This document shows positions 1-64,000 of a stretch of DNA of 64,000 nt, piece by piece (within the stretch, counting starts at the first letter, position 1; each line of letters starts with the position of its first letter). Under the pieces are notes generated by a model. The model was not told the origin of the DNA, made no database searches, and saw only the letters and a program-made list of their open reading frames with translations. A program made the translations under genes and the position numbers. The stretch spans positions 1,152,001-1,216,000 of the forward strand of contig OZ220691.1 of the NCBI GenBank assembly GCA_965116475.1, given 5' to 3'. The DNA is from Gemmatimonadota bacterium. Its GTDB lineage: Bacteria > Gemmatimonadota > Gemmatimonadetes > Palauibacterales > Palauibacteraceae.

Positions 1-330
1 ACGGCCGCCCGCAAGGAGGAAGAGGAGGACGCCGACTATTCTCCCACCGTCGCCCTCAAGACGAGGGGCTTCGAAGACCACGTCATCGTGTCGATTCGGG
101 ACAACGGCACCGGGATTCCGGACTCCATCGTCCGGAAGATCTTCGAACCGTTCTTCACGACGAAGTCGGGTACGCAGGGAACCGGGCTCGGGCTGTCGAT
201 CTCCCGCGACATCGTCGTCGGCCACGGAGGCCAGCTCGAGGTGGAGAGCGAGCCCGGCGAGTTCACCGAGTTCCGGGTCAAGCTGCTCCGCGAGAGCAAC
301 ATTTCCGAAGTGGCGGCAGCCGTGACATGA
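1..330 (+). CDS. Sensor histidine kinase, C-terminal HATPase_c domain (5' end outside window)
   Basis: Frame open from base 1; G1 box DNGTGI, F box IFEPFFTTK, G2 box GTGLGLSI; stop at 330. Confidence 0.9.
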   Translation, partial: TAARKEEEEDADYSPTVALKTRGFEDHVIVSIRDNGTGIPDSIVRKIFEPFFTTKSGTQGTGLGLSISRDIVVGHGGQLEVESEPGEFTEFRVKLLRESNISEVAAAVT

Positions 331-380
331 GGGTTCGCCGCATGGATCATGATGGATCATGGAGGGATCACGGAGGGATC

Positions 381-2039
381 ATGAGAACGAAAAAGTATTG
401 TCGGCTCACGCTGGCGGCGGCCGGGGTCTTCCTCTTCGGCCTCTTCGGCGCGGGATCGCTGCTCGCGCAGGACGGACGCCCGGAAACGACTCCTCGCGGC
501 GACGACGAGGGCGACGGCCCCTACGACCGTCTGATCCTCCGCGGCGTCACGATCATCGATGGTACGGGCGCGCCGCCTCAGGGCCCCGTGGACATCGTCA
601 TCGAGGGCGACCGCATCGCCTCCGTCAACACCGTCGGCTTCCCGGGACTCGACATCAACGAGGATCGGCGGCCCGACGTGGAAGTCGAGGATGATCCCGA
701 CGCGATCGTGCACGAGATCGACCTCTCCGGACACTTCGTCATGCCCGGCTTCGTCGACATGCACGCGCACACCGGCGGCTTCCCCAAGGCGCCGCAGCCC
801 GAGTACGTCTACAAGCTGTGGATGGGGCACGGGATCACGACTTCCCGCGGCGTGGGCCACGGGCCGATGATGTGGTCGCTCGGAGAGAAGGCGAAGGCGG
901 CCCGCAACGAGATCGTCGCCCCGCGCATGTACACCTACGTGCGGCCCGGCGAGGCCTGGGAACAGGGTCCGGTGAATTCGCCCGAGACGGCGCGCGAGTG
1001 GGTGCGCTGGGCCGCGGCGCAGGAGGTCGAGGGACAGAGGATCGACGGACTCAAGCTGGGCTCCTACGACCCGCCGATCATGGAGGCGCTCATCGACGAG
1101 GCCAAGCAACACGGGCTCGGCACCGTGGCCCACCTCGGCCAGATGGGCGTGGGGCGGATGACCGCGCTCGACGCGGCCGAGATCGGGCTCGACATGATGA
1201 CCCACTACTACGGCCTGTTCGAGTCGATGCTGTCCGACTACAGCGTCCAGGACTGGCCGCTCGACTACAACTACCAGAACGAGCAGCACCGCTTCGGCAA
1301 CGTGGCCCGGCTGTGGGATCAGGTCGACGGCCCCGGCTCGGAGAGTTGGAACGCGCTGCAGGAGCGCTTCCTTGAACTCGGGTTCGGGATCGATCCGACG
1401 ATGACGATCTACGAGGCGAGCCGCGACGTGATGGCCGCCCGCAACGCGGACTGGCACGAGGAGTACACGCTCCCCAGCCAGTGGGACTTCTATCAGCCGA
1501 GCCGCGCCGCGCACGGCTCCTACTGGTTCTACTGGGGCACGGAGGAAGAGATCGCGTGGCGGAACTTCTACAAGGTGTGGATGCAGTTCCTCAACGAGTA
1601 CAAGAACCGCGGCGGCCGGGTGACGACGGGCTCGGACTCGGGTTTCATCTACAAGCTGTACGGCTTCGACTACATCCGGGAATTCGAACTGCTGCGTGAG
1701 GCCGGATTCCACCCGGTGGAGGTCATCCGCTCGGCCACGCTGCACGGGGCGCAGGAGTTGAACGACCCCAGGGGACTCCCGCCCGACTTCGGGATGATCC
1801 GCCCCGGACTCAAGGCCGATTTCGTCGTCGTCGAGGAGAACCCGCTTCAGAACCTCAAGGTTCTGTACGGAAACGGCGCGGTGAAGCTCAACGACGAGAC
1901 CGGCGAGACGGAGCGCGTCGGCGGCATCAAGTACACGATCAAGGACGGCATCGTCTACGACGCGAAACAGTTGCTGGCCGACGTGCGCGAGATGGTGCGG
2001 GCGGCGAAGGCCGAACTCGCGACGCAGGACGACGGTTGA
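381..2039 (+). CDS. Exported amidohydrolase family protein
   Basis: ATG at 381 after GGAGG; signal peptide; PGFVDMHAH metal motif, GSDS motif, G(M)IRPGLKADFVV C-terminal motif. Confidence 0.85.
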   Translation: MRTKKYCRLTLAAAGVFLFGLFGAGSLLAQDGRPETTPRGDDEGDGPYDRLILRGVTIIDGTGAPPQGPVDIVIEGDRIASVNTVGFPGLDINEDRRPDVEVEDDPDAIVHEIDLSGHFVMPGFVDMHAHTGGFPKAPQPEYVYKLWMGHGITTSRGVGHGPMMWSLGEKAKAARNEIVAPRMYTYVRPGEAWEQGPVNSPETAREWVRWAAAQEVEGQRIDGLKLGSYDPPIMEALIDEAKQHGLGTVAHLGQMGVGRMTALDAAEIGLDMMTHYYGLFESMLSDYSVQDWPLDYNYQNEQHRFGNVARLWDQVDGPGSESWNALQERFLELGFGIDPTMTIYEASRDVMAARNADWHEEYTLPSQWDFYQPSRAAHGSYWFYWGTEEEIAWRNFYKVWMQFLNEYKNRGGRVTTGSDSGFIYKLYGFDYIREFELLREAGFHPVEVIRSATLHGAQELNDPRGLPPDFGMIRPGLKADFVVVEENPLQNLKVLYGNGAVKLNDETGETERVGGIKYTIKDGIVYDAKQLLADVREMVRAAKAELATQDDG

Positions 2040-2677
2040 AATATACGCGCGGGATCGGGCTGCTCCTGGCGCTGGCCGCGTGCCGCGGCGACGCGGGCGA
2101 GGGGGAGGCGCGGACCGTCCAGCCCGGCGCTCCCGGCGAGGCCACGCGCGTCCTGACGGTGGAGGAGGCGGCGTCCCTCGAGCACGTCACGCACACCGAG
2201 GCGGACGTGCGCTTCATGCAGGGGATGATCCCGCACCACGCCCAGGCGCTTGAAATGGCCGCGCTCATTCCGGAGCGGGCGGACCACGAAGGCCTGCACC
2301 TGCTCGGGCGCCGGATCGAGATCTCCCAGCGGGACGAGATCGCGTGGATGACGCGCTGGCTCGAGCGGCGCGGCGAGACGGCTCCGATGGTGGGGGCCGA
2401 ACACGCGCACGGACTCGGCGAGGGCGAACTCATGCCGGGGATGCTGTCCCGCGAGGAGATGGACGCGCTCGCCGCGGCGCGGGGCTCCGCGTTCGACCGG
2501 CTCTTCCTCGAAGGCATGATCAAGCATCATCGGGGCGCGCTCATGATGGTGGCGGAACTGTTCGACAGTCCCGGCGGAGGTCAGGAGACCGAGATTTTTC
2601 GGTTCGCGGCGGATGTGGACGCGGACCAGGACATGGAGATCCTGCGCATGCGGGACCTGTTGAACACGATCCCATGA
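2036..2677 (+). CDS. DUF305 (ferritin-like, CopM-related) lipoprotein
   Basis: Lipobox LAAC; repeated ADVRFMQGMIPHHAQALEMA / FDRLFLEGMIKHHRGA motifs; TTG start overlaps the upstream stop. Confidence 0.85.
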   Translation: MKYTRGIGLLLALAACRGDAGEGEARTVQPGAPGEATRVLTVEEAASLEHVTHTEADVRFMQGMIPHHAQALEMAALIPERADHEGLHLLGRRIEISQRDEIAWMTRWLERRGETAPMVGAEHAHGLGEGELMPGMLSREEMDALAAARGSAFDRLFLEGMIKHHRGALMMVAELFDSPGGGQETEIFRFAADVDADQDMEILRMRDLLNTIP

Positions 2678-2716
2678 CGGCTCATTTGGCGATTCACGGA
2701 GGCAGGAGGTAGGAAG

Positions 2717-4570
2717 ATGTCACGCAGAGAGACCCTGACGGAGTGGCGGCGCATCGGCCGCCCGGCGGCGGTGTTCCCCGTGTTGGCGTTCGGCTGGCTG
2801 GCCGGCGCGGACGCCCTGGCGGCGCAGGACCCGCCGCCACCCCCTCCGGAGGCCGTCTGGGAATGGGATCCGGACGATCCGCGCATCGGGCTCGCCCCGG
2901 GCCTCCACGATGCCGGCATGGCGATCGGCAACCTGGAGCGGCTGGTCAGCCTCCCGAAGCCCGATCCGTTCCTCACCGACGAGGCCGGCGGGCGCGGGCC
3001 GACGAACTCGGACATCGCCTTCCAGGGAGATCTCGTCTTCCAGGGCAGCTATTGGGGCTTCCAGGTGTTCGACGCCTCGGATCCCGCCCAGCCCGAACTC
3101 GTCGTCGCGGTCGTGTGCCCCGGAGGACAGGGCGACGTCAGCGTGCACGAGAACCTTCTCTTCATGTCGGTCCAGCAGGCGTCGGCCCGGCTCGACTGCG
3201 GCACGGAAGGGGTCCAGGACAGCGTCAGCACCGTCCGCCTGCAGGGGATCCGGATCTTCGACATCTCCGACATCGGGAATCCGCGCCAGGTGAAGACGGT
3301 GCAGACGTGCCGCGGCTCCCACACGCACACGCTCGTTACCGACCCCGGCGACGACTCGCACGTCTACATCTACGTTTCGGGGACGGGACGCGTCCGCTCG
3401 GGCAGCGAACTCGAAGGCTGCTCCGGCCTGCCGGCCGATGAGGACGAGAACACGGCGCTGTTCCGGATCGAGATCATCGAGGTGCCGGTGGATGCGCCCG
3501 AGAATGCCGAAGTCGTCAACATGCCGCGCATCTTCGCCGACTCCGAGACGGGGGACATCGCGGGCCTGTGGGCGGGAGGCGACCACGGCGAAGGCACGCA
3601 GTCGTCCCGTCTCACGAACCAGTGCCACGACATCACGGTGCGCTCGGATCTCGGACTCGCCGCCGGGGCCTGCTCGGGGAACGGGATCCTGCTCGACATC
3701 TCCGACCCCGAGAACCCGGTCCGCATCGACCAGGTCGTCGATCCGAACTTCGCCTACTGGCATTCGGCGACCTTCAACAACGACGGCACGGCAATCGTGT
3801 TCACGGACGAGTGGGGCGGCGGCGGAGCGCCTCGCTGCCGCGGCTCCGACCCGGAGACGTGGGGCGCCAACGCGATCTTCACGATCCGTGACCGCAAGAT
3901 GGAGCTGGCGGGCTACTACAAGCTGCCGGTGCCGCAGACGGAGCAGGAGAACTGCGTCGCCCACAACGGTTCCATGATCCCGGTGCCGGGCCGCGACATC
4001 ATGGTGCAGGGCTGGTACCAGGGCGGCCTCTCGATTTTCGACTTCACGGATCCGGAGAATCCGTTCGAGATCGCCTATTTCGACCGCGGCCCGCTGGACG
4101 CGGTGGAGATGCTGAGCGGCGGCTACTGGTCGGCGTACTGGCACAACGGTGCGATCTACGGCGCGGAAATCGCGCGCGGCGTGGACGTGTTCCAGCTCGC
4201 GGCCAGCGAGCACCTGTCGCAGGCGGAGATCGACGCGGCGATGTCCGTGATGGTCGGCGACTCCAACGTGCAGAACCAGGAGCGGTTCGATTGGCCCGCG
4301 AGTTTCGCCGTCGCCCGGTCGTACCTGATCCAGATGCAGCGCAGCAGCGGCATCCGGGCCGAGCGCGGCGAGCAGGTGGCATCGCTGCTCGACCTGGCGG
4401 AGAGCCAGTCCGGCGCCGAGCGGAACGCCACGCTCGATGACCTGAACGCGGTGGCCGCCGAACTCGACGAGGACGCGCGTCTCGCCGCCAATGCGGCGGG
4501 GCCGGGGGATGCCCCGCGCCTGGCGCTGCTGGCCGACGCGATCCGCGACCTGACGGCCTCGCTGCGCTGA
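2717..4570 (+). CDS. Exported LVIVD-repeat beta-propeller protein
   Basis: Signal peptide; NSDIAFQG, CPGGQGDVSV, CRGSHTHT, QCHDI, YWHSATF and CVAHNG motifs of the family usually found next to DUF305. Confidence 0.8.
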   Translation: MSRRETLTEWRRIGRPAAVFPVLAFGWLAGADALAAQDPPPPPPEAVWEWDPDDPRIGLAPGLHDAGMAIGNLERLVSLPKPDPFLTDEAGGRGPTNSDIAFQGDLVFQGSYWGFQVFDASDPAQPELVVAVVCPGGQGDVSVHENLLFMSVQQASARLDCGTEGVQDSVSTVRLQGIRIFDISDIGNPRQVKTVQTCRGSHTHTLVTDPGDDSHVYIYVSGTGRVRSGSELEGCSGLPADEDENTALFRIEIIEVPVDAPENAEVVNMPRIFADSETGDIAGLWAGGDHGEGTQSSRLTNQCHDITVRSDLGLAAGACSGNGILLDISDPENPVRIDQVVDPNFAYWHSATFNNDGTAIVFTDEWGGGGAPRCRGSDPETWGANAIFTIRDRKMELAGYYKLPVPQTEQENCVAHNGSMIPVPGRDIMVQGWYQGGLSIFDFTDPENPFEIAYFDRGPLDAVEMLSGGYWSAYWHNGAIYGAEIARGVDVFQLAASEHLSQAEIDAAMSVMVGDSNVQNQERFDWPASFAVARSYLIQMQRSSGIRAERGEQVASLLDLAESQSGAERNATLDDLNAVAAELDEDARLAANAAGPGDAPRLALLADAIRDLTASLR

Positions 4571-4590
4571 GCCTGGCCCTTCGCAGGATG

Positions 4591-4618
4591 CTCCGGGGGT
4601 CTCGTGCGGCCCCCGGAG
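4591..4618. terminator. GC-rich hairpin downstream of the LVIVD gene
   Basis: CTCCGGGGGTC-tcgtgc-GGCCCCCGGAG inverted repeat; no U-tract. Confidence 0.4.
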
Positions 4619-4660
4619 CGACGGCGCGGAACCCGGAGCGACGGCGCGGAACCCGGAGCG
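4612..4660 (+). repeat. 20-bp tandem repeat, about 2.5 copies (CCCGGAGCGACGGCGCGGAA)
   Basis: Exact copies at 4612-4631 and 4632-4651, partial copy at 4652-4660. Confidence 0.95.
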
Positions 4661-4719
4661 CGGCGGGCCGTATGACGGTGTGACCACGTCGAGCCGAGCA
4701 CATCCCGCGAAGTGAAACC

Positions 4720-5187
4720 GTGACGAGCCACGATACTCTGACAGATCCGACCCCCGCCGGTGAGTTGACCCGCGGCATCGTGCCCGGAGGCACCGTGCTC
4801 GCCGATTTCCTCTACCCCGAGCCGGCGGAGCGCCGCGTCGGCGCGATCATCGGCTGGTGGGAGAAACGCCGCCTCCCCTACAACCTCATCGTCGGCGGCA
4901 CCGGACTCGTGACGATGACATTTGGCGCGGCGCTCACGGCGGTGGTCGCGACACTTCAACCGGTCGACATGGTCCGCGCGGCGATCTGGTGGGCCGTGTG
5001 GGCGAACGTGTGCTATTCGCTGGGTCCCGCGGTCGAGATCGCGCTCGAGAAGCTGTTCGGCCGGCGGCTTCTTCCGACCGGTCCCCTCCTCTTCCGGGCC
5101 GGCGTGACCATCGCCGTCGGCGTCACCCTCCTGCCCATCATCCCCCTCACGATCGGGTTCATCCTGAACTTCTTCGGGCTGCTCTGA
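4720..5187 (+). CDS. Hypothetical membrane protein (paralog 1)
   Basis: About 3 TM segments; motif AIIGWWEKRRLPYNL shared with 5882..6352. Confidence 0.8.
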   Translation: MTSHDTLTDPTPAGELTRGIVPGGTVLADFLYPEPAERRVGAIIGWWEKRRLPYNLIVGGTGLVTMTFGAALTAVVATLQPVDMVRAAIWWAVWANVCYSLGPAVEIALEKLFGRRLLPTGPLLFRAGVTIAVGVTLLPIIPLTIGFILNFFGLL

Positions 5188-5738
5188 CGACCGCGAGATG
5201 GGGCCTGTGGCTCCTGTGGGTGTCGGCGAGCGGAGTCGGTGGAGCCGTGGGCGTGGTACCTGCGAGGATCGTCGGAACCACGATGGGCGAGGCCGTCCTC
5301 GGGGCCGTCGCGCTGGGCGGGATCCTCGGCGCGGTCGCGACGGGCCAGTGGCTCATCATGCGGCGACGCCTGTCCTGGGCTGCCCGGTGGGCGACGGCAA
5401 CGGTGGCGGGAGGACTCGCCGGGGGGGCCGTCGCTCTTGGCGTGTTGGACGCTTTGTCCGCAAACGGGAGTGAGACCCTCGGCGCCGTCCTGGGGACGCT
5501 CGCGGGCCTGGGCGTGTTCGGCACTGTCCAGTGGATGATTCTCCGTCGGGTCGCGCGGGCCGGCTGGTGGGTGGCGGCAAGCGTCGCGGGCCTCGTCGCG
5601 GCAGGCCCCCTCGGTGTGGGCCTGCTGGGAATGCTCGTCGGAGACGGCGGAGGGTTCGGGGTCGTGTACGGAGCGATCACGGGGGTTCGGTTCACCTCCG
5701 TGATCTCGAAGCGCCCGGCTTCCGCGCCAGCCGTCTGA
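5184..5738 (+). CDS. Hypothetical Gly/Ala-rich polytopic membrane protein
   Basis: Repeated (G/V)QW(L/M)I(M/L)RR...W units; start uncertain (CTG 5184 overlapping the upstream stop, or ATG downstream encoding MGEAVLG). Confidence 0.65.
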   Translation: MTTARWGLWLLWVSASGVGGAVGVVPARIVGTTMGEAVLGAVALGGILGAVATGQWLIMRRRLSWAARWATATVAGGLAGGAVALGVLDALSANGSETLGAVLGTLAGLGVFGTVQWMILRRVARAGWWVAASVAGLVAAGPLGVGLLGMLVGDGGGFGVVYGAITGVRFTSVISKRPASAPAV

Positions 5739-5881
5739 GGGAAGTCGGACGGGGCCGATCGCGCACAACGCGGCTCCGGGGGAACCCGCTGCGAGCTCGG
5801 CCGTATCATGTTGAGCACCGCCGGGTGGGGAGGCCGCCCACCAGCGCCACGACCGCGACGCAGGCCCGAGACGAGCCCGGA

Positions 5882-6352
5882 ATGAATCCCGACGCCATAA
5901 CCGAATCGACCTCTCGCTGCGGCGGACTCACGCAGAGTGCGGTCCCCGGAGGCACCTTCCTCGCGGACTTCTTCTATCCGGCTCCGGCGGAGCGTCGCGT
6001 CGGGGCGATCATCGGCTGGTGGGAGAAGCGCCGTCTTCCCTACAACCTCATCATCGGCGGAACCGGCCTCCTGTCTGCGACCGCCGTCTCCTTCTTCATG
6101 ACATTGAACGGCGGACCCGGGCTGGTCGATTGGCTCCAGGTCGGTTTGTTCTGGCTGATCGCGGCCAATGCGTGCTACACGCTCGGACCCGCCGTCGAGA
6201 TCGCGCTCCAGAAGTTCCTGGGCCGGGAGGCCCTTCCCGCCGGCCCTCTACTCTTCCGAGCCGGCCTGACCATCGCCCTCGGCGTCGCGCTGGCGCCCAT
6301 CATCTTCGTCACGATCGCGCACCTGGCGACGGCGCTTGGCGTCGGCCCCTGA
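5882..6352 (+). CDS. Hypothetical membrane protein (paralog 2)
   Basis: VPGGTFLADFFYPAPAERRVGAIIGWWEKRRLPYNL is nearly identical to the 4720..5187 product. Confidence 0.8.
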   Translation: MNPDAITESTSRCGGLTQSAVPGGTFLADFFYPAPAERRVGAIIGWWEKRRLPYNLIIGGTGLLSATAVSFFMTLNGGPGLVDWLQVGLFWLIAANACYTLGPAVEIALQKFLGREALPAGPLLFRAGLTIALGVALAPIIFVTIAHLATALGVGP

Positions 6353-6373
6353 CGGGTCGCAACCTCCACGTCG

Positions 6374-6389
6374 CGTTCCCGCGGGAACG
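6374..6389. repeat. Dispersed 16-bp palindrome CGTTCCCGCGGGAACG, copy 1
   Basis: Exact match; intergenic between convergent genes. Confidence 0.95.
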
Positions 6390-6417
6390 TCCTTTCGTCA
6401 GTCGACGCCGAGCTCAC

Positions 6418-6443
6418 GCCCCTCGAACGCAGCGGGGCTTTTT
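6418..6443 (+). terminator. Putative Rho-independent terminator
   Basis: GCCCC...GGGGC stem followed by TTTTT. Confidence 0.45.
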
Positions 6444-6453
6444 CCGCGGGCTG

Positions 6454-7314
6454 CTAGATCGTTTCGAGATCTCCGGCTCGTATCCAGCCCACCTTGCCGT
6501 CTTCCAGCACGATCTCGAGCCAGTCGCTCGATCTCCGGTCGATCCTCACGACGGCCCCCTCGTGAATCGTGAACAACCGCAGCGCGGGGTCGTCGGAGGG
6601 CGCGCTCTGAACGGCGGCCTCCGTCCGCAGGATTACCCCGCGCTCCGCGCGCCCGATACCGAATTCGCGGATCAGGAGGTTCGTGCCGACGACGACGGTG
6701 AGCGCGGCGGCGGCGACCGCGGCGTGGCGGGTCCAGACCGGCGGGGCGGTCGAGAGGAGCCGGTAGAGCAGGATGGATGCCAGCCCCAGGTAGCCCACAG
6801 CCAGGATCGCAATGAGCCACTCGCGCGGCACCAGTTGCACCGCCCACGTGACGACGCGGGGCACCCAGAACCCGGGGAGCGGCGTGATCTGGTCGGCGGT
6901 CAGCGAGCGCGCGAGTTCCAGGTTCGTGCGCACGCTCTCATCGCGGGGCAGCGCAACCCTGGCGCGCTCGTAGAAGAGGATCGACCTCCCGAGTTCGCCG
7001 AGCCTGAAGTAGGCGTTGCCGATGTTGTAATGGAGTTCGCCGCTCTCGAACCCGTCCTCGTACAGTCCGAGCCAGGCCTCGAGGGCGCCTTCATGATCTC
7101 CGGCCTGGTAGAGGCTGTTCCCCGCCTGGAACCGGTCTGCCGGAGCCGGGGCGGGCGTTGCGGCGGGTGCGGCCTCCTGCGCCTCGGAGAACCCGGTCGC
7201 CGAGGCCGGGGCGAGCGTTGGGGCGAGGGCGAGCGCCACGACCGGGAGCCCGGCGGTCGCCAGCCCGGCGGCCGCCGGTCCGTGTCGACGCCCGATGGCC
7301 CGGCGCGCGATCAT
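6454..7314 (-). CDS. batE: BatE-like TPR + TM + SH3 protein
   Basis: TPR motif HYNIGNAYFRLGELGRSILFYERA; C-terminal SH3-like LFTIHEGAVV...WLEIVLEDGKVGWI; last gene of the bat operon. Confidence 0.8.
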   Translation of the reverse strand: MIARRAIGRRHGPAAAGLATAGLPVVALALAPTLAPASATGFSEAQEAAPAATPAPAPADRFQAGNSLYQAGDHEGALEAWLGLYEDGFESGELHYNIGNAYFRLGELGRSILFYERARVALPRDESVRTNLELARSLTADQITPLPGFWVPRVVTWAVQLVPREWLIAILAVGYLGLASILLYRLLSTAPPVWTRHAAVAAAALTVVVGTNLLIREFGIGRAERGVILRTEAAVQSAPSDDPALRLFTIHEGAVVRIDRRSSDWLEIVLEDGKVGWIRAGDLETI

Positions 7315-9185
7315 CGGAGGTCTCGCGCGAGGGCGGACAGCACGGACTCGGCGCGGGCCAGGAACGCCTTGCGTTCTTCGATCTCGGCGCCGACCGGGGC
7401 GAACCGCTGCCGGTCGCAGTCTTCGAGTACGGCGAAGTACTCTTCGACGGTGGGCTCGCGGGCGCCGCGGCGGAGCAGGGCGGCGCGGAGGTCGTCGCGG
7501 ATCATTCCGGCGGCGGAGGTGTCGAGCTTGTCGGCGACGAACCCCTCCAGCGCCTGGGCGGTCTCGGCGTGGAAGGCCCGCGCATCGTCGCCTCCCGCGA
7601 GCCCGGCGGCCCGGGCGAGGCGCTTCTTCGCCACGCGGGCGGCCCGGCGGTCGCGGGCGTACGCCTGGTCACCGGCGAGCCGGTCGCGGCGGCGGCGCAG
7701 CCCGGCCGCGCCCGCGACCATGCCGACGGGCGCCAGCGCGACGATCCAGAACCACGCCCGGTCGAACAGCGTCTCCCCCCGGCGGCGGAAGCGCGGCGTG
7801 TCGATCCGGATGAAGCGGATGTCCGAGCGCAGCGCCTCGACGGAACCGCGCGCGCGTGCCCCCGGCAGCGCGTCCTCGACCGCCCGGCCCGTGACCCGCA
7901 ACTCGACCGGCGCCGCCGACGCGATCTCGTAGCGGTCCGCCGCGGCGTCGAAGTACCCCATGTCCACGCCGGGGATCGTCAGCACGCCCGGCGCCCGCGG
8001 GATGAGGACGTACTCCCAGGTCCGCATCCCCGAGACGCCCGCGTCGTCGGTTCGCAGCCGGTCCGACACCTCGGGCGGAAAGGCCTCCACGGTCGGCGGA
8101 AAGACGAGTTCCGGCGGCGCCAACGCCTTCAGGTTGCCGGAACCCGACACCTCCACGCGCAGCGTGACCGCCTCGTTCGCGGCCAGGCTGTCCCGGTCGA
8201 CGGCACTCGCGACGGCCAGGTCCCCCACGAGGCCGGTGAAGCCCGCGGGCCGGCCCTCGGCGGGGAGGGGGAGCACCTCGATCTCGACCGGACGGGAGGC
8301 GGCGCCCACCGTCACGACGTCCCCGAACAGGGAACTTCGGTTGAAGAACCCCCCGAACACATCGTCGAACGGATCGCGCGACCGGCGCTGCAGGCGGGCC
8401 TGAGCCTCGATCGCGAGCGGTTCGAGCGTCTTCGTGCCCGGCCCCGTCGGGTACAGCGCCACCTTCCGGATCACCGCGGTGGCATACGCGACCCCGTCGC
8501 GCACGATCTGCTCGACCTGCGGCTGTTGCGGAAGCTCGAACTCCTCGACCCAGAAGCCCGCCGTGCCGGGGAGTCGCGTGACCCCGTACGAACTCACGTT
8601 GACGCGCGTGAAGAGTCGGTATTCGACGATGACCGGCTCGTTCTCCCGCACGCGGCGCTTGTTCGGCTCGGCGACGATGAAGAGGTCGTCCGAGCCGATG
8701 GTCCCCGCATCGGAAGGCTGCCCCGCGGGCGCTCCCCCCGCTCCCGGCGCCGGTTGGGGAGACGAGGACACGCGCAGGCTCAACGGCTCCGTGGTCAGCG
8801 TCTCCCCGCCCGCCTCGACCGTTACCGACCCGATCTCGAACGTCCCCTCCGCCGTCGCCTGGAACCGGTACTGCACCGTGAGCGAGACGGTCGTCTGGCC
8901 GTTCACGATGCGGACCGACGTCTGGGTCCCGCTGCTCAGGAAGGCGGCGAAGGCGCCCATGTCGGGAAGGGCCGGGTCCTGGTCGAAGCGCTGGACGCCT
9001 TCCAGGACGACGTTGAGCGTGAAGGTCTGCCCGACGCCGACCTCCCCGCGGTCGAGATGCGCGGAAGCCGTGATCTCCTGCCCCGAGAGCGCGCCCGGGG
9101 CGAGACAGCAACCGATGAGCCAGCCGAGCGCGACAACCGTGGCCGCGTGCCGCGGGCGGGCCGGGGGTCGAAGGCGTCGCATCAC
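7311..9185 (-). CDS. batD: BatD family protein
   Basis: Signal peptide; BatD motifs (VGQTFTLNV, GLVGDL, SGSGNLK, DIRFI); C-terminal TM; GTG/ATG start at 9185/9182. Confidence 0.85.
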   Translation of the reverse strand: MMRRLRPPARPRHAATVVALGWLIGCCLAPGALSGQEITASAHLDRGEVGVGQTFTLNVVLEGVQRFDQDPALPDMGAFAAFLSSGTQTSVRIVNGQTTVSLTVQYRFQATAEGTFEIGSVTVEAGGETLTTEPLSLRVSSSPQPAPGAGGAPAGQPSDAGTIGSDDLFIVAEPNKRRVRENEPVIVEYRLFTRVNVSSYGVTRLPGTAGFWVEEFELPQQPQVEQIVRDGVAYATAVIRKVALYPTGPGTKTLEPLAIEAQARLQRRSRDPFDDVFGGFFNRSSLFGDVVTVGAASRPVEIEVLPLPAEGRPAGFTGLVGDLAVASAVDRDSLAANEAVTLRVEVSGSGNLKALAPPELVFPPTVEAFPPEVSDRLRTDDAGVSGMRTWEYVLIPRAPGVLTIPGVDMGYFDAAADRYEIASAAPVELRVTGRAVEDALPGARARGSVEALRSDIRFIRIDTPRFRRRGETLFDRAWFWIVALAPVGMVAGAAGLRRRRDRLAGDQAYARDRRAARVAKKRLARAAGLAGGDDARAFHAETAQALEGFVADKLDTSAAGMIRDDLRAALLRRGAREPTVEEYFAVLEDCDRQRFAPVGAEIEERKAFLARAESVLSALARDLR

Positions 9186-9961
9186 CAGTCCCTGCGCGGC
9201 CTCGTGCCGCGCGTCGGCGTGCGCGGCTGGCGGTTCACCTCGTCCTGATCTTCCCGGATCGCGTCCAGCAGCCGCTCCGCCTCCTCTCGCGTCATCTCGC
9301 CCGGCGGGGGCGTTCCCTCCTGCGGCTGCGGCTCCGATTCGTTCGGGTCCTGCTCCGGATCCTGCTCCGGATCCTGCGGGGGCTGATCCTGCGGCTCCTG
9401 TTCGGGGTCCTGGTCCTGCTCGCCGCCCTGCGGTGGCGGCTCGCCCTCTTCCTCGTTTTCCTCGTCGTTTTCCTCGTCGTTCTCGCCGTCGCTCTGCTGC
9501 TGTTGCTCCTGCATCTGTTCGAGCACGCGCTCGAGGTTGTGTTTGGCGTCGGCATCGGCCGGGTCGGCCCGCAGCGCCTGCTTGAAGGCCTCCAGGCTCT
9601 CGGGGAGCGCCCCCTGCCGGTAGAGCGTGTTCCCGAGGTTGTACCATGCGGCGGCCGCCAACTCCGGGTCTCCGCTCTCCACCGCGGCGCGGAAGGACTC
9701 AAGCGCGGACTCGTAGTCTTCGCCCCGGTAGAGCGCGTTCCCGTCGTTGAACCGGATGATGGGAGAGTCGGGGGCCTCGAGGAGCGCCTCCAGGTACTTC
9801 TCGTGCGCCTCGGCGAAACGTCCCTCCTCGTACAGGCGGTTCCCCTCGCGCGTCTCCGCGCGGCCCGCCTGCGCACGCGCCTCGGCGGGCGCCGCGGCCG
9901 CGAGGATCGCGATCACCATGGGCAGCCACAGCCGCCCGCTGCCGCCGCGCGTCGTACTCAC
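9182..9961 (-). CDS. batC: BatC-like TPR protein with acidic low-complexity linker
   Basis: TPR repeats (FNDGNALYR, WYNLGNTLYR, DAKHNLE); Q/E/D/P-rich tract; EEAERLLDAI...RDW C-terminus. Confidence 0.8.
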   Translation of the reverse strand: MSTTRGGSGRLWLPMVIAILAAAAPAEARAQAGRAETREGNRLYEEGRFAEAHEKYLEALLEAPDSPIIRFNDGNALYRGEDYESALESFRAAVESGDPELAAAAWYNLGNTLYRQGALPESLEAFKQALRADPADADAKHNLERVLEQMQEQQQQSDGENDEENDEENEEEGEPPPQGGEQDQDPEQEPQDQPPQDPEQDPEQDPNESEPQPQEGTPPPGEMTREEAERLLDAIREDQDEVNRQPRTPTRGTRPRRDW

Positions 9962-10989
9962 GAAAACCTCCCTCTCCAGGCCCTCACCGTCTGCTTCCGG
10001 TCCGTCCAAAGGCCTTCCAGGAACAATAGGAGAATCGCCGCTCCGAGGAATATCTGGAACTGCTCCTCGTACTGGGTGACCTCGCGCGCGTCGATCTCCC
10101 GTCCGCCCAGCTGCGCCACCTCCTCGATGAGCGCGGTCAACTCGCTCGCTTCGGGGGTGCTGCGGTAGAGCTGACCACCCGTTCGCGCCGCGATCTCCCG
10201 CAGGGTCGCCTCGTCGAGCCGGGTCGTGACGACGGCCCCCGCCTCGTCGCGCTTGAAACCGGCCGGCCGGCCTGCCGCGTCGTACTCGGGAATCGGGACG
10301 CCGTCCGTCGACCCCACGCCGACCGTGTGGATCGTAACCCCGGACTCGAGCGCGCGATCCACGGCCGGCTCGATGCCCCCCTCGTGGTCCTCGCCATCGG
10401 TGACGACGATGATGATGCGTTCCTCCACCGGCGCATCGGAGAAGGCGTCGAGCGCAAGTTCGAGCGCCGCCCCGAGATCTGTCCCCTGCACGGGCACGAG
10501 ATCCGTGTCCATCGCGTTGAGGAAGAGGCGCGCGGCTCCGTAGTCGGAGGTCAGCGGGCTCTGGACGAAGGCCTGGCCGGCGAAGGCGATGAGGCCGATG
10601 CGGTCCCCGTCCAGCCGTTCGACGAGGCGCTGGATCTCGAGCTTCGAGCGCTGCAGGCGGTTGGGGGCGAGGTCCTCCGCCAGCATCGACGTGGAGAGGT
10701 CGAGGGCGACGACGATGTCCATCCCCTCGCGGCGGACCGTCTCCACGCGCGAGCCGAACTGCGGGCGGGCGACGGCGACGACGGAGAGGCCGAGGACGGC
10801 AAGGAGTCCGACGGCCTTCCAGGCGCGGGCCCGCCGGTTCACGCTCCGGCTCAGCTGACGGACGAGCGCGAGGTCGCCGAAGCGGGCCAGCGCTCGGCGG
10901 CGGTGCGCCGCGCCGCGCCACATCAGTCCGGCGGCCAGCGGGATGAGCGCCAGCCCGAAGAGCGCCGTGACGAACCCGAAGCGGAACAC
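9958..10989 (-). CDS. batB: BatB-like VWA domain protein
   Basis: ARPQFG, MIDAS DLSTSM, PNRL, TDGEDH, GVPIP motifs. Confidence 0.85.
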   Translation of the reverse strand: MFRFGFVTALFGLALIPLAAGLMWRGAAHRRRALARFGDLALVRQLSRSVNRRARAWKAVGLLAVLGLSVVAVARPQFGSRVETVRREGMDIVVALDLSTSMLAEDLAPNRLQRSKLEIQRLVERLDGDRIGLIAFAGQAFVQSPLTSDYGAARLFLNAMDTDLVPVQGTDLGAALELALDAFSDAPVEERIIIVVTDGEDHEGGIEPAVDRALESGVTIHTVGVGSTDGVPIPEYDAAGRPAGFKRDEAGAVVTTRLDEATLREIAARTGGQLYRSTPEASELTALIEEVAQLGGREIDAREVTQYEEQFQIFLGAAILLLFLEGLWTDRKQTVRAWRGRFS

Positions 10990-11006
10990 GATCTCGCCTC
11001 CCCCCG

Positions 11007-12002
11007 CTACGGCAGTCGTCTCAGGACCGTCTGCGCGAGCCCGATCTCGAGCAGCAGCAGTCCGAGTCCCGCCGCGAGCGGGAAGTGGAAGAGTTCGCCG
11101 TACCGCGTGAAGCTCTGCACGTCGATCTCGGTCGTCTCGAGGGCGTCGATCTCCTCGTAGATGCGTTCGAGACTCTCGCGGTCCGTGGCCCGGAAGTAGC
11201 GGCCTCCGGTGACCTCGGCGACCTCCGTGAGAGTGGGTTCGTCGACATCCACCGGAATCGAGACGAGGCGCCGCCCGAAGACCGGATCGTCGACGGGGAC
11301 CGGGGCCGTCCCCCGCGAACCGGCACCGATCGTATAGACCCTGACCCCGAGAGCGCGGGCCATTTGAGCGGCGGTCGCCGGATCGATCTCGCCGCGGTTG
11401 TTCCGGCCATCGGTGAGGAGCACGATGATCCGCGACTCGGTCTGGCTGGATTCGAGGCGCTTGAGCGCGGTCGCGAGTCCGAGTCCGACCGCGGTCCCGT
11501 CCTCGACCATTCCCACCTGCAGTTCCGCCATGACGGCGGAGACGGCCGGGTGGTCGATCGTGAGCGGGGCCTGGGTGAACGCCTGGCCCGCGAACACGAC
11601 GAGTCCGATGCGGTCGTTGCGCCGGCGCTCGACGAAGTCCGCCGCGACCTCCTTGGCGGCCTCCAGCCGGTTGGGCGCGAGATCCTGCGCGAGCATGGAA
11701 CTGGAGATGTCGAGGGCCATGACGATGTCGATGCCCTCCGTCGACACGTCTTCGCTCGTCGAGGCGGACTGGGGGCGGGCGAAGGCGACGATGAGCGCAC
11801 TGAGGGCGAGAAGTCGCAGCGCCAGCGGCACATGGCGCAAGCGGCCGGTGCGCTCGGCTCCCGCGTGGCGGAGGAGCGCGAGGTCCGGGTAGCGCAGGGT
11901 GCCGGCCCTGCGCCCTCCCTTCGCCAGGTGCCGGTAGGCGAGCGCCGGGACGAGGAGAGGCAGGAGCAGGAGAAACGCGGGGTCCGCGAACCGGTGGATC
12001 AT
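11007..12002 (-). CDS. batA: BatA-like VWA domain protein
   Basis: ARPQ, MIDAS DISSSM, DGTAVG, LLTDGRNN, YFRATD, IYEEIDALE motifs. Confidence 0.9.
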   Translation of the reverse strand: MIHRFADPAFLLLLPLLVPALAYRHLAKGGRRAGTLRYPDLALLRHAGAERTGRLRHVPLALRLLALSALIVAFARPQSASTSEDVSTEGIDIVMALDISSSMLAQDLAPNRLEAAKEVAADFVERRRNDRIGLVVFAGQAFTQAPLTIDHPAVSAVMAELQVGMVEDGTAVGLGLATALKRLESSQTESRIIVLLTDGRNNRGEIDPATAAQMARALGVRVYTIGAGSRGTAPVPVDDPVFGRRLVSIPVDVDEPTLTEVAEVTGGRYFRATDRESLERIYEEIDALETTEIDVQSFTRYGELFHFPLAAGLGLLLLEIGLAQTVLRRLP

Positions 12003-12981
12003 GGCGCGGCCGCCTCCGCCTCCGTCTCCGCGGCGGGCGGCGGCGGCACGAACTTCGTCTGCTCCACCAGCGTGCGCGCGTCGGCCAGGATGTTCCGGCA
12101 TGCCGCGTCATCGGGCCGCCGTTTTGCGAACTTCACGAGGTCGCAGGCGTCCAGGAAGTGCTCGAAGGCCGTGCGAATCCCGGGGTCCACGCCGGCATGT
12201 CCCAGGCTCGAGATCACGTCCGGCGTGATCATCTCCAGGGCCCAGATCCGGTAGCGTCCCTCGACGTACGCGCGGATGATCCGGGACACCTCGACGTGGT
12301 ACGGCTTGATCTCGCCCCGCTCCAGCAGAGGGGACGCTTCGAGCCGGTCCAACGCCTCGAGCGCGATCTCGTGCGCCGGCCTGGTGGGCACAGGCGGTCG
12401 GGCGTCGGTCCCGCCGGGGCCGCGACGCCGCCGGCGCCCCCACCAGTACCCGGCGCCGGCCAGGGCCGCGGCGAGCAGGAACCACGGCCACAGGAGCAGC
12501 CAGTTGCGCGCGATCGCGCGCGGGCCCTTGACCTCGCGGATGTCCCCGCCCTCGTCGAGCCCCACCGTGGTCACGCCGATCACCACCGGGTCGGTTGCGA
12601 CGGTGGCCGTCCCATCGCCCCCGTCCGTGAGTTCGAGGGTAAAGGAGGGGATTTCGAGTTCCCCGAGTTCGAAGGCGGTCACGTGAAGCACCGCCGCCGT
12701 GCGGGCGCCGTCCGCCGAGACGTCGGACGGGCTCACTTCGAGCGCCAGCGCCTCGAAGGAACCCAGCGAGAGGGAATCGGGCCAGCGCACCGCGAGTTCC
12801 GCCGGGTGCTCGACGGTGAGCCGCAGCGCGAGCGGGTCGCCCACATGGATCTCGGTCGTGTCGGGCTCGATCGTGACCCGCGGCGCCTGCCCCCGCAGGT
12901 CTTCGCCCGCGCCGAGCGCCCCGCACGCCAGCAGGAGGCCGACGACCGCGGCCCACCGCTTCCCGCGCCCCGGTCCGCGGC

Positions 12982-12985
<4 letters not shown>
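11999..12985 (-). CDS. Bat-operon-associated membrane-anchored hypothetical protein
   Basis: Signal peptide, Ig-like part, DIREVKGP, TM segment, DLVKFAK; typical position between DUF58 and batA. Confidence 0.75.
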
Positions 12986-13857
<872 letters not shown>

Positions 13858-13885
13858 CCCTCGATCCCTTCGCTTCCCCGAACGC

Positions 13886-14875
13886 CTACGGGACCTCGAC
13901 GCTGTCGAGGATCCGGTTCACGACATCTTCGCTCGTGACTTCCTCGGCTTCGGCCTCGTAGGTGACGAGCACGCGGTGCCGCAGGACGTCGAGGGCGACG
14001 GAGCGCACATCCTCCGGCGTCACGTAGCCCCGGTGCCGCAGGAAGGCGTGTGCCCGCGCCGTGCGCGCCAGGCAGATGCTGGCCCTCGGCGACGCGCCGT
14101 AGGCGATGAGGTCGGCGAGGTCTTCGAGTCCGTGGTCGGCGGGCGCGCGGGAGGCGAACACCAGCTCCACGATGTACCGTTCGACCTGCCGGTCCATGTA
14201 GATGAGGTCGACCGCGCCGCGCGCCCGGAGGATCTCGTCCGGCGTGACGACCGTCTGCGGTTCGGGACCGGATCCGACGCCCATGCGCCGCATGATCTCC
14301 AGCTCTTCCTCCTTGTCGGGATACCCGACGGAGAGCTTGAGCATGAAGCGGTCGACCTGCGCCTCGGGGAGCGGGTACGTCCCCTCCTGCTCGATCGGGT
14401 TCTGCGTCGCGAGGACGAGGAACGGATCGTCGAGGGGGAAGGTCTCGTCCCCGATCGTGACCGTCCGTTCCTGCATCGCCTCGAGGAGCGCGGACTGGAC
14501 CTTGGCGGGGGACCGGTTGATCTCGTCGGCGAGGATGATATTGGAGAAGATCGGACCCTTCCGGGTCTGGAACTCGCTCCGCTTGGGGTCGAAGATCAGC
14601 GTTCCGATGAGGTCGGCGGGAAGGAGGTCCGGCGTGAACTGGATCCTCTGGAAGCCGGTGTCGATCGCCCGCGCGAGCGTCCTCACCGTGAGGGTCTTCG
14701 CCAGCCCCGGCACGCCCTCCATGAGCACGTGCCCGTCGGCGAGCAGGCCGATGAGCAGCCGCTCGACCATGGTGCGCTGCCCCACGATGACGCGCCCCAC
14801 CTCGTCCACCAGCCGCTCCACGAAGGCGCTCTGCTCGCGGATCTTCTCCTGTATCGCTTCGATGTCGTGACTCAC
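13886..14875 (-). CDS. moxR: MoxR family AAA+ ATPase
   Basis: Walker A GVPGLAKT, RIQFTPDLLPAD, Walker B LADEINR, ATQNPIEQEGTYPLPEAQ; GTG start at 14875. Confidence 0.95.
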   Translation of the reverse strand: MSHDIEAIQEKIREQSAFVERLVDEVGRVIVGQRTMVERLLIGLLADGHVLMEGVPGLAKTLTVRTLARAIDTGFQRIQFTPDLLPADLIGTLIFDPKRSEFQTRKGPIFSNIILADEINRSPAKVQSALLEAMQERTVTIGDETFPLDDPFLVLATQNPIEQEGTYPLPEAQVDRFMLKLSVGYPDKEEELEIMRRMGVGSGPEPQTVVTPDEILRARGAVDLIYMDRQVERYIVELVFASRAPADHGLEDLADLIAYGASPRASICLARTARAHAFLRHRGYVTPEDVRSVALDVLRHRVLVTYEAEAEEVTSEDVVNRILDSVEVP

Positions 14876-15113
14876 CGCGGTGCGTTCCTCTCCTCTCGAT
14901 TCGTCTCCAGCATGGTTTCGCGCGAAAGCCCGGCAGAGCGCGGTCGAACCGCCTCGGGCGCCGGGCGCCGACGGGGATCGGCGTTTGAGAGACATTTTAT
15001 CGAATTTCGGCGTTGCCCGAAGGGCTTCCGCTCCCCCCGCGTTGACGGGGGCGGTGGCGACGGTCACCGTGAAACCGAACACCCAGTCGCGGAGTGCCAA
15101 CCGGGAGGGCCGA

Positions 15114-16364
15114 ATGTACGACACGCCGGAGCCGGGATCGGAATCGAAGGCCGTCCACCGTCGCGACCTCCTCCGCTGGCTCGCCGCCAGCCCCCTCCTG
15201 GGTGCGTTCGCGGGCTGCGACCTGGGCCTCGTCGGGCGCGCGATGGCGCAGGAGGCGCCGGCGCGGTCGCTCGACGACCCCGTCGGGTCCGCGCAGGAGG
15301 CCCTCGATGTGTTCGACCTCGAGAAGGTTGCCGCGCAGACCGTGCCCACGGCGCACTGGGGATACATCAAGACGGGCGTCGACGGGGAGGGGACGCAGGC
15401 GAACAACCGGGCCTCGCTGGAGCGGATCTACCTCCGCGCGCGCCGGCTGGTCGATGTCTCGAACCTCGACATGCGCGTCTCGATCTTCGGGCGGGAGTGG
15501 CCGACGCCGCTCATGATCGCCCCGGCGGGGAGCCAGGGCGGCTTCCACCGCGACGGCGAACTCGCGACCGCGCGGGCGGCCGCGGCCCGCAACCACCTGC
15601 AGACGCTCTCATCGGTGAGTTCCACGGGAGTCGAAGCGGTGAACGAGGCGCGGGGGGAGCCGGTGTGGTATCAGCTCTACGCGCCCCGCCACTGGAACGC
15701 GACCGTCGCCCTCGTGAACCGCGTCCGCGCAGCCGGCTGTCCCGTCATCGTGCTCACCGTCGACCTCCTCGGCGGAAGCAATCGCCTCACGCTGGAACGC
15801 TACCGGCGCATCGACGACCGCAACTGCGAGAGCTGTCACCGCAGCGGCGGCCGCGCGGACCCCGTCAAGCCGATGTACGAGGCGTTGCCACAGGGCCCCC
15901 CGGACAGCGGCGGCCCCACCATGACGTGGGACTACGTGCACCGCCTGCGCGACATCACGGACCAGCGGATCGTCGTGAAGGGGCTCGTGACCCGCGAGGA
16001 CGCGGAACTGGCGCTGGAACACGGCGTGGACGGCATCTGGGTCTCGAACCACGGCGGCCGCGCGGAGGGGAGCGGCCGCGCCACGATCGACGCGCTTCCG
16101 GAGGTCGTGGAGGTGGCGGGCGGCGAGGTGCCGATCATCGTCGACGGAGGTTTCCGCCGCGGCACGGACATCTTCAAGGGCATCGCGCGGGGCGCCACCG
16201 CGGTGGCGATCGGGCGCCCCTACCTGTGGGGGCTCGGGGCCTTCGGCCAGGCGGGCGTCGAGCGGGTGCTCGAGATCCTGATCGAGGAACTGCGGATCAC
16301 CATGGGCGCCGTCGGGACGCCGTCCCTCGCCGACATCGGCCCCCATTCCATCGGGGTCGACTGA
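15114..16364 (+). CDS. FMN-dependent alpha-hydroxy acid oxidase with Tat-like N-terminus and CxxCH insert
   Basis: WYQLY, LTVD, VKG, SNHGGR, DGGFRRGTD, GRP motifs; HRRDLL N-terminus; CESCH at 15825-15839. Confidence 0.9.
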   Translation: MYDTPEPGSESKAVHRRDLLRWLAASPLLGAFAGCDLGLVGRAMAQEAPARSLDDPVGSAQEALDVFDLEKVAAQTVPTAHWGYIKTGVDGEGTQANNRASLERIYLRARRLVDVSNLDMRVSIFGREWPTPLMIAPAGSQGGFHRDGELATARAAAARNHLQTLSSVSSTGVEAVNEARGEPVWYQLYAPRHWNATVALVNRVRAAGCPVIVLTVDLLGGSNRLTLERYRRIDDRNCESCHRSGGRADPVKPMYEALPQGPPDSGGPTMTWDYVHRLRDITDQRIVVKGLVTREDAELALEHGVDGIWVSNHGGRAEGSGRATIDALPEVVEVAGGEVPIIVDGGFRRGTDIFKGIARGATAVAIGRPYLWGLGAFGQAGVERVLEILIEELRITMGAVGTPSLADIGPHSIGVD

Positions 16365-16374
16365 CGGAGGCGGG

Positions 16375-16423
16375 GTCGGCGGCTTGGCTGCCGACGGATC
16401 TGCTGACCGTAAGCGGTTCAGCA
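16375..16423. terminator. Two adjacent hairpins between convergent genes
   Basis: GTCGGCGGC-ttg-GCTGCCGAC (16375-16395) and TGCTGA-CCG-taag-CGG-t-TCAGCA (16401-16423). Confidence 0.45.
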
Positions 16424-16477
16424 ACACTACTTGAGGTAAGTCCCAGGAGTCAGCGCCATACGGGTGTACCGCGGGAT

Positions 16478-17122
16478 CTAGCCCACGTCGCGCCGGCGCA
16501 TTTCCGTCGTGTAGTACTCCCAGAGCAGCCGGGCCGCCACGCTCCGCCATGGTCGCCAGCGGCGGGCGATCTCGCGCAGTGCCCTCTCGTCGGGCCGCTG
16601 CTCGAGGCCGAGCGCATGTCGCGCCGCGCTTCGCAGGGCAAGGTCGCCCGCCGGGAAGACATCGCTGTGGCCGGCGCAGAAGAGGAGGTAGACCTCGGCC
16701 GTCCACACCCCGATCCCCTTGAGGGATGTCATGGCCGCGATGGACGCCTCGGCCGGCATGAGACACAGCGCCTGTGGATCGAGACGGCCGCTCCGCACCG
16801 CCTCGGCCGCGCCCTTCAGCGTCGCCTCCTTGGAACGGGACAGTCCGATCCGGCGGCACTGCGCATCGGAGAGCCCGGCCACCTGCGCGGGCTCGCAGCC
16901 CTCGGCCTCCTCGACGAGCCGCTCCCAGATCGCGGCGGCCGCCGCCTTCGAGACCATCTGCGCCACGATGGTCCGGGCGAGCCCCTCGAAGCCCGGCGCC
17001 CGTCGCCGCAGCGGCACGGGCCCCGCCTTTTCTACGACTTCGGCGAGCCGCCCGTCGATCCGCACCAACGCCTCGAGGCCCTCGGCGATATCGTCCGGCG
17101 TTTCTATCGTTCTTCCCTGCAT
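16478..17122 (-). CDS. DNA-3-methyladenine glycosylase II (AlkA-like, HhH-GPD)
   Basis: IVAQMVS, HhH motif LKGIGVWTAE, FPAGDL, WRPWRSVAARLLW. Confidence 0.9.
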   Translation of the reverse strand: MQGRTIETPDDIAEGLEALVRIDGRLAEVVEKAGPVPLRRRAPGFEGLARTIVAQMVSKAAAAAIWERLVEEAEGCEPAQVAGLSDAQCRRIGLSRSKEATLKGAAEAVRSGRLDPQALCLMPAEASIAAMTSLKGIGVWTAEVYLLFCAGHSDVFPAGDLALRSAARHALGLEQRPDERALREIARRWRPWRSVAARLLWEYYTTEMRRRDVG

Positions 17123-17136
17123 TCTCCCCCTCCGCA

Positions 17137-17152
17137 CGTTCCCGCGGGAACG
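17137..17152. repeat. Dispersed 16-bp palindrome CGTTCCCGCGGGAACG, copy 2 (extends to 18 bp)
   Basis: Exact match; in the divergent intergenic region between the alkA-like and DAO genes. Confidence 0.95.
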
Positions 17153-17202
17153 TCTCGGCGCGCTCTCTGGCCGATCCCGGTGCTTGGCCTCAGTCTTATT
17201 GC

Positions 17203-18504
17203 GTGAAACGTCGAACGCTGATCAAGACCGTGGGCGCCGCGGCGCTGGGCTCGAGCTTCGGCGCGTGCTCCCCCGCGTGGCGCCGCCCTCCGCCGGGCCC
17301 CGCCGCCCCGAACCTCCCCCTCCTTCGCGTCGCGCCGGACCGCGTCATCCGAACCACCGTGGGTCTCCGACCCTTTCGTCCCGCCGGTTTCCGCGTAGCG
17401 ACGGAGCGGCTGGGCGAGAAGACCGTCATCCACAACTACGGACACGGCGGCGCGGGGATCTCCCTCTCGTGGGGGACGGGACTGCTCGTCTCCGAACTGG
17501 CCGAACGTCACCCCTCGCGGCAAGCGGCCGTCATCGGAGCGGGCGCCGTCGGCCTCGCCACCGCGCGGCAGCTTCAGCGGCGCGGGTTCGACGTGACGAT
17601 CCACGCGCGCGCCCTCCCGCCCGACACGACCTCGAACATGGCCTACGCCGGGTTCTCGCCGCTCTCCAACCTCGTGTCGGCGCCCGAACGCACTCCGGCC
17701 TTCGACACGCAGTTCGACCGGGCCGTCCGCGCCTCCTACGAGCAGATGCAACGGCTTGCCGGCGCCGGACGCGGCGTGTCGTGGATCACGACGTACACCT
17801 GGACGAACCGCCTCTCGGGCCGGCGGGTGGAAGATTCCGGACTCGATGAGACCGAGGATGAGACCGAGAGCGGCCTCGACCCGGGCCTCGACGTGGGCGC
17901 CACCGTGCTGCAGCCGGGAGCACATCCCTTCCCCGGCACCTATGCGCTCCGCCGGCCGACCCTCCGCATCGAGCCGTCGATCTACCTCGACCGGCTGATG
18001 GAGGAGTTCCTCCTCTTCGGCGGGCGCGTGCGGGTCCGCGACTTCGAGACGCGCCGCGACCTCATGTCGCTCGACGAACCGCTCATCGCCAACTGTACGG
18101 GCCTCGGCTCGCGCGCCCTGTTCGGCGACGAGACGATGAGCCCCATCAAGGGCCAACTCACCTTCCTCGCTCCGCAGCCGGAGATCGACTACAGCCTCGA
18201 AGGCAGCGCGCCGGGCGGCGGCCGCATCGGGGTCCTCCCGCGTGCGGACGGGATCGCGCTCGGACACGTGATGGAGCGCGGCGACTGGAGTCTCGAACCG
18301 ATCGAGGACGCGATCGCGACCCGGCTCGATCGCGCGGGCCGGCTCATGGCGGCGATGGCGGACCACCCCTCGGGACTCGGCAGGGTCGCGACCGCCCCCC
18401 GCCTGTCCCCGATGCACGACTCCGCGATGCACGGCGCACTCGAAGTCGATCCCGTTCCGGCGACCCCGCCCCCCGTCGAGAGCTTCTTCAACATCCAGTC
18501 CTAG
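17203..18504 (+). CDS. FAD-dependent D-amino acid oxidase-like protein, predicted Tat lipoprotein, permuted motif order
   Basis: KRRTLIK + FGAC lipobox; GLRP and HNYGHGG precede the GAGAVG Rossmann motif; NCTGLG and PIKGQL present. Confidence 0.85.
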   Translation: MKRRTLIKTVGAAALGSSFGACSPAWRRPPPGPAAPNLPLLRVAPDRVIRTTVGLRPFRPAGFRVATERLGEKTVIHNYGHGGAGISLSWGTGLLVSELAERHPSRQAAVIGAGAVGLATARQLQRRGFDVTIHARALPPDTTSNMAYAGFSPLSNLVSAPERTPAFDTQFDRAVRASYEQMQRLAGAGRGVSWITTYTWTNRLSGRRVEDSGLDETEDETESGLDPGLDVGATVLQPGAHPFPGTYALRRPTLRIEPSIYLDRLMEEFLLFGGRVRVRDFETRRDLMSLDEPLIANCTGLGSRALFGDETMSPIKGQLTFLAPQPEIDYSLEGSAPGGGRIGVLPRADGIALGHVMERGDWSLEPIEDAIATRLDRAGRLMAAMADHPSGLGRVATAPRLSPMHDSAMHGALEVDPVPATPPPVESFFNIQS

Positions 18505-18536
18505 GGTCGTGGAAAACCCTGCGTCAGTCACCGGTG

Positions 18537-19241
18537 TCAGTCGCCGAACCGGTCCTCCAGCCGATCGCGAAGCCTGCGCCCGATTGCCTCGATCAAGGCG
18601 GCATCTTCGTCCGCGACACCGCGGATCGACAGCGCGACGCCGGGCGCAATCTCGATCCGCGCCCATCTTTCCACCTCGCCCAAGGGATCGGCGCCGCAGT
18701 CCGCCAGCTCCCGGAGCGCGACCAGCAACGCGGCCAACTCCGGATCGTCGGCGGGAGACGCCTGCGCCAATTGAGACCAGTGCGGTCCCTCCTCCCGCAC
18801 CATCAGCCTGTCTTCGAGGGCGGCGTGCCGGTCGGCGACGGCGGCATGCCGCGCCGGCGGGGCGGAGAAGGCGGCCGGCGACTCGCGCCGTTCGGGCACG
18901 TCCGCCGTCTGTAGCGGCAAATCCGCGCCGGCGGACCCGGCGGCGAGGAGGTCGGCGGTCACGGCGATCCGTCCGTCCGCGACGCCCGCGATCAGTTCCG
19001 GCGACGATCCCTTGAACACCGCGCGGATCTCGCGGAGCGCGGTCGCGGGCACCCTCCCGGCCCCCTCCGCCTCGCGGACCCGCCGAATGAAGAGAAGGCG
19101 GTCCCGCACAAGCTGCGGATAACGCGTCTTCGGCCCCCTCCGGCCGACCCGCGGCAGCAGTCCGACCTGCACGTAGTAGGCGATCGTGCGCCGGCTGAAA
19201 CCGGTTTCCTCTTCCAACTCCCGCGCCGTGTAACTGCGCAT
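18537..19241 (-). CDS. MerR-family helix-turn-helix protein
   Basis: YTARELEEETGFSRRTIAYYVQVGLLP...RY MerR-type HTH; alternative start at 19283. Confidence 0.8.
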   Translation of the reverse strand: MRSYTARELEEETGFSRRTIAYYVQVGLLPRVGRRGPKTRYPQLVRDRLLFIRRVREAEGAGRVPATALREIRAVFKGSSPELIAGVADGRIAVTADLLAAGSAGADLPLQTADVPERRESPAAFSAPPARHAAVADRHAALEDRLMVREEGPHWSQLAQASPADDPELAALLVALRELADCGADPLGEVERWARIEIAPGVALSIRGVADEDAALIEAIGRRLRDRLEDRFGD

Positions 19242-19299
19242 GACGTTCCGCCCTTCCATTACCGAAGTGACGTCTGCTGTCATTTACCGACGACAGCCG

Positions 19300-19328
19300 T
19301 TGACTTGTTCGAACCTCCCCATTACTGT
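19300..19328 (+). promoter_or_regulatory. Putative sigma70 promoter for the ARPP-1-like gene
   Basis: TTGACT (19300-19305), 17-nt spacer, TACTGT (19323-19328); a perfect TTGACA lies on the minus strand at 19326-19331. Confidence 0.5.
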
Positions 19329-19368
19329 CAACAGCGTATCAACACTGACAATATCAAGGAGGGGAGAG

Positions 19369-20376
19369 ATGAACCAGATTACGACCGCCATCGCCGACCT
19401 CGAGCTCGGCGAGCCCACGTTCTGCGGCGGCCTCACGGTATTTCCCCTGCTTGCCCCGGAGACCTCGGATCTCGATTACGTGCTGCTGGGAGACGGGCTT
19501 CGCGAGGGCCGGGTCACCGTGCGCGAGGTGTCGATGGGGGGCAGCGTCCCCGACCTCGAGGTGGAGAACCGCGCCGACCGTCCCGTGCTGATCGTGGACG
19601 GCGAGGAACTCGTCGGCGCCAAGCAGAACCGGGTCGCCAATCTCACGCTGCTGCTCCCCGCCGGGAAGCCGACGATCATCCCGGTCTCCTGCGTCGAGCA
19701 GGGCCGCTGGTCCTACGACAGCCCCGGGTTCCAGGTGACGAACCGGATGCACTTCGCGAGCGGCCGCGCGGAGCGATACGCGAGCGTCCAGGAGTCGATG
19801 CGCAGCGAGGGGACGCGGCGCTCCGACCAGGGCCGGGTGTGGAGTTCGATCGACGACAAGGCCATGGCGATGGACGCCCCTTCGGAGACCGGCGCCATGA
19901 GCGAGATCTTCGAGCGCCACGCGACGGCGCTGGACGACTATGTGCGGGAGGTGGAGGCCGCTCCGAATCAGCTCGGGGCCATCTTCGCGGTGGCGGGCGG
20001 CAATTACGGACTGGACCTCTTCGACCGTCACGCCACCCTCGCCGCGTTCCTCCCGAGGCTGGTGCGGAGCTACGGCGTCGACGCGCTGGAACGGCGCGCG
20101 GAGGGGGACGCGGCGGCGCCGGCCTCCGCGGCGCGGAAGTTCCTCGACCGCGTGCGCGCGGGGACCTTCGATGACCACCCCGCAGTCGGCCTGGGGCGCG
20201 ATGTGGGGATCGTCGCCGAACGCGCCATCGCGGGCGCGCTCGTCGTGGACGACACCATCGTGCACCTGACGGGGTTCTCCAGCCCCCGGGCCGGCCGCGG
20301 CGAGCGAGACGCCGAGCGGGTGTACGCAAACGTTCGCCAGCGGCGCGACGCCCTCCGCCGCCGGCACGCGAGCTAG
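19369..20376 (+). CDS. ARPP-1 (DUF6569)-like domain protein
   Basis: EVSMGGSVPDL, DGEELVGAKQNR, IPVSCVEQGRW and QGRVW motifs; AGGAGGGG RBS. Confidence 0.8.
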   Translation: MNQITTAIADLELGEPTFCGGLTVFPLLAPETSDLDYVLLGDGLREGRVTVREVSMGGSVPDLEVENRADRPVLIVDGEELVGAKQNRVANLTLLLPAGKPTIIPVSCVEQGRWSYDSPGFQVTNRMHFASGRAERYASVQESMRSEGTRRSDQGRVWSSIDDKAMAMDAPSETGAMSEIFERHATALDDYVREVEAAPNQLGAIFAVAGGNYGLDLFDRHATLAAFLPRLVRSYGVDALERRAEGDAAAPASAARKFLDRVRAGTFDDHPAVGLGRDVGIVAERAIAGALVVDDTIVHLTGFSSPRAGRGERDAERVYANVRQRRDALRRRHAS

Positions 20377-20440
20377 TAGTTTATGCAGTCCGCCAGCGCG
20401 TTGGCGGCGTTCCGGCTACGAACGATCGCGTGGAGGACGG

Positions 20441-21673
20441 GTGAAAGCTCCGGGGCGGGGCCGCGAGGCGGCGATGGTCTTCATCTTCATCACCGTCTTC
20501 ATCGACGTGCTGGGGATCGGGATCATCGTCCCCATCCTCCCCGAACTCATCAAGGAGTTCACGGGAGGCAGCACGGCGCGCGCGGGGCGCTGGTTCGGCG
20601 TGCTCGCCGCAACGTACGCCGTCGCCCAGTTCTTCTTCGCGCCCATCCTGGGGTCGCTCTCGGATCGGGTCGGACGGCGTCCCGTCATCCTGGTCGCTCT
20701 CTTCGGCCTCGGAGTCGACTACATCATCATGGGGCTCGCGCCCTCCATCGGCTGGCTCTTCGCGGGCCGCCTCATCGCGGGCGTGATGGGCGCGAGCATC
20801 ACCACGGCGAACGCCTACGTCGCCGACGTGTCGGAACCCGAGAAACGGGCCCGGAACTTCGGACTCATCGGCGTCGCGTTCGGCCTCGGCTTCATCTTCG
20901 GCCCCGCCATCGGGGGCGTGCTGGGCGGCGTCGACCTCCGGCTGCCCTTCTTCGCGGCGGCGGGGCTCGCGCTCGTGAACGCGCTGTACGGCGTCTTCGT
21001 CCTCCCGGAATCGCTGCCACCCGAGAAACGCGACGCCTTCAGCTGGGCGAAGGCCAACCCGGTCGGGAGCCTGTTCGTGCTGCGCTCCTACCCGCTGGTG
21101 GCCGGCCTCGCCGTGTCCTTCGTGTTCATCATCCTGGCCCAGCGCGGCCTCGAGACCGTGTGGGTCCTCTACACCGGACACAAGTTCGGGTGGGACGAAC
21201 TCGCGAACGGCCTGTCGCTGGCGCTGGTGGGGCTCATGGCGGCCCTGGTCCAGGGGGTACTGGTTCAGCCTGTGATCAAGCGCACCGGGGAGCGGCGGGC
21301 GATCCTCGGCGGGCTCGTGCTGGGCATGATCACCTACCTGGGCTACGGTCTCGCCACGCAGGGGTGGATGCTCATCGCGTTCATCATCTTCGGCTCGATC
21401 GGCGGCGTCGCGGGCCCCGCCCTGCAGAGCCTCGTGGCGGGAGCCGTGGAACCGCAGGACCAGGGGAAGGTCCAGGGAGCCCTCCAGTCGCTCATGAGCC
21501 TGACGAGCATCGCGAGCCCCCTGATCTTCACCACCCTCCTGTTCAGCTACTTCACGTCATCCGCCGCCCCGGTGGAATTGCCGGGCGCCCCCTTCCTCCT
21601 CGGCGCCGTCATGTACGCCACGGCATTCGTGGTCGTGTTCCGGCTCTTCCGCCGCATCCCGACCGCCGGATAG
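20441..21673 (+). CDS. TCR/Tet-family MFS efflux transporter
   Basis: 12-TM pattern; motif A GSLSDRVGRRP; motif C GFIFGPAIGG; LPES. Confidence 0.92.
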   Translation: MKAPGRGREAAMVFIFITVFIDVLGIGIIVPILPELIKEFTGGSTARAGRWFGVLAATYAVAQFFFAPILGSLSDRVGRRPVILVALFGLGVDYIIMGLAPSIGWLFAGRLIAGVMGASITTANAYVADVSEPEKRARNFGLIGVAFGLGFIFGPAIGGVLGGVDLRLPFFAAAGLALVNALYGVFVLPESLPPEKRDAFSWAKANPVGSLFVLRSYPLVAGLAVSFVFIILAQRGLETVWVLYTGHKFGWDELANGLSLALVGLMAALVQGVLVQPVIKRTGERRAILGGLVLGMITYLGYGLATQGWMLIAFIIFGSIGGVAGPALQSLVAGAVEPQDQGKVQGALQSLMSLTSIASPLIFTTLLFSYFTSSAAPVELPGAPFLLGAVMYATAFVVVFRLFRRIPTAG

Positions 21674-21721
21674 GCCTTCCGACAGCGTCACCGGTCGACA
21701 CCGACACCGGGGAAACCCGGG

Positions 21722-23887
21722 CTACTGGTCGGGCGTGCCGAGTTGCTGGAGGAGGAAGGCGAGTTCCATGGCGGCGTTGCGGACGTTGCGGGTGAAGGAG
21801 CGGCCGCCGGCGTGGCCCGTGCGCGGGTCGTAGTCGAGGATCACCGGCAGGCCGGAACTCGAGGCGGCCTGCAGGCGCGCGGCCATCTTGCGGGCCTGCA
21901 GCGGGGGCACACGGGTGTCGAGGTCGCCCTGGGTGAGCATGACGGCGGGGTAGTCCACGCCATCGCGCACGTTCTGGTACGGGGAGAACGTCCGCAGCAC
22001 CTCGAACTCCTCGGGCACCGCCGCGTTCCCGTACTCCAGGAGCGCCGGCATGTTGTTCGTGTCGGTGAACTGGTAGAAGCGGATCATGTCGAGGTCGGGG
22101 AGGCCGCAGTAGACGGCGCGGAAGAGGTCCGGCCGCTTCGTCAGCGAGGCGGCGACAAGCAGGCCGCCGTTGCTGCCGCCGCGGATCGCGAGCCGGTCGG
22201 GGTTCGTGTAGCCGTTCTCGACCAGCCACTCGGCCGCGGCGATGAAATCGGCGAACACGTTCGGCTTGTTCTCGAGCATGCCCGCCCGGTGCCACTCCTC
22301 GCCGAACTCGCCGCCGCCCCTCAGCGTCGCCATCGCGTACACGCCTCCCTGCTCCAGCCACGCGGCGGCGCGGGCGTCGAAACGGGGCAGCAGGTTCACG
22401 TTGAAGCCGCCGTATCCGTACAGGAGCGCGGGGCTGCGCCCGTCGAGCGCCAGTCCCCTGCGGTGCGCGACGTACATCGGGGCCCGCGTCCCGTCCTCCG
22501 AGGTATACCACACCTGCTTCAACTCGTACTCCAACCCGTCGAAGGGGACGGATGACGGCCGCCACTCCTCCGTCTCCATCGTTTCGAGGTCGAGCTTGAG
22601 GATGGTGGAGGGGGTGAGGAGCGAGGTCAGCGTGAGGAGGGCTTCGTTCCCGTCATCTCCATGCGAGCGCAGCGTCGCCACGTGGTGCGCCGGGATCGGG
22701 ATCTCCCCCTTCACGGCGCCGTCGGGCCCGTAGCGCACGATCCGGCTGCTCACGTCGCGCAGGTAGTCGGCGTACAGGTCGTCGCCGATGAACCGGTATC
22801 CGGTGAGGAGATCCTCGCCTTCGGGCAGCACTTCCCGCCACCGCGCCGGATCCGGGTCCGGGTTCTCCAGGCTCACCGCGAGGATGCGGTTCCTGGGCGC
22901 GTCCAGATTTGTGAGCAGGTAGAGTTCGTCCTCGACGAAGCGGGTGCTGAAGCGGGCGGGCGCGCCGACGATGAGCGGCTCGGGGGCCGTCCCGGAGCGG
23001 AGGTCGTGCAGGTAGACGTCCGTCCGCGCCCAGCCGTGCTGTACGGTGTAGACGTGCCACCGGCCGTCGCCCCCCTGCGAGAAGCCGACGAAGCGCTCCG
23101 GGCCGTGCCCCTCGCCGAACAGTTCCTCGTCCTCTCCGGGGTCGGTCCCCAGCCGGTGGTAGCGGATCCGTGCCCCCGTCTCCCGCGACCGGCGGCTGTA
23201 GTAGAAGCCCTCGCCTTCCGGATCGAAGGAGACGTTGCCGTACAGGAACGTCGGCAGGCGGTCGGGCAGATCCTCGCCGCGCTCGAGGTCGCGGACGCGG
23301 TACTCGCGCTCGTCCCGTCCCCCGTCCCGGATGGCGTAGATCATGAGACGGCCGTCCGGCGAGAAGTCGATGATGCTCACGCTGGTCGTAGCGTCGTCGC
23401 GCAAGTCGAGCGGGTCGATGACGACCTCGAACTCGCCGTCCGGGTCCACGGGGCCTTCCCGCGGTTCTTCGGGCGCCGGCCGACGGTAGATGGCCCCCAC
23501 CTCGCGGCCCGGCTTCCGGAACGAGAAGTACTCGTAGTCCCCCGCCCGGCGCGGGAAGATGGCTCCGGGCGCATCCATCAGCTCGCGCAGCCTGCCCTCG
23601 AGCGCCATCCGCAGCGGCGTGTCGCCGACGATGTGCTCCGCGTAGGCGTTCTGCTCGGCGATCCAGGCGCGCGTCTCCGGGCTCTCCTGGTCCTCCAGCC
23701 ACCGGTAGTCGTCGGTGAACTCGACGCCGTGCAGGGTGTCGACGACCGGAATCCGGGCCGTCTCCGGCGGGGGCGGCCAAGCCTCGCACGCCGCCACGCA
23801 GACCGCGAGCGCAACGAGCCGCAGCGGCGGGAGCGCACGGACGGCGGGGCCGGCGATGGCGCGGGCGCGGGGTGTCGAGTCCGCCAT
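21722..23887 (-). CDS. Prolyl oligopeptidase (S9A), probable lipoprotein
   Basis: DDYRWLED, GYGGF, GGSNGG nucleophile, DTRV and GHAG triad residues; lipobox VAAC. Confidence 0.93.
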   Translation of the reverse strand: MADSTPRARAIAGPAVRALPPLRLVALAVCVAACEAWPPPPETARIPVVDTLHGVEFTDDYRWLEDQESPETRAWIAEQNAYAEHIVGDTPLRMALEGRLRELMDAPGAIFPRRAGDYEYFSFRKPGREVGAIYRRPAPEEPREGPVDPDGEFEVVIDPLDLRDDATTSVSIIDFSPDGRLMIYAIRDGGRDEREYRVRDLERGEDLPDRLPTFLYGNVSFDPEGEGFYYSRRSRETGARIRYHRLGTDPGEDEELFGEGHGPERFVGFSQGGDGRWHVYTVQHGWARTDVYLHDLRSGTAPEPLIVGAPARFSTRFVEDELYLLTNLDAPRNRILAVSLENPDPDPARWREVLPEGEDLLTGYRFIGDDLYADYLRDVSSRIVRYGPDGAVKGEIPIPAHHVATLRSHGDDGNEALLTLTSLLTPSTILKLDLETMETEEWRPSSVPFDGLEYELKQVWYTSEDGTRAPMYVAHRRGLALDGRSPALLYGYGGFNVNLLPRFDARAAAWLEQGGVYAMATLRGGGEFGEEWHRAGMLENKPNVFADFIAAAEWLVENGYTNPDRLAIRGGSNGGLLVAASLTKRPDLFRAVYCGLPDLDMIRFYQFTDTNNMPALLEYGNAAVPEEFEVLRTFSPYQNVRDGVDYPAVMLTQGDLDTRVPPLQARKMAARLQAASSSGLPVILDYDPRTGHAGGRSFTRNVRNAAMELAFLLQQLGTPDQ

Positions 23888-23906
23888 GGCGCCTCCTGTC
23901 AGGCGG

Positions 23907-24782
23907 TCAGGGGGTGACGGTCACCCGGACGTAGGCGTTGCTCCAGCAGCACTGGTCGCCGCCGGCGCTGTCGTTCGCGTCCCAGTTGTCGGCGCGCGCG
24001 CGCAGCACGTACTCGCCCGGCTCGCTGAACGTCGCCGCGGTCGCTGTCTCGCCGGTCCCGCCCTCGACCGTGATCTGCCACGGCTCGAACGCCACCGGCG
24101 CAGCGGGCCCCTGGTGCTTGAACCAGGTCACCTCCACGTCGACCACCTGGTTCACGAGATCCTCGGGGTCGCGGACGGAGACCTCCTCGGTCCACAGCCG
24201 CAGCGTCAGAGGCTCGCCCACCCGAACCGTGCGCGGCTCGCCCCACACGCCCTGGACGTGCTGGCCCGCCTCCCCCTCGGGGTCGAAGCGGACGAGGGGC
24301 GGTATCGACCCCATGGCCCGCGGCCCGTAGTCGAGCTGCAGCGCCGGGGCGAAGACGCGCGCCGGTACCGGATACGTCACCCCGTTCGACGTGATCGTCC
24401 ACACGACGCGCTGCTCCCCGTCACCGTACGACGCGGGCACCGTGACCGAGAACACGCCGCGATCCCGCCGCGGCCGCACCGGGAAATGCGTGGGCTGCGC
24501 CCCGTCGAACTCGGCCGGCTCGATGAAGTTGTCCGGGCCGATCGGGATTTCGATGACTTCCCGGGTGTTCAGGTTGAAGTAGCCGAACGAGAAGGTGAAG
24601 GTGCCGTCGTCGTTCCGGTACCAACCCTCGAAGAAGGGGGCCACCGGCTCCCCTTTCGGCGGGATCGGCGCGAGCGGCAACCGCTGCACCTGCTGGGCGT
24701 GAACGGGCGCCGCCCCCCCGACGAGGGCGACCGGCGCCACCTGGGCGGCGACCAGGACGGCCGCGACATGTACGCTGCGCAT
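23907..24782 (-). CDS. Exported hypothetical protein with C-terminal PKD/Ig-like segment and vicinal Cys-Cys
   Basis: Signal peptide; PFFEGWYRNDDG, FGYFNLN, QPTHF, FSEPGEYVLR, DQCCWSN motifs. Confidence 0.75.
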   Translation of the reverse strand: MRSVHVAAVLVAAQVAPVALVGGAAPVHAQQVQRLPLAPIPPKGEPVAPFFEGWYRNDDGTFTFSFGYFNLNTREVIEIPIGPDNFIEPAEFDGAQPTHFPVRPRRDRGVFSVTVPASYGDGEQRVVWTITSNGVTYPVPARVFAPALQLDYGPRAMGSIPPLVRFDPEGEAGQHVQGVWGEPRTVRVGEPLTLRLWTEEVSVRDPEDLVNQVVDVEVTWFKHQGPAAPVAFEPWQITVEGGTGETATAATFSEPGEYVLRARADNWDANDSAGGDQCCWSNAYVRVTVTP

Positions 24783-24790
24783 GGCTCGGC

Positions 24791-26185
24791 TCAGTTGTCG
24801 TCGTTGCTGCTGTCGCCGGCGTCGTCGTCGGTCGCGAGTTTCTTCTCCCGCTCTTCGACGAGCCGCTGGAAGCCCTCCTCCGTGAGGTGCGTCACGGCGA
24901 GCCACGCGTGCGACATCTCGTCCCCCGTGCGCGCGCCGCGCGCGTACCAGATCTCCGGGTCCGGGGTCAGTTCGTTCTCCGCCGTGTTGTCGTACCACCC
25001 GGTCATGACGAGGACCGTCCCGGGCGGGAGGAGCGGCGCCACGTCATCCTCGTAGATGTAGCTGTGGTGCCAGCGGGCGTCGAAGTCCGTGACCATGCTG
25101 ATGAGTTCGAGCCTGCCGTCGGGGTAGAGCGCCTGGATCGACATGGCGTGCAGGTGCACATGCCCGTGCGGCTGGAAGCTGTCGAGCCTCACCGGGTGGT
25201 CCCAGCGGTAGAACCCCTGCGTCATCGCGGTCCCTCCCGGCGCCAGCGCGATATCTCCCCTGAGAGGGTAGAGCCGCAGATCCTGCTGGAACTCGGGCTC
25301 GTAGCCCTCCTCGTGGAACCAGATCCCGAGTTCGACCTGATCGCCGGGCACGTCGTATCCCATGGGATAGTAGTGCGCGTCCCACTCGATCATGTCGTTC
25401 ACCTTCAGCATCCGCCCCGCGTCCGCAGGCACGATCTCCCCGACCTTGCCCATCGCGTACTCCGACAGGCTCTGGATGCGCTGGTACTCTCCTTCTTCGT
25501 TGAGTCTCAGCAGGCGCGGGATCGCGTGGTGCACGACCTGCCGCCCGGCGGGGAAGGATGGCCTCGTCTCGAACGCCATCACCCAGCGGTCCTCGTCGAG
25601 CCCCGTCGGCACCCGCGGCCGCCACCAGGTGTCGCCGCCCTCGGCCGGAACGTCGAACGGCTTCGACTTGATCACGTGATCGGGCGGGCCGAGGATGTCT
25701 TCGAGCTGCCACTTCTGCTCGTTCGGCCACTCGATCGGGGGCGGCATGTCGGCCGGATCGCCCTCCGGCGCCCCGGCGTCCGCCCACGCGACGATCGTCC
25801 CGATGTCCTCCTCGCTCAGCCGCCAGTCATCCTTGATGTCCTGGATGCCGACGCCCGTGTCGAGGTGGAACGGGGGCATGAGCCGCTTCGAGACCAGTTC
25901 CTTCATGCGCGAGGCCCAGCGGCGCGTGTCCCGGTAGTCGAGGAGCGGCATCGGCCCCACGGATCCCGGCCGGTGGCAGTTCTGGCAGTTTGCCTGAAGG
26001 ATGGGGGCGACGTCCTTCGAGAACGTGACGTCCACCTCCGTCCCGGCCCCGTTCACCCCGTTCGCGGCCGGTCCCTGTCCCGCGAGATCCCGGAACGTGA
26101 GACCCAGAGCAAGGGGCGCGATGAAGACGGCCAGCGCCGTGGCGCGTGACCAGGCATGGCTCGAATGGCGATGCGATCCACGCAT
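24791..26185 (-). CDS. c-type cytochrome fused to a copper type II (PHM/DBH-like) monooxygenase
   Basis: Signal peptide; CQNCH heme motif and MPP; VVHHA, AHYY, PHGH and DEM Cu-ligand motifs. Confidence 0.8.
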   Translation of the reverse strand: MRGSHRHSSHAWSRATALAVFIAPLALGLTFRDLAGQGPAANGVNGAGTEVDVTFSKDVAPILQANCQNCHRPGSVGPMPLLDYRDTRRWASRMKELVSKRLMPPFHLDTGVGIQDIKDDWRLSEEDIGTIVAWADAGAPEGDPADMPPPIEWPNEQKWQLEDILGPPDHVIKSKPFDVPAEGGDTWWRPRVPTGLDEDRWVMAFETRPSFPAGRQVVHHAIPRLLRLNEEGEYQRIQSLSEYAMGKVGEIVPADAGRMLKVNDMIEWDAHYYPMGYDVPGDQVELGIWFHEEGYEPEFQQDLRLYPLRGDIALAPGGTAMTQGFYRWDHPVRLDSFQPHGHVHLHAMSIQALYPDGRLELISMVTDFDARWHHSYIYEDDVAPLLPPGTVLVMTGWYDNTAENELTPDPEIWYARGARTGDEMSHAWLAVTHLTEEGFQRLVEEREKKLATDDDAGDSSNDDN

Positions 26186-26391
26186 GAGACATCCTCCTCC
26201 AGATGGAACTGCTCCGCTGCCGCTCCCGGCGACTCCTCTTTAACTCCCTGATACAGTGCGAAGAAACGTCGCGTGCGTGCAAGGAGACGTTGCGTCCCGG
26301 GAAACGCGCGTCCACGATGGAGTGTTATCCTTGCAGCCCGCCCGACGGCGAACTGCGGAAGTGCGGAAGAGAGAACAGCGAGAGCGGACGG

Positions 26392-28470
26392 ATGATGAAG
26401 AACCACTGGAGCTGGCGACCGAGCAGCGCCCTTCTTCTCCCCCTTCTCTTCGGAGCCATCTTCGGAGCCGTCGGGGGGACCCCCGCCGCGGCGCAGGGTC
26501 CCGGCGTCGAGGGGGCCGCGTGGACCTACCTGGGCGGCGACGCCTGGCACACCCGCTACACGCCGGCGACGCAGATCGACGCCTCCAACTTCGAGAGCCT
26601 CGAGGTCGCGTGGCGCTGGGACGCTTCGAGCTTCGGGCCGAGCACGGCGCGGGCCACGCCATCCTACGTCGACGGGAAGATGATGACGGTCACGGGCGAG
26701 AACCGGCACGTGATCGCCCTCGACCCCTCCACGGGAAGACTCCTGTGGAGCTTCGCCGAGCCGATGACCTGGCGGCACGAGTACTCGATGCGGAAGGCGT
26801 ACGGGAAGGGCGTCGCCTACGCCGAGGTCGACGGACGCGGCGTCGTCTACATCATCAGTCCCGGGTTCTTCCTCTACGCGCTCGACGCCGACACGGGACG
26901 GCCGCTCGAGAACTGGGGCGAGGCGGTGCCGCTGCCGGGATTCCCGTCCTCGGGGACGGTGGACCTGGTGGCGGACCTCATCGAGGGGTGGGGGCCGTGG
27001 GAGAACCTGAACCAGGAGTACGACCCGGATCAGGGGATGCCGCTCGAGATCGGCTACATCACCGCGTCGTCCCCTCCCATCGTCGTGAACGGCGTGGTCG
27101 TCGTCGGCAACTCCGCGGAGCAGGGCTACAACCAGACCCGGAAGGAGATGGTCCCGGGCGACATTCTGGCCTATGACGCGCGCACCGGCGAGTTCAAGTG
27201 GAAGTTCCACGTCATCCCGCGGCCGGGCGAGTTCGGGCACGAGACGTGGGAGAACGACGCCTGGCAGTGGACGGGAGACGTGTCCCCGTGGGCGCCGCTC
27301 TCGGCGGACCCGGAACTCGGCCTCGTCTATCTCGTCACGAACAACGCCACGATCGACTATTACGGCGGCTTCCACCCCGGCGACAACCTGTTCGGCACCA
27401 GCATCGTCGCGCTCGACGTGGAGACGGGCGAGCGCCGCTGGCACTTCCAGTTCGTGCGCCACGACATCTGGAACTACGACACGCCGACCGCGCCGCTCCT
27501 CATGGACGTGGTCGTCGACGGCCGGCCGATCAAGGGCGTCTTTCAGGCCACGAAGCAGTCGTGGCTCTACGCGCTCGACCGCGAGACGGGCGAGCCGATC
27601 TGGCCCATCGAGGACCGGCCGGTACCGCAGTCGAAGGTGCCGGGCGAGAAGCTCGCCGAGACCCAGCCGCACCCGACGTGGCCCCTGCCCTACGACCTGC
27701 AGGGCCGCACGGAGCAGGACCTCATCGACTACACGCCCGAACTGCGCGAGCTGGCGCTGGAATACGCCCGGGAGAACGACCTCTTCGTGCCGCTCTTCAA
27801 CCCGCCCACGCACGTCGGAAACCCCGATGGCGAGGGGCCGGCGCTCATCTGCCCCGGCGGGGGCGGGGGGGCGAACATCACGGGTCCGCCCGTCGCCGAC
27901 CCCGTGAACGGGATCGTCTTCGTCACGTCGACCAGCGGGTGCTCGCCGGTGATGGTGGCGCCGGGCATCGACTCCGAACTCGATGGGCCGGAACAGACGG
28001 GCGTCACCCACTCCGAATTCTCCCGCGCGATCGGCGTCGTGACGGAGAGCACGGCGGACCAGGCGACGGTCGAGGGGCTGAGGATCTGGAAGGGGCCGGT
28101 CGGACGGATCACGGCGATCGACGTGAACACGGGCGAACACCTGTGGATGATCCCGCACGGCGACGCGCCGGAGCGGCAGCAGGCGGTGATCCGCGACCAT
28201 CCGATGCTGCAGGGAGTGGACGTGAATCCGAACCAGGGCCGGCGCGGCCATTCGGCCATGGTTGCAACTCCGACGCTCCTTCTTGCGTCTGGACAGACGA
28301 GCGATGGGACGCCGCACCTGTTCGCGATCGACAAGCGGACCGGCGAGCGCGTGGGCCAGGTGGAGTTGCCCGGCAACACGCGTTACGGAATGTCGAGCTG
28401 GGTCCACGAGGGCAGGCAGTATGTGATCATCCAGTTGACCGATGGACTTGCGGCGCTGGCCCTGCCCTGA
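26392..28470 (+). CDS. PQQ-dependent (glucose dehydrogenase-like) quinoprotein
   Basis: Signal peptide; W..YLGG...TRY, GDILAYDARTG, GDNLFG, HDIWNYD, LDRETGEPIWPIE, CPG..GGAN motifs. Confidence 0.88.
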   Translation: MMKNHWSWRPSSALLLPLLFGAIFGAVGGTPAAAQGPGVEGAAWTYLGGDAWHTRYTPATQIDASNFESLEVAWRWDASSFGPSTARATPSYVDGKMMTVTGENRHVIALDPSTGRLLWSFAEPMTWRHEYSMRKAYGKGVAYAEVDGRGVVYIISPGFFLYALDADTGRPLENWGEAVPLPGFPSSGTVDLVADLIEGWGPWENLNQEYDPDQGMPLEIGYITASSPPIVVNGVVVVGNSAEQGYNQTRKEMVPGDILAYDARTGEFKWKFHVIPRPGEFGHETWENDAWQWTGDVSPWAPLSADPELGLVYLVTNNATIDYYGGFHPGDNLFGTSIVALDVETGERRWHFQFVRHDIWNYDTPTAPLLMDVVVDGRPIKGVFQATKQSWLYALDRETGEPIWPIEDRPVPQSKVPGEKLAETQPHPTWPLPYDLQGRTEQDLIDYTPELRELALEYARENDLFVPLFNPPTHVGNPDGEGPALICPGGGGGANITGPPVADPVNGIVFVTSTSGCSPVMVAPGIDSELDGPEQTGVTHSEFSRAIGVVTESTADQATVEGLRIWKGPVGRITAIDVNTGEHLWMIPHGDAPERQQAVIRDHPMLQGVDVNPNQGRRGHSAMVATPTLLLASGQTSDGTPHLFAIDKRTGERVGQVELPGNTRYGMSSWVHEGRQYVIIQLTDGLAALALP

Positions 28471-28527
28471 CGGCCACTCCGGCCGGACGGGCTGAACCTT
28501 ATCGAGAGCTTGAGAAAGAAGAAAAAA

Positions 28528-29199
28528 ATGCTGCGTGAACATCTGAATTCCGGACGCGCGGGCGTCTGCGTCGCCGTGGCGTTGTCCGTACTCGTCGCCG
28601 GGGCGTGCATCGAGAGCGAGGACACGATGGAGCCCACGCCCGTGAACGAAGCACCGGTCGCGGTCGGCGTCGTGCCGCCGGTGACCGTTGCGGCCGGCAA
28701 CCATGTGACGGTGGACGTGTCCGGCTTCTTCCAGGATCCGGACGGCGACCCGCTCCTGTACGGCGCGGGGACCTCGAACGCGCTCGTGGCCGGCGTCTCC
28801 GTCTCGGGCAGCATGATGACCGTGGTCGGGGTCGGGACGGGCCAGGCGGCCGGGTTGCTCTTCGCTCGCGATCAGGCTGGCGGTGAAGCCGTGCAGAACT
28901 TCCTGATCACCGTGCCGAACCAGCCGCCGGTGGCGGCGCAGTCCCTCCCGGCGCTGAGCCTGACCACGGGGCAGGTACACCAGATCGACCTGTCGCAGTA
29001 CTTCAGCGATCCGGAGGGCGACGACCTGACGTACAGCGTCACGACCGGGAACACGCTTGTCGCGGTGGGAGCGGTGTCCGGCAGCACGCTCACGGTGGTC
29101 GGCGTGACGGTAGGGAGCACGACGATCACGGTCACGGCGCGGGACGCGGACGGCGGCGAGGTCCAGCAGGAAACGCCGGTGGTCGTGAGCAGCCGCTAG
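28528..29199 (+). CDS. Lipoprotein with two tandem Ig/cadherin-like repeats
   Basis: Lipobox VAGAC; two repeats of N.(A/P)PVA...F.DP(D/E)GD.L.Y...A.D..GG. Confidence 0.8.
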   Translation: MLREHLNSGRAGVCVAVALSVLVAGACIESEDTMEPTPVNEAPVAVGVVPPVTVAAGNHVTVDVSGFFQDPDGDPLLYGAGTSNALVAGVSVSGSMMTVVGVGTGQAAGLLFARDQAGGEAVQNFLITVPNQPPVAAQSLPALSLTTGQVHQIDLSQYFSDPEGDDLTYSVTTGNTLVAVGAVSGSTLTVVGVTVGSTTITVTARDADGGEVQQETPVVVSSR

Positions 29200-29386
29200 G
29201 GTCCGCGAGGGCCGCGCCGGGCCGGGGGCCGCAGCGGCGCCTGTCGAGCGGTGACGGGCAGTGACGGGCGGGGCTCGTTGAAGATGTGACCCGTCCGGGG
29301 ATTGCTTCGTGTTAGGAGTGGCACACCGAAAACCCGGTTTGGCGCGAGCGATGAACGTTTCGCTCAGGCGCCTTGAAGGAGGCAAC

Positions 29387-30133
29387 GTGAAGTACCGATT
29401 CAGACAGTCCTCGCTGGCGGCCGTCCTCGCCGTCATCGGGGGAGCCTGGGCGGCCGAAGCGCTCGCGGCGCAGGACTTTCTCTTCGGGCGTCCCTCCATC
29501 ACGTTCGGCGCCCGAATCGGGTACGCGATACCCCGCGCGGACAGCGATATCTTCGATTTCACGCGCAGGGAACTGACGGTCGAGAAGAAGGATTTCAACG
29601 CCCTGGCGCTCGGCGCCGACCTCGGCATCCGGCTCTCCGATCGCATCGATCTTGCGCTGGGCCTCGGGTACGAGAACAGCGAAATCGACTCCGAGTCCCG
29701 GGAGTTCATCGGCACCGACGACCTGCCGATCGTGCAGACGACGGATTTCCGCCGGGTCCCGTTCACCATCGGCCTGAAGGCCTACCTCACGGAGCGGGGA
29801 CGGAGGATCAGCAATCTCGCCTGGATTCCGGGCAAGTTCGCTCCCTTCGTCGGCGGCGGCATCGGCTTCATGTGGTACGAATTCGAGCAGGAAGGCGAAT
29901 TCGTCGACTACGAGACGCTCGACATCTTCTACGACTACTTCTCGTCCCGTGACGGATCCGCGCTCGCCTACGCGACGGCCGGATTCGACTACTCGCTCGG
30001 GCTACGGTGGATTTTGACCGCCGAAGCCCGTTATTCTTGGGCCAGCGCGGATATGAGCCAGGGTTTCGTCGGGTTCGACAAGATCGACCTGACCGGACTT
30101 CGCGCCGCGTTCGGCATCTCGGTACGGCTGTAA
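29387..30133 (+). CDS. Outer-membrane beta-barrel protein
   Basis: Signal peptide; alternating beta-strand pattern; PFVGGGIG; C-terminal FGISVRL. Confidence 0.75.
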   Translation: MKYRFRQSSLAAVLAVIGGAWAAEALAAQDFLFGRPSITFGARIGYAIPRADSDIFDFTRRELTVEKKDFNALALGADLGIRLSDRIDLALGLGYENSEIDSESREFIGTDDLPIVQTTDFRRVPFTIGLKAYLTERGRRISNLAWIPGKFAPFVGGGIGFMWYEFEQEGEFVDYETLDIFYDYFSSRDGSALAYATAGFDYSLGLRWILTAEARYSWASADMSQGFVGFDKIDLTGLRAAFGISVRL

Positions 30134-30151
30134 ACCTCGAGGTAGGGTCAC

Positions 30152-31333
30152 ATGATGGAACAGCGAACTGCTGGAATCGGCTCCGCTCTTTTTGTAGCGG
30201 CCGGCATGATGCTCGCGGCCGGACCGCTGTCGACCGCGGCGGCGCAGGAGATGGATGAACGCTGGCTCGCCTGGATGGGTTGCTGGCAGCCCGTTCGTAC
30301 GGCAACGAGCGCGGACGCACCCGAATCGCTGCTCTGCTTCCGGCCGAGCGCGGAGGAGACCGGCGTCGAGATGATCGCGGTCGAAGACGGCGAGATCGCG
30401 GCCCGGGAAGTCGTGCGGGCGGACGGACAGCCCCGCGACGCGACCCTGGACGGCTGTAACGGATCCCGTCGCGCGGTCTTCGCCTCGCGTCCGGGCCGGG
30501 TGTTCATGGATGTGGACCAGGTCTGCGAGGGCGGCGTCGACCGATCGTCGAGCGGCATGTTCGCGATGATCTCATCCGACGCCTGGATCGACGCGCGAGT
30601 CGTCACGGTCGGCGGCGAGAAGCTGACGTGGGTGACGCGATACCGGCTGGCCACGCAGAGCCAGGCCGAGGCCGTCGGCCTGGGTGAGATCGCGGCCGAC
30701 CGGAGCCTGGCCGTGCGCTCGTTGCGGCTCGCGGCGTCCGGAGGGTATTCGGTCGCGGACATCATCGAGGCTCAGGCTCATGTGGATCCCGAGGCCGTGG
30801 AGGCCTGGATCGTCGAACACGAGACGCCCCTCGCGGTCGACGCCGACCGGCTCGTCCAGCTCGCCAATGCCGGCGTGTCCGAGGGCGTCATCGACATGAT
30901 GGTCGCGCGGAGCTATCCGGAGCGCTTCGCGGTGTCCACGGGCGGCGACGGCGTCGCACAGCCCTGGAGCGGCGCGGGCGGATACTACGACCCGTTCTAC
31001 GGGGGTTACGGCTGGGGTTATCCCTACCGCCCCCGCTTCGGCTACCGGTACGGTTACGGCTACTCGCCCTTCGGTTACGGCGGCTACTCGCCCTTCGGTT
31101 ATGGGTACGGGTACGGGTACGGCTATGGCTACGGTCCGACGATCATCCGCACGGAGCCCGCGAACAGCGGCGGCCGGGTGATCAACGGGCGGGGCTACAG
31201 CAGCGGAACGTCCAGAATCGGAACACGGCCGATGGGGTCCTCGCGGGGGACGGCGTCGATCGGTTCCTCCTCCTCGGGCTCGACAGGGCGGTCGACGGGA
31301 CGGACCGCGCGGCGGCGTGGCGGCGGTTCCTGA
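30152..31333 (+). CDS. Exported hypothetical protein with Gly/Tyr-rich and Ser/Arg-rich C-terminal tail
   Basis: Signal peptide; WLAWMGCW; YGYG repeats; basic C-terminus. Confidence 0.75.
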   Translation: MMEQRTAGIGSALFVAAGMMLAAGPLSTAAAQEMDERWLAWMGCWQPVRTATSADAPESLLCFRPSAEETGVEMIAVEDGEIAAREVVRADGQPRDATLDGCNGSRRAVFASRPGRVFMDVDQVCEGGVDRSSSGMFAMISSDAWIDARVVTVGGEKLTWVTRYRLATQSQAEAVGLGEIAADRSLAVRSLRLAASGGYSVADIIEAQAHVDPEAVEAWIVEHETPLAVDADRLVQLANAGVSEGVIDMMVARSYPERFAVSTGGDGVAQPWSGAGGYYDPFYGGYGWGYPYRPRFGYRYGYGYSPFGYGGYSPFGYGYGYGYGYGYGPTIIRTEPANSGGRVINGRGYSSGTSRIGTRPMGSSRGTASIGSSSSGSTGRSTGRTARRRGGGS

Positions 31334-31364
31334 GACCCACTGCCCGACCCAGCCGACAGCTTTC

Positions 31365-31392
31365 GAAAGGGCCCGGTCTTCCGGGCCCTTTC
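31365..31392. terminator. Rho-independent terminator hairpin
   Basis: GAAAGGGCCCGG-tctt-CCGGGCCCTTTC perfect 12-bp stem about 30 nt after the stop. Confidence 0.75.
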
Positions 31393-31474
31393 CCGTTTCA
31401 CGTCTCGCGCCCGGAGGTCCGGAACCGCAGATTGGCGATGCGGTCGATTCCGATGCCGGCACCGAGGAGGAACG

Positions 31475-32563
31475 ATGAACGTGAACCGACCCGCCGCGCG
31501 CCCCTTCACCTACGTCGCGATCGGCGTCCTCGGACTCGCTGCTGCTGCCGCGGTCCTCATTCAGCCCGACGCGGCCCGCACGCAGACCACGTCCGGCGGA
31601 TGGGAGCCCCCGCTCACCGCGCACGGCCATCCCGACCTGCAGGGGAACTGGACCAACCAGACGCTGACGCCCTTCGAACGTCCGGAAGGCCAGGGACCCG
31701 TGCTGAGCCCGGACGAAGTCGCGACGATAGAGAGTGGACAGGCGCTGACCGTCGCCGAACGGACGGCACCCGTAGACCCGGACCGGCCGCTGCCGCCGGG
31801 GGGTGAGCACCGGGTCTGCATCGATGGGGCCACAACCTGTTACGACGAGTTCTACCGCGAGCCGGGCGAACGCGTGGCGATCGTGCACGGCGAGCCGCGC
31901 AGTTCCCTCGTCACCGACCCGCCGGACGGACGGATCCCGGACCTCACGCCGGAGGCCCGGCGGCGGCTGGAGGAGGCGGCGGAGTTCCGCGGCAGATTCG
32001 GCCAGTACGACCACCCGGAACTTCGGCCGCTCGCGGAACGCTGCATCGTATCGTTCGGATCCAGCGCCGGGCCGCCGATGCTCCCCAATTACTGGTATAA
32101 CAACAGTTACACCATCGCGCAGAACGAGGACTTCGTCGTGATCATGGCGGAGATGGTGCACGACGCGCGGATCATCCCCATCCACGACCCGCGGGAGCCG
32201 CTCGAAAGCCGGCCCGAACCGGAGCACGTCACGCCGTGGTTCGGAAGTTCGGTCGGCTGGTGGGAGGACGGCACGCTCGTCGTCGAGACGACCAACCTGA
32301 ACCCGGAACACGCGTTCCGGGGGGTGCCGCCCTCGAAGGACCGGAAGGTCGTCGAGCGCTTCACGCGCGTGGACGAGGAGACGATCCTCTACGAGTTCAC
32401 GATCGACGATCCCGCGGTGTACACGAGCCCCTGGGGCGGACAGGTCCCCTTCAAGCGCTTCGACCATCTGCTCTACGAGTACGCGTGCCACGAGGGCAAC
32501 TACGCCATGTTCAACGTGTTGAGCGGCGCGCGCTACCAGGAGCGGGTCGGGGGGAATCCGTAG
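31475..32563 (+). CDS. Conserved exported hypothetical protein
   Basis: Signal peptide; GHPDLQGNW, DPPDGRIP, GSSVGWWEDGTLVVET, YEYACHEGNY motifs; AGGAGG RBS. Confidence 0.8.
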   Translation: MNVNRPAARPFTYVAIGVLGLAAAAAVLIQPDAARTQTTSGGWEPPLTAHGHPDLQGNWTNQTLTPFERPEGQGPVLSPDEVATIESGQALTVAERTAPVDPDRPLPPGGEHRVCIDGATTCYDEFYREPGERVAIVHGEPRSSLVTDPPDGRIPDLTPEARRRLEEAAEFRGRFGQYDHPELRPLAERCIVSFGSSAGPPMLPNYWYNNSYTIAQNEDFVVIMAEMVHDARIIPIHDPREPLESRPEPEHVTPWFGSSVGWWEDGTLVVETTNLNPEHAFRGVPPSKDRKVVERFTRVDEETILYEFTIDDPAVYTSPWGGQVPFKRFDHLLYEYACHEGNYAMFNVLSGARYQERVGGNP

Positions 32564-32580
32564 CCCGCTCGCCGGGTCGC

Positions 32581-33714
32581 CTGTGCTCGCTCGCCGCCGC
32601 GCTGGCGGTCGCGGGCTGCGCCGCCGATCATCCGCCGGAGAGCGCGGCCGAAGCGGAGCGCGCCCCGGCCGGGGTGCTCGGCCTGCGTCCGGGCCCTTCG
32701 CCCGATCGATCCTCTCCTGACTGGGAGCCGCCCGTGAAAGTTGTCGTCGCCGATCTGTGGCCCGGCCGCACGGCCGAACTCGCGGAGGTCGCACCGGGCG
32801 TGGACCTCGTCGTCGTCGGAGACGGGCAGGCCGCGGCGGCCGAGGCGCACGACGCCGACGCGGTCCTCGGCGTGCTGAACGCGGACATCCTCGCCGCCGG
32901 CGACCGGCTCCGCTGGGTGCAGCTCGCCTCGGCGGGCGTCGAACGCTACCTCGCGCTGCCGGGGCTCTCCGACGCCGAGGATCTCGTCATCACGAACGCC
33001 CAGCGGATCTTCGCCCCCGGCGGCGCGGAGCACGCGCTCGGCATGGCGCTCATGCTGGCGCGACGGTTCCACACCGCGCTCGACCTGCAGCGTGAGCGGC
33101 GCTGGGACATCCGGCCGCTGACCGGACCCTCCCCCTACCGCGGCGAGGGGAGCGAACTGCTCGAACTCCGCCGCCGCACCATGCTCGTCATCGGACTCGG
33201 CGGGATCGGGACGGAAACCGCCCGCATCGCGCACGGGATCGGCATGCGGGTCATCGCCACGCGGAACAGCAGCCGGGAGGGACCGGACTTCGTGGAGAAG
33301 GTCGGGCTGGCGTCGGAACTCCTGGACCTGGTTCCCGAAGCCGACGTCATCGTGAACGCCCTGCCTCTGACGCCGGAGACGGAAGGGGTCATCGACGACG
33401 CCTTCTTCGCCGCGACGCGGCCGACCGCGCTCTACATCACGCTGGGACGCGGGCGCACGACGAACACGGGGGCGCTCGTGCGCGCGCTTAGGGAGGGCCG
33501 GATCGCGGGCGCGGGTCTCGACGTGGTGGACCCTGAGCCGCTCCCTCCGGAACACGTCCTCTGGTCGATGCCGAACGTGATCATCACGCCGCACCTGGGC
33601 GGCGACTCCGATGAGCACATGGAGCGGATGTGGACCCTCTTCCGCGAGAACCTGCGGCGTTTCGCGGCCGGCGACCGGCTCCTCGCGGTCGTCGACCGGC
33701 AGCGCGGCTACTAG
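32581..33714 (+). CDS. D-2-hydroxyacid dehydrogenase (NAD-dependent); start uncertain
   Basis: SAGVE, GLGGIG, LPLTPET, GRG, LDV..PEPL and TPH motifs; lipobox-like LAVAGC; first canonical start downstream of the previous gene is GTG 32734. Confidence 0.82.
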   Translation: MCSLAAALAVAGCAADHPPESAAEAERAPAGVLGLRPGPSPDRSSPDWEPPVKVVVADLWPGRTAELAEVAPGVDLVVVGDGQAAAAEAHDADAVLGVLNADILAAGDRLRWVQLASAGVERYLALPGLSDAEDLVITNAQRIFAPGGAEHALGMALMLARRFHTALDLQRERRWDIRPLTGPSPYRGEGSELLELRRRTMLVIGLGGIGTETARIAHGIGMRVIATRNSSREGPDFVEKVGLASELLDLVPEADVIVNALPLTPETEGVIDDAFFAATRPTALYITLGRGRTTNTGALVRALREGRIAGAGLDVVDPEPLPPEHVLWSMPNVIITPHLGGDSDEHMERMWTLFRENLRRFAAGDRLLAVVDRQRGY

Positions 33715-33762
33715 CCTGGCCGGCGGGCCTCCCTGAAGCCGGATCCCGGGTGCGGTTTCCCG

Positions 33763-34635
33763 CTATCCGCCCCGGACCTGGAACGTGAGCGTGGCCCAGT
33801 TCGACTCGTAGTCGATATCCGCTTCCGACGGCGTCTCGACCATGTGAATCGTCCGGATGTACCACCGACCCCCGCCGACGAGCGGGATCGTCGCGACGCC
33901 ATCGCCGTTCGTGCGAACCTCGACCGCCTCGTTGTGTGCACCGGTATCGTCGTGCGAATGGGGGTTGAATTCGTAGTTCGCGTAGAGGAGCGCGTCCTCG
34001 ACCGGTTCGCCCGCGCGCAGGAAGCGCACATCGAGTTCGTCGCCGACGACGAGATCGTACGGATTCCGGAGCGGGATGATCTCCACCGGATAGCCGAGTT
34101 CCGTCGCCCACTCATCGCTCCGGTCGTCGCCTACCTGGACGATCGCCTTCACGTGTTTGCTGTAGCGCTCGGCCGCGTCGTCGTTCGACTTCCCGGCCGC
34201 CTCGCGCTCGGCGAGCTCGTCGACGAGGCCCTCGTGGACCAGGTATTCGTTGAACTCCGCCCCCGTGAGCGGGATCACGCGCGCCGCCGTCGACACGCCG
34301 ATCGTGTAGGTCCCGGCCGAGCCCGTCTCGAAGGTCAGCAGCGCGGTGTCGACGCTGTCCGCGTGCCAGTGGAACATCGCCGTATCGCGCCACGCCTCCG
34401 TGGGCGGGTGCACGACGCCATCCGGTCCCACGATGCTCACGTCGAGCATCCGGTCGCGCGTGATGTGGTTCTCGCTCTCGTCGAAGTCTCCGTTGAAGAG
34501 CGCAACGATGTTCGTGGAGTTCGGCTCGAGGAAGAAGCTCTCGAGCTTCAGGAACATCGTGTGCGCCCGCGCCGTCGCGACGATGGCGACGGTGAGCAGG
34601 CCAGTCGTAAGCAGGACGCGGCGTCCGATCTTCAT
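33763..34635 (-). CDS. DUF4198 (NikM-like, putative Ni/Co-binding) exported protein
   Basis: Signal ending ARA-H; FNEYLVHEGL, ERYSKHVKA, EIIPLRNPY, YESNWATLTF motifs. Confidence 0.82.
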   Translation of the reverse strand: MKIGRRVLLTTGLLTVAIVATARAHTMFLKLESFFLEPNSTNIVALFNGDFDESENHITRDRMLDVSIVGPDGVVHPPTEAWRDTAMFHWHADSVDTALLTFETGSAGTYTIGVSTAARVIPLTGAEFNEYLVHEGLVDELAEREAAGKSNDDAAERYSKHVKAIVQVGDDRSDEWATELGYPVEIIPLRNPYDLVVGDELDVRFLRAGEPVEDALLYANYEFNPHSHDDTGAHNEAVEVRTNGDGVATIPLVGGGRWYIRTIHMVETPSEADIDYESNWATLTFQVRGG

Positions 34636-34798
34636 TCCGAACCCTCCGGGGTCTCACTTTCCATCTTCCAGCCACGTCAAGAGAAGATGTACGGACCGAC
34701 GACGATTCGGCCATAGCCGATGTCCGTTGTCCCCGCAGCTGAAAGTGCCGATCATTGCCTCAGATCACGGCGGTCACGGCTCAACTCCGGGGGAACGA

Positions 34799-35464
34799 AT
34801 GACGCTTCGCATCAATGACACGGCGCCAGACTTCACGGCGGATACGACGCAGGGCAGGATCCGCTTCCACGACTGGATCGGGGACGGATGGGTCCTTCTC
34901 TTCTCCCATCCGAAGGACTTCACGCCCGTGTGCACGACGGAACTGGGGGCGGTGGCCGCGCTGCAGGACGCGTTCGCGGCGCGCAACTGCAAGATCATCG
35001 GGATCAGCGTCGACGGGGTGAGCGACCACGAGGCCTGGTCGAAGGACATCGAGGCCTCGCAGGGGCACGCCGTCGGCTACCCGCTGATCGGCGACCCGAG
35101 ACTCGAGATCGTCAAGGCGTACGACATGCTGCCGGCCGACGCGGGCGACACGTCCGCGGGCCGGACGCCGATGGACAACGCCACGGCGCGCTCGGTGTTC
35201 GTCATCGGCCCCGACAAGAAGATCAAGGCCACGCTCACCTACCCGATGAGCACGGGCCGCAACTTCGCCGAGATCCTCCGGCTGCTCGACTCGTGCCAGC
35301 TCACGGCCGAGAAGCAGCTCGCCACGCCGGCGAACTGGGAGCAGGGCGACGACGTGATCATCGCGCCAGCCGTCTCCGACGACGAGGCGCGGAAGCGGTT
35401 CCCGGCGGGCTGGGAGCAGCCGCTGCCCTACATCCGGATCGTCCCGCAGCCGCAGGACAGCTAG
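34799..35464 (+). CDS. 1-Cys peroxiredoxin (Prx6 family)
   Basis: FSHPKDFTPVCTTE, YPMSTGRNF, ATPANW motifs. Confidence 0.95.
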   Translation: MTLRINDTAPDFTADTTQGRIRFHDWIGDGWVLLFSHPKDFTPVCTTELGAVAALQDAFAARNCKIIGISVDGVSDHEAWSKDIEASQGHAVGYPLIGDPRLEIVKAYDMLPADAGDTSAGRTPMDNATARSVFVIGPDKKIKATLTYPMSTGRNFAEILRLLDSCQLTAEKQLATPANWEQGDDVIIAPAVSDDEARKRFPAGWEQPLPYIRIVPQPQDS

Positions 35465-35467
35465 CCT

Positions 35468-36916
35468 TTGTCGCACGCCGTGACACAAACCGCTGCACGA
35501 GCCGGCGGGGGGCTTCTCCTCGCCGGCCTGCTCCTGTCGTCGTGCTCGCCCGGTTCCGACGCGGGCGACACAGTCTCGGAAGGCGGCCGGCTCCTGATCG
35601 ACGGTGGCACGGTCGTCGTCATGGACGAGGCGGGCACCGTCCTCGAGCGCGGTGCGGTACTCGTGGAGGGGGACCGGATCTCCGCCGTCCTCGACGGTGA
35701 CGCTCCCCGCCCCGCCGGCGTGCCGGTACTCGACGCGACGGGGCACCTCGTGATCCCCGGCCTCGTGAACACGCACGGCCACGCCGCCATGTCGCTCCTC
35801 CGAGGCCTCGCGGACGACATGCCGCTGATGACCTGGCTGAACGAGCACATCTTCCCCGCCGAGGCCGAACTGGTCGATTCCGAGTTCGTCTACTGGGGCA
35901 CGCTGCTCTCGTCCATCGAGATGCTGAAGAGCGGGACGACGACGTTCGCGGACATGTACTACTTCCGGGATGACGCGGCGCGCGCGGTCGTCGATGCGGG
36001 CATCCGGGCCGTCATGGGCCCGCACGTCATCGGCTTCCCCGCCCCGGACTTCGCCTCGCCGGCGGCGACGCTGGCCGACGCGGCCGGGTTCATGGAGACG
36101 TATCGCGACCACCCCACGCTGGTTCCCGGAACGGCCGCCCACTCGCTGTACACGACATCCCTCGACGACGCGCGAGCCGCGCTGCGCTTGGCCCTCGACC
36201 ACGATGCTCCGTTTCAGATCCACACGGCCGAGGACGCGAGCGAGTTCGCGACGGCGACGGAACGGACCGGGATGGGCGTGGTGGAGGCGCTCGAGTCCAT
36301 CGGCGCGCTCCGCCCGGGGACGGTGCTCGCCCACGCCATCTACCTTTCGGACGAGGACATCGAACGCATCGCGGCCGGGGGCGCGGGGGTCTCGCACAAC
36401 CCGCAGAGCAACCTCAAGCTGGGCATCCCGCAGGCGGCGCCGGTCGTGAGACTGCTCGCCGCGGGGATCCCCGTAGGGCTGGGAACCGACGGCCCGGCGA
36501 GCAACAACGACCTTGACCTGTTCGACGAGATGGACGCCGCCGCCAAGCTCCACAAGTTCACCAACGCCGACCCCACCGCGCTGCCGGCCGAGACCGTCTT
36601 CCGCATGGCCACAATGGGCGGCGCCCGCGTGCTCAACCTTCACGACCGCATCGGCTCGCTCGAGCCGGGAAAGCGCGCCGACATCGTGCTGCTCGACACC
36701 CGGCGCGCCGGACTCACACCCCTCTACAACGTCTATTCCCACCTCGTATACGCGGCGCGGGGGAGCGACGTCTCCACGGTCCTCGTGAACGGACGCGTCG
36801 TCGTCAGCGACGGTGAGGTGCTTACGGTGGACGAGGCGGAGGTCATGGGACGGGCACATACCTTCCGCGACCGGGTGCGGGCGGTCATCGCGCGGGTGGC
36901 CGAGGAGGCGCGATAA
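35468..36916 (+). CDS. MTA/SAH deaminase-like amidohydrolase with lipoprotein signal
   Basis: NTHGH, EMLKSGTT, HTAE, HNPQSNLKL, GTDGPASNN motifs; lipobox LSSC. Confidence 0.85.
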   Translation: MSHAVTQTAARAGGGLLLAGLLLSSCSPGSDAGDTVSEGGRLLIDGGTVVVMDEAGTVLERGAVLVEGDRISAVLDGDAPRPAGVPVLDATGHLVIPGLVNTHGHAAMSLLRGLADDMPLMTWLNEHIFPAEAELVDSEFVYWGTLLSSIEMLKSGTTTFADMYYFRDDAARAVVDAGIRAVMGPHVIGFPAPDFASPAATLADAAGFMETYRDHPTLVPGTAAHSLYTTSLDDARAALRLALDHDAPFQIHTAEDASEFATATERTGMGVVEALESIGALRPGTVLAHAIYLSDEDIERIAAGGAGVSHNPQSNLKLGIPQAAPVVRLLAAGIPVGLGTDGPASNNDLDLFDEMDAAAKLHKFTNADPTALPAETVFRMATMGGARVLNLHDRIGSLEPGKRADIVLLDTRRAGLTPLYNVYSHLVYAARGSDVSTVLVNGRVVVSDGEVLTVDEAEVMGRAHTFRDRVRAVIARVAEEAR

Positions 36917-36965
36917 CCTCTTCGGGCGGGGTACGGAAACCGGGAGTGGAGGCGAGCAGCCCGGG

Positions 36966-37586
36966 CTACGCTCCGCTCGCGTGTCCCGGCTGCGGCGGCG
37001 GCTCCCAGCCCGTCGCGGCGCGGCGCTCCTGCACGCAGCGCTTGAAGCGGAAGGCGTTCTCGGGCAGGGCGAAGTCCATCCCGTAATTGTCGGGACCCAC
37101 GGCGTCGACGCGCGCCACGATCACGCCGAGGTCGTCCCGCTCCATCGCCTCGACGAACGCTTCCCCGAACGCCATCGGCGAGTCCACGGCCACCGCGTGC
37201 TCGATCCCGGCCCCGCGCGCGATCGCGGCGAGGTCCGTGACGCCGGACGTGGTGTGCGACTCGAACCCTCCCGTCGAGAGGAGGCTCCCGTTGTCGAAGA
37301 TGATGTGGAGGAGGTTGCGGGGCCGGTAGCGCGCGAGCGTGGTGAAGGTGCCGAGGTTCATCAGCGCCGATCCGTCCCCGTCCAGCACGATCACCTTCTC
37401 GTGCGGCAGGTGGCTCGCGAGGCCGAGGCCGATCGACGAGGCGAGCCCCATCGCGTGCTGCAGGTAGAAGAAGTTCTCGCGGTGCCCAAGATCGTACAGC
37501 TCCTGGGCGCAGGCCCCCATAATCGTGACGACCAGCTTGTCCTCGATCTCGGGATAGATCAGCTCCAGGCAGTCCGCCCGCCGCAT
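36966..37586 (-). CDS. comE: Sulfopyruvate/phosphonopyruvate decarboxylase beta subunit-like (ThDP-binding)
   Basis: MGLASSIGLG; ThDP motif DGDGS...DN; STGG. Confidence 0.75.
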   Translation of the reverse strand: MRRADCLELIYPEIEDKLVVTIMGACAQELYDLGHRENFFYLQHAMGLASSIGLGLASHLPHEKVIVLDGDGSALMNLGTFTTLARYRPRNLLHIIFDNGSLLSTGGFESHTTSGVTDLAAIARGAGIEHAVAVDSPMAFGEAFVEAMERDDLGVIVARVDAVGPDNYGMDFALPENAFRFKRCVQERRAATGWEPPPQPGHASGA

Positions 37587-37623
37587 CAGGCCTCCATTTC
37601 CGGGCCGGATCCGCCGTCCCGCA

Positions 37624-38133
37624 TCACACCTCCATGAGGTCGCGCGTCAGCAGCAGCGCGACCGGCGAGAGCGAGCTCTGCGACAGCGTGTACGCCTCGG
37701 CGATCTCCTTCGCGACGAGCGCCGGATCTCTCGCGTGGTGGTAGGGGATGTTGAGCGCCTGAAGCAGACCCTCCGTCACGATCCCGCCACGCGTGTGCCA
37801 CGGGTACGGCTCGCCCCAGTGGCCCCGGACCGCGATGAGCATGCAGAGCGGGACGGAGTAGAGCTGGGCGAGGGAGATGATCCCGTTCATCGCCGCGAAG
37901 AAGCCGTGGTTCTGCATGAGCAGGATGTGCGGCTCGCCGGCGAAGTACGCCCCCGCCGCGACGCCGACCGCCTCCTCCTCCTTGGCGACCTGGATGAGAT
38001 CGACCTCGGGATCAACCTCGGCGCGCTGCAGGAGGAGGCCGAGCCAGGTCTCCGGCAGGGCGGAGATGCTGCGGATGCCGGCGGCCTTGATCCCGTCGAA
38101 CACGGCCTTCGAGTTCTCGTAGGAGACGGTCAT
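37624..38133 (-). CDS. comD: Sulfopyruvate decarboxylase alpha subunit-like
   Basis: LPETWL, KEEEAVGVAAGAY, LMQNHG and RG motifs; directly upstream of the comE-like gene. Confidence 0.75.
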   Translation of the reverse strand: MTVSYENSKAVFDGIKAAGIRSISALPETWLGLLLQRAEVDPEVDLIQVAKEEEAVGVAAGAYFAGEPHILLMQNHGFFAAMNGIISLAQLYSVPLCMLIAVRGHWGEPYPWHTRGGIVTEGLLQALNIPYHHARDPALVAKEIAEAYTLSQSSLSPVALLLTRDLMEV

Positions 38134-38262
38134 GGGCCGAAGGGTGCGCGGACGGCTCGGGCCGCGCAATCCCGCCCGCGCGGCGACCCGTCGCGCCAAA
38201 ACGGCGGGCAGGTTGCGCCACACAGCGGCCCGTGAACACCATGGACGCAACAAGGAGTGCGT

Positions 38263-39048
38263 ATGGACGAATCGGAAGGGCGGCCGGTCGACCGGCGCGG
38301 ATTCATCAAGGATGCGGCCGTGGGTGCGGCCGCGTTCGCCGCCCCGGGGAAGCTGATGGCCGAGCAGCCGGAGTCTCACGGGCACGACCACGGACACGGG
38401 CACGACCACGATCACGATCACGATCACGATCACGACCATCAGGACGTGCCGCCGGACATCGCGCTCCGGGTGCGGGCGCTGGAATCCGTCCTCGTGGAGA
38501 AGGGGATGGTGGATTCGGCGGCGCTGGACGAGATCGTCGACACGTACGAGAACCGGATCGGGCCGCGGAACGGGGCCGAGGTGGTCGCGCGCGCGTGGGT
38601 CGATCCCGCGTACCGCGAGCGCCTCCTCGCGGATGGGACCGCGGCGATCGGCGAACTCGGCTATCTGGGCGGCCAGGGCGAGCACATGAAGGTGGTGGCG
38701 AACACTCCGGACGTGCACAACCTCGTCGTCTGCACCCTGTGCTCGTGCTACCCGTGGCCGACGCTGGGCCTGCCCCCCGTGTGGTACAAGTCCGCCCCCT
38801 TCCGCGCGCGGGCGGTCATCGAGCCGCGCGCCGTCCTGAGCGAGTTCGGCCTCGACGTGCCCGAGGATGTCGAAATCCGCGTCTGGGACAGCACGGCGGA
38901 GATCCGTTATCTCGTGCTCCCGGAGCGGCCCGCCGGCACCGAGGAGATGAGCGAAGAGGAACTGGCGGGAATCGTCAGCCGCGACTCGATGATCGGCGTG
39001 GCCCGGGTCGAGGCGCCATCCGGAGGCGCGTCGGGAGGCGACCAGTGA
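38263..39048 (+). CDS. nthA: Cobalt-type nitrile hydratase alpha subunit with twin-arginine signal and His-rich tract
   Basis: VCTLCSCY metal site (38731-38751), [39 protein letters not shown] at 38290-38310; His tract at 38377-38439. Confidence 0.95.
38377..38439 (+). repeat. CAC-GAY/GGR microsatellite encoding [21 protein letters not shown]
   Basis: 21 codons, 11 His, within nthA. Confidence 0.95.
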
Positions 39049-39701
39049 ATACGATCCACGACATGGGCGGCATGGACGGCTTCGGCCCGATCGAACCCGA
39101 GAAGAACGAACCCGTCTTCCACCACCGCTGGGAAGGCCGTGTGTACGCGCTCACCAGGGCGGTCGGCCCGTGGGGCCGGGGGCGCGAGTGGCCCTCCTTC
39201 CGCTACACGCTCGAGAGTATCCCGCCGGTCGAGTACCTGAGCATGTCCTACTACGAGCGCTGGTTCCGGATGATGACGACCCGGCTGCTCGTGAGCGGCC
39301 TCATCTCCGAGACCGAACTGGAGACGGGCTACCCGGATCCCGGCGCGCCGCGGCCGGAGCTTCTCCCGCCTTCGAACACCGGTGCGCTCGGGGCCGGGCT
39401 CCTCGACATGGACGTGCCCGCCCGGTTCTCACCGGACGACCGCGTGCGCGCGCGCAACCTCCACCCGCGCGGCCACACCCGGCAGCCCCGCTACGTCCGC
39501 GGACGACAGGGAACCGTGGTCGAGGACCACGGCGTGTACGCGCTGCAGGACACGGACGGGGACGGACGCCGCCCGCCCGACCGCCGTCCGCAGCACGTCT
39601 ACTCGGTGCGCTTCGAGGCGCGGGAACTGTGGGGCGAGCGGGCCGCCGCGGGCGACGCGATCTACGCCGACCTGTGGGAAGACTACCTGGAGCCGGCGTG
39701 A
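39045..39701 (+). CDS. nthB: Nitrile hydratase beta subunit
   Basis: [49 protein letters not shown] overlap with nthA. Confidence 0.93.
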
Positions 39702-40093
39702 TGGCCGGGACCGAGCGGGACAGGACCGAACGCGTCGACGCGGAACGCCTCGCGGCGCTCCCTCCCCTGCCCGCCGATGAGGAGGGCCCGGTGTTCGAGG
39801 CCCCGTGGCAGGCGCAGGCCTTCGCGCTGGCCGTGAAGCTCTCCGAGGAAGGTCACTTCACCTGGAAGGAGTGGGCCGGGACGCTCGCCGACGAACTCGC
39901 CGAGGCGGAGGCGCGCGGAGAGCCGGACGACGGCACCCGGTACTACCACCACTGGGTCGCCGCCCTCGAACGGCTCGTCGTCGACCGCCGCCTGAGCACC
40001 TCCGCCGCTCTCGACCATCGCAAGGACGCCTGGGCGGACGCCTACCGCCACACCCCCCATGGCCAACCCGTGGAGTTGCGCCGGACAGACTGA
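39701..40093 (+). CDS. Nitrile hydratase accessory protein (P14K-like, beta-homologous)
   Basis: PVFEAPWQAQAFA, FTWKEW, YYHHWVAALE, TPHGQPVEL motifs. Confidence 0.9.
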   Translation: MAGTERDRTERVDAERLAALPPLPADEEGPVFEAPWQAQAFALAVKLSEEGHFTWKEWAGTLADELAEAEARGEPDDGTRYYHHWVAALERLVVDRRLSTSAALDHRKDAWADAYRHTPHGQPVELRRTD

Positions 40094-40104
40094 GCACCAC
40101 CACG

Positions 40105-40120
40105 CGTTCCCGCGGGAACG
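40105..40120. repeat. Dispersed 16-bp palindrome CGTTCCCGCGGGAACG, copy 3
   Basis: Exact match; between the convergent NHase accessory and CapA-like genes. Confidence 0.95.
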
Positions 40121-40137
40121 TCTTTTCCGGGGACTTC

Positions 40138-41547
40138 CTACCGCCGCCAGACCCCGACGCCGTTCTCGTACGTGATCTCCGTCCCGTAGGGGCGCGACAG
40201 TTCGGCCAGGTGCTCGATGATCCTGCGGCCCAGTTCCTCGGGCGCGATGCGCGGCGTGCCTCGCCTGCCGCGCGGCGCCTTCCAGCTGAGTTCGATCGGG
40301 TGGAAGATGATCTCGACCACCTCTTCGCCGTCGAAGGTCGCGACCGGAACCACGCTCTCGTACCACTCGGAGCCGATGGGGAAGCCCGTCGTGGGGTTGC
40401 CGTCCTCGTCCACCTGGAAGCGCGTGTCGTAGATCTCCGACGCGAGCCGGTCGAGCGGAATCCCGTAGCGGTCGCGCTGGTCGGAGGGCATGGGGTCGAT
40501 CGTCTCGTTCTGGAAGATGAAGTTCGCGAGCGAGTAGAAGATCGGCCGTCCCCTGTAGATCTCCACGCCGCGGAGCTGGTGCGGCCCGTGGATGATGAAC
40601 GTCTCCGCCCCCGCATCGATCGTCTGCCGCGCGAACTCCTCCATCCACGCCGGCGCCGTCACGAACGCGTTGCCGGGCTCGTGCGAATGGCTGTTCACGA
40701 CGACGTAGTCGGCCTGATCCGTGGCGTTCCGCACCTCGTGCAGGACCCGTTCCCGGTCCTCTTCGTTGAGCGACACGGTCGCGCGGTCCTCATCCCCCGG
40801 GAACACGGTGGAACCGAACACGCGGACGTGCGCGTCGGGGTCGTCGGGCACGTCCGCTCCCTGCCGGCGCGCCACCTCCCGCAGCGCGGTCATCGTCTCC
40901 GGCGACCCCTCGTAGCGCGTGCTCAGCCGCAGCGGGTTCAGCCCCGGGCGTCCCTGCACGGTCGGCCCGGTCTTCCCGGCGCGGGACATCGGCGTGAAGG
41001 TGGACGCCATCCCGATGAGCGCGATCCGGCCCTTCGGCGTCTCCAGGTAGCCGGGGCGGCTGGCCCAGCCGAGGTTTTCGCCGGTCCCCGAGTGGATGAG
41101 GCCCCACTCGTCCATCAGCCGGTTCGTGAGGCGCATGCCCTCGACCCCGTAGTCCGTCGAGTGGTTGTTCGCCCGGTTGTAGAGGTTGAACCCCATGTCC
41201 ACGAGGTCCTTCAGCGTCTCGGGCGAGCCCACCTCGTAGTTGCCGCCGTTCTCGGCCGCCGGCCAGCCGGTGAACTCCTGCAGCCGGAAGACCGACTGCT
41301 CGAGGTTCAGGAAGGCGGCATCCGTCGCCCGGATGATGTTGGCGAGGTCGTGAAAACCCGGGTCGCCGGGGTGATCGAACGGCGCCGTGCGACGATTCAT
41401 GATCACATCCCCCACGGCGGACAGCGTCCACCGGGTCTCGGCGTCGATCGGCGAAAGGCTCTGCGCCTCCGCATCGGACCAGCCAGCGGGCGCAAAGGCG
41501 GTGAGGGATAGAACGAAGCAGAGAGCGAGACGAGCGGGGCGGCGCAT
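40138..41547 (-). CDS. CapA-family metallophosphoesterase-like exported protein
   Basis: VGD, NLE, ANNHSTDYG, HSH, HGPH, IFYSLANFIF motifs; signal peptide. Confidence 0.88.
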   Translation of the reverse strand: MRRPARLALCFVLSLTAFAPAGWSDAEAQSLSPIDAETRWTLSAVGDVIMNRRTAPFDHPGDPGFHDLANIIRATDAAFLNLEQSVFRLQEFTGWPAAENGGNYEVGSPETLKDLVDMGFNLYNRANNHSTDYGVEGMRLTNRLMDEWGLIHSGTGENLGWASRPGYLETPKGRIALIGMASTFTPMSRAGKTGPTVQGRPGLNPLRLSTRYEGSPETMTALREVARRQGADVPDDPDAHVRVFGSTVFPGDEDRATVSLNEEDRERVLHEVRNATDQADYVVVNSHSHEPGNAFVTAPAWMEEFARQTIDAGAETFIIHGPHQLRGVEIYRGRPIFYSLANFIFQNETIDPMPSDQRDRYGIPLDRLASEIYDTRFQVDEDGNPTTGFPIGSEWYESVVPVATFDGEEVVEIIFHPIELSWKAPRGRRGTPRIAPEELGRRIIEHLAELSRPYGTEITYENGVGVWRR

Positions 41548-41729
41548 AAGGGTCCTCCTGGTGACGTGCCGGGGCATCCATGCCTCTCGCCAACGTACGG
41601 AAAGCACCGATACGCGCGCATGCGGTGGCGGCCCGCAGAATGCTGCGAACGGAACAGCCGTGCTGCGCGAGTACTTCCCGGCGGCGGACGCGGCGTGTCG
41701 TGGATCACGCCATGACGAATCATTATTAT

Positions 41730-41785
41730 GCGTCGTATACGGCGTGTTATATGCGTATGTGCCGCAAACGCGCCATATGTTGCGT
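41730..41785. promoter_or_regulatory. Two imperfect palindromes in the AT-richer region upstream of the hipB-like gene (candidate operators)
   Basis: GCGTCGTATACGGCGT (41730-41745) and ACGCGCCATATGTTGCGT (41768-41785). Confidence 0.45.
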
Positions 41786-41888
41786 AATGGACGCAGACGC
41801 GCTCTGTGCCTAGATTGGCTTCGTTCGAGCGCCACGGACACAGGTCGCGCTTGGCCATCGACCACGAATCGGACTGGAGCGCCCGCAA

Positions 41889-42215
41889 ATGGGAACCATC
41901 GTCGCCACGAGCCGCACACCGGAGGTGATGCGGGAACTGGGCGCGCGGCTCAAGGCGTTGCGCCTCCGCCAGAACGTCCGCGTGAAGGATCTGGCCGCCC
42001 GTTCCGGCGTCGGAGCCCGAACGATCGACCGCCTGGAGGCCGGGCACAGCGTGGGCACCGACACGCTGGTGCGGATCATGCGCGGCCTTGGGCGACTCCA
42101 GGCGTTCGAGGCCCTTATCCCGCCTGTGGAGCCATCCCCCTATGAGATTGAGCAACTGAAGGGCAAGCTGCGCCAGCGTGCGTCCGGACGACCACCGCCG
42201 GAGCCGGCTTCGTGA
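41889..42215 (+). CDS. XRE-family HTH antitoxin (HipB-like)
   Basis: LKALRLRQNVRVKDLAARSGVGARTIDRLEAG HTH; overlaps the hipA start. Confidence 0.85.
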   Translation: MGTIVATSRTPEVMRELGARLKALRLRQNVRVKDLAARSGVGARTIDRLEAGHSVGTDTLVRIMRGLGRLQAFEALIPPVEPSPYEIEQLKGKLRQRASGRPPPEPAS

Positions 42216-43507
42216 ACGGGTACTCAACGGTCCGCGTACAACTGAGGGGACGCGATGTCGGTCTCCTCCTCGAGTCCGAGCGAGGCGCCCGGATTACGTT
42301 CGAATACGACCCCGGATTCGCGGACTCGGGACTCGAGATTTCCCCGATCCATTTGCCGCTGGTTCGTTCCGGGCCGGTCTCCTTCCCCGAACTCGCCGGC
42401 AGGCCCGCCTTCCTGGGACTCCCTGGCGTGTTCGCCGATGCGCTGCCGGACCGTTTCGGCAACGCCGTGATCCGGCGCTATTTCGAGGCACGGGGACGCC
42501 CCGAGGACGCATTGTCGCCACTCCAGCGGTTGCTCTACGTGGGAGAGCGCGCGATGGGCGCGCTGGAGTTTCTCCCTCCGCACGATCCCGGCCCAGGCAC
42601 CGAGGAGGCGCTGGAAGTGCAGGTGCTCGTCGACCAGGCGCGACGGGTCATCGACGGGGATGTCTCGATCGCGGTGCCGGAGATGATGCAGGTGGGAGGG
42701 AGCGCGGGCGGTGCCCGACCCAAGGCGCTGATTCTATGGGACCGTGAGACCGGACGCGTGCGATCGGGCTTCGCCAATCCGGATGCCGACGAAGAACTGT
42801 GGCTCATCAAGTTCGATGGCGTGAGTCGCGACGCTTCCGGGCTGGGCATGCACGCCCACCGGCACCCCGGTCCCTGGGGTCGCGTCGAATACGCCTATTC
42901 CCGCATGGCACGAGACGCCGGGATCCGGATGGCGAAGACCCACCTGCTGCGCGACGGCGATCTGGCCCACTTCATGACGCGGCGCTTCGACCGCACGGAT
43001 GTCGGACGACTCCACCTGCACAGCCTCGGCGGCCTGCAGCACATCGACTTCAACGACCAGTTCGTGTTCAGCTACGAAGGCTGGTTCGACACGATCCGCA
43101 CCCTGGAGATGGGGCAGGCTTCGGTGAACGAGGCGTTCCGGCGCATGGTGTTCAACGTGGCGACGGTCAACTTCGACGACCACGTCAAGAACTTCGCGTT
43201 TCTCATGGATCGCGCCGGCCGCTGGCAGCTGGCGCCCGCCTACGACCTGACCTACGCGGAGAACGACGCCTGGACGCGCCAGCACCAGATGTCGGTCAAC
43301 GGGCGTTTCCGCGACATCAAGCGGGCGGATCTGCTGCGGGTGGGACGCACGTTCGACGTACCGGCCGCCGGAAGACGCATCATCGAGCAGGTGATGGAGG
43401 CGCTGGACGGCTGGTCGAGCTACGCCGATGCGGCAGGCGTCCCCGAGGACATGGCGGCCTTCCTCGAGGGCCGCTTCGAGCGGGAGATCGGCGTCAGCCG
43501 ATCATGA
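42212..43507 (+). CDS. hipA: HipA-family Ser/Thr kinase toxin
   Basis: N-terminal couple_hipA-like FEYD..F, DALPDRFG; GGARPKA, IKFD, RRFDR, NFDDHVKNF, LAPAYD motifs. Confidence 0.92.
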   Translation: MNGYSTVRVQLRGRDVGLLLESERGARITFEYDPGFADSGLEISPIHLPLVRSGPVSFPELAGRPAFLGLPGVFADALPDRFGNAVIRRYFEARGRPEDALSPLQRLLYVGERAMGALEFLPPHDPGPGTEEALEVQVLVDQARRVIDGDVSIAVPEMMQVGGSAGGARPKALILWDRETGRVRSGFANPDADEELWLIKFDGVSRDASGLGMHAHRHPGPWGRVEYAYSRMARDAGIRMAKTHLLRDGDLAHFMTRRFDRTDVGRLHLHSLGGLQHIDFNDQFVFSYEGWFDTIRTLEMGQASVNEAFRRMVFNVATVNFDDHVKNFAFLMDRAGRWQLAPAYDLTYAENDAWTRQHQMSVNGRFRDIKRADLLRVGRTFDVPAAGRRIIEQVMEALDGWSSYADAAGVPEDMAAFLEGRFEREIGVSRS

Positions 43508-45649
43508 CGAGGGGGCGGCGGCGCGGGCGCGGTCGAGGAGGGCCTGGTAGCGGGCGTCGGCCTCCTGCACGCGCGGTTCGAGGCGGAGGCGCTGCTGCTC
43601 CCATTCCTCCTCGAGGAGACGGGTCGTCTCCCAGTATTCGAGATCGCCGGCGGGCCGGATGGGCTCGGTGAGCAGTTCCTGGAGCTTGGCGCGGTGGCGG
43701 GCGACGAGTTCGGGCACGGCCTCCAGCTTCCACCAGGGATCGTCCTCCACGACGACGAACACGGGGGCGCTGTGCGCGACCGTCATGTCCCGCGCCCCGT
43801 CGCGGTCGCCGAAGGCGCGGACGGCGACCCACAGGCTCTCGTCCGCCTCGATCTCCGTTTCGAGCCGCAGCCGGTCGCTGGCCGCGGACGTCCGGGTCGC
43901 GGTGGCGACGACCTCGCCGTGGACGACGAGTTCCAGCCGGTTCAGGCGGTCGATGTCGGGGTTCAGTGACGCCTCCGCCACGATCTCGAGGCTCTGCCCG
44001 CGCTCGGCACGAAGCTCGGAGCCCATCTCCCGCCCGTTCACGCGGAACTCGAGGAAGGGCCCGTTGCTCACGTAGGTGTGGCCGGAACGGTAGGCGTTGT
44101 ACCACTCGTTCGGGGCGAACGGCCCGTCCAGCTTCACGTACGTGCGCTCGACGCCCGGCAGCGTGGGGCCGAAGTACGGATAGTCGGCGCCCGCGATGGG
44201 GCGGACATTGAAGCCGAGGTTGAGGAAGCTGTACCAGATGTCGTCGTACAGGCGGCCGCCCTGCAGGACCTCGATGAAGTCGACGAGGTCGAACGGCACG
44301 TCGAGCGCCAGCCCCCGCTCGCCGTTGAAGAGTTGGCCCATGTGCGCGTAGCCGGAGATCCCGCCCTGGGCGCGCGATTCCTCGAACACCCGGTGATAGA
44401 GGAAGTAGGATTCCGGGTCCGGACGGATGGGACGCTGCAGGTTGTGGTGGATCGTGTGTCCGCGCTGGACGGTACGCGGGTCCTCCTGCCCGGACACGAG
44501 CGCGTGGCCTTCGCGCACGTACTGTCCGGCCTCCCCCCACGCCGGCTGCTTGAAGTGCGTGACGGCGATGTTCCCCATCTCGAGCAGGTTCGCGACGTGG
44601 ATGTCCTCGGCGGCGATCTGCGCCCACACGGCGTCGTCCTCGGTGTGCTCGCGCGCGATGTGCACGTGCGAATCGCCGGAGTACCAGCCCTCGGCGGGGA
44701 GGTCCGCGTAGCGCTCGAGCGAGACCGTGAGATCGGTCGTCTCATCCGCCCGCACCTCGATGGTCCGCCGGTAGCCGCGGTATTCGGGGCCCCGCGTCGC
44801 GACGAGTTCGTAGCTCCCGACGGGGAGGCGGGCCTCGTAATCGCCGTCAACGTAGAAGGCGAGGCGGTGCTCGGAGGGCCACCACGTGCGCGGGTTCACC
44901 CACAGGAGGCGCACCTCGTCGACGAAGCGGTGCACGAGGACGGAGCGCTCGGAGGGTAGCGGAGCGCGGCCCGTCTCGTCGTAGAGACCGAACCGGGCGG
45001 GGACCGGGCGCCCGCTCGCCGCATCCTCGACCGCCAGGCGCAGCGTGCCGTGGCCGGCCGGGACGGGCGTGGCGTGGCTCCGCACGACCTCGATGTCGCA
45101 CAGGGCGATCCCCTCCGGGCCGCCGATGGCGAGGTCCGTGTCGCGGATTCCGTGCGCGGCGAACCTGGCGCGTTCGAGCCTCACGCGTGCGGTGGCGAAG
45201 GTCGAGCCTGACGCGGGGCCGGATCCCGGGCCGGCTGCCGGTCCGATGGTGGCGGACTCGCCGATCCCGTCGCCGCCGTTGTCGTTGAACCCCACGCTGA
45301 ACGGGCCCGTGAGTTCCGGCGCGTAGGTGACCACGAGGTCGACGGGCTCATCGATGTCGAACGCGAACCCGTCGTCGATGTCGAGCGCGAAGAGGGGGCC
45401 GACGACGCACGTCCGGTCGCCGATGTCGCGCGTCTGGAACGGGTTGCCGCGGCCGTACATGCCGAGTTCCGAGCGGGCGACGCCGAGCGTGCGAGCGATG
45501 TTCTCGCGCGGCCACTCGAGTTCGACGACGAACCGGGCCTCGCTGCCGTGCGCCGGAGAAGGCGCGCCCTCCCCCGCCGGTCCCGCGGCTCCCGAGACGA
45601 GAAGGCCGGCCCCGGCGAGCAGGCAGATCCGGCGGGCGCGGGCGGTCAC
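43502..45649 (-). CDS. CehA/McbA-family (PHP-like) metallohydrolase, exported
   Basis: RGPEY, GWYSGDSHVH, GYAH, WY..LNLG, GAD, RTYV, SNGP, AHSAPV motifs. Confidence 0.78.
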   Translation of the reverse strand: MTARARRICLLAGAGLLVSGAAGPAGEGAPSPAHGSEARFVVELEWPRENIARTLGVARSELGMYGRGNPFQTRDIGDRTCVVGPLFALDIDDGFAFDIDEPVDLVVTYAPELTGPFSVGFNDNGGDGIGESATIGPAAGPGSGPASGSTFATARVRLERARFAAHGIRDTDLAIGGPEGIALCDIEVVRSHATPVPAGHGTLRLAVEDAASGRPVPARFGLYDETGRAPLPSERSVLVHRFVDEVRLLWVNPRTWWPSEHRLAFYVDGDYEARLPVGSYELVATRGPEYRGYRRTIEVRADETTDLTVSLERYADLPAEGWYSGDSHVHIAREHTEDDAVWAQIAAEDIHVANLLEMGNIAVTHFKQPAWGEAGQYVREGHALVSGQEDPRTVQRGHTIHHNLQRPIRPDPESYFLYHRVFEESRAQGGISGYAHMGQLFNGERGLALDVPFDLVDFIEVLQGGRLYDDIWYSFLNLGFNVRPIAGADYPYFGPTLPGVERTYVKLDGPFAPNEWYNAYRSGHTYVSNGPFLEFRVNGREMGSELRAERGQSLEIVAEASLNPDIDRLNRLELVVHGEVVATATRTSAASDRLRLETEIEADESLWVAVRAFGDRDGARDMTVAHSAPVFVVVEDDPWWKLEAVPELVARHRAKLQELLTEPIRPAGDLEYWETTRLLEEEWEQQRLRLEPRVQEADARYQALLDRARAAAPSS

Positions 45650-47352
45650 CGCTCGTACACGATCCGGCCGCCCACCACGGTCAGGTCGACTTCCATCGAT
45701 TCCAGGCATGGATCCTCGCACTCCAGCACATGGTCCGCCGTCACGACGAGGTCGGCGGCCATCCCGACCTCGAGCGTTCCCTTCTCTTCTTCTTCGAAGG
45801 TGAGGTGCGCGTACGCGCTGGTCGCCGCGCGCAGCGCCTCCTCGCGGCTGATCGCCTGGGCCGGATCCAGCACCCCGGCGCTGATCGTGCCGCGCGTCGT
45901 GAAGTGGTGCAGCATCCACCACGGGTCCCAGGGGACGACGGGGGAGTCCGTGCCCAGCGACACCGGGATCCCGGCGTCGAGGTAGGCGCGCACGGGCGTG
46001 GTCCAGGCGGCGCGCTCCGCCCCCCAGTACTTCACGAGGCTCGGCGCCGCCACGTAGAGGTGGTTCTGCGCGGTCACGGAGAGGCCCAGCGCCCGCATGC
46101 GCGGGAAGTGGTCGTCTCGCGGGATGAATCCGTGTTCGACGACCCAGCGCAGGCCGTCGATCGGCGCATCGGCGTGCGCGGCCTCGTAGCCGTCCAGGAC
46201 GAGGTCGATGGCGGCGTCGCCCACCGCGTGCGTCGCCACCCGCCAGCCCTGCCGGTGAAGTTCGCGGACGGTCTCGATGAAGCGCTCCGTCGGCACGGTC
46301 TGCAGGCCGTGGAAGGTGCCGCCCTCGCCCCACGGTTCCTCGTACGGCTCGCGCATGAGGCCGCCCTCGAAGCCGCCGTCCACGCCGAGCTTCACGCCCC
46401 CGACGCGGAGCCAGTCGTCGCCCTCGCCCATGGCGGGCCAGGTGGCGAGCGCGTCGGCGAGGGGCGGCGCCCCGGCGCCGCGCGGGGCGCGGAGGACGTA
46501 GTTCACGCGCAGGGTGAGCCGGCTCTGGTCCCTGAGGCGCTCGATTGCGCGGTATTGCTCCGGGGGGCCGCCGGGGTAGCGGATGCTCGTCAGTCCGCGG
46601 GCGTTGAGCGCGGCGTACTCCGCGGCCAGCGCGTCGAGGACGGCCGCGGGGTCGGGCGGCGCGGCGGCCGGCAGCGCCACGAGATCCTTGGCGCGATCGA
46701 CGAGTTCGCCGTTCAGCCGCCCGTCCGGGTAGCGTCCGATGCGGCCGCCCGGCACCTCCGGCGTCGATTCGTCGATGCCCCAGCGCGCGAGCGCCGCGCT
46801 GTTCAGCACGTACTCGTGCCCGCCGCGGACGACGACGACCGGCTGCCCGGGCGCCGCGCCGTCGAGATCGTCACGGTAGGGCAGGCGGTGCTCGGCGAGC
46901 TGCCCCTCGTGCCAGTCGCGGTTCGTGACGATCAGCTCGCCCGGCGCCGTCTCGAGCGCGACGGCGGCGATCGCGTCGATCACGTCCGCCATCGATCGCG
47001 CGCCCGTCAGGTCGACGCCCGGGCCGCCCCCGATGCCGTGGTAGTGGTTGTCCGTGAGCCCGGGGATCACGGTCCGCCCGTCCAACTCCACGACGCGCGT
47101 GCCGGGCCCGGCCAGCCCGCGAATCTCATCCGACGTCCCTACCGCCAGCACCCGGCCGTCGCTCACCGCCAGCGCTTCCACGACGCCCGCAGCCCCGAGC
47201 GTGAGCACATCTCCGTCGACCAGCACGAGATCCGCCGCCTCGCGCGGGGGCGCCGCGCAGGCCGCGAGCCCCAGCAGCAGCACGAACCCCGGCGCCGCCA
47301 GCCCGAGGTCCTGCCGCGTCGAGACGGCCCGCGCAGGCCCGGTCTTCCTCAT
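45646..47352 (-). CDS. Amidohydrolase 3 (YtcJ-like) lipoprotein
   Basis: PGLTDNHYH, DGG, HAVGDAA, EHG, GTD, GTLEVGMAAD motifs; lipobox LAAC. Confidence 0.88.
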   Translation of the reverse strand: MRKTGPARAVSTRQDLGLAAPGFVLLLGLAACAAPPREAADLVLVDGDVLTLGAAGVVEALAVSDGRVLAVGTSDEIRGLAGPGTRVVELDGRTVIPGLTDNHYHGIGGGPGVDLTGARSMADVIDAIAAVALETAPGELIVTNRDWHEGQLAEHRLPYRDDLDGAAPGQPVVVVRGGHEYVLNSAALARWGIDESTPEVPGGRIGRYPDGRLNGELVDRAKDLVALPAAAPPDPAAVLDALAAEYAALNARGLTSIRYPGGPPEQYRAIERLRDQSRLTLRVNYVLRAPRGAGAPPLADALATWPAMGEGDDWLRVGGVKLGVDGGFEGGLMREPYEEPWGEGGTFHGLQTVPTERFIETVRELHRQGWRVATHAVGDAAIDLVLDGYEAAHADAPIDGLRWVVEHGFIPRDDHFPRMRALGLSVTAQNHLYVAAPSLVKYWGAERAAWTTPVRAYLDAGIPVSLGTDSPVVPWDPWWMLHHFTTRGTISAGVLDPAQAISREEALRAATSAYAHLTFEEEEKGTLEVGMAADLVVTADHVLECEDPCLESMEVDLTVVGGRIVYER

Positions 47353-49106
47353 CGCGGGCTCGCTCCCGTCTCGCGGCGGAGGAGCCTGCCGGGCTGGACC
47401 TCCGTCAGCACGCCGTCATCGATCACCGGCACGCCGTTCACGAACACGAAGTCCATCCCCTCGGCATAGCGCATGGCGTCGCCGAAGCGGGCCATGTCCC
47501 GCACCTCCTCCGGATCGAAGATGACGAGGTCCGCCGCCATCCCCGGCGCGATCAAGCCCCGGTCCGCCAGCCCCAGGCGACGGGCGGCGAGCGACGTCAT
47601 GCGCCGCACGGCATCCTCCAGACTCAGGATCCCGTCCTCTCTCACGTATTTCGCGATCACGCGCGGGAAGGCCCCGAACGCGCGCGGATGGGAACTCGCC
47701 GTAGTCGCGGGGTTCACCGGCGAGGCGTCCGTGTCGATCATCACGAACTCGGCCCGGAGCGCCTGCCACTTCTGCTCTTCGTTCATGCTCTCCGGGTTCA
47801 CGCTCACGCCGCCGGCCTGAACGAGATCGAAGAACGCGTCCCACGGACCCGTCCCCAACACCTCCGCCGCCTCGGCGACCGAGAGGTTGATCACCCGCTC
47901 GTCCACCGCGTCGGAGGCGGAAACGATGAGGACCTTGTCCCAGTCCATCCCCACGTGGCGGTACCAGTTCTCCCAGTCCGAGGTCGTCTCGACCTCGCGG
48001 CGGAGTTCGGCCCGCACCGCGGGGTCGGAAAGGGTCTCCAGGAAGGGGGCCCTGCCGCCGGCGTAGTGCCGCGGATGGAGAAACGACCCGAGGCCGATCC
48101 CGTTCCGGATGTAGGGATAGATGTCCGCCGTCACATCGATCCCGGCCACCCTCGCCGAATCGATGAGGGCGAGGGCCTCGGCCATCAGCGGCCAGTTTTC
48201 CCGTCCCGCCGCCTTGAGGTGGTAGATGTGGACGGGGGTGCCGGCGCGCACGCCGATCTCGATCGCCTCGCGGATCGCCTCCAGCACCGAGTGGGACTCG
48301 TTCCGCATGTGCGTGAAGTAGGTGCCGCCGTACTCGCCCGCGACGCGCGTGAGTTCGACGAGTTCCTCCGTCGTCGCGTACACGGCCGGCGGATAGATGA
48401 GGGAGGTCGAGGTCCCGACGGCGCCGTCCTCCATCGCCTGCCGAACGAGCGCCTTCATCTCCTCCAGTTGCCCGGGCGTCGGCTGCACATCCTCCTCGCC
48501 CAGGACCACGCGCCGCACCTGCGTGAGTCCCACGTCGTGGACGACGTTGATCGGGATCCCGATGCGCTCGACGTGCGCGAAATACTCGGCGTACGTCCGC
48601 CAGCGCAGTTCCTCGCCGTTCACGACCGGGCCCCGGGGCTGCGTGGCGTCGCTCTGGGGCGCGGCCGACCCGCCCTCGCCGGAGAGGTAGGTCGTGATCC
48701 CCTGGCGGAGCTTGCTCTCGGCGCTGGGCGGATCCGTGACGAGGACGACGCTCGACTGGCCCATCATGTCGATGAAGCCGGGGCTGACCACGCGATCCGC
48801 CGCATCGATGGTGCGCGCCGCCGGGTGACCCGAGAGGTTTCCGACCGCCGCGATCCGGTCCCCGCGCAGGCCGACGTCGCCCCGTACCCAGGGGTTCCCC
48901 GCCCCGTCCACGATCCGCGCCCCCGTGATGAGTACGTCGAAGGAACCCGCCGACGTCGAACCCTCCCCCATCTCGCATCCGGGAAGAGCGGCTGCGAGGG
49001 CACAGGCTCCCAGCACAGGGAGCAGCGGAGCCCTTCTCGGAGCCCTTCTCGGAGCCTCCCTCGGAGTCCGCCACGGCCCGTCGCGTCTCGCGTTCGCTGA
49101 TTTCAT
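47349..49106 (-). CDS. N-acyl-D-amino acid deacylase (D-aminoacylase) family lipoprotein
   Basis: PGFID, THMRNE, HIYHLK, DIYPY, HPRAFGAFPR, DRGLIAPGMAAD motifs; lipobox LPGC. Confidence 0.88.
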   Translation of the reverse strand: MKSANARRDGPWRTPREAPRRAPRRAPLLPVLGACALAAALPGCEMGEGSTSAGSFDVLITGARIVDGAGNPWVRGDVGLRGDRIAAVGNLSGHPAARTIDAADRVVSPGFIDMMGQSSVVLVTDPPSAESKLRQGITTYLSGEGGSAAPQSDATQPRGPVVNGEELRWRTYAEYFAHVERIGIPINVVHDVGLTQVRRVVLGEEDVQPTPGQLEEMKALVRQAMEDGAVGTSTSLIYPPAVYATTEELVELTRVAGEYGGTYFTHMRNESHSVLEAIREAIEIGVRAGTPVHIYHLKAAGRENWPLMAEALALIDSARVAGIDVTADIYPYIRNGIGLGSFLHPRHYAGGRAPFLETLSDPAVRAELRREVETTSDWENWYRHVGMDWDKVLIVSASDAVDERVINLSVAEAAEVLGTGPWDAFFDLVQAGGVSVNPESMNEEQKWQALRAEFVMIDTDASPVNPATTASSHPRAFGAFPRVIAKYVREDGILSLEDAVRRMTSLAARRLGLADRGLIAPGMAADLVIFDPEEVRDMARFGDAMRYAEGMDFVFVNGVPVIDDGVLTEVQPGRLLRRETGASPR

Positions 49107-49233
49107 TGGCCAGTCCCGGGAATGGGCAAGTTGGGTGTCCCATCAAGGATCGACCGGGCGTCGTCTGGCGGCAACCGCACACGCCGGCCAGTGTTGGGGA
49201 CCGAATCCTGGCTCTACCGTTCCGGAGGCTGAC

Positions 49234-51819
49234 ATGACGCCGACACTGCGCGCCCTTCGACTGTTCGGATTCCTCCTGATCGCCGGCGGCGGGTTCGTTG
49301 CGCCGCCGGTCGCGGGGCAGGACGACGTGGCCAGGTATCCGGGGCCATTCCCGGGCGGGTATCCGGCGATGAGCGGGATCGGCGGGTCGGGGAAGATGTA
49401 CATGGAGAGCTACTTCCCGCCGCCCGTCACGGCGTCGCCCACCTATCCCGCCTTCTCGCCCGATGGCGCGTCGGTCGCCTTCGCCTACCAGGGGCGGATC
49501 TGGTCGGTGCCGGCCGAAGGGGGCGTGGCGCGGCAACTCACGTCCGGCGCCGGCTACCACTCGCAACCGACGTGGTCCCCGGACGGCCGCCACATCGCCT
49601 ACGCGGCGGACATCGGCCTCAACCTCGACATCTTCCTGCTCGACCTCGAGAGCGGGGAATCCCGCCGGCTGACGGAAGATCCCGCCATCGACATGCGGCC
49701 GCGGTTCTCCCCCGACGGATCCAGGATCCTGTTCACGACCGGACGGGACGGGACGTTCGACCTGTGGGCCTACGACCTCGGGACGGAAGCGCTCGAGTCC
49801 GTCATCGCCCACCCGGGGGCGAACGACATGGCGGGCGACTGGATCGGCGACACGGGCGATATCGTCTTCGTCTCCAAGCGCGGCGAGGCGGCGCTCGGCT
49901 CGGGCTCCCTGTGGCGCTGGAGCGCGGACACCGGCGAGGCGGAACTCCTCATCCGCATCGAGACGAACTACCAGGCGTCGCCCGTCGTCGCCCCGCACGG
50001 CGGTTCCGTGGCCTACGTCACCGACGCCTCCGGGAACAACGACATCTACCAGGTCCCGACCTATCGCGCGGGGGCGGCGCAGGACCGGTCCAGCCCGGGT
50101 ATCCAGCAGGTCCGGCTCACGCACACCCGCACCGACGAGTACTTCCCCTCGTGGTCGCCCGACGGAGAGCGCCTCGTCTACGCACGAAACGGCGGCCTGC
50201 ACGGCCAGGAACGGACGATCGACGGCGGGATGGGATTCGGGCTCTACACGACGGGGCGCGGAGGCGGTGAACCGGTCCCGGTGCGCATCGAGGACTACGC
50301 GTGGTCCGAACCCACGGGCCGGGTGCAGGTCCGCATCAGCGACCCGAGCGGACGGCGGGTCCCCTCCCGCATCTACCTGGAGGCGTCGGACGGGCGGAGC
50401 TATTTCCCCGACGGGAGCTTCCCCCGCGTCCTGAGCGGCCCCGAGGACTACTACTTCCACACGGACGGGAGCTTCTCCGTCACCCTCCCGGTCGGGACGG
50501 CGGAACTGGAGGTATGGCGGGGTTTCGAGTACGAGCCCGTCGCGCAGACCGTCGACGTGCGAGCCGGCGAGTGGACGAACGTGGACGTCCGGCTCGAGCG
50601 CTGGATCGACATGGCGGCGGACGGCTGGTATTCCGGGGACAATCACATTCATCCGAACTATGGCGGCCACTATTTCGTCACCCCGCTCGACCTCGGAAAC
50701 AAGGCGCTGGCCGAAGACCTGAACGTGGCGAACGGGATGATCGCCAACTACTGGGCGAACAGTCGCGTGGAGGACCTGGAGCATTTCCTCGGCCACCCGC
50801 ATCCGCACCCGGACCCGCGCACGATCGTCTACTACAACGAGGAGTACCGGCCGAACTTCTTCGCCCACATGTCGCTGCTGAACCTCGTCGAGCTCATCAC
50901 GCCGTTCTACATCGGCTACGAGGGGACGGCGTTCCGCGAACTCTATCCCGACAACGCGGCGGTGCTCAGGCGCGTGCACGAACAGGGCGGGATCGGCGGC
51001 TACGTGCACCCGTTCGGACTCAGCCACCGGGGGCCGGACCCGGCGCCCGGCGGGGCGCGCGAACTGCCCGTCGACGCGATCCTCGGGCTGGCCGACTTCG
51101 TGGACGTCTCCTGCATCTGGAGCGATGAACTGGGGACGGCCGCGATCTGGTACCGTCTGCTCAACACCGGCTCCCGGATCCCGGCCACGGCGGGGACGGA
51201 CGCGATGACCGACATGTGGCGGCATCCGGCCGTGGGGACGACGCGCTCCTACGTCTACACGGGCGAAGAGGCGCTCGACTACGACGAGTGGGCGGACGCG
51301 ATGGCCGCGGGCCACGCCTTCGTGACGAGCGGGCCCATCCTCACGCTCGACGTGGACGGCATGGGGATGGGCGAGGAACTGGCGGTCTCACGCGGGGAGA
51401 GCGTGACGGTCGCGGTCACCGCGCGCTCGCTGTTCGAGATGGAGCGGCTCGACATCATCCGGAACGGCGAAATCATCCACACGGTCGAGGCAAGCGGCGA
51501 CGGCCGCACCCTCGAGGCCGAGATCGACGTCGGCATGGACGGGAGCGGCTGGATCGCCGCGCGGGTCCTCGGGCCGGCGCAGCACGGCGCCATGGACAGC
51601 TACCTGTTCGCCCACACGAACCCCGTGTTCGTCATCGCCGACGGAGAGCCGATCCGGTCGCGGGAGGACGCCGCCTTCTTCGTGCGCTGGATCGAGCGGA
51701 CGCTCGCGGATCTTCATTCGATGGACCGCTGGGACGACCCGGCCCACAAGGCCGAAGTCATCGCGACCTTCGAGGAGGGCCTGCGGCTGTACGAGGCCCA
51801 GGCGAACGATGGTCGCTGA
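49234..51819 (+). CDS. TolB-like (PD40) propeller fused to a CehA/McbA-family metallohydrolase
   Basis: Signal peptide; P.(F/W)SPDG repeats; GWYSGDNHIH, EEYR, GYVHP, WYRLLN, AGTD, AHTNPV motifs. Confidence 0.8.
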   Translation: MTPTLRALRLFGFLLIAGGGFVAPPVAGQDDVARYPGPFPGGYPAMSGIGGSGKMYMESYFPPPVTASPTYPAFSPDGASVAFAYQGRIWSVPAEGGVARQLTSGAGYHSQPTWSPDGRHIAYAADIGLNLDIFLLDLESGESRRLTEDPAIDMRPRFSPDGSRILFTTGRDGTFDLWAYDLGTEALESVIAHPGANDMAGDWIGDTGDIVFVSKRGEAALGSGSLWRWSADTGEAELLIRIETNYQASPVVAPHGGSVAYVTDASGNNDIYQVPTYRAGAAQDRSSPGIQQVRLTHTRTDEYFPSWSPDGERLVYARNGGLHGQERTIDGGMGFGLYTTGRGGGEPVPVRIEDYAWSEPTGRVQVRISDPSGRRVPSRIYLEASDGRSYFPDGSFPRVLSGPEDYYFHTDGSFSVTLPVGTAELEVWRGFEYEPVAQTVDVRAGEWTNVDVRLERWIDMAADGWYSGDNHIHPNYGGHYFVTPLDLGNKALAEDLNVANGMIANYWANSRVEDLEHFLGHPHPHPDPRTIVYYNEEYRPNFFAHMSLLNLVELITPFYIGYEGTAFRELYPDNAAVLRRVHEQGGIGGYVHPFGLSHRGPDPAPGGARELPVDAILGLADFVDVSCIWSDELGTAAIWYRLLNTGSRIPATAGTDAMTDMWRHPAVGTTRSYVYTGEEALDYDEWADAMAAGHAFVTSGPILTLDVDGMGMGEELAVSRGESVTVAVTARSLFEMERLDIIRNGEIIHTVEASGDGRTLEAEIDVGMDGSGWIAARVLGPAQHGAMDSYLFAHTNPVFVIADGEPIRSREDAAFFVRWIERTLADLHSMDRWDDPAHKAEVIATFEEGLRLYEAQANDGR

Positions 51820-52468
51820 GAGCGGCGATCAGGGACGAACCGAGGACTCGGCGCCGGCCGCAGCCGAGGCATCCCCCAACTTCTTCGTCAACGCCGAAGT
51901 GCCGCTCGACGCCCTGCCCGACGCGGAGACGGTCGACTGGATCCCGCTTCACCCCCGTTTCGCGAGGCGTCTCCAGGTCGGGGCAATCATCCGATCCATC
52001 GTCTACGTCGCGGCGGCCGCGGGGTTCCAGGTGGCGGTGTCGCCGCGCAACCGAGCCGCCATCTCGGAGTCCCTGCCGTGGCTGCCGGCCCTCCTGTGGA
52101 CGGCCCTGGGGGCCTTCTGCGTGTGCTCCATCGCCTGGCCGCTCATCGCCGTCCCGCGCCGGGGTTACGTCGTCCGCGAGAAGGATCTCCTGTACAAGTC
52201 CGGCGTCCTGTGGCGCTCGGTGAAGGCGTTCCCCTTCAACCGCGTGCAGCACACCAAGCTCCACAGCACGCCGCTGGACCGCCGGTTCGGGCTGGCCAGC
52301 CTGGCGGTCTTTCCGGCGGGGGGCGGCCTCGGCAACCACGTCCGCGGACTGGGACGGGAGACCGCCGAGCGGCTGCGCGTGTACATCTCGGAACGAATAG
52401 AATCGGCGGCGGCGCCCTCCACGGAGCCCGGCGAGCACTCGGAAGCCATGGCGAACGCCAGCCGGTGA
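51809..52468 (+). CDS. Bacterial PH-domain membrane protein (YdbS-like)
   Basis: 2 TM; G.LWRS...PFNRVQH...PLDRRFGLASL motif. Confidence 0.82.
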   Translation: MVAESGDQGRTEDSAPAAAEASPNFFVNAEVPLDALPDAETVDWIPLHPRFARRLQVGAIIRSIVYVAAAAGFQVAVSPRNRAAISESLPWLPALLWTALGAFCVCSIAWPLIAVPRRGYVVREKDLLYKSGVLWRSVKAFPFNRVQHTKLHSTPLDRRFGLASLAVFPAGGGLGNHVRGLGRETAERLRVYISERIESAAAPSTEPGEHSEAMANASR

Positions 52469-54093
52469 GTCCGCCGAACGCCGGCGACTGGCAACGCTCC
52501 TCGCCCTTCGCCCTTCTCTACTTCGCCGGGAACATCGTCAGGATCCTGGCGCGGGCGATGATGGGCGCCCTGATCCCGCTGATCGCCATCGTACCCCTGG
52601 TGCGGGACGATCCCGGCGCCCTCCGCATCCTGCTCCTCGTGCTCGGCGCGGTGCTCCTGCTGCCATTCGTCGCGGGCGCGGTTCAGTGGGCGTGCTTCAG
52701 GTTCAGGATCGCCGGCGACCGACTCCTCATCCGTAAGGGCGTCTTCAAGAAGGCCGCGCTGGATCTCCCCTACGAGCGGGTACAGGGCATCAACGTTCGG
52801 CGGTCCCCGGTCGACCGCCTGTTCGGGCTGGTCACGGTCACCCTCGATACGTCGGGCTCGGTCCAGGCCGAGGGCAAGCTGCCGTCGATCAATACGGAGG
52901 TGGCCGACCGGCTGCAGCGCAGCGTGACGGCGCTTCGACCCGTGCTCGGGGGTTCCGCCGCGCATGACGGGGACTCGGGGGCGACAGGCGCGATCCGGTC
53001 GGCAGCGGAAGCGGAAGCGCGGTCCGCCATTGGACCGGACCGCGTGCTGCTGCAACTCGGCCCGGCCGACATGGTGCGCATCGGGCTCGCCAGCCGGAAC
53101 TTCATCTTCGTGGCGGCGCTGGTCGGCGTGCTGACCGACCTGCTTCAGCCGGGCGATTCTCTGGATCCCGTTCTGGAGGTGCTCGCGGCCGGCGTCGACA
53201 GTGCCGCGAGCGCGTTCACCGGTCTCGGGGCGCTCGCCCAGGTGGGGCTCGCGGCCGCCCTGATCGCCTCCATCGCGGCGGTGGCGCTCCTCCTCACGGT
53301 CACCGCCGCCTTCCTGCGACACCACAACTTCACGCTCCGCCACGACGGCGGCCGGTTCCGTTCGCGCGCGGGCCTGCTCACGCAACGCGAGGTCGTGGTC
53401 GGGGCGCCGAAGATCCAGCAGCTGACCGTGAACCAGGGCCTCGTGCTGCGGTGGTTGCGGCGTTACCGGCTCTACGCCCTACCCGCCGCGGCCGCCTCCC
53501 CGGAAGCGGGCCGCGCCTCCGCGCTTGACGTGCCCGACGTGCTCGACGTGCCGCTCCTGGGCGCCCGGCTCGTCGACGACCTGCGGGCGGGCGTGTTCGC
53601 GCCGGAAGCGACGGCGATTCCCGTCCTTCCCGGGAGTACCGGATTCAAGCGGGTATCGCCCCACTACATTCGCGCGCTCGCCCTGCGCTACGCGCTCGTC
53701 CTGGCCGCCGTCTTCGGAACGCTCCTGCTACTGGCGTGGGCCGGAGTGTTTGGCCGCACCTCCACGATCCTCTCCTGGTGGGCCGCGTCCATCCCTGCCG
53801 CGGCGCTCGCCGCCTGGCAGCGGTGGCGCCGGCAGGGATTCGCGTACGACCGCGACGGGCTGGCGAGCCGCAGCGGGTTCCTGGGCAGCGAGGTCAAGGC
53901 ATTCCTCCTGCGGAAGGTTCAGGCCGCGACCGTGAGGGAGTCGCCGCTGCAGCGCCGGAAGGGACTCGCCACGCTGCGGGTACAACTGGCATGCGGGAGA
54001 ATCACGGTCCCGTACATCGACCGCCACGCGGCGTGCGCGCTGCGCGACTACATCCTGTACCGCGTGGAAACCTCACGCCGACGCTGGCACTGA
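52465..54093 (+). CDS. Multi-PH-domain membrane protein (YdbT-like)
   Basis: Three bPH_2-like repeats (ERVQGIN, PKIQQL, RKVQA...PLQRRKGLATL); GTGA overlap with the ydbS-like gene. Confidence 0.8.
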   Translation: MSPPNAGDWQRSSPFALLYFAGNIVRILARAMMGALIPLIAIVPLVRDDPGALRILLLVLGAVLLLPFVAGAVQWACFRFRIAGDRLLIRKGVFKKAALDLPYERVQGINVRRSPVDRLFGLVTVTLDTSGSVQAEGKLPSINTEVADRLQRSVTALRPVLGGSAAHDGDSGATGAIRSAAEAEARSAIGPDRVLLQLGPADMVRIGLASRNFIFVAALVGVLTDLLQPGDSLDPVLEVLAAGVDSAASAFTGLGALAQVGLAAALIASIAAVALLLTVTAAFLRHHNFTLRHDGGRFRSRAGLLTQREVVVGAPKIQQLTVNQGLVLRWLRRYRLYALPAAAASPEAGRASALDVPDVLDVPLLGARLVDDLRAGVFAPEATAIPVLPGSTGFKRVSPHYIRALALRYALVLAAVFGTLLLLAWAGVFGRTSTILSWWAASIPAAALAAWQRWRRQGFAYDRDGLASRSGFLGSEVKAFLLRKVQAATVRESPLQRRKGLATLRVQLACGRITVPYIDRHAACALRDYILYRVETSRRRWH

Positions 54094-54107
54094 ACCGAGG
54101 CGTTGGT

Positions 54108-54968
54108 TCAGGGACTCCCTTCGCGGTAGCTCCGCAGGCGGGCGAGGTTCCGGATGTCGGCGGCCGCGCCGTCCTCTCCCTTCGGCGTCTCCAGGATCTT
54201 GGGGACGTGACGCAGGCGGGCGTCCCGCATCAACCGCCGGAAGGGGCCCTCGCCGAGGCTGCCCGCTCCGATCTCCTCATGGCGGTCCTTTCGCGAGTCG
54301 AAGGGGTGCTGCGAGTCGTTCATGTGGATGAGACCCAGGCGTTCGAGGCCCAGCACGCGATCGAACGCCTCCCAGACGCCATCGTAGTCGCCGACGAGAT
54401 CGTAACCGGCCGAGTAGGCGTGGCACGTGTCGAAACAGATGCCCACGCGCCCCCGCCGGGACGCCGGGATCCGGTCGAGGATCGCACGGAGGTTCTCGAA
54501 GCCCGCCCCGACGGTCGTCCCGGCGCCGGCCGTGAGTTCGAGGAGGACGCGCGTCGGGCCCTCCACGGCCTCCAGCGATTCGGTCACGCCGCGGGCGTTG
54601 CGCGCGAGCCCCTCCTCGATGTCCCCGTCCGTCGCGTTCCCGGGATGGGTCACGAGGAAATCGAGGCCGAGGCGCGCGCAGCGCCGGAGTTCACTCTCGA
54701 AGCTGCGCTGCGACATCCGCCACAGCCGCCGGTCGGGGGAAGAGAGGTTGATGAGATAGGAGTCGTGGGCGCCGGCGACCGCGATCCCGTGCTCGGCGCG
54801 CGCTGCCTCGAACGCCGCCGCCGTCTCGTCATCGACCCGGGGCTCGGCCCACCGGTTGGGCTGCTTCGTGAAGAGCTGGAGGTTGGCCGCCCCGATCTCC
54901 GCCGCCCGCCGCGGCGCGGTCTGCACGCCGCCCGCCACGGAGACGTGGGCGCCGAGTTCGTCGGTCAC
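54108..54968 (-). CDS. nfo: Endonuclease IV (AP endonuclease)
   Basis: LGAHVSVAGG, HDSYLINL, HPG, ELTAG, DTCH, HMNDS, DRH, ILETP motifs. Confidence 0.93.
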   Translation of the reverse strand: MTDELGAHVSVAGGVQTAPRRAAEIGAANLQLFTKQPNRWAEPRVDDETAAAFEAARAEHGIAVAGAHDSYLINLSSPDRRLWRMSQRSFESELRRCARLGLDFLVTHPGNATDGDIEEGLARNARGVTESLEAVEGPTRVLLELTAGAGTTVGAGFENLRAILDRIPASRRGRVGICFDTCHAYSAGYDLVGDYDGVWEAFDRVLGLERLGLIHMNDSQHPFDSRKDRHEEIGAGSLGEGPFRRLMRDARLRHVPKILETPKGEDGAAADIRNLARLRSYREGSP

Positions 54969-55681
54969 GCCTTGCGCGGCGGTTGCGAGGGACGGAGTTC
55001 GACGCGGCTCACGTGGGCTTCCTTCGGATAGGAGAGCAGCTGCATGACCGCCGCCGCGCAGTCGTCCACGTGCAGGCGCCAGGTCCGCTCCGGCACCTGC
55101 TCCCGGCCGTTGAAGTACGTGTCCACGCTCCCCGGCATCACGATGCTCACCCGCACGTCGTCGTAACGCACGTCGAGCAGCATCGCCTCGGTGAGCCCGA
55201 GCAGGCCGTACTTGCTCGCGTTGTACCCGGTGCCGCCGTGGAAGGGATGGCGGCTGGCGAGCGAAGCGATGTTCACGATGAAGCCGTCGCCGCTCGCGCT
55301 CAGGTGCGGGAGCGCGGCCCGGGAGCAGTAGAAGACGCCGCCGAGGTTCACGTCGATCTGGAGCCGCCACTCCTCGACGCTCATCTCCCGCAGCGGTTTG
55401 AAGATCCCGAGTCCGGCGTTGTTCACGAGGATGTCGAGCCGGCCGAAGCGGGCCACGGTCGCCTCGACCATGCGCTCGCAGGCGCCCGCGTCCGCCACGT
55501 CGCACACGATGCCCAGCGCGCGCTCCCCCAGTTCGGCCTCGGCCGCCCGCACCTCCGCCCCGGTCCTCGCGCAGATGGCGACGGAGGCTCCCGCCGCGAG
55601 CAGGCGCTCCGCAATCGCGCGCCCGATCCCCTTCGTCCCGCCCGTCACGAGCGCGACCCTGCCCGTCATGTCCGGTCCCAT
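54965..55681 (-). CDS. Short-chain dehydrogenase/reductase
   Basis: TGGTKGIG, NNAG, YNASK motifs. Confidence 0.92.
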   Translation of the reverse strand: MGPDMTGRVALVTGGTKGIGRAIAERLLAAGASVAICARTGAEVRAAEAELGERALGIVCDVADAGACERMVEATVARFGRLDILVNNAGLGIFKPLREMSVEEWRLQIDVNLGGVFYCSRAALPHLSASGDGFIVNIASLASRHPFHGGTGYNASKYGLLGLTEAMLLDVRYDDVRVSIVMPGSVDTYFNGREQVPERTWRLHVDDCAAAVMQLLSYPKEAHVSRVELRPSQPPRKA

Positions 55682-55743
55682 TCCACTCCTCCCACTCCTA
55701 CCACTCTCTCACTCCTCTCACGGCTGCGGCGCCTCCCTTCTCC

Positions 55744-58389
55744 TCAGATCGGGAGCCAGTAGGCGACCTTGAGCAGGAAGACGTGTTGCCCTCGCGCGCG
55801 CAGGCTGTCGACGAGGCGGCCGGGGTCCACGAGTTTGCCCGAAGTCCGCATGTCGGAGCGGTCCTGCTGCCACACGAGGAAGAGCGTGCTGCCCGGCTGC
55901 CACTCCCAGCGCAGGACGACGTTGCTCCTGAGAGAGAGGATGTTGAAGTCTCCGTCGGGGAGGGTAAACGACCGGCCGCCCTGGGACACGTCCCACGACC
56001 CGTCCACCCGGCGATTGATCCTCGATCCCGTTGCGCCGTACAGGAGGAGGTGTCGCTGGCCGGGTTCGAGGAGCTCGCCCAGTCCGTGGCGGCGCCCGCT
56101 CGCCGCGAACGGCTCGAAGTAGGCCTCGAGCGTGAGGTCCGGGCCGAAGGCGTAGGCGCCGCGGAGGCGGAGCGCGAGGGTGCTGCGGTCGATGGCGGAG
56201 AAGATGTAGCGCCGGTCGAAGGTGGCCCGCCGCCCGCCGGCCAGCGTCGTGAGGTACTGGCGCGATTCGGTTTCGCGCCGGTAGCTGGGCTGGATCTCCA
56301 GTTGCAGGGCGGACCCGGGGCGGAGCGTGAGGGCGCCGCCCACGTCGTACGCCCACCCGCCGATCTCATCCCGCCCGTAGGACCCCCTGAGCCGGAAGCC
56401 GGTCCGGAAGGAGCGGTCGGTGGCGAGCGCGAGGCCGGCCTGCCAGGCCGCGAGCGTCTCCATGAGGGGGCCGCCGCGCGTGAGGTGGTCGCTGAGCGCG
56501 CGCGGGTGGTATCCGCCTTCGAGCGTCGTGCGCAGGTAGTTGTGCCAGGTGGCGGTGGCGCGGGCCCCGAGCGCCGTCTCGGTGCGCACGCCGTCGAAGT
56601 TCCACGAACTCGCGGAGGTGAGGCCGACCTGCCAGGCGCGGGCGAACGCGGTCGGGATCGTCTCGCGGATCGCGATGTCGGCTTCGGCCGTGAGCCGGTC
56701 CGCGTTGAACATCTGGCCCACGTCGTTGATTTCGAAACCCGGCGAGACGGCTTCGCCTCGCACGCGCCACAGCCAGCGCCGACCCCCCACCTTCTGCATC
56801 CCGAGGGCCGCCGTATATCCGGAGAGCGCGGAACGCGACGGGTCCAGCAGCGCGGTCTCGCGGTCGGGACGCTGGAAGAAACGCGCGCTCGAGCGCTGCA
56901 CGCGCAGGATCGCTTCGGAGTTGCCGCTGAGGTGCGAGAACCCCGCGTGTCCCGTGAGTTCGTACTCGCCCCCAGCGAAGCGCAGGTTCCAGTCCGTGCC
57001 GCCGGCGTAGGCGCGCCACGGGAGGAGCGCGGCGAGTTCGGGACGGCCCTCGCGGCTGAGCGTGGTCCCGGTGAAACCGAGCGTGGAACCCTCCTCCCCG
57101 AACTCCTGCTCCAGTCTCGCCACGGCGAAGGCGCTCAGGGGGGCGATCGGGACGGCGCTCTCGACCGTATCCGTCGCCGCCGGGCGCTGCGTGAAATGGA
57201 ACGCCCGGGCATCCTCACGGCCGGTCACGGCGAACAGCGCACCCACCGAGGTCCCGCCCGAGAGTCGGCCCGTAACCTTCCCCGCCCCGAGAATCGTCGT
57301 CTGGTCGGGCGCGACCACGCTGTCGGCCACGGCCCTCCCCGCGGGCGGGGCCCCGATACGGCGCGAGTAGAAGTAGCGCGGACCCAGCCCCTCCATGAGT
57401 TGGCGGCCCTCGGTGAAGAAGGGTCGGCGCTCCTCGAAGACTTCCTCGAACGCGGTCAGGTTCACGACGGCGGGGTCCGCCTCGACCTGTCCGAAGTCCG
57501 GGTTCACGGTGGCGTCGAGTGTCAGGCTCGAACCGAGACCGACCTTGAAGTCCGCCCCCACCCGGGACTCGCTCCGCGTCACCACGCCCGCCATCGGACC
57601 GCCCGTCGGCGTGCGCAGATCGCCCGCCACGTAGGGGAGGAACTCGATCCCGCGGCTCCCCCGCACGCCCTCGAGTCCGGTCAGGTCGCCGAGGCGCGAG
57701 GCCCACCCCGGCTCGCTCCGCACCACGAGTTCCCACAGGAGGTTCTCCTGGATGTCGGGCATGTAGCGGTTGATGTTCACGCCCCATGCCGATTCGTCGC
57801 CGTTGAAGCGCAGTTGCGAGAACGGCATGCGCATCTCGGCCGTCCAGCCGAGCGAGTCGCGCTGCACGCGCGCCGACCACACGGGATCCCACGTGTAGTC
57901 GCGGTTCGTCACGTTGTCCTCCGGGTGGTACCAGTCCGTACGGCTCCCCGCCGCGTTCACCCCGAAGGAGACCGCCGTGCGCCGGTTCAGGTAGGGATCG
58001 AGCGAGACCAGCAGGCGCTCCGAACCGGTGTTCTGGTCGCGGCGCGTGCGATAGGCCTGGATGCCGTCGGGATCGTCCGTGAACATGCGCCCGGCGATCC
58101 ACAGCGCGTCGTCGTCGAACGCGAACGCGACCTCGGTGCGCCGCGTGCCCGGCTCGCCTTCGTCGGGCTCGCGCTGCCAGAACGTCGTCGCGAATTCCGC
58201 CCGCGCCCAGACCGCGTCGTCGAGACGGCCATCCAGTTCGAGCGTCCCTTCCGTGTCGCGCGTGGCCCTGAGCTGCTGCCGGTCCGCCGGGCCCAGGCCC
58301 TGCGCGCTGAGCGCGGCGGCCGCGGGGAACAGGATCAGGATGACGGCGGCGACAGCCGGCGGGATCCGGCGCGGACCGTCAGCGCTCAA
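55744..58389 (-). CDS. CBM9-like + DUF5916 outer-membrane/exported protein
   Basis: LDGRLDD..W, WTAEMRMPFSQLRF, DATVNPDFGQVEAD, ERRPFFTEG, NVVLRWEWQPGS..FLVW, K..YW motifs. Confidence 0.85.
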   Translation of the reverse strand: MSADGPRRIPPAVAAVILILFPAAAALSAQGLGPADRQQLRATRDTEGTLELDGRLDDAVWARAEFATTFWQREPDEGEPGTRRTEVAFAFDDDALWIAGRMFTDDPDGIQAYRTRRDQNTGSERLLVSLDPYLNRRTAVSFGVNAAGSRTDWYHPEDNVTNRDYTWDPVWSARVQRDSLGWTAEMRMPFSQLRFNGDESAWGVNINRYMPDIQENLLWELVVRSEPGWASRLGDLTGLEGVRGSRGIEFLPYVAGDLRTPTGGPMAGVVTRSESRVGADFKVGLGSSLTLDATVNPDFGQVEADPAVVNLTAFEEVFEERRPFFTEGRQLMEGLGPRYFYSRRIGAPPAGRAVADSVVAPDQTTILGAGKVTGRLSGGTSVGALFAVTGREDARAFHFTQRPAATDTVESAVPIAPLSAFAVARLEQEFGEEGSTLGFTGTTLSREGRPELAALLPWRAYAGGTDWNLRFAGGEYELTGHAGFSHLSGNSEAILRVQRSSARFFQRPDRETALLDPSRSALSGYTAALGMQKVGGRRWLWRVRGEAVSPGFEINDVGQMFNADRLTAEADIAIRETIPTAFARAWQVGLTSASSWNFDGVRTETALGARATATWHNYLRTTLEGGYHPRALSDHLTRGGPLMETLAAWQAGLALATDRSFRTGFRLRGSYGRDEIGGWAYDVGGALTLRPGSALQLEIQPSYRRETESRQYLTTLAGGRRATFDRRYIFSAIDRSTLALRLRGAYAFGPDLTLEAYFEPFAASGRRHGLGELLEPGQRHLLLYGATGSRINRRVDGSWDVSQGGRSFTLPDGDFNILSLRSNVVLRWEWQPGSTLFLVWQQDRSDMRTSGKLVDPGRLVDSLRARGQHVFLLKVAYWLPI

Positions 58390-59551
58390 GGAAGATGTCC
58401 TTCGGGATGAAACCCGTCACGACCTGGGTCAGATCGACGACTTCGCTCACCCGGGAATCGACGGCGATGCTGGCAAGAGAAAGCGCTTTGTCGGGCGCCA
58501 GCCCCTTCTCCTCCACAAGGAACTCCACCACGAGCCGGGTCGCCTCGCGGGCGGCGCGGTCGAGGTCGAGGTCGATGCCCATGATCAGGTAGTGGGTCGG
58601 GGTCTCGGCGCGCGGCGCGGGGATCGTCACGCCCTGGTGCACCACGAACTGGAACACGCCGGTGAGCGACTGCTCGATCGCGGTGCCGCTCACCTCTCCG
58701 TCGCCCTGCGCGCCGTGCGGATCGCCCGCGTAGAAGAGCGCCCCAGGATGGAAGACGGGGAGGTACACCGTCGTCCCCGCCGTGAGGTCCTTCACGTCGA
58801 GGTTGCCGCCAAAGGCGCCCGGCGGGCGGGATCCCTGGACCCCGGGCACCGTCACGCCCGGCTCGCCTACGACCGGATCGGGTGCGACGGCCATGATCCC
58901 CATGAACGGCGCCAGCGGCACCTGGATGTCGGGCGAGAAGAAGGCCACTTCCCGCCCGTCCGCGTCACCCGTCCGGATCAGGTGCCGGCCGGCCGGGATG
59001 TCGAGCGGTTCGTCCCCCTCCCGGGCGCCCGGATAGCTCGGGGAGAAGACCCCGCCGCGGCCGCTTGTGGAGTTCACGCCCCACGGCACCCGTGTCTCGA
59101 TGTCGAGGATCCGGATCTCGAGCATGTCGCCGGGCTCGGCGCCCTCGACGAGGATCGGGCCGGTGATCACGTGCCCGCTTCGCCCCTCGCGGGGACGGCC
59201 TTCGCGCGAGGCCCAGAAGTCGATGACGTCGTCGAGGACCTCCTCCCGCGGCACTCCGAGTCCCGTCAGAAACTCGACCGGGTGCTCGTCCTGCGTGGCC
59301 CCCACGTGGGTCAGCGTCTCGATCCGCACCGTCTCCCCGGACGCGATCCGCAGCACCGGCTCCTTGTCGATCGGGAACCAGCCCCAGTTGAGCGCCTCGG
59401 GCCGGGAGGGCAGGACGTGGTCGGCCTCGATCTCCCCTGCTTCGGCGACACTCGCTTCAGCGACACTCGCGTCGTCGTTCGCGGGCGGCGCGCACGCCAG
59501 CGTGAGGGCGCACCCCATGACCACCGGACCCGGCCTCATTTGACGCGACAT
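58379..59551 (-). CDS. Acetamidase/formamidase family lipoprotein
   Basis: H..TGPI.V.GAEPGD, PFMG, GGNLD, GDPHGAQGDGEVSGTAIE motifs; lipobox TLAC. Confidence 0.9.
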   Translation of the reverse strand: MSRQMRPGPVVMGCALTLACAPPANDDASVAEASVAEAGEIEADHVLPSRPEALNWGWFPIDKEPVLRIASGETVRIETLTHVGATQDEHPVEFLTGLGVPREEVLDDVIDFWASREGRPREGRSGHVITGPILVEGAEPGDMLEIRILDIETRVPWGVNSTSGRGGVFSPSYPGAREGDEPLDIPAGRHLIRTGDADGREVAFFSPDIQVPLAPFMGIMAVAPDPVVGEPGVTVPGVQGSRPPGAFGGNLDVKDLTAGTTVYLPVFHPGALFYAGDPHGAQGDGEVSGTAIEQSLTGVFQFVVHQGVTIPAPRAETPTHYLIMGIDLDLDRAAREATRLVVEFLVEEKGLAPDKALSLASIAVDSRVSEVVDLTQVVTGFIPKDIFLER

Positions 59552-59641
59552 GGAACGCTCTCCCACGCTGAGGGTGAGCGCTTACAGTGGATCTTCCCGT
59601 TCCGGGAGGCAACGATCCCGGACAGAACGCAGAGGGCAGCC

Positions 59642-60664
59642 ATGAGAGACGGCATCCGGCGCGTGATCTTCCTCCTTCCGATCCTTCTTTCGGCGTGCTC
59701 GAACCCGGAACCGGGCGGCCCCGCCGAGAGTGGCGTGCCATCGTTCGCGGTGGACCCGGGCTGGCCGCGCGAGATGCCGAACCTCTGGATCATGGGATCC
59801 ATCACGGGTGTGTTCGTCGACGCGCGCGACCACGTGTGGGTCACGCACATCCCGGAGTCGCTGACGCCGGAGGAGACGTCCGCCGTGCAGGACCCGCCGA
59901 TCGGCACCTGCTGCGTCCCGGCCCCGGTCGTGACCGAGTTCGACCCCGAGGGGAATCTCGTCCAGGGGTGGGGCGACCCGGCCGCGCAGGACGTGTCGGA
60001 ATTCCCGCGCAACGCGCACGGCATCTTCGTCGACCACAACGACTACGTGTGGGTGGGCACCTACCGGCACCACCGGGTGATGAAGTTCACGCGCTCCGGC
60101 GACCTCGTCATGACGATCGGCCGCTACGACGAGAACGGGGGGAGCGACGACCCGGAGCTTCTCGGCGGACCCGCCGGCATCTGGGTGGATCCCGAAGACA
60201 ACGAAGTCTTCATCGCCGACGGCTACGAGTACGATTACGCGGGGCGGACGCCGGACTCGGAGCCGCCGCGCCAGTTCTCCACCGTGCACGGCCTCATCGG
60301 GTCGAACGACGGCCTCATCTACGTCGCGGACCGCCGCGGAAACCGGATCCAGGTGTTCGATCAGGACGGCGCGTTCCAGGCCGAGAAGATCGTGGCTCCG
60401 GCCACGCGCGCCTCGGGCTCGGCCTTCGTCATCGCCTTCTCACCCGACGAGGAGCAACGCTGGCTCTACCTGGCGGACGGCACCAACCACAAGATCTGGA
60501 TTCTGCGCCGCTCCGACCTCGAGATCGTGGGCGAATTCGGCCGCGGCGGACGCCAACTCGGGCAATTCCTGCGCCCGCACGGGATGAGCGTCGACTCCCA
60601 CGGCAACATCTACGTCGGCGAAGCCTCCACCGGTCGGCGAATCCAGCGCTTCACGCCTCGTTGA
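59642..60664 (+). CDS. NHL-repeat, PAL-like (peptidyl-alpha-hydroxyglycine lyase family) lipoprotein, possibly internally deleted
   Basis: Lipobox LSAC; WP..., HGIFVD, ADGY, VHG, ADR..NRIQVF, PHG..VDS.GNIYVGE motifs. Confidence 0.8.
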   Translation: MRDGIRRVIFLLPILLSACSNPEPGGPAESGVPSFAVDPGWPREMPNLWIMGSITGVFVDARDHVWVTHIPESLTPEETSAVQDPPIGTCCVPAPVVTEFDPEGNLVQGWGDPAAQDVSEFPRNAHGIFVDHNDYVWVGTYRHHRVMKFTRSGDLVMTIGRYDENGGSDDPELLGGPAGIWVDPEDNEVFIADGYEYDYAGRTPDSEPPRQFSTVHGLIGSNDGLIYVADRRGNRIQVFDQDGAFQAEKIVAPATRASGSAFVIAFSPDEEQRWLYLADGTNHKIWILRRSDLEIVGEFGRGGRQLGQFLRPHGMSVDSHGNIYVGEASTGRRIQRFTPR

Positions 60665-60709
60665 GGTCGTAGCTCGCGGATATCCGAGACACCCCTCGTG
60701 GCAGCCACG

Positions 60710-61888
60710 TCAGCCGCGGTTGCCCTCGCCCCATGCGGAGGTGAGCGGTTCGCCGTCGATGAAGCGGGCGGGGCGGAACGGTGAAAGGTCGATCGCCGGC
60801 GGCTCGTCGCAGATGACGTCGGCGAGCGCCTCGCCGATCGGGGGGCCGAGCTTGAACCCGTGGCCGCTTCCGCCGAAGAAGGCGTAGTAGCCCTCGAGAC
60901 CTGGCTCGCGGCCGACGATCGGGTGCCAGTCGTCCGTGATCGTGTAGAGCGAGGCGTAGCCGCCGAGGTGCCGGGCGTTGGCCAGAGCCGGGATCCTCCG
61001 GAAGAGCGGACGCTCGATGCGTTCGCGCATCGCCGGATCGAGGGCCGGATCGCAGTCGTTCGGATCCACCGGCTCGATGTCCTTGGGCGCCCCGAGCCCG
61101 GCGATGATGCGATCTTCCCCGTGGGGTCGCAGGTAGATGCGCAGACCCGGATCCGAGACCACCGGGAGAGCGCCGAAGCTGGCCGGCTTCTCCACGAACA
61201 GGTCGCTCTCGCGGCTCCAGCGCAGCGAGTACTTCAGGCCGAGCCAGGAGCCGACCTGCCCCGCCCAGGGCCCCGCCGCGTTCACGACGACGTTCGTCGC
61301 GATCGTCCCGTCCTCGGTCTCGACCGCGACCACGCGGTCCCCGTGCAAACCAACGGCCGTGGCGGCGACTCCGGGGCGCGGCTCAAGCCCCCAGGGGCGG
61401 GCCGCCGCCACGAGGTTCTCCGTCGTCCGAGTCGGATCGGCGTAACCCGAGCGGGGCTCGAGGATGCCGTACGACACGCCGTCCAGGGAGAGGGGCGGCG
61501 CCAGGTGGGCGACGCCTTCCACCGTAAGCCGCTCGACGTGGAGGCCGTGACGCCGCTCCGACTCGAGAATGTGTTCCCCGGCGGCGCGCAGGCGCTCGCC
61601 GATCAGGAGCAGGAAGCCGATGGGCCGGAACCCGCAGTCACCGCCGAGCAGATCCCGGTCGTTCTCGAACATGTGAAGGGCCCGCTTCGCGAGTTCGAGC
61701 GTGATCGGGTTCGAGTAGTACGTGCGGACGATGGCGGCGGAATGTCCCGTGCTCACCCCCGCCAGGCGCCCCTTCTCCAGGAGCACGACGCGTCCGAACC
61801 CTCGCCTGGCGAGGAAGTGCGCGGCGCTGGCGCCCATGATCCCGCCACCGATGACCACGGCATCGGCGGTCTTCACACTCGCCGTCAT
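60710..61888 (-). CDS. FAD-dependent oxidoreductase (sarcosine oxidase beta/DadA-like)
   Basis: GGGIMG, STGHSAA, NAAGPW, YTITDDWHP, GSGHGFKLGP motifs. Confidence 0.88.
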   Translation of the reverse strand: MTASVKTADAVVIGGGIMGASAAHFLARRGFGRVVLLEKGRLAGVSTGHSAAIVRTYYSNPITLELAKRALHMFENDRDLLGGDCGFRPIGFLLLIGERLRAAGEHILESERRHGLHVERLTVEGVAHLAPPLSLDGVSYGILEPRSGYADPTRTTENLVAAARPWGLEPRPGVAATAVGLHGDRVVAVETEDGTIATNVVVNAAGPWAGQVGSWLGLKYSLRWSRESDLFVEKPASFGALPVVSDPGLRIYLRPHGEDRIIAGLGAPKDIEPVDPNDCDPALDPAMRERIERPLFRRIPALANARHLGGYASLYTITDDWHPIVGREPGLEGYYAFFGGSGHGFKLGPPIGEALADVICDEPPAIDLSPFRPARFIDGEPLTSAWGEGNRG

Positions 61889-63645
61889 CGTCCCGGCGAC
61901 CGCCGGAGTCTCCGGGTCTCCGCGAGGTCGACGGCCCACTCCCCAGGCTTGATGGCCACGCCGTAGGTCTCCCGCGCCCGGGCGCGCGCGACCTTGCCTT
62001 CCCGCACGTCCCGCAGCACCGCCTCCGGATCGCGTTCGTGCGCCGGCCCGAACCCGCCACCGCCCGCCGTCTCGATCCGCACCCGGTCGCCCGTCCTGAG
62101 CTGCACCGTCGCCTTGGAGCCCAGGTCCCGCGCCTCGCCGCCCGAGATCAGCCTGTAGCTCGCGACCCTCCCATCGTCTCCCCCGTGCAGGCCGTGGGCC
62201 GGGAACCGCGCCCGGTCCGCCAGCGTCGTGAACGTCGGCTCGTGGCCCACGAACTCGTACTCGCGGCACAGCGCGAGACCGCCCCGCCGCCGGCCCGCCC
62301 CCTCCGAGTCCGGAACCAGGCTGTACTCGTGGATGCGCACGGGATAGTTGAGTTCGGTCTCCTCGATCGGTGCGTTCTGGGTGTTCTGGATGTGGGTCTG
62401 GACCGCGTCCGGGCCGTCGGCATCGTGCCGCCCGCCGTACCCGCCCGCGAGCGTCTCGAGGAAGCAGTAGTACTCCCCCGTCGCCGGGTCCTCGCCCCCG
62501 AATCCCACGTGGCAGATCATCCCCTTCGTTCCCGCGGGAACGCGTTCCGGCATGGGGTCGGCGAGCGCCCGGAACATGATGTCGCACAGCCGCATCGCGA
62601 CCTCCCACCCGCCGACCACTCCCGCCGGCGGCCGCACGTTCACCGTCGACCCCTCCGGCGCCACCACCTCGATCGGGCGATAGAAGCCCTCGTTCAGCGG
62701 GATATCCGGGTCGACGAGGCACTTGAGCACGTAGACGCAGGCCGTGAAGCACTGCGTCAGGTTGCAGTTCATGGGCGCCGCGCGCTGCGGGTCGGTTCCC
62801 GTGAAGTCGAAGCGCGCCGTCGAACCGTCGAACCGAATCCGGACCTTGAGGCGAACCGGCTCCCCGGTGATCCCGTCGTCGTCGAGGCACCCCTCCGCCA
62901 CGAACTCCCCTCGCGGAAGCTCCGCCAGTTCCGCCCGCAGCCGCCGCTCGCTGTACTCGACCATGCGGTCCATGTAGGAGCCCAGCATCTCCGAGCCGTA
63001 GCGCTCCCAGAGCGCGGACAGCCGGCGCAGCCCGATCTCGTTCGCCGCGTGCTGCGCGCGCAGGTCGCCCGCCACCTCCTTCTTCGCGCGCACGTTGGCG
63101 AGCATGAGTTTCAGCACGTCGCCCACGAGTTCGCCGCCGTCGAAGAGCTTCACGACGGGAAGGATGATCCCCTCCTGGTAGATCTCGCGGAACGCGCCGA
63201 TGCTCGCCGGCGCCCCGCCGCCCACGTCCACGTGGTGGCAGCAGTTGGCGACGTATCCCGTGAGTTCCCCCTCGTGGAAGAAGGGCGCGATGAGAAAGAC
63301 GTCGTTGAGGTGGCTCGCCTGCCGGTGCGGGTCGTTGACCAGCAGCCCGTCCCCCGGACCGAGCGTCCCCTCGCCGTGCTCCGCCTCGTACTCGGCCACG
63401 GCGCGCGGGACGAGGCGCCCGATCGTCACCAGGTGCGCGGGCTGGCAGAACGCCTGCGCGATCATGCGCCCGCCCGCGTCCACGAAGGCGCAGGAATAGT
63501 CGAGCCGCGTCTTGATGTTCGTCGAATAGGCGGTGCGCTGGAGCGTGACCGACATCTCCTCGGTCGCCTCCACGAGCGCGTTCCGGATGACTTCGAACAG
63601 GACCGGATCCACGGAGCTCGCGGTCCGGCTTTCAGGCTGCGGCAT
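61885..63645 (-). CDS. Hydantoinase B / 5-oxoprolinase family protein
   Basis: EEM...LQRTAYS..IK...DYSCA, NDP...SHLND, HHVDVGG, GGYGG...DG, TAGGGGFG motifs. Confidence 0.92.
   Translation of the reverse strand: MPQPESRTASSVDPVLFEVIRNALVEATEEMSVTLQRTAYSTNIKTRLDYSCAFVDAGGRMIAQAFCQPAHLVTIGRLVPRAVAEYEAEHGEGTLGPGDGLLVNDPHRQASHLNDVFLIAPFFHEGELTGYVANCCHHVDVGGGAPASIGAFREIYQEGIILPVVKLFDGGELVGDVLKLMLANVRAKKEVAGDLRAQHAANEIGLRRLSALWERYGSEMLGSYMDRMVEYSERRLRAELAELPRGEFVAEGCLDDDGITGEPVRLKVRIRFDGSTARFDFTGTDPQRAAPMNCNLTQCFTACVYVLKCLVDPDIPLNEGFYRPIEVVAPEGSTVNVRPPAGVVGGWEVAMRLCDIMFRALADPMPERVPAGTKGMICHVGFGGEDPATGEYYCFLETLAGGYGGRHDADGPDAVQTHIQNTQNAPIEETELNYPVRIHEYSLVPDSEGAGRRRGGLALCREYEFVGHEPTFTTLADRARFPAHGLHGGDDGRVASYRLISGGEARDLGSKATVQLRTGDRVRIETAGGGGFGPAHERDPEAVLRDVREGKVARARARETYGVAIKPGEWAVDLAETRRLRRSPGR
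62527..62542. repeat. Dispersed 16-bp palindrome CGTTCCCGCGGGAACG, copy 4 (intragenic)
   Basis: Exact match within the hydantoinase B CDS (RVPAGTK). Confidence 0.9.
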
Positions 63646-64000
63646 TTCGGCCCCCGGTTCGAGTTTCGAGACGCGCCCCGATCCACAGAATGAGGATTGT
63701 GAGCGGCAGTCCGACCAGGATCGGATCCAGCTCCCAGATGATGACGACGGCTCCCACCTCCCGGATCGCCCCGAACGTCTGCCATACGGCCTGCACCGCG
63801 GCGCCGACGAGCAGCGCCGCCATCACCGTGCGCGGCGCCTGCCGGAGCGAGGGGAAGAGGACGATCCCGACCAGCGCGGGGGCGACGGAGGCCCCCATGA
63901 TCCGCCCCCCGATCCAGAACAGTTCGATGAGGAGGGGGAGCGCCAGGTAGAGTGCGGCCGCGAGCGCCCCCACGAGGAGGACGTTGAGGCGGTAGACCCA
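63632..64000 (-). CDS. Membrane transporter C-terminus (probably a sodium:solute symporter), partial
   Basis: Frame open from the window end; several TM helices; lies upstream of and overlaps the hydantoinase B start. Confidence 0.55.
   Translation of the reverse strand, partial: WVYRLNVLLVGALAAALYLALPLLIELFWIGGRIMGASVAPALVGIVLFPSLRQAPRTVMAALLVGAAVQAVWQTFGAIREVGAVVIIWELDPILVGLPLTILILWIGARLETRTGGRNAAA

What the first reader, a model, noticed from the sequence alone, without database searches (positions are those of the whole stretch)
38263..40093. Cobalt nitrile hydratase with a twin-arginine export signal: a candidate periplasmic NHase
Seen: the alpha subunit starts [35 protein letters not shown]. 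This is a near-consensus (S/T)RRxFLK motif followed by an Ala-rich h-region and a plausible cleavage site, ahead of a normal NthA core with the Co-type CTLCSCY site. The beta subunit and accessory protein have no signal peptide. Established: characterised bacterial NHases are cytoplasmic, and Tat exports folded, cofactor-loaded complexes, including signal-less partners by hitchhiking. Inference: the alpha/beta holoenzyme is metallated and Cys-oxidised in the cytoplasm and then exported, so nitriles would be hydrated before they enter the cell, for detoxification or scavenging. I am not aware of a described Tat-exported NHase.
Basis: partly seen in the sequence, partly recalled or inferred. Interest (0 to 1): 0.82.

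Follow-up and report, generated by a model that had tools for sequence, protein, structure and literature searches.

The report
Cobalt nitrile hydratase with Tat export signal
An otherwise ordinary cobalt nitrile hydratase carries a conserved twin-arginine export signal on its alpha subunit, so this enzyme, usually treated as cytoplasmic, is probably assembled inside the cell and shipped folded to the periplasm.

Summary
Window 38263-40093 holds nthA, nthB and the NHase accessory gene, all over NCBIfam cut-offs. NthA has a 59-residue N-terminal extension. It consists of a Tat-type signal (DRRGFIK, TIGR01409 20.5 bits against a cut-off of 16.7), a 12-residue Ala-rich h-region, K-LMA|EQ, and a His/Asp tract.

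All 22 of 22 orthologues in the genus start at the same ATG and keep RR, and the signal codons are under purifying selection (dN/dS 0.17, core 0.10). 65 of the 120 best homologues carry the motif, in three large clades. Tat HMMs hit 41-45 of those 66 sequences and 0 of 55 motif-free ones. The genome has TatC and two TatA/B genes.

New here: this is the genome's only NHase, while 9 of its 11 amidase-family genes look exported. Export itself remains untested.

Eight full-text searches found no description of a Tat-signal NHase. This scan noted the same feature on four other genomes. Verdict: a new variant of a known enzyme; export probability about 0.7.

The parts
38252..38257 (+). Shine-Dalgarno-like AAGGAG, 5 nt before the nthA ATG
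   Evidence: Read directly from the sequence.
38263..39048 (+). nthA, Co-type nitrile hydratase alpha subunit precursor (261 aa)
   Evidence: TIGR01323 315.7 bits over cut-off 249.85; Pfam NHase_alpha aa 66-247. Closest solved chain is 3QXE_A, E 4.4e-96.
38263..38361 (+). Predicted Tat signal peptide, aa 1-33: n-region [16 protein letters not shown], h-region [12 protein letters not shown], c-region K-LMA, with a possible cut before E34
   Evidence: TIGR01409 20.5 bits (cut-off 16.7) at aa 9-27. dN/dS is 0.17 among 22 orthologues. AF2 gives a helix at 11-26 and pLDDT below 50. The cleavage site is read by eye only.
38290..38310 (+). Twin-arginine motif D10-R-R-G-F-I-K16
   Evidence: R11 and R12 are kept in 22 of 22 genus orthologues and in 65 of the 120 nearest homologues.
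38377..38439 (+). His/Asp/Gly tract, aa 39-59 (11 His); it would be the N-terminus of the mature alpha
   Evidence: The tract is also present, often longer, in the 55 homologues without a signal. Its length varies within the genus. Read laying flagged 38375-38445 as a repeat.
38728..38751 (+). Metal-site motif VCTLCSCY (aa 156-163)
   Evidence: invariant in alignments A2 and A3. That T/Y marks the cobalt type is recalled knowledge.
39045..39701 (+). nthB, beta subunit (218 aa, GTG start overlapping the nthA stop); no signal peptide
   Evidence: TIGR03888 196.7 bits (cut-off 152.2). Pfam NHase_beta_N starts at residue 2.
39701..40093 (+). NHase accessory (activator) protein, 130 aa, ATGA overlap with nthB; no signal peptide
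   Evidence: TIGR03889 94.2 bits (cut-off 46). The N-terminus [16 protein letters not shown] is charged.

Best explanation
This is a three-gene cobalt nitrile hydratase operon (alpha, beta, accessory protein) whose alpha subunit is made as a precursor with a twin-arginine (Tat) signal peptide. The likely sequence of events is as follows. In the cytoplasm the signal-less accessory protein loads cobalt into alpha, the active-site cysteines are oxidised, and alpha pairs with the signal-less beta. The folded alpha-beta complex is then carried across the inner membrane by TatABC on alpha's signal, with beta as a hitchhiker. The signal is probably cut after LMA33, which leaves the His/Asp tract as a flexible mature N-terminus. 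Nitriles would then be hydrated to amides in the periplasm of this diderm Gemmatimonadota bacterium. There the many exported amidases of the same genome could release ammonium and acid. Shown here: gene identities, the signal motif, its conservation and purifying selection, the Tat machinery, and the exported-looking amidases. Inferred: export, cleavage, hitchhiking, substrate and physiological role.
For: - Identity: alpha, beta and accessory are all over NCBIfam equivalog cut-offs. The nearest solved structure is the P. putida Co-NHase 3QXE.
- Signal: TIGR01409 is over its cut-off.
- Start site: there is an SD site before the ATG. 22 of 22 genus orthologues share the ATG and RR, with dN/dS 0.17 in the signal, 0.10 in the core and 0.70 in the C-terminal tail.
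- Conservation: 65 of 120 nearest homologues have RRx[FVL][LIMV]. On a tree of the core alone the label needs only 5 changes (shuffles average 39.5; 0 of 500 as low).
- Independent HMM control: TIGR01409 hits 41 of 66 and TIGR02811 hits 45 of 66 motif-bearing sequences. No Tat model hits any of the 55 motif-free sequences.
- Taxonomic breadth: 8 strict and 3 short-h-region cases among 79 species-representative loci labelled Gemmatimonadota, Acidobacteriota, Alpha- and Gammaproteobacteria and Chloroflexota.
- Machinery: TatC 220 bits, two TatA/B at 62.6 and 56.1 bits. 45 ORFs in the genome carry a strict Tat-like N-terminus, many in the same 'DRRxF' style.
- Partners: beta begins at its domain in 8 of 11 Tat-type loci.
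- Only one NHase alpha exists in the genome. 5 of 11 amidase-family genes have RR signals and 4 have Sec or lipoprotein-like ones (read by eye).
- AF2: aa 1-59 are not part of the fold; there is a helix at 11-26.
- An RNA-library run holds contigs of a close relative across the signal-coding stretch. The three listed differences there are all synonymous (weak evidence, because DNA carry-over is not excluded).
Against: - No experiment supports export, and no dedicated signal predictor (SignalP, TatP, TatFind) was available.
- The uncharged h-region is only 12 residues and follows K-D. As I recall, TatFind asks for 13 or more, so this clade may be borderline.
- Three related loci (L005, L006, L013) have h-regions of only 8-9 residues.
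- TIGR01409 missed 25 of the 66 motif-bearing sequences at E <= 0.01.
- 55 of the 120 nearest homologues lack the signal, so export is not essential to this enzyme subfamily.
- No amidase, transporter or Tat chaperone is conserved next to the Tat-type operons; only alpha, beta and accessory are shared.
- The LMA|EQ cleavage site is read by eye.
- The RNA evidence comes from contigs, which cannot show a transcript start.
Confidence: 0.7

Rival explanations
1. The Tat signal works but is not cleaved. The enzyme faces the periplasm while tethered to the inner membrane by the signal's helix, as Rieske proteins are.
For: The h-region is short and is followed by a long flexible His/Asp linker that would suit a tether. 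No cleavage predictor was run. Uncleaved Tat signal anchors exist (recalled knowledge).
Against: A small-x-small c-region (LMA, AHA, AAA and similar) precedes the His tract in most clades (by eye). Twelve Ala/Gly-rich residues (mean Kyte-Doolittle 1.43) make a weak membrane anchor.
Confidence: 0.12
2. The RR segment is not an export signal in vivo and the enzyme stays cytoplasmic. The segment could be a decaying relic, or a handle for maturation or quality control, for instance binding of the accessory protein.
For: 55 of the 120 nearest homologues do without it. Some lineages have h-regions of only 8-9 residues. All characterised NHases are cytoplasmic (recalled; a 2020 NHase review has none of six location words).
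Against: A relic would not show dN/dS 0.17. It would also not keep RRxF[LI] together with an uncharged stretch over three clades at 62-93% identity. The segment matches generic Tat-signal HMMs built from unrelated exported proteins. No such cytoplasmic role for a Tat-like segment outside Tat proofreading is known to me.
Confidence: 0.14
3. Translation starts downstream at Met32 (ATG 38356), giving a signal-less cytoplasmic alpha. Alternatively both starts are used and the enzyme has two locations.
For: Met32 is in frame, lies just before the His tract, and is kept in the 22 genus orthologues. A weak GGGGAAG lies 3 nt upstream.
Against: The upstream ATG has a better SD site and spacing. Codons 2-34 are under purifying selection. 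Other clades keep the RR segment but have no Met at this position. A sole downstream start therefore cannot explain the conservation. A minor second start is not excluded.
Confidence: 0.04

Closest known systems
Co-type nitrile hydratase of Pseudomonas putida NRRL-18668 with activator P14K (PDB 3QXE, 3QZ5)
   Same: It is the best solved match to alpha (E 4.4e-96, aa 46-250 aligned, [17 protein letters not shown] identical). As I recall, it shares the alpha-beta-accessory gene order. It also has a short His-rich stretch before the core, visible in the alignment.
   Different: The solved chains are 211 and 226 residues, and the printed alignment begins in their His-rich stretch. From memory, the P. 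putida alpha has no RR segment, and the enzyme is handled as a cytoplasmic protein. The window's alpha has 38 extra N-terminal residues forming a Tat-type signal.
Tat 'hitchhiker' complexes such as [NiFe] hydrogenase small and large subunits or DmsAB (recalled from the literature, not fetched here)
   Same: One subunit carries the RR signal, the partner has none, cofactors are inserted in the cytoplasm with dedicated maturation proteins, and the folded complex is exported.
   Different: Those complexes carry Ni-Fe, Fe-S or molybdopterin cofactors. A non-corrin cobalt centre with oxidised cysteines has not, to my knowledge, been described as Tat cargo. No signal-binding proofreading chaperone is evident at this locus.
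Signal-less His-tract NHase alphas (55 of the 120 nearest homologues) and opisthokont fused NHases with a His-rich stretch before the alpha domain (PMC3323583, passages read)
   Same: They share the same core at about 80% identity and the same His/Asp tract directly before Q-x-V-P. The tree of the core interleaves them with Tat-type forms.
   Different: They begin directly with the His tract (MHDHDH...) and match no Tat model (0 of 55).
Thiocyanate hydrolase gamma subunit (TIGR03887; PDB 2DD4)
   Same: It is a homologous fold with the same Cys-cluster metal site.
   Different: It scores 180.9 bits against a cut-off of 291.45. The window has a normal single beta gene. This protein is not a member of that family.

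Membership tests
Co-type nitrile hydratase (alpha/beta plus accessory) | Alpha subunit matches the equivalog model over its cut-off | tested here: met
   TIGR01323 315.7 bits against 249.85.
Co-type nitrile hydratase (alpha/beta plus accessory) | Metal-binding motif V-C-(T/S)-L-C-S-C-(Y/T), with T and Y in cobalt enzymes (the rule is recalled) | tested here: met
   VCTLCSCY at aa 156-163; identical stretch in Co-type 3QXE.
Co-type nitrile hydratase (alpha/beta plus accessory) | Adjacent beta subunit and accessory (activator) genes | tested here: met
   TIGR03888 196.7 bits against 152.2; TIGR03889 94.2 bits against 46; overlapping start and stop codons.
Co-type nitrile hydratase (alpha/beta plus accessory) | Cobalt content, oxidised Cys ligands, nitrile-to-amide activity | not testable with these tools
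   Needs expression, metal analysis and an assay.
Tat (twin-arginine) exported protein | N-terminal (S/T)-R-R-x-F-L-K-like motif recognised by a Tat-signal model | tested here: met
   DRRGFIK; TIGR01409 20.5 bits against 16.7 at aa 9-27.
Tat (twin-arginine) exported protein | Uncharged, moderately hydrophobic h-region followed by a c-region with a small-x-small cleavage site | tested here: inconclusive
   12 uncharged residues (mean KD 1.43), then K-LMA|EQ. The length is borderline and the site was read by eye. No SignalP or TatFind was available.
Tat (twin-arginine) exported protein | Tat translocase encoded by the organism | tested here: met
   TatC 220.1 bits; TatA/B 62.6 and 56.1 bits.
Tat (twin-arginine) exported protein | Signal is translated and conserved in orthologues | tested here: met
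   22 of 22 genus orthologues; dN/dS 0.17. 65 of 120 homologues. Tat HMMs hit 41-45 of 66 motif-bearing against 0 of 55 motif-free sequences.
Tat (twin-arginine) exported protein | Tat-dependent translocation, lost on RR-to-KK change or in a tatC mutant | not testable with these tools
   Needs a reporter fusion and cell fractionation.
Tat hitchhiker complex | Partner subunit without its own signal that forms a stable complex with the signal-bearing subunit | tested here: met
   The beta domain starts at residue 2 and at residue 1 in 8 of 11 other Tat-type loci. Tight alpha-beta pairing is a property of the family (solved heteromers). Co-export itself is untested.
Thiocyanate hydrolase | Gamma-subunit equivalog model over its cut-off | tested here: not met
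   TIGR03887 180.9 bits against 291.45.
NHLP-type RiPP precursor | Short leader-only peptide with a core peptide and no metal site | tested here: not met
   TIGR03793 matches aa 179-236 only by shared ancestry. The protein is a full-length alpha with the Cys cluster.

The most novel reading that the evidence does not exclude
A whole branch of cobalt nitrile hydratases, in bacteria labelled as four phyla, may work outside the cytoplasm. The mature Co(III) alpha-beta enzyme would be exported by Tat with beta as a hitchhiker. That would make it the first non-corrin cobalt enzyme known as Tat cargo. In this genus, relatives of which occur in runs labelled sponge metagenome, it would act with a battery of exported amidases as a periplasmic nitrile-to-amide-to-ammonium pathway. 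That pathway could disarm or harvest host- or neighbour-made nitriles before they enter the cell. The accessory protein would hold the signal-bearing alpha back until cobalt is inserted, acting as a Tat proofreading chaperone.
Probability: 0.15. Interest if true: 0.8.

Novelty: new variant of a known kind. Interest (0 to 1): 0.62.

Why it matters
Nitrile hydratases are studied and used industrially as cytoplasmic enzymes. A 2020 review of the field contains none of the six location words I searched, among them signal, periplasm, cytoplasm and secret.

A naturally exported form would change where nitrile detoxification and nitrogen scavenging are thought to happen in soil and marine bacteria. 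It would add a non-corrin cobalt enzyme with oxidised cysteine ligands to the cargo list of the Tat pathway. It would raise the question of how export is held back until subunit swapping has delivered cobalt. It would also offer a natural route to periplasmic NHase biocatalysts, where the substrate need not cross the inner membrane.

The claim is cheap to test with a reporter fusion and cell fractionation.

Tried and rejected
- **Thiocyanate hydrolase and RiPP-leader readings:** rejected on scores and architecture.
- **Conserved neighbours of Tat-type operons:** only alpha, beta and accessory are shared among 11 loci. Neighbours differ: penicillin amidase in L021, a TRAP transporter in L020, MacB-like permeases in L015, PSD/PQQ/P460 proteins in L011, DsbA-like in L013. 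No pathway can be read from context. That call examined only ORFs of 100 aa or more that passed a GC3 filter (140 of 405 ORFs), so small or atypical genes were missed.
- **Library of 50%-identity representatives:** 8 of the best 150 have a Tat-like N-terminus. One of them, P0267, looks like a chimeric or mistranslated record, and many rows are fragments, so this gives breadth only.
- **Link to the aeroplysinin-1 NHase of the sponge Aplysina cavernicola:** that enzyme was soluble and Mn-stimulated, and its peptides showed no homology to known NHases (PMC3766881; abstract and passages read). It gives no support.
- **Habitat:** 12 of 20 holder rows are labelled sponge metagenome, but only X3, X4 and X5 were laid. 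The small-share rows are not evidence.
- **Missing RNA cover:** the metatranscriptome contigs leave 39286-39593 without cover. This says nothing.
- **The listing of cluster members:** could not be run, so source names for the homologues were not seen.
- **Structure search and complex prediction:** not run. The fold is known, and alpha-beta is a textbook pair.
- **Dedicated signal-peptide predictor:** none was available.

Full report
**What is there.** The stretch 38263-40093 holds three tightly packed genes on the + strand.
- nthA runs 38263-39048. Its ATG is preceded by AAGGAG with a 5-nt spacer.
- nthB runs 39045-39701 and starts at a GTG that overlaps the nthA stop.
- The accessory gene runs 39701-40093 with an ATGA overlap.

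All three pass NCBIfam equivalog cut-offs: alpha TIGR01323 at 315.7 bits against 249.85, beta TIGR03888 at 196.7 against 152.2, and accessory TIGR03889 at 94.2 against 46. The thiocyanate hydrolase model stays below its cut-off (180.9 against 291.45). The closest solved chain is the Co-type NHase alpha of Pseudomonas putida (3QXE, E 4.4e-96), and the [17 protein letters not shown] stretch is identical. The enzyme part is therefore an ordinary cobalt-type nitrile hydratase.

**The unusual part.** The Pfam alpha domain begins at residue 66. Ahead of it lie:
- [16 protein letters not shown], the twin-arginine motif;
- 12 uncharged residues, [12 protein letters not shown];
- K-LMA-EQPES;
- an H/D/G tract at aa 39-59 containing 11 histidines.

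The general Tat-signal model TIGR01409 matches aa 9-27 at 20.5 bits, over its cut-off of 16.7. AlphaFold2, run with a 20-sequence alignment, gives pLDDT below 50 for nearly all of residues 1-59 and a lone helix at 11-26. The extension is therefore not part of the fold. The beta N-terminal domain starts at residue 2, and the accessory protein starts with a charged stretch, so neither has a signal.

**Is the upstream segment translated and constrained?** I searched the 145 genomes held for the window's order.
- NHase alpha is found only in the window's own genus. It is present in 21 of 35 other species and in 0 of 109 genomes of the other 31 genera.
- All 22 sequences, window included, start at the same ATG and keep RR.
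- Nei-Gojobori dN/dS is 0.17 over codons 2-34 and 0.15 over codons 10-34. For comparison it is 0.10 for the core, 0.19 for the His tract and 0.70 for the C-terminal tail.

The signal-coding stretch therefore evolves as protein under purifying selection. This excludes a sole start at Met32, although a minor second start is not excluded.

**Is the motif conserved further out?**
- Of the 120 best homologues, at 62-96% identity, 65 carry RRx[FVL][LIMV] in the first 40 residues. All 65 are followed by an uncharged stretch of at least 10 residues.
- The other 55 begin directly with the His/Asp tract.
- I built a quick maximum-likelihood tree on the core alone, with P0018 left out. The label needs only 5 changes, of which at least 2 are forced by well-supported branches. 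Shuffled labels average 39.5 changes, and 0 of 500 shuffles were as low. The Tat-type forms fill three large clades of 18, 32 and about 12 rows.
- Two signal-less rows inside Tat clades (P0020, P0035) come from contigs of about 1 kb and may be truncated.

As a control that does not rest on my regular expression, I scanned both groups with NCBIfam. TIGR01409 hit 41 of 66 motif-bearing sequences, TIGR02811 hit 45 of 66 and TIGR04401 hit 8 of 66. No Tat model hit any of the 55 motif-free sequences.

**Taxonomic breadth.** I examined 79 loci from species-representative genomes.
- Eight have the full signal: L004 (Gemmatimonadota, 93% identical and syntenic with the window), L011 (Alphaproteobacteria), L015 and L020 (Steroidobacteraceae), L021, L029 and L062 (Acidobacteriota), and L051 (labelled Chloroflexota).
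- Three more (L005, L006, L013) have RRxF[LI] but an h-region of only 8-9 residues.
- Three loci are cut at a contig end, and one regex hit (L046) was false.
- L051 shares its upstream genes with L020, so its phylum label may be a binning error.
- In the library of 50%-identity representatives, 8 of the best 150 carry a Tat-like N-terminus, one of them doubtful.

**Can the organism use such a signal?** The genome is a single 3.62-Mb contig with 69% G+C. It encodes TatC (220 bits) and two TatA/B proteins. A crude scan finds 45 ORFs with RRxF[LIMV] followed by at least 12 uncharged residues. Many have the same 'DRRxF' style as NthA. This NHase is the genome's only one.

**New context.** The genome has 11 amidase-signature genes. 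I read their upstream frames by eye.
- Five have RR-type signals. One of these has a c-region, SLMA-APE, much like NthA's KLMA-EQPE.
- Four have Sec- or lipoprotein-like N-termini.
- Two have neither.

The window itself holds a lipobox-bearing TRZ/ATZ-like amidohydrolase at 35468-36916 and a signal-bearing CapA-like protein next to the operon. A periplasmic partner for the amide product is thus plausible. None of these genes is linked to the operon, however, and across 11 Tat-type loci only alpha, beta and accessory are conserved.

**Expression and habitat hints.** One run on record as a metatranscriptome (X4) holds contigs of a relative that is 90-99% alike. They cover the intergenic region, the start of nthA and the signal-coding stretch. 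The three differences listed there (38301, 38313, 38334) are all third-position synonymous changes. Contigs cannot show a transcript start, and DNA carry-over is not excluded, so this is weak support. The three laid runs that hold relatives are labelled sponge metagenome.

**Mechanism.** The best reading, at about 0.7, runs as follows.
1. Cobalt is inserted and the cysteines are oxidised in the cytoplasm with the signal-less accessory protein.
2. Alpha pairs with beta.
3. The folded complex is exported by Tat on alpha's signal, with beta as a hitchhiker.
4. The signal is probably cleaved after A33.
5. The His/Asp tract serves as a flexible spacer at the mature N-terminus. It is ancestral to this subfamily, is present in the signal-less relatives, and has a counterpart in opisthokont fused NHases (PMC3323583, passages read).

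Rival readings are a periplasm-facing enzyme tethered by an uncleaved signal (0.12), a non-exporting relic or cytoplasmic handle (0.14), and a downstream start (0.04).

The main weaknesses are these:
- the h-region is short and follows K-D;
- some lineages have even shorter h-regions;
- 25 of 66 motif-bearing sequences fall under the HMM threshold;
- no signal predictor was available and no experiment exists.

**Novelty.** Full-text searches paired 'nitrile hydratase' with twin-arginine, periplasm, Tat signal, signal peptide plus alpha subunit, Gemmatimonad, secretome and hitchhik.
- I read the matching passages in PMC6852473, PMC11928666, PMC11672702, PMC5744179, PMC6504805, PMC11316326, PMC12993501 and PMC3323583, and in PMC11812461, which came from the aeroplysinin search.
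- The other listed papers were seen as search listings only.
- None of the passages I read describes a signal-bearing or exported NHase. In the thiocyanate papers the Tat signals belong to thiocyanate dehydrogenase.
- A 2020 NHase review contains none of six location-related words.
- Subscription journals are largely outside this library, so the absence is not proof.

Earlier notes of this scan report the same feature on four other genomes. I re-tested the claim independently here. The new results are the genus-level selection test, the HMM control and the exported-amidase context.

Noticed in passing
window 41889-43507 (+): An HTH (HipB-like) gene overlaps a HipA-family kinase gene (HipA_C 161 bits, Couple_hipA 56.5 bits). 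This looks like a type II toxin-antitoxin pair 1.8 kb downstream of the NHase operon.
   Followed up: no
window 36966-38133 (-): Two adjacent genes encode the C- and N-terminal TPP-binding halves of a decarboxylase, divergent from nthA with a 129-bp spacer. They resemble sulfopyruvate or phosphonopyruvate decarboxylase but score below the equivalog cut-offs. The arrangement is syntenic in L004.
   Followed up: partly
window 35468-36916 (+): A TRZ/ATZ-like amidohydrolase (Amidohydro_1 231.8 bits; best NCBIfam 413 bits, below cut-off 540). Its N-terminus ends in a lipobox-like LLSSC, so it is probably an exported lipoprotein. It is syntenic in L004.
   Followed up: partly
window 33763-34635 (-): A DUF4198 protein lies 3.6 kb upstream of nthA and is also present in L004. 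From memory, this family is annotated as the periplasmic component of Ni/Co uptake systems, which would fit cobalt supply. This was not tested.
   Followed up: no
window 40138-41919 (-) and 43502-46333 (-): A signal-bearing CapA/PGA_cap protein (closest NCBIfam MslH-like epimerase, 237.6 bits, far below cut-off 700) and a 943-aa CehA/McbA-family metallohydrolase (185.6 bits). In L004 a BNR/sortilin protein is inserted between the NHase operon and the CapA-like gene.
   Followed up: no
window 38375-38445: The His/Asp tract is encoded by a (GAC/CAC)n-like repeat whose length varies among the 22 genus orthologues. Read laying treated the stretch as a repeat. Signal-less homologues tend to have more histidines (up to 23) than Tat-type ones (3-14).
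   Followed up: partly
own genome G000:C1:1087090-1087245 (+) and 1090783-1090947 (-), outside the window: Two short matches to the C-terminal part of NHase_alpha (28.6 and 21.7 bits). They are probably NHLP-type RiPP leader peptides rather than enzymes.
   Followed up: no
own genome G000:C1, ORF starting at 1378079 (-), outside the window: A second protein combines a Tat-like signal (DRRKFLA) with a nearby His-rich stretch (HAHDHHHHH). Its family was not determined.
   Followed up: no
L021:8001-11890: In an Acidobacteriota Tat-type locus a penicillin amidase (Ntn hydrolase, 709.9 bits) follows nthB directly. No accessory gene was seen among ORFs of 100 aa or more.
   Followed up: no
L051 and L020: The 'Chloroflexota' locus L051 shares the upstream genes (Polyketide_cyc, GGDEF) and a near-identical signal peptide with the Steroidobacteraceae locus L020. 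This points to a binning error or a recent transfer.
   Followed up: partly
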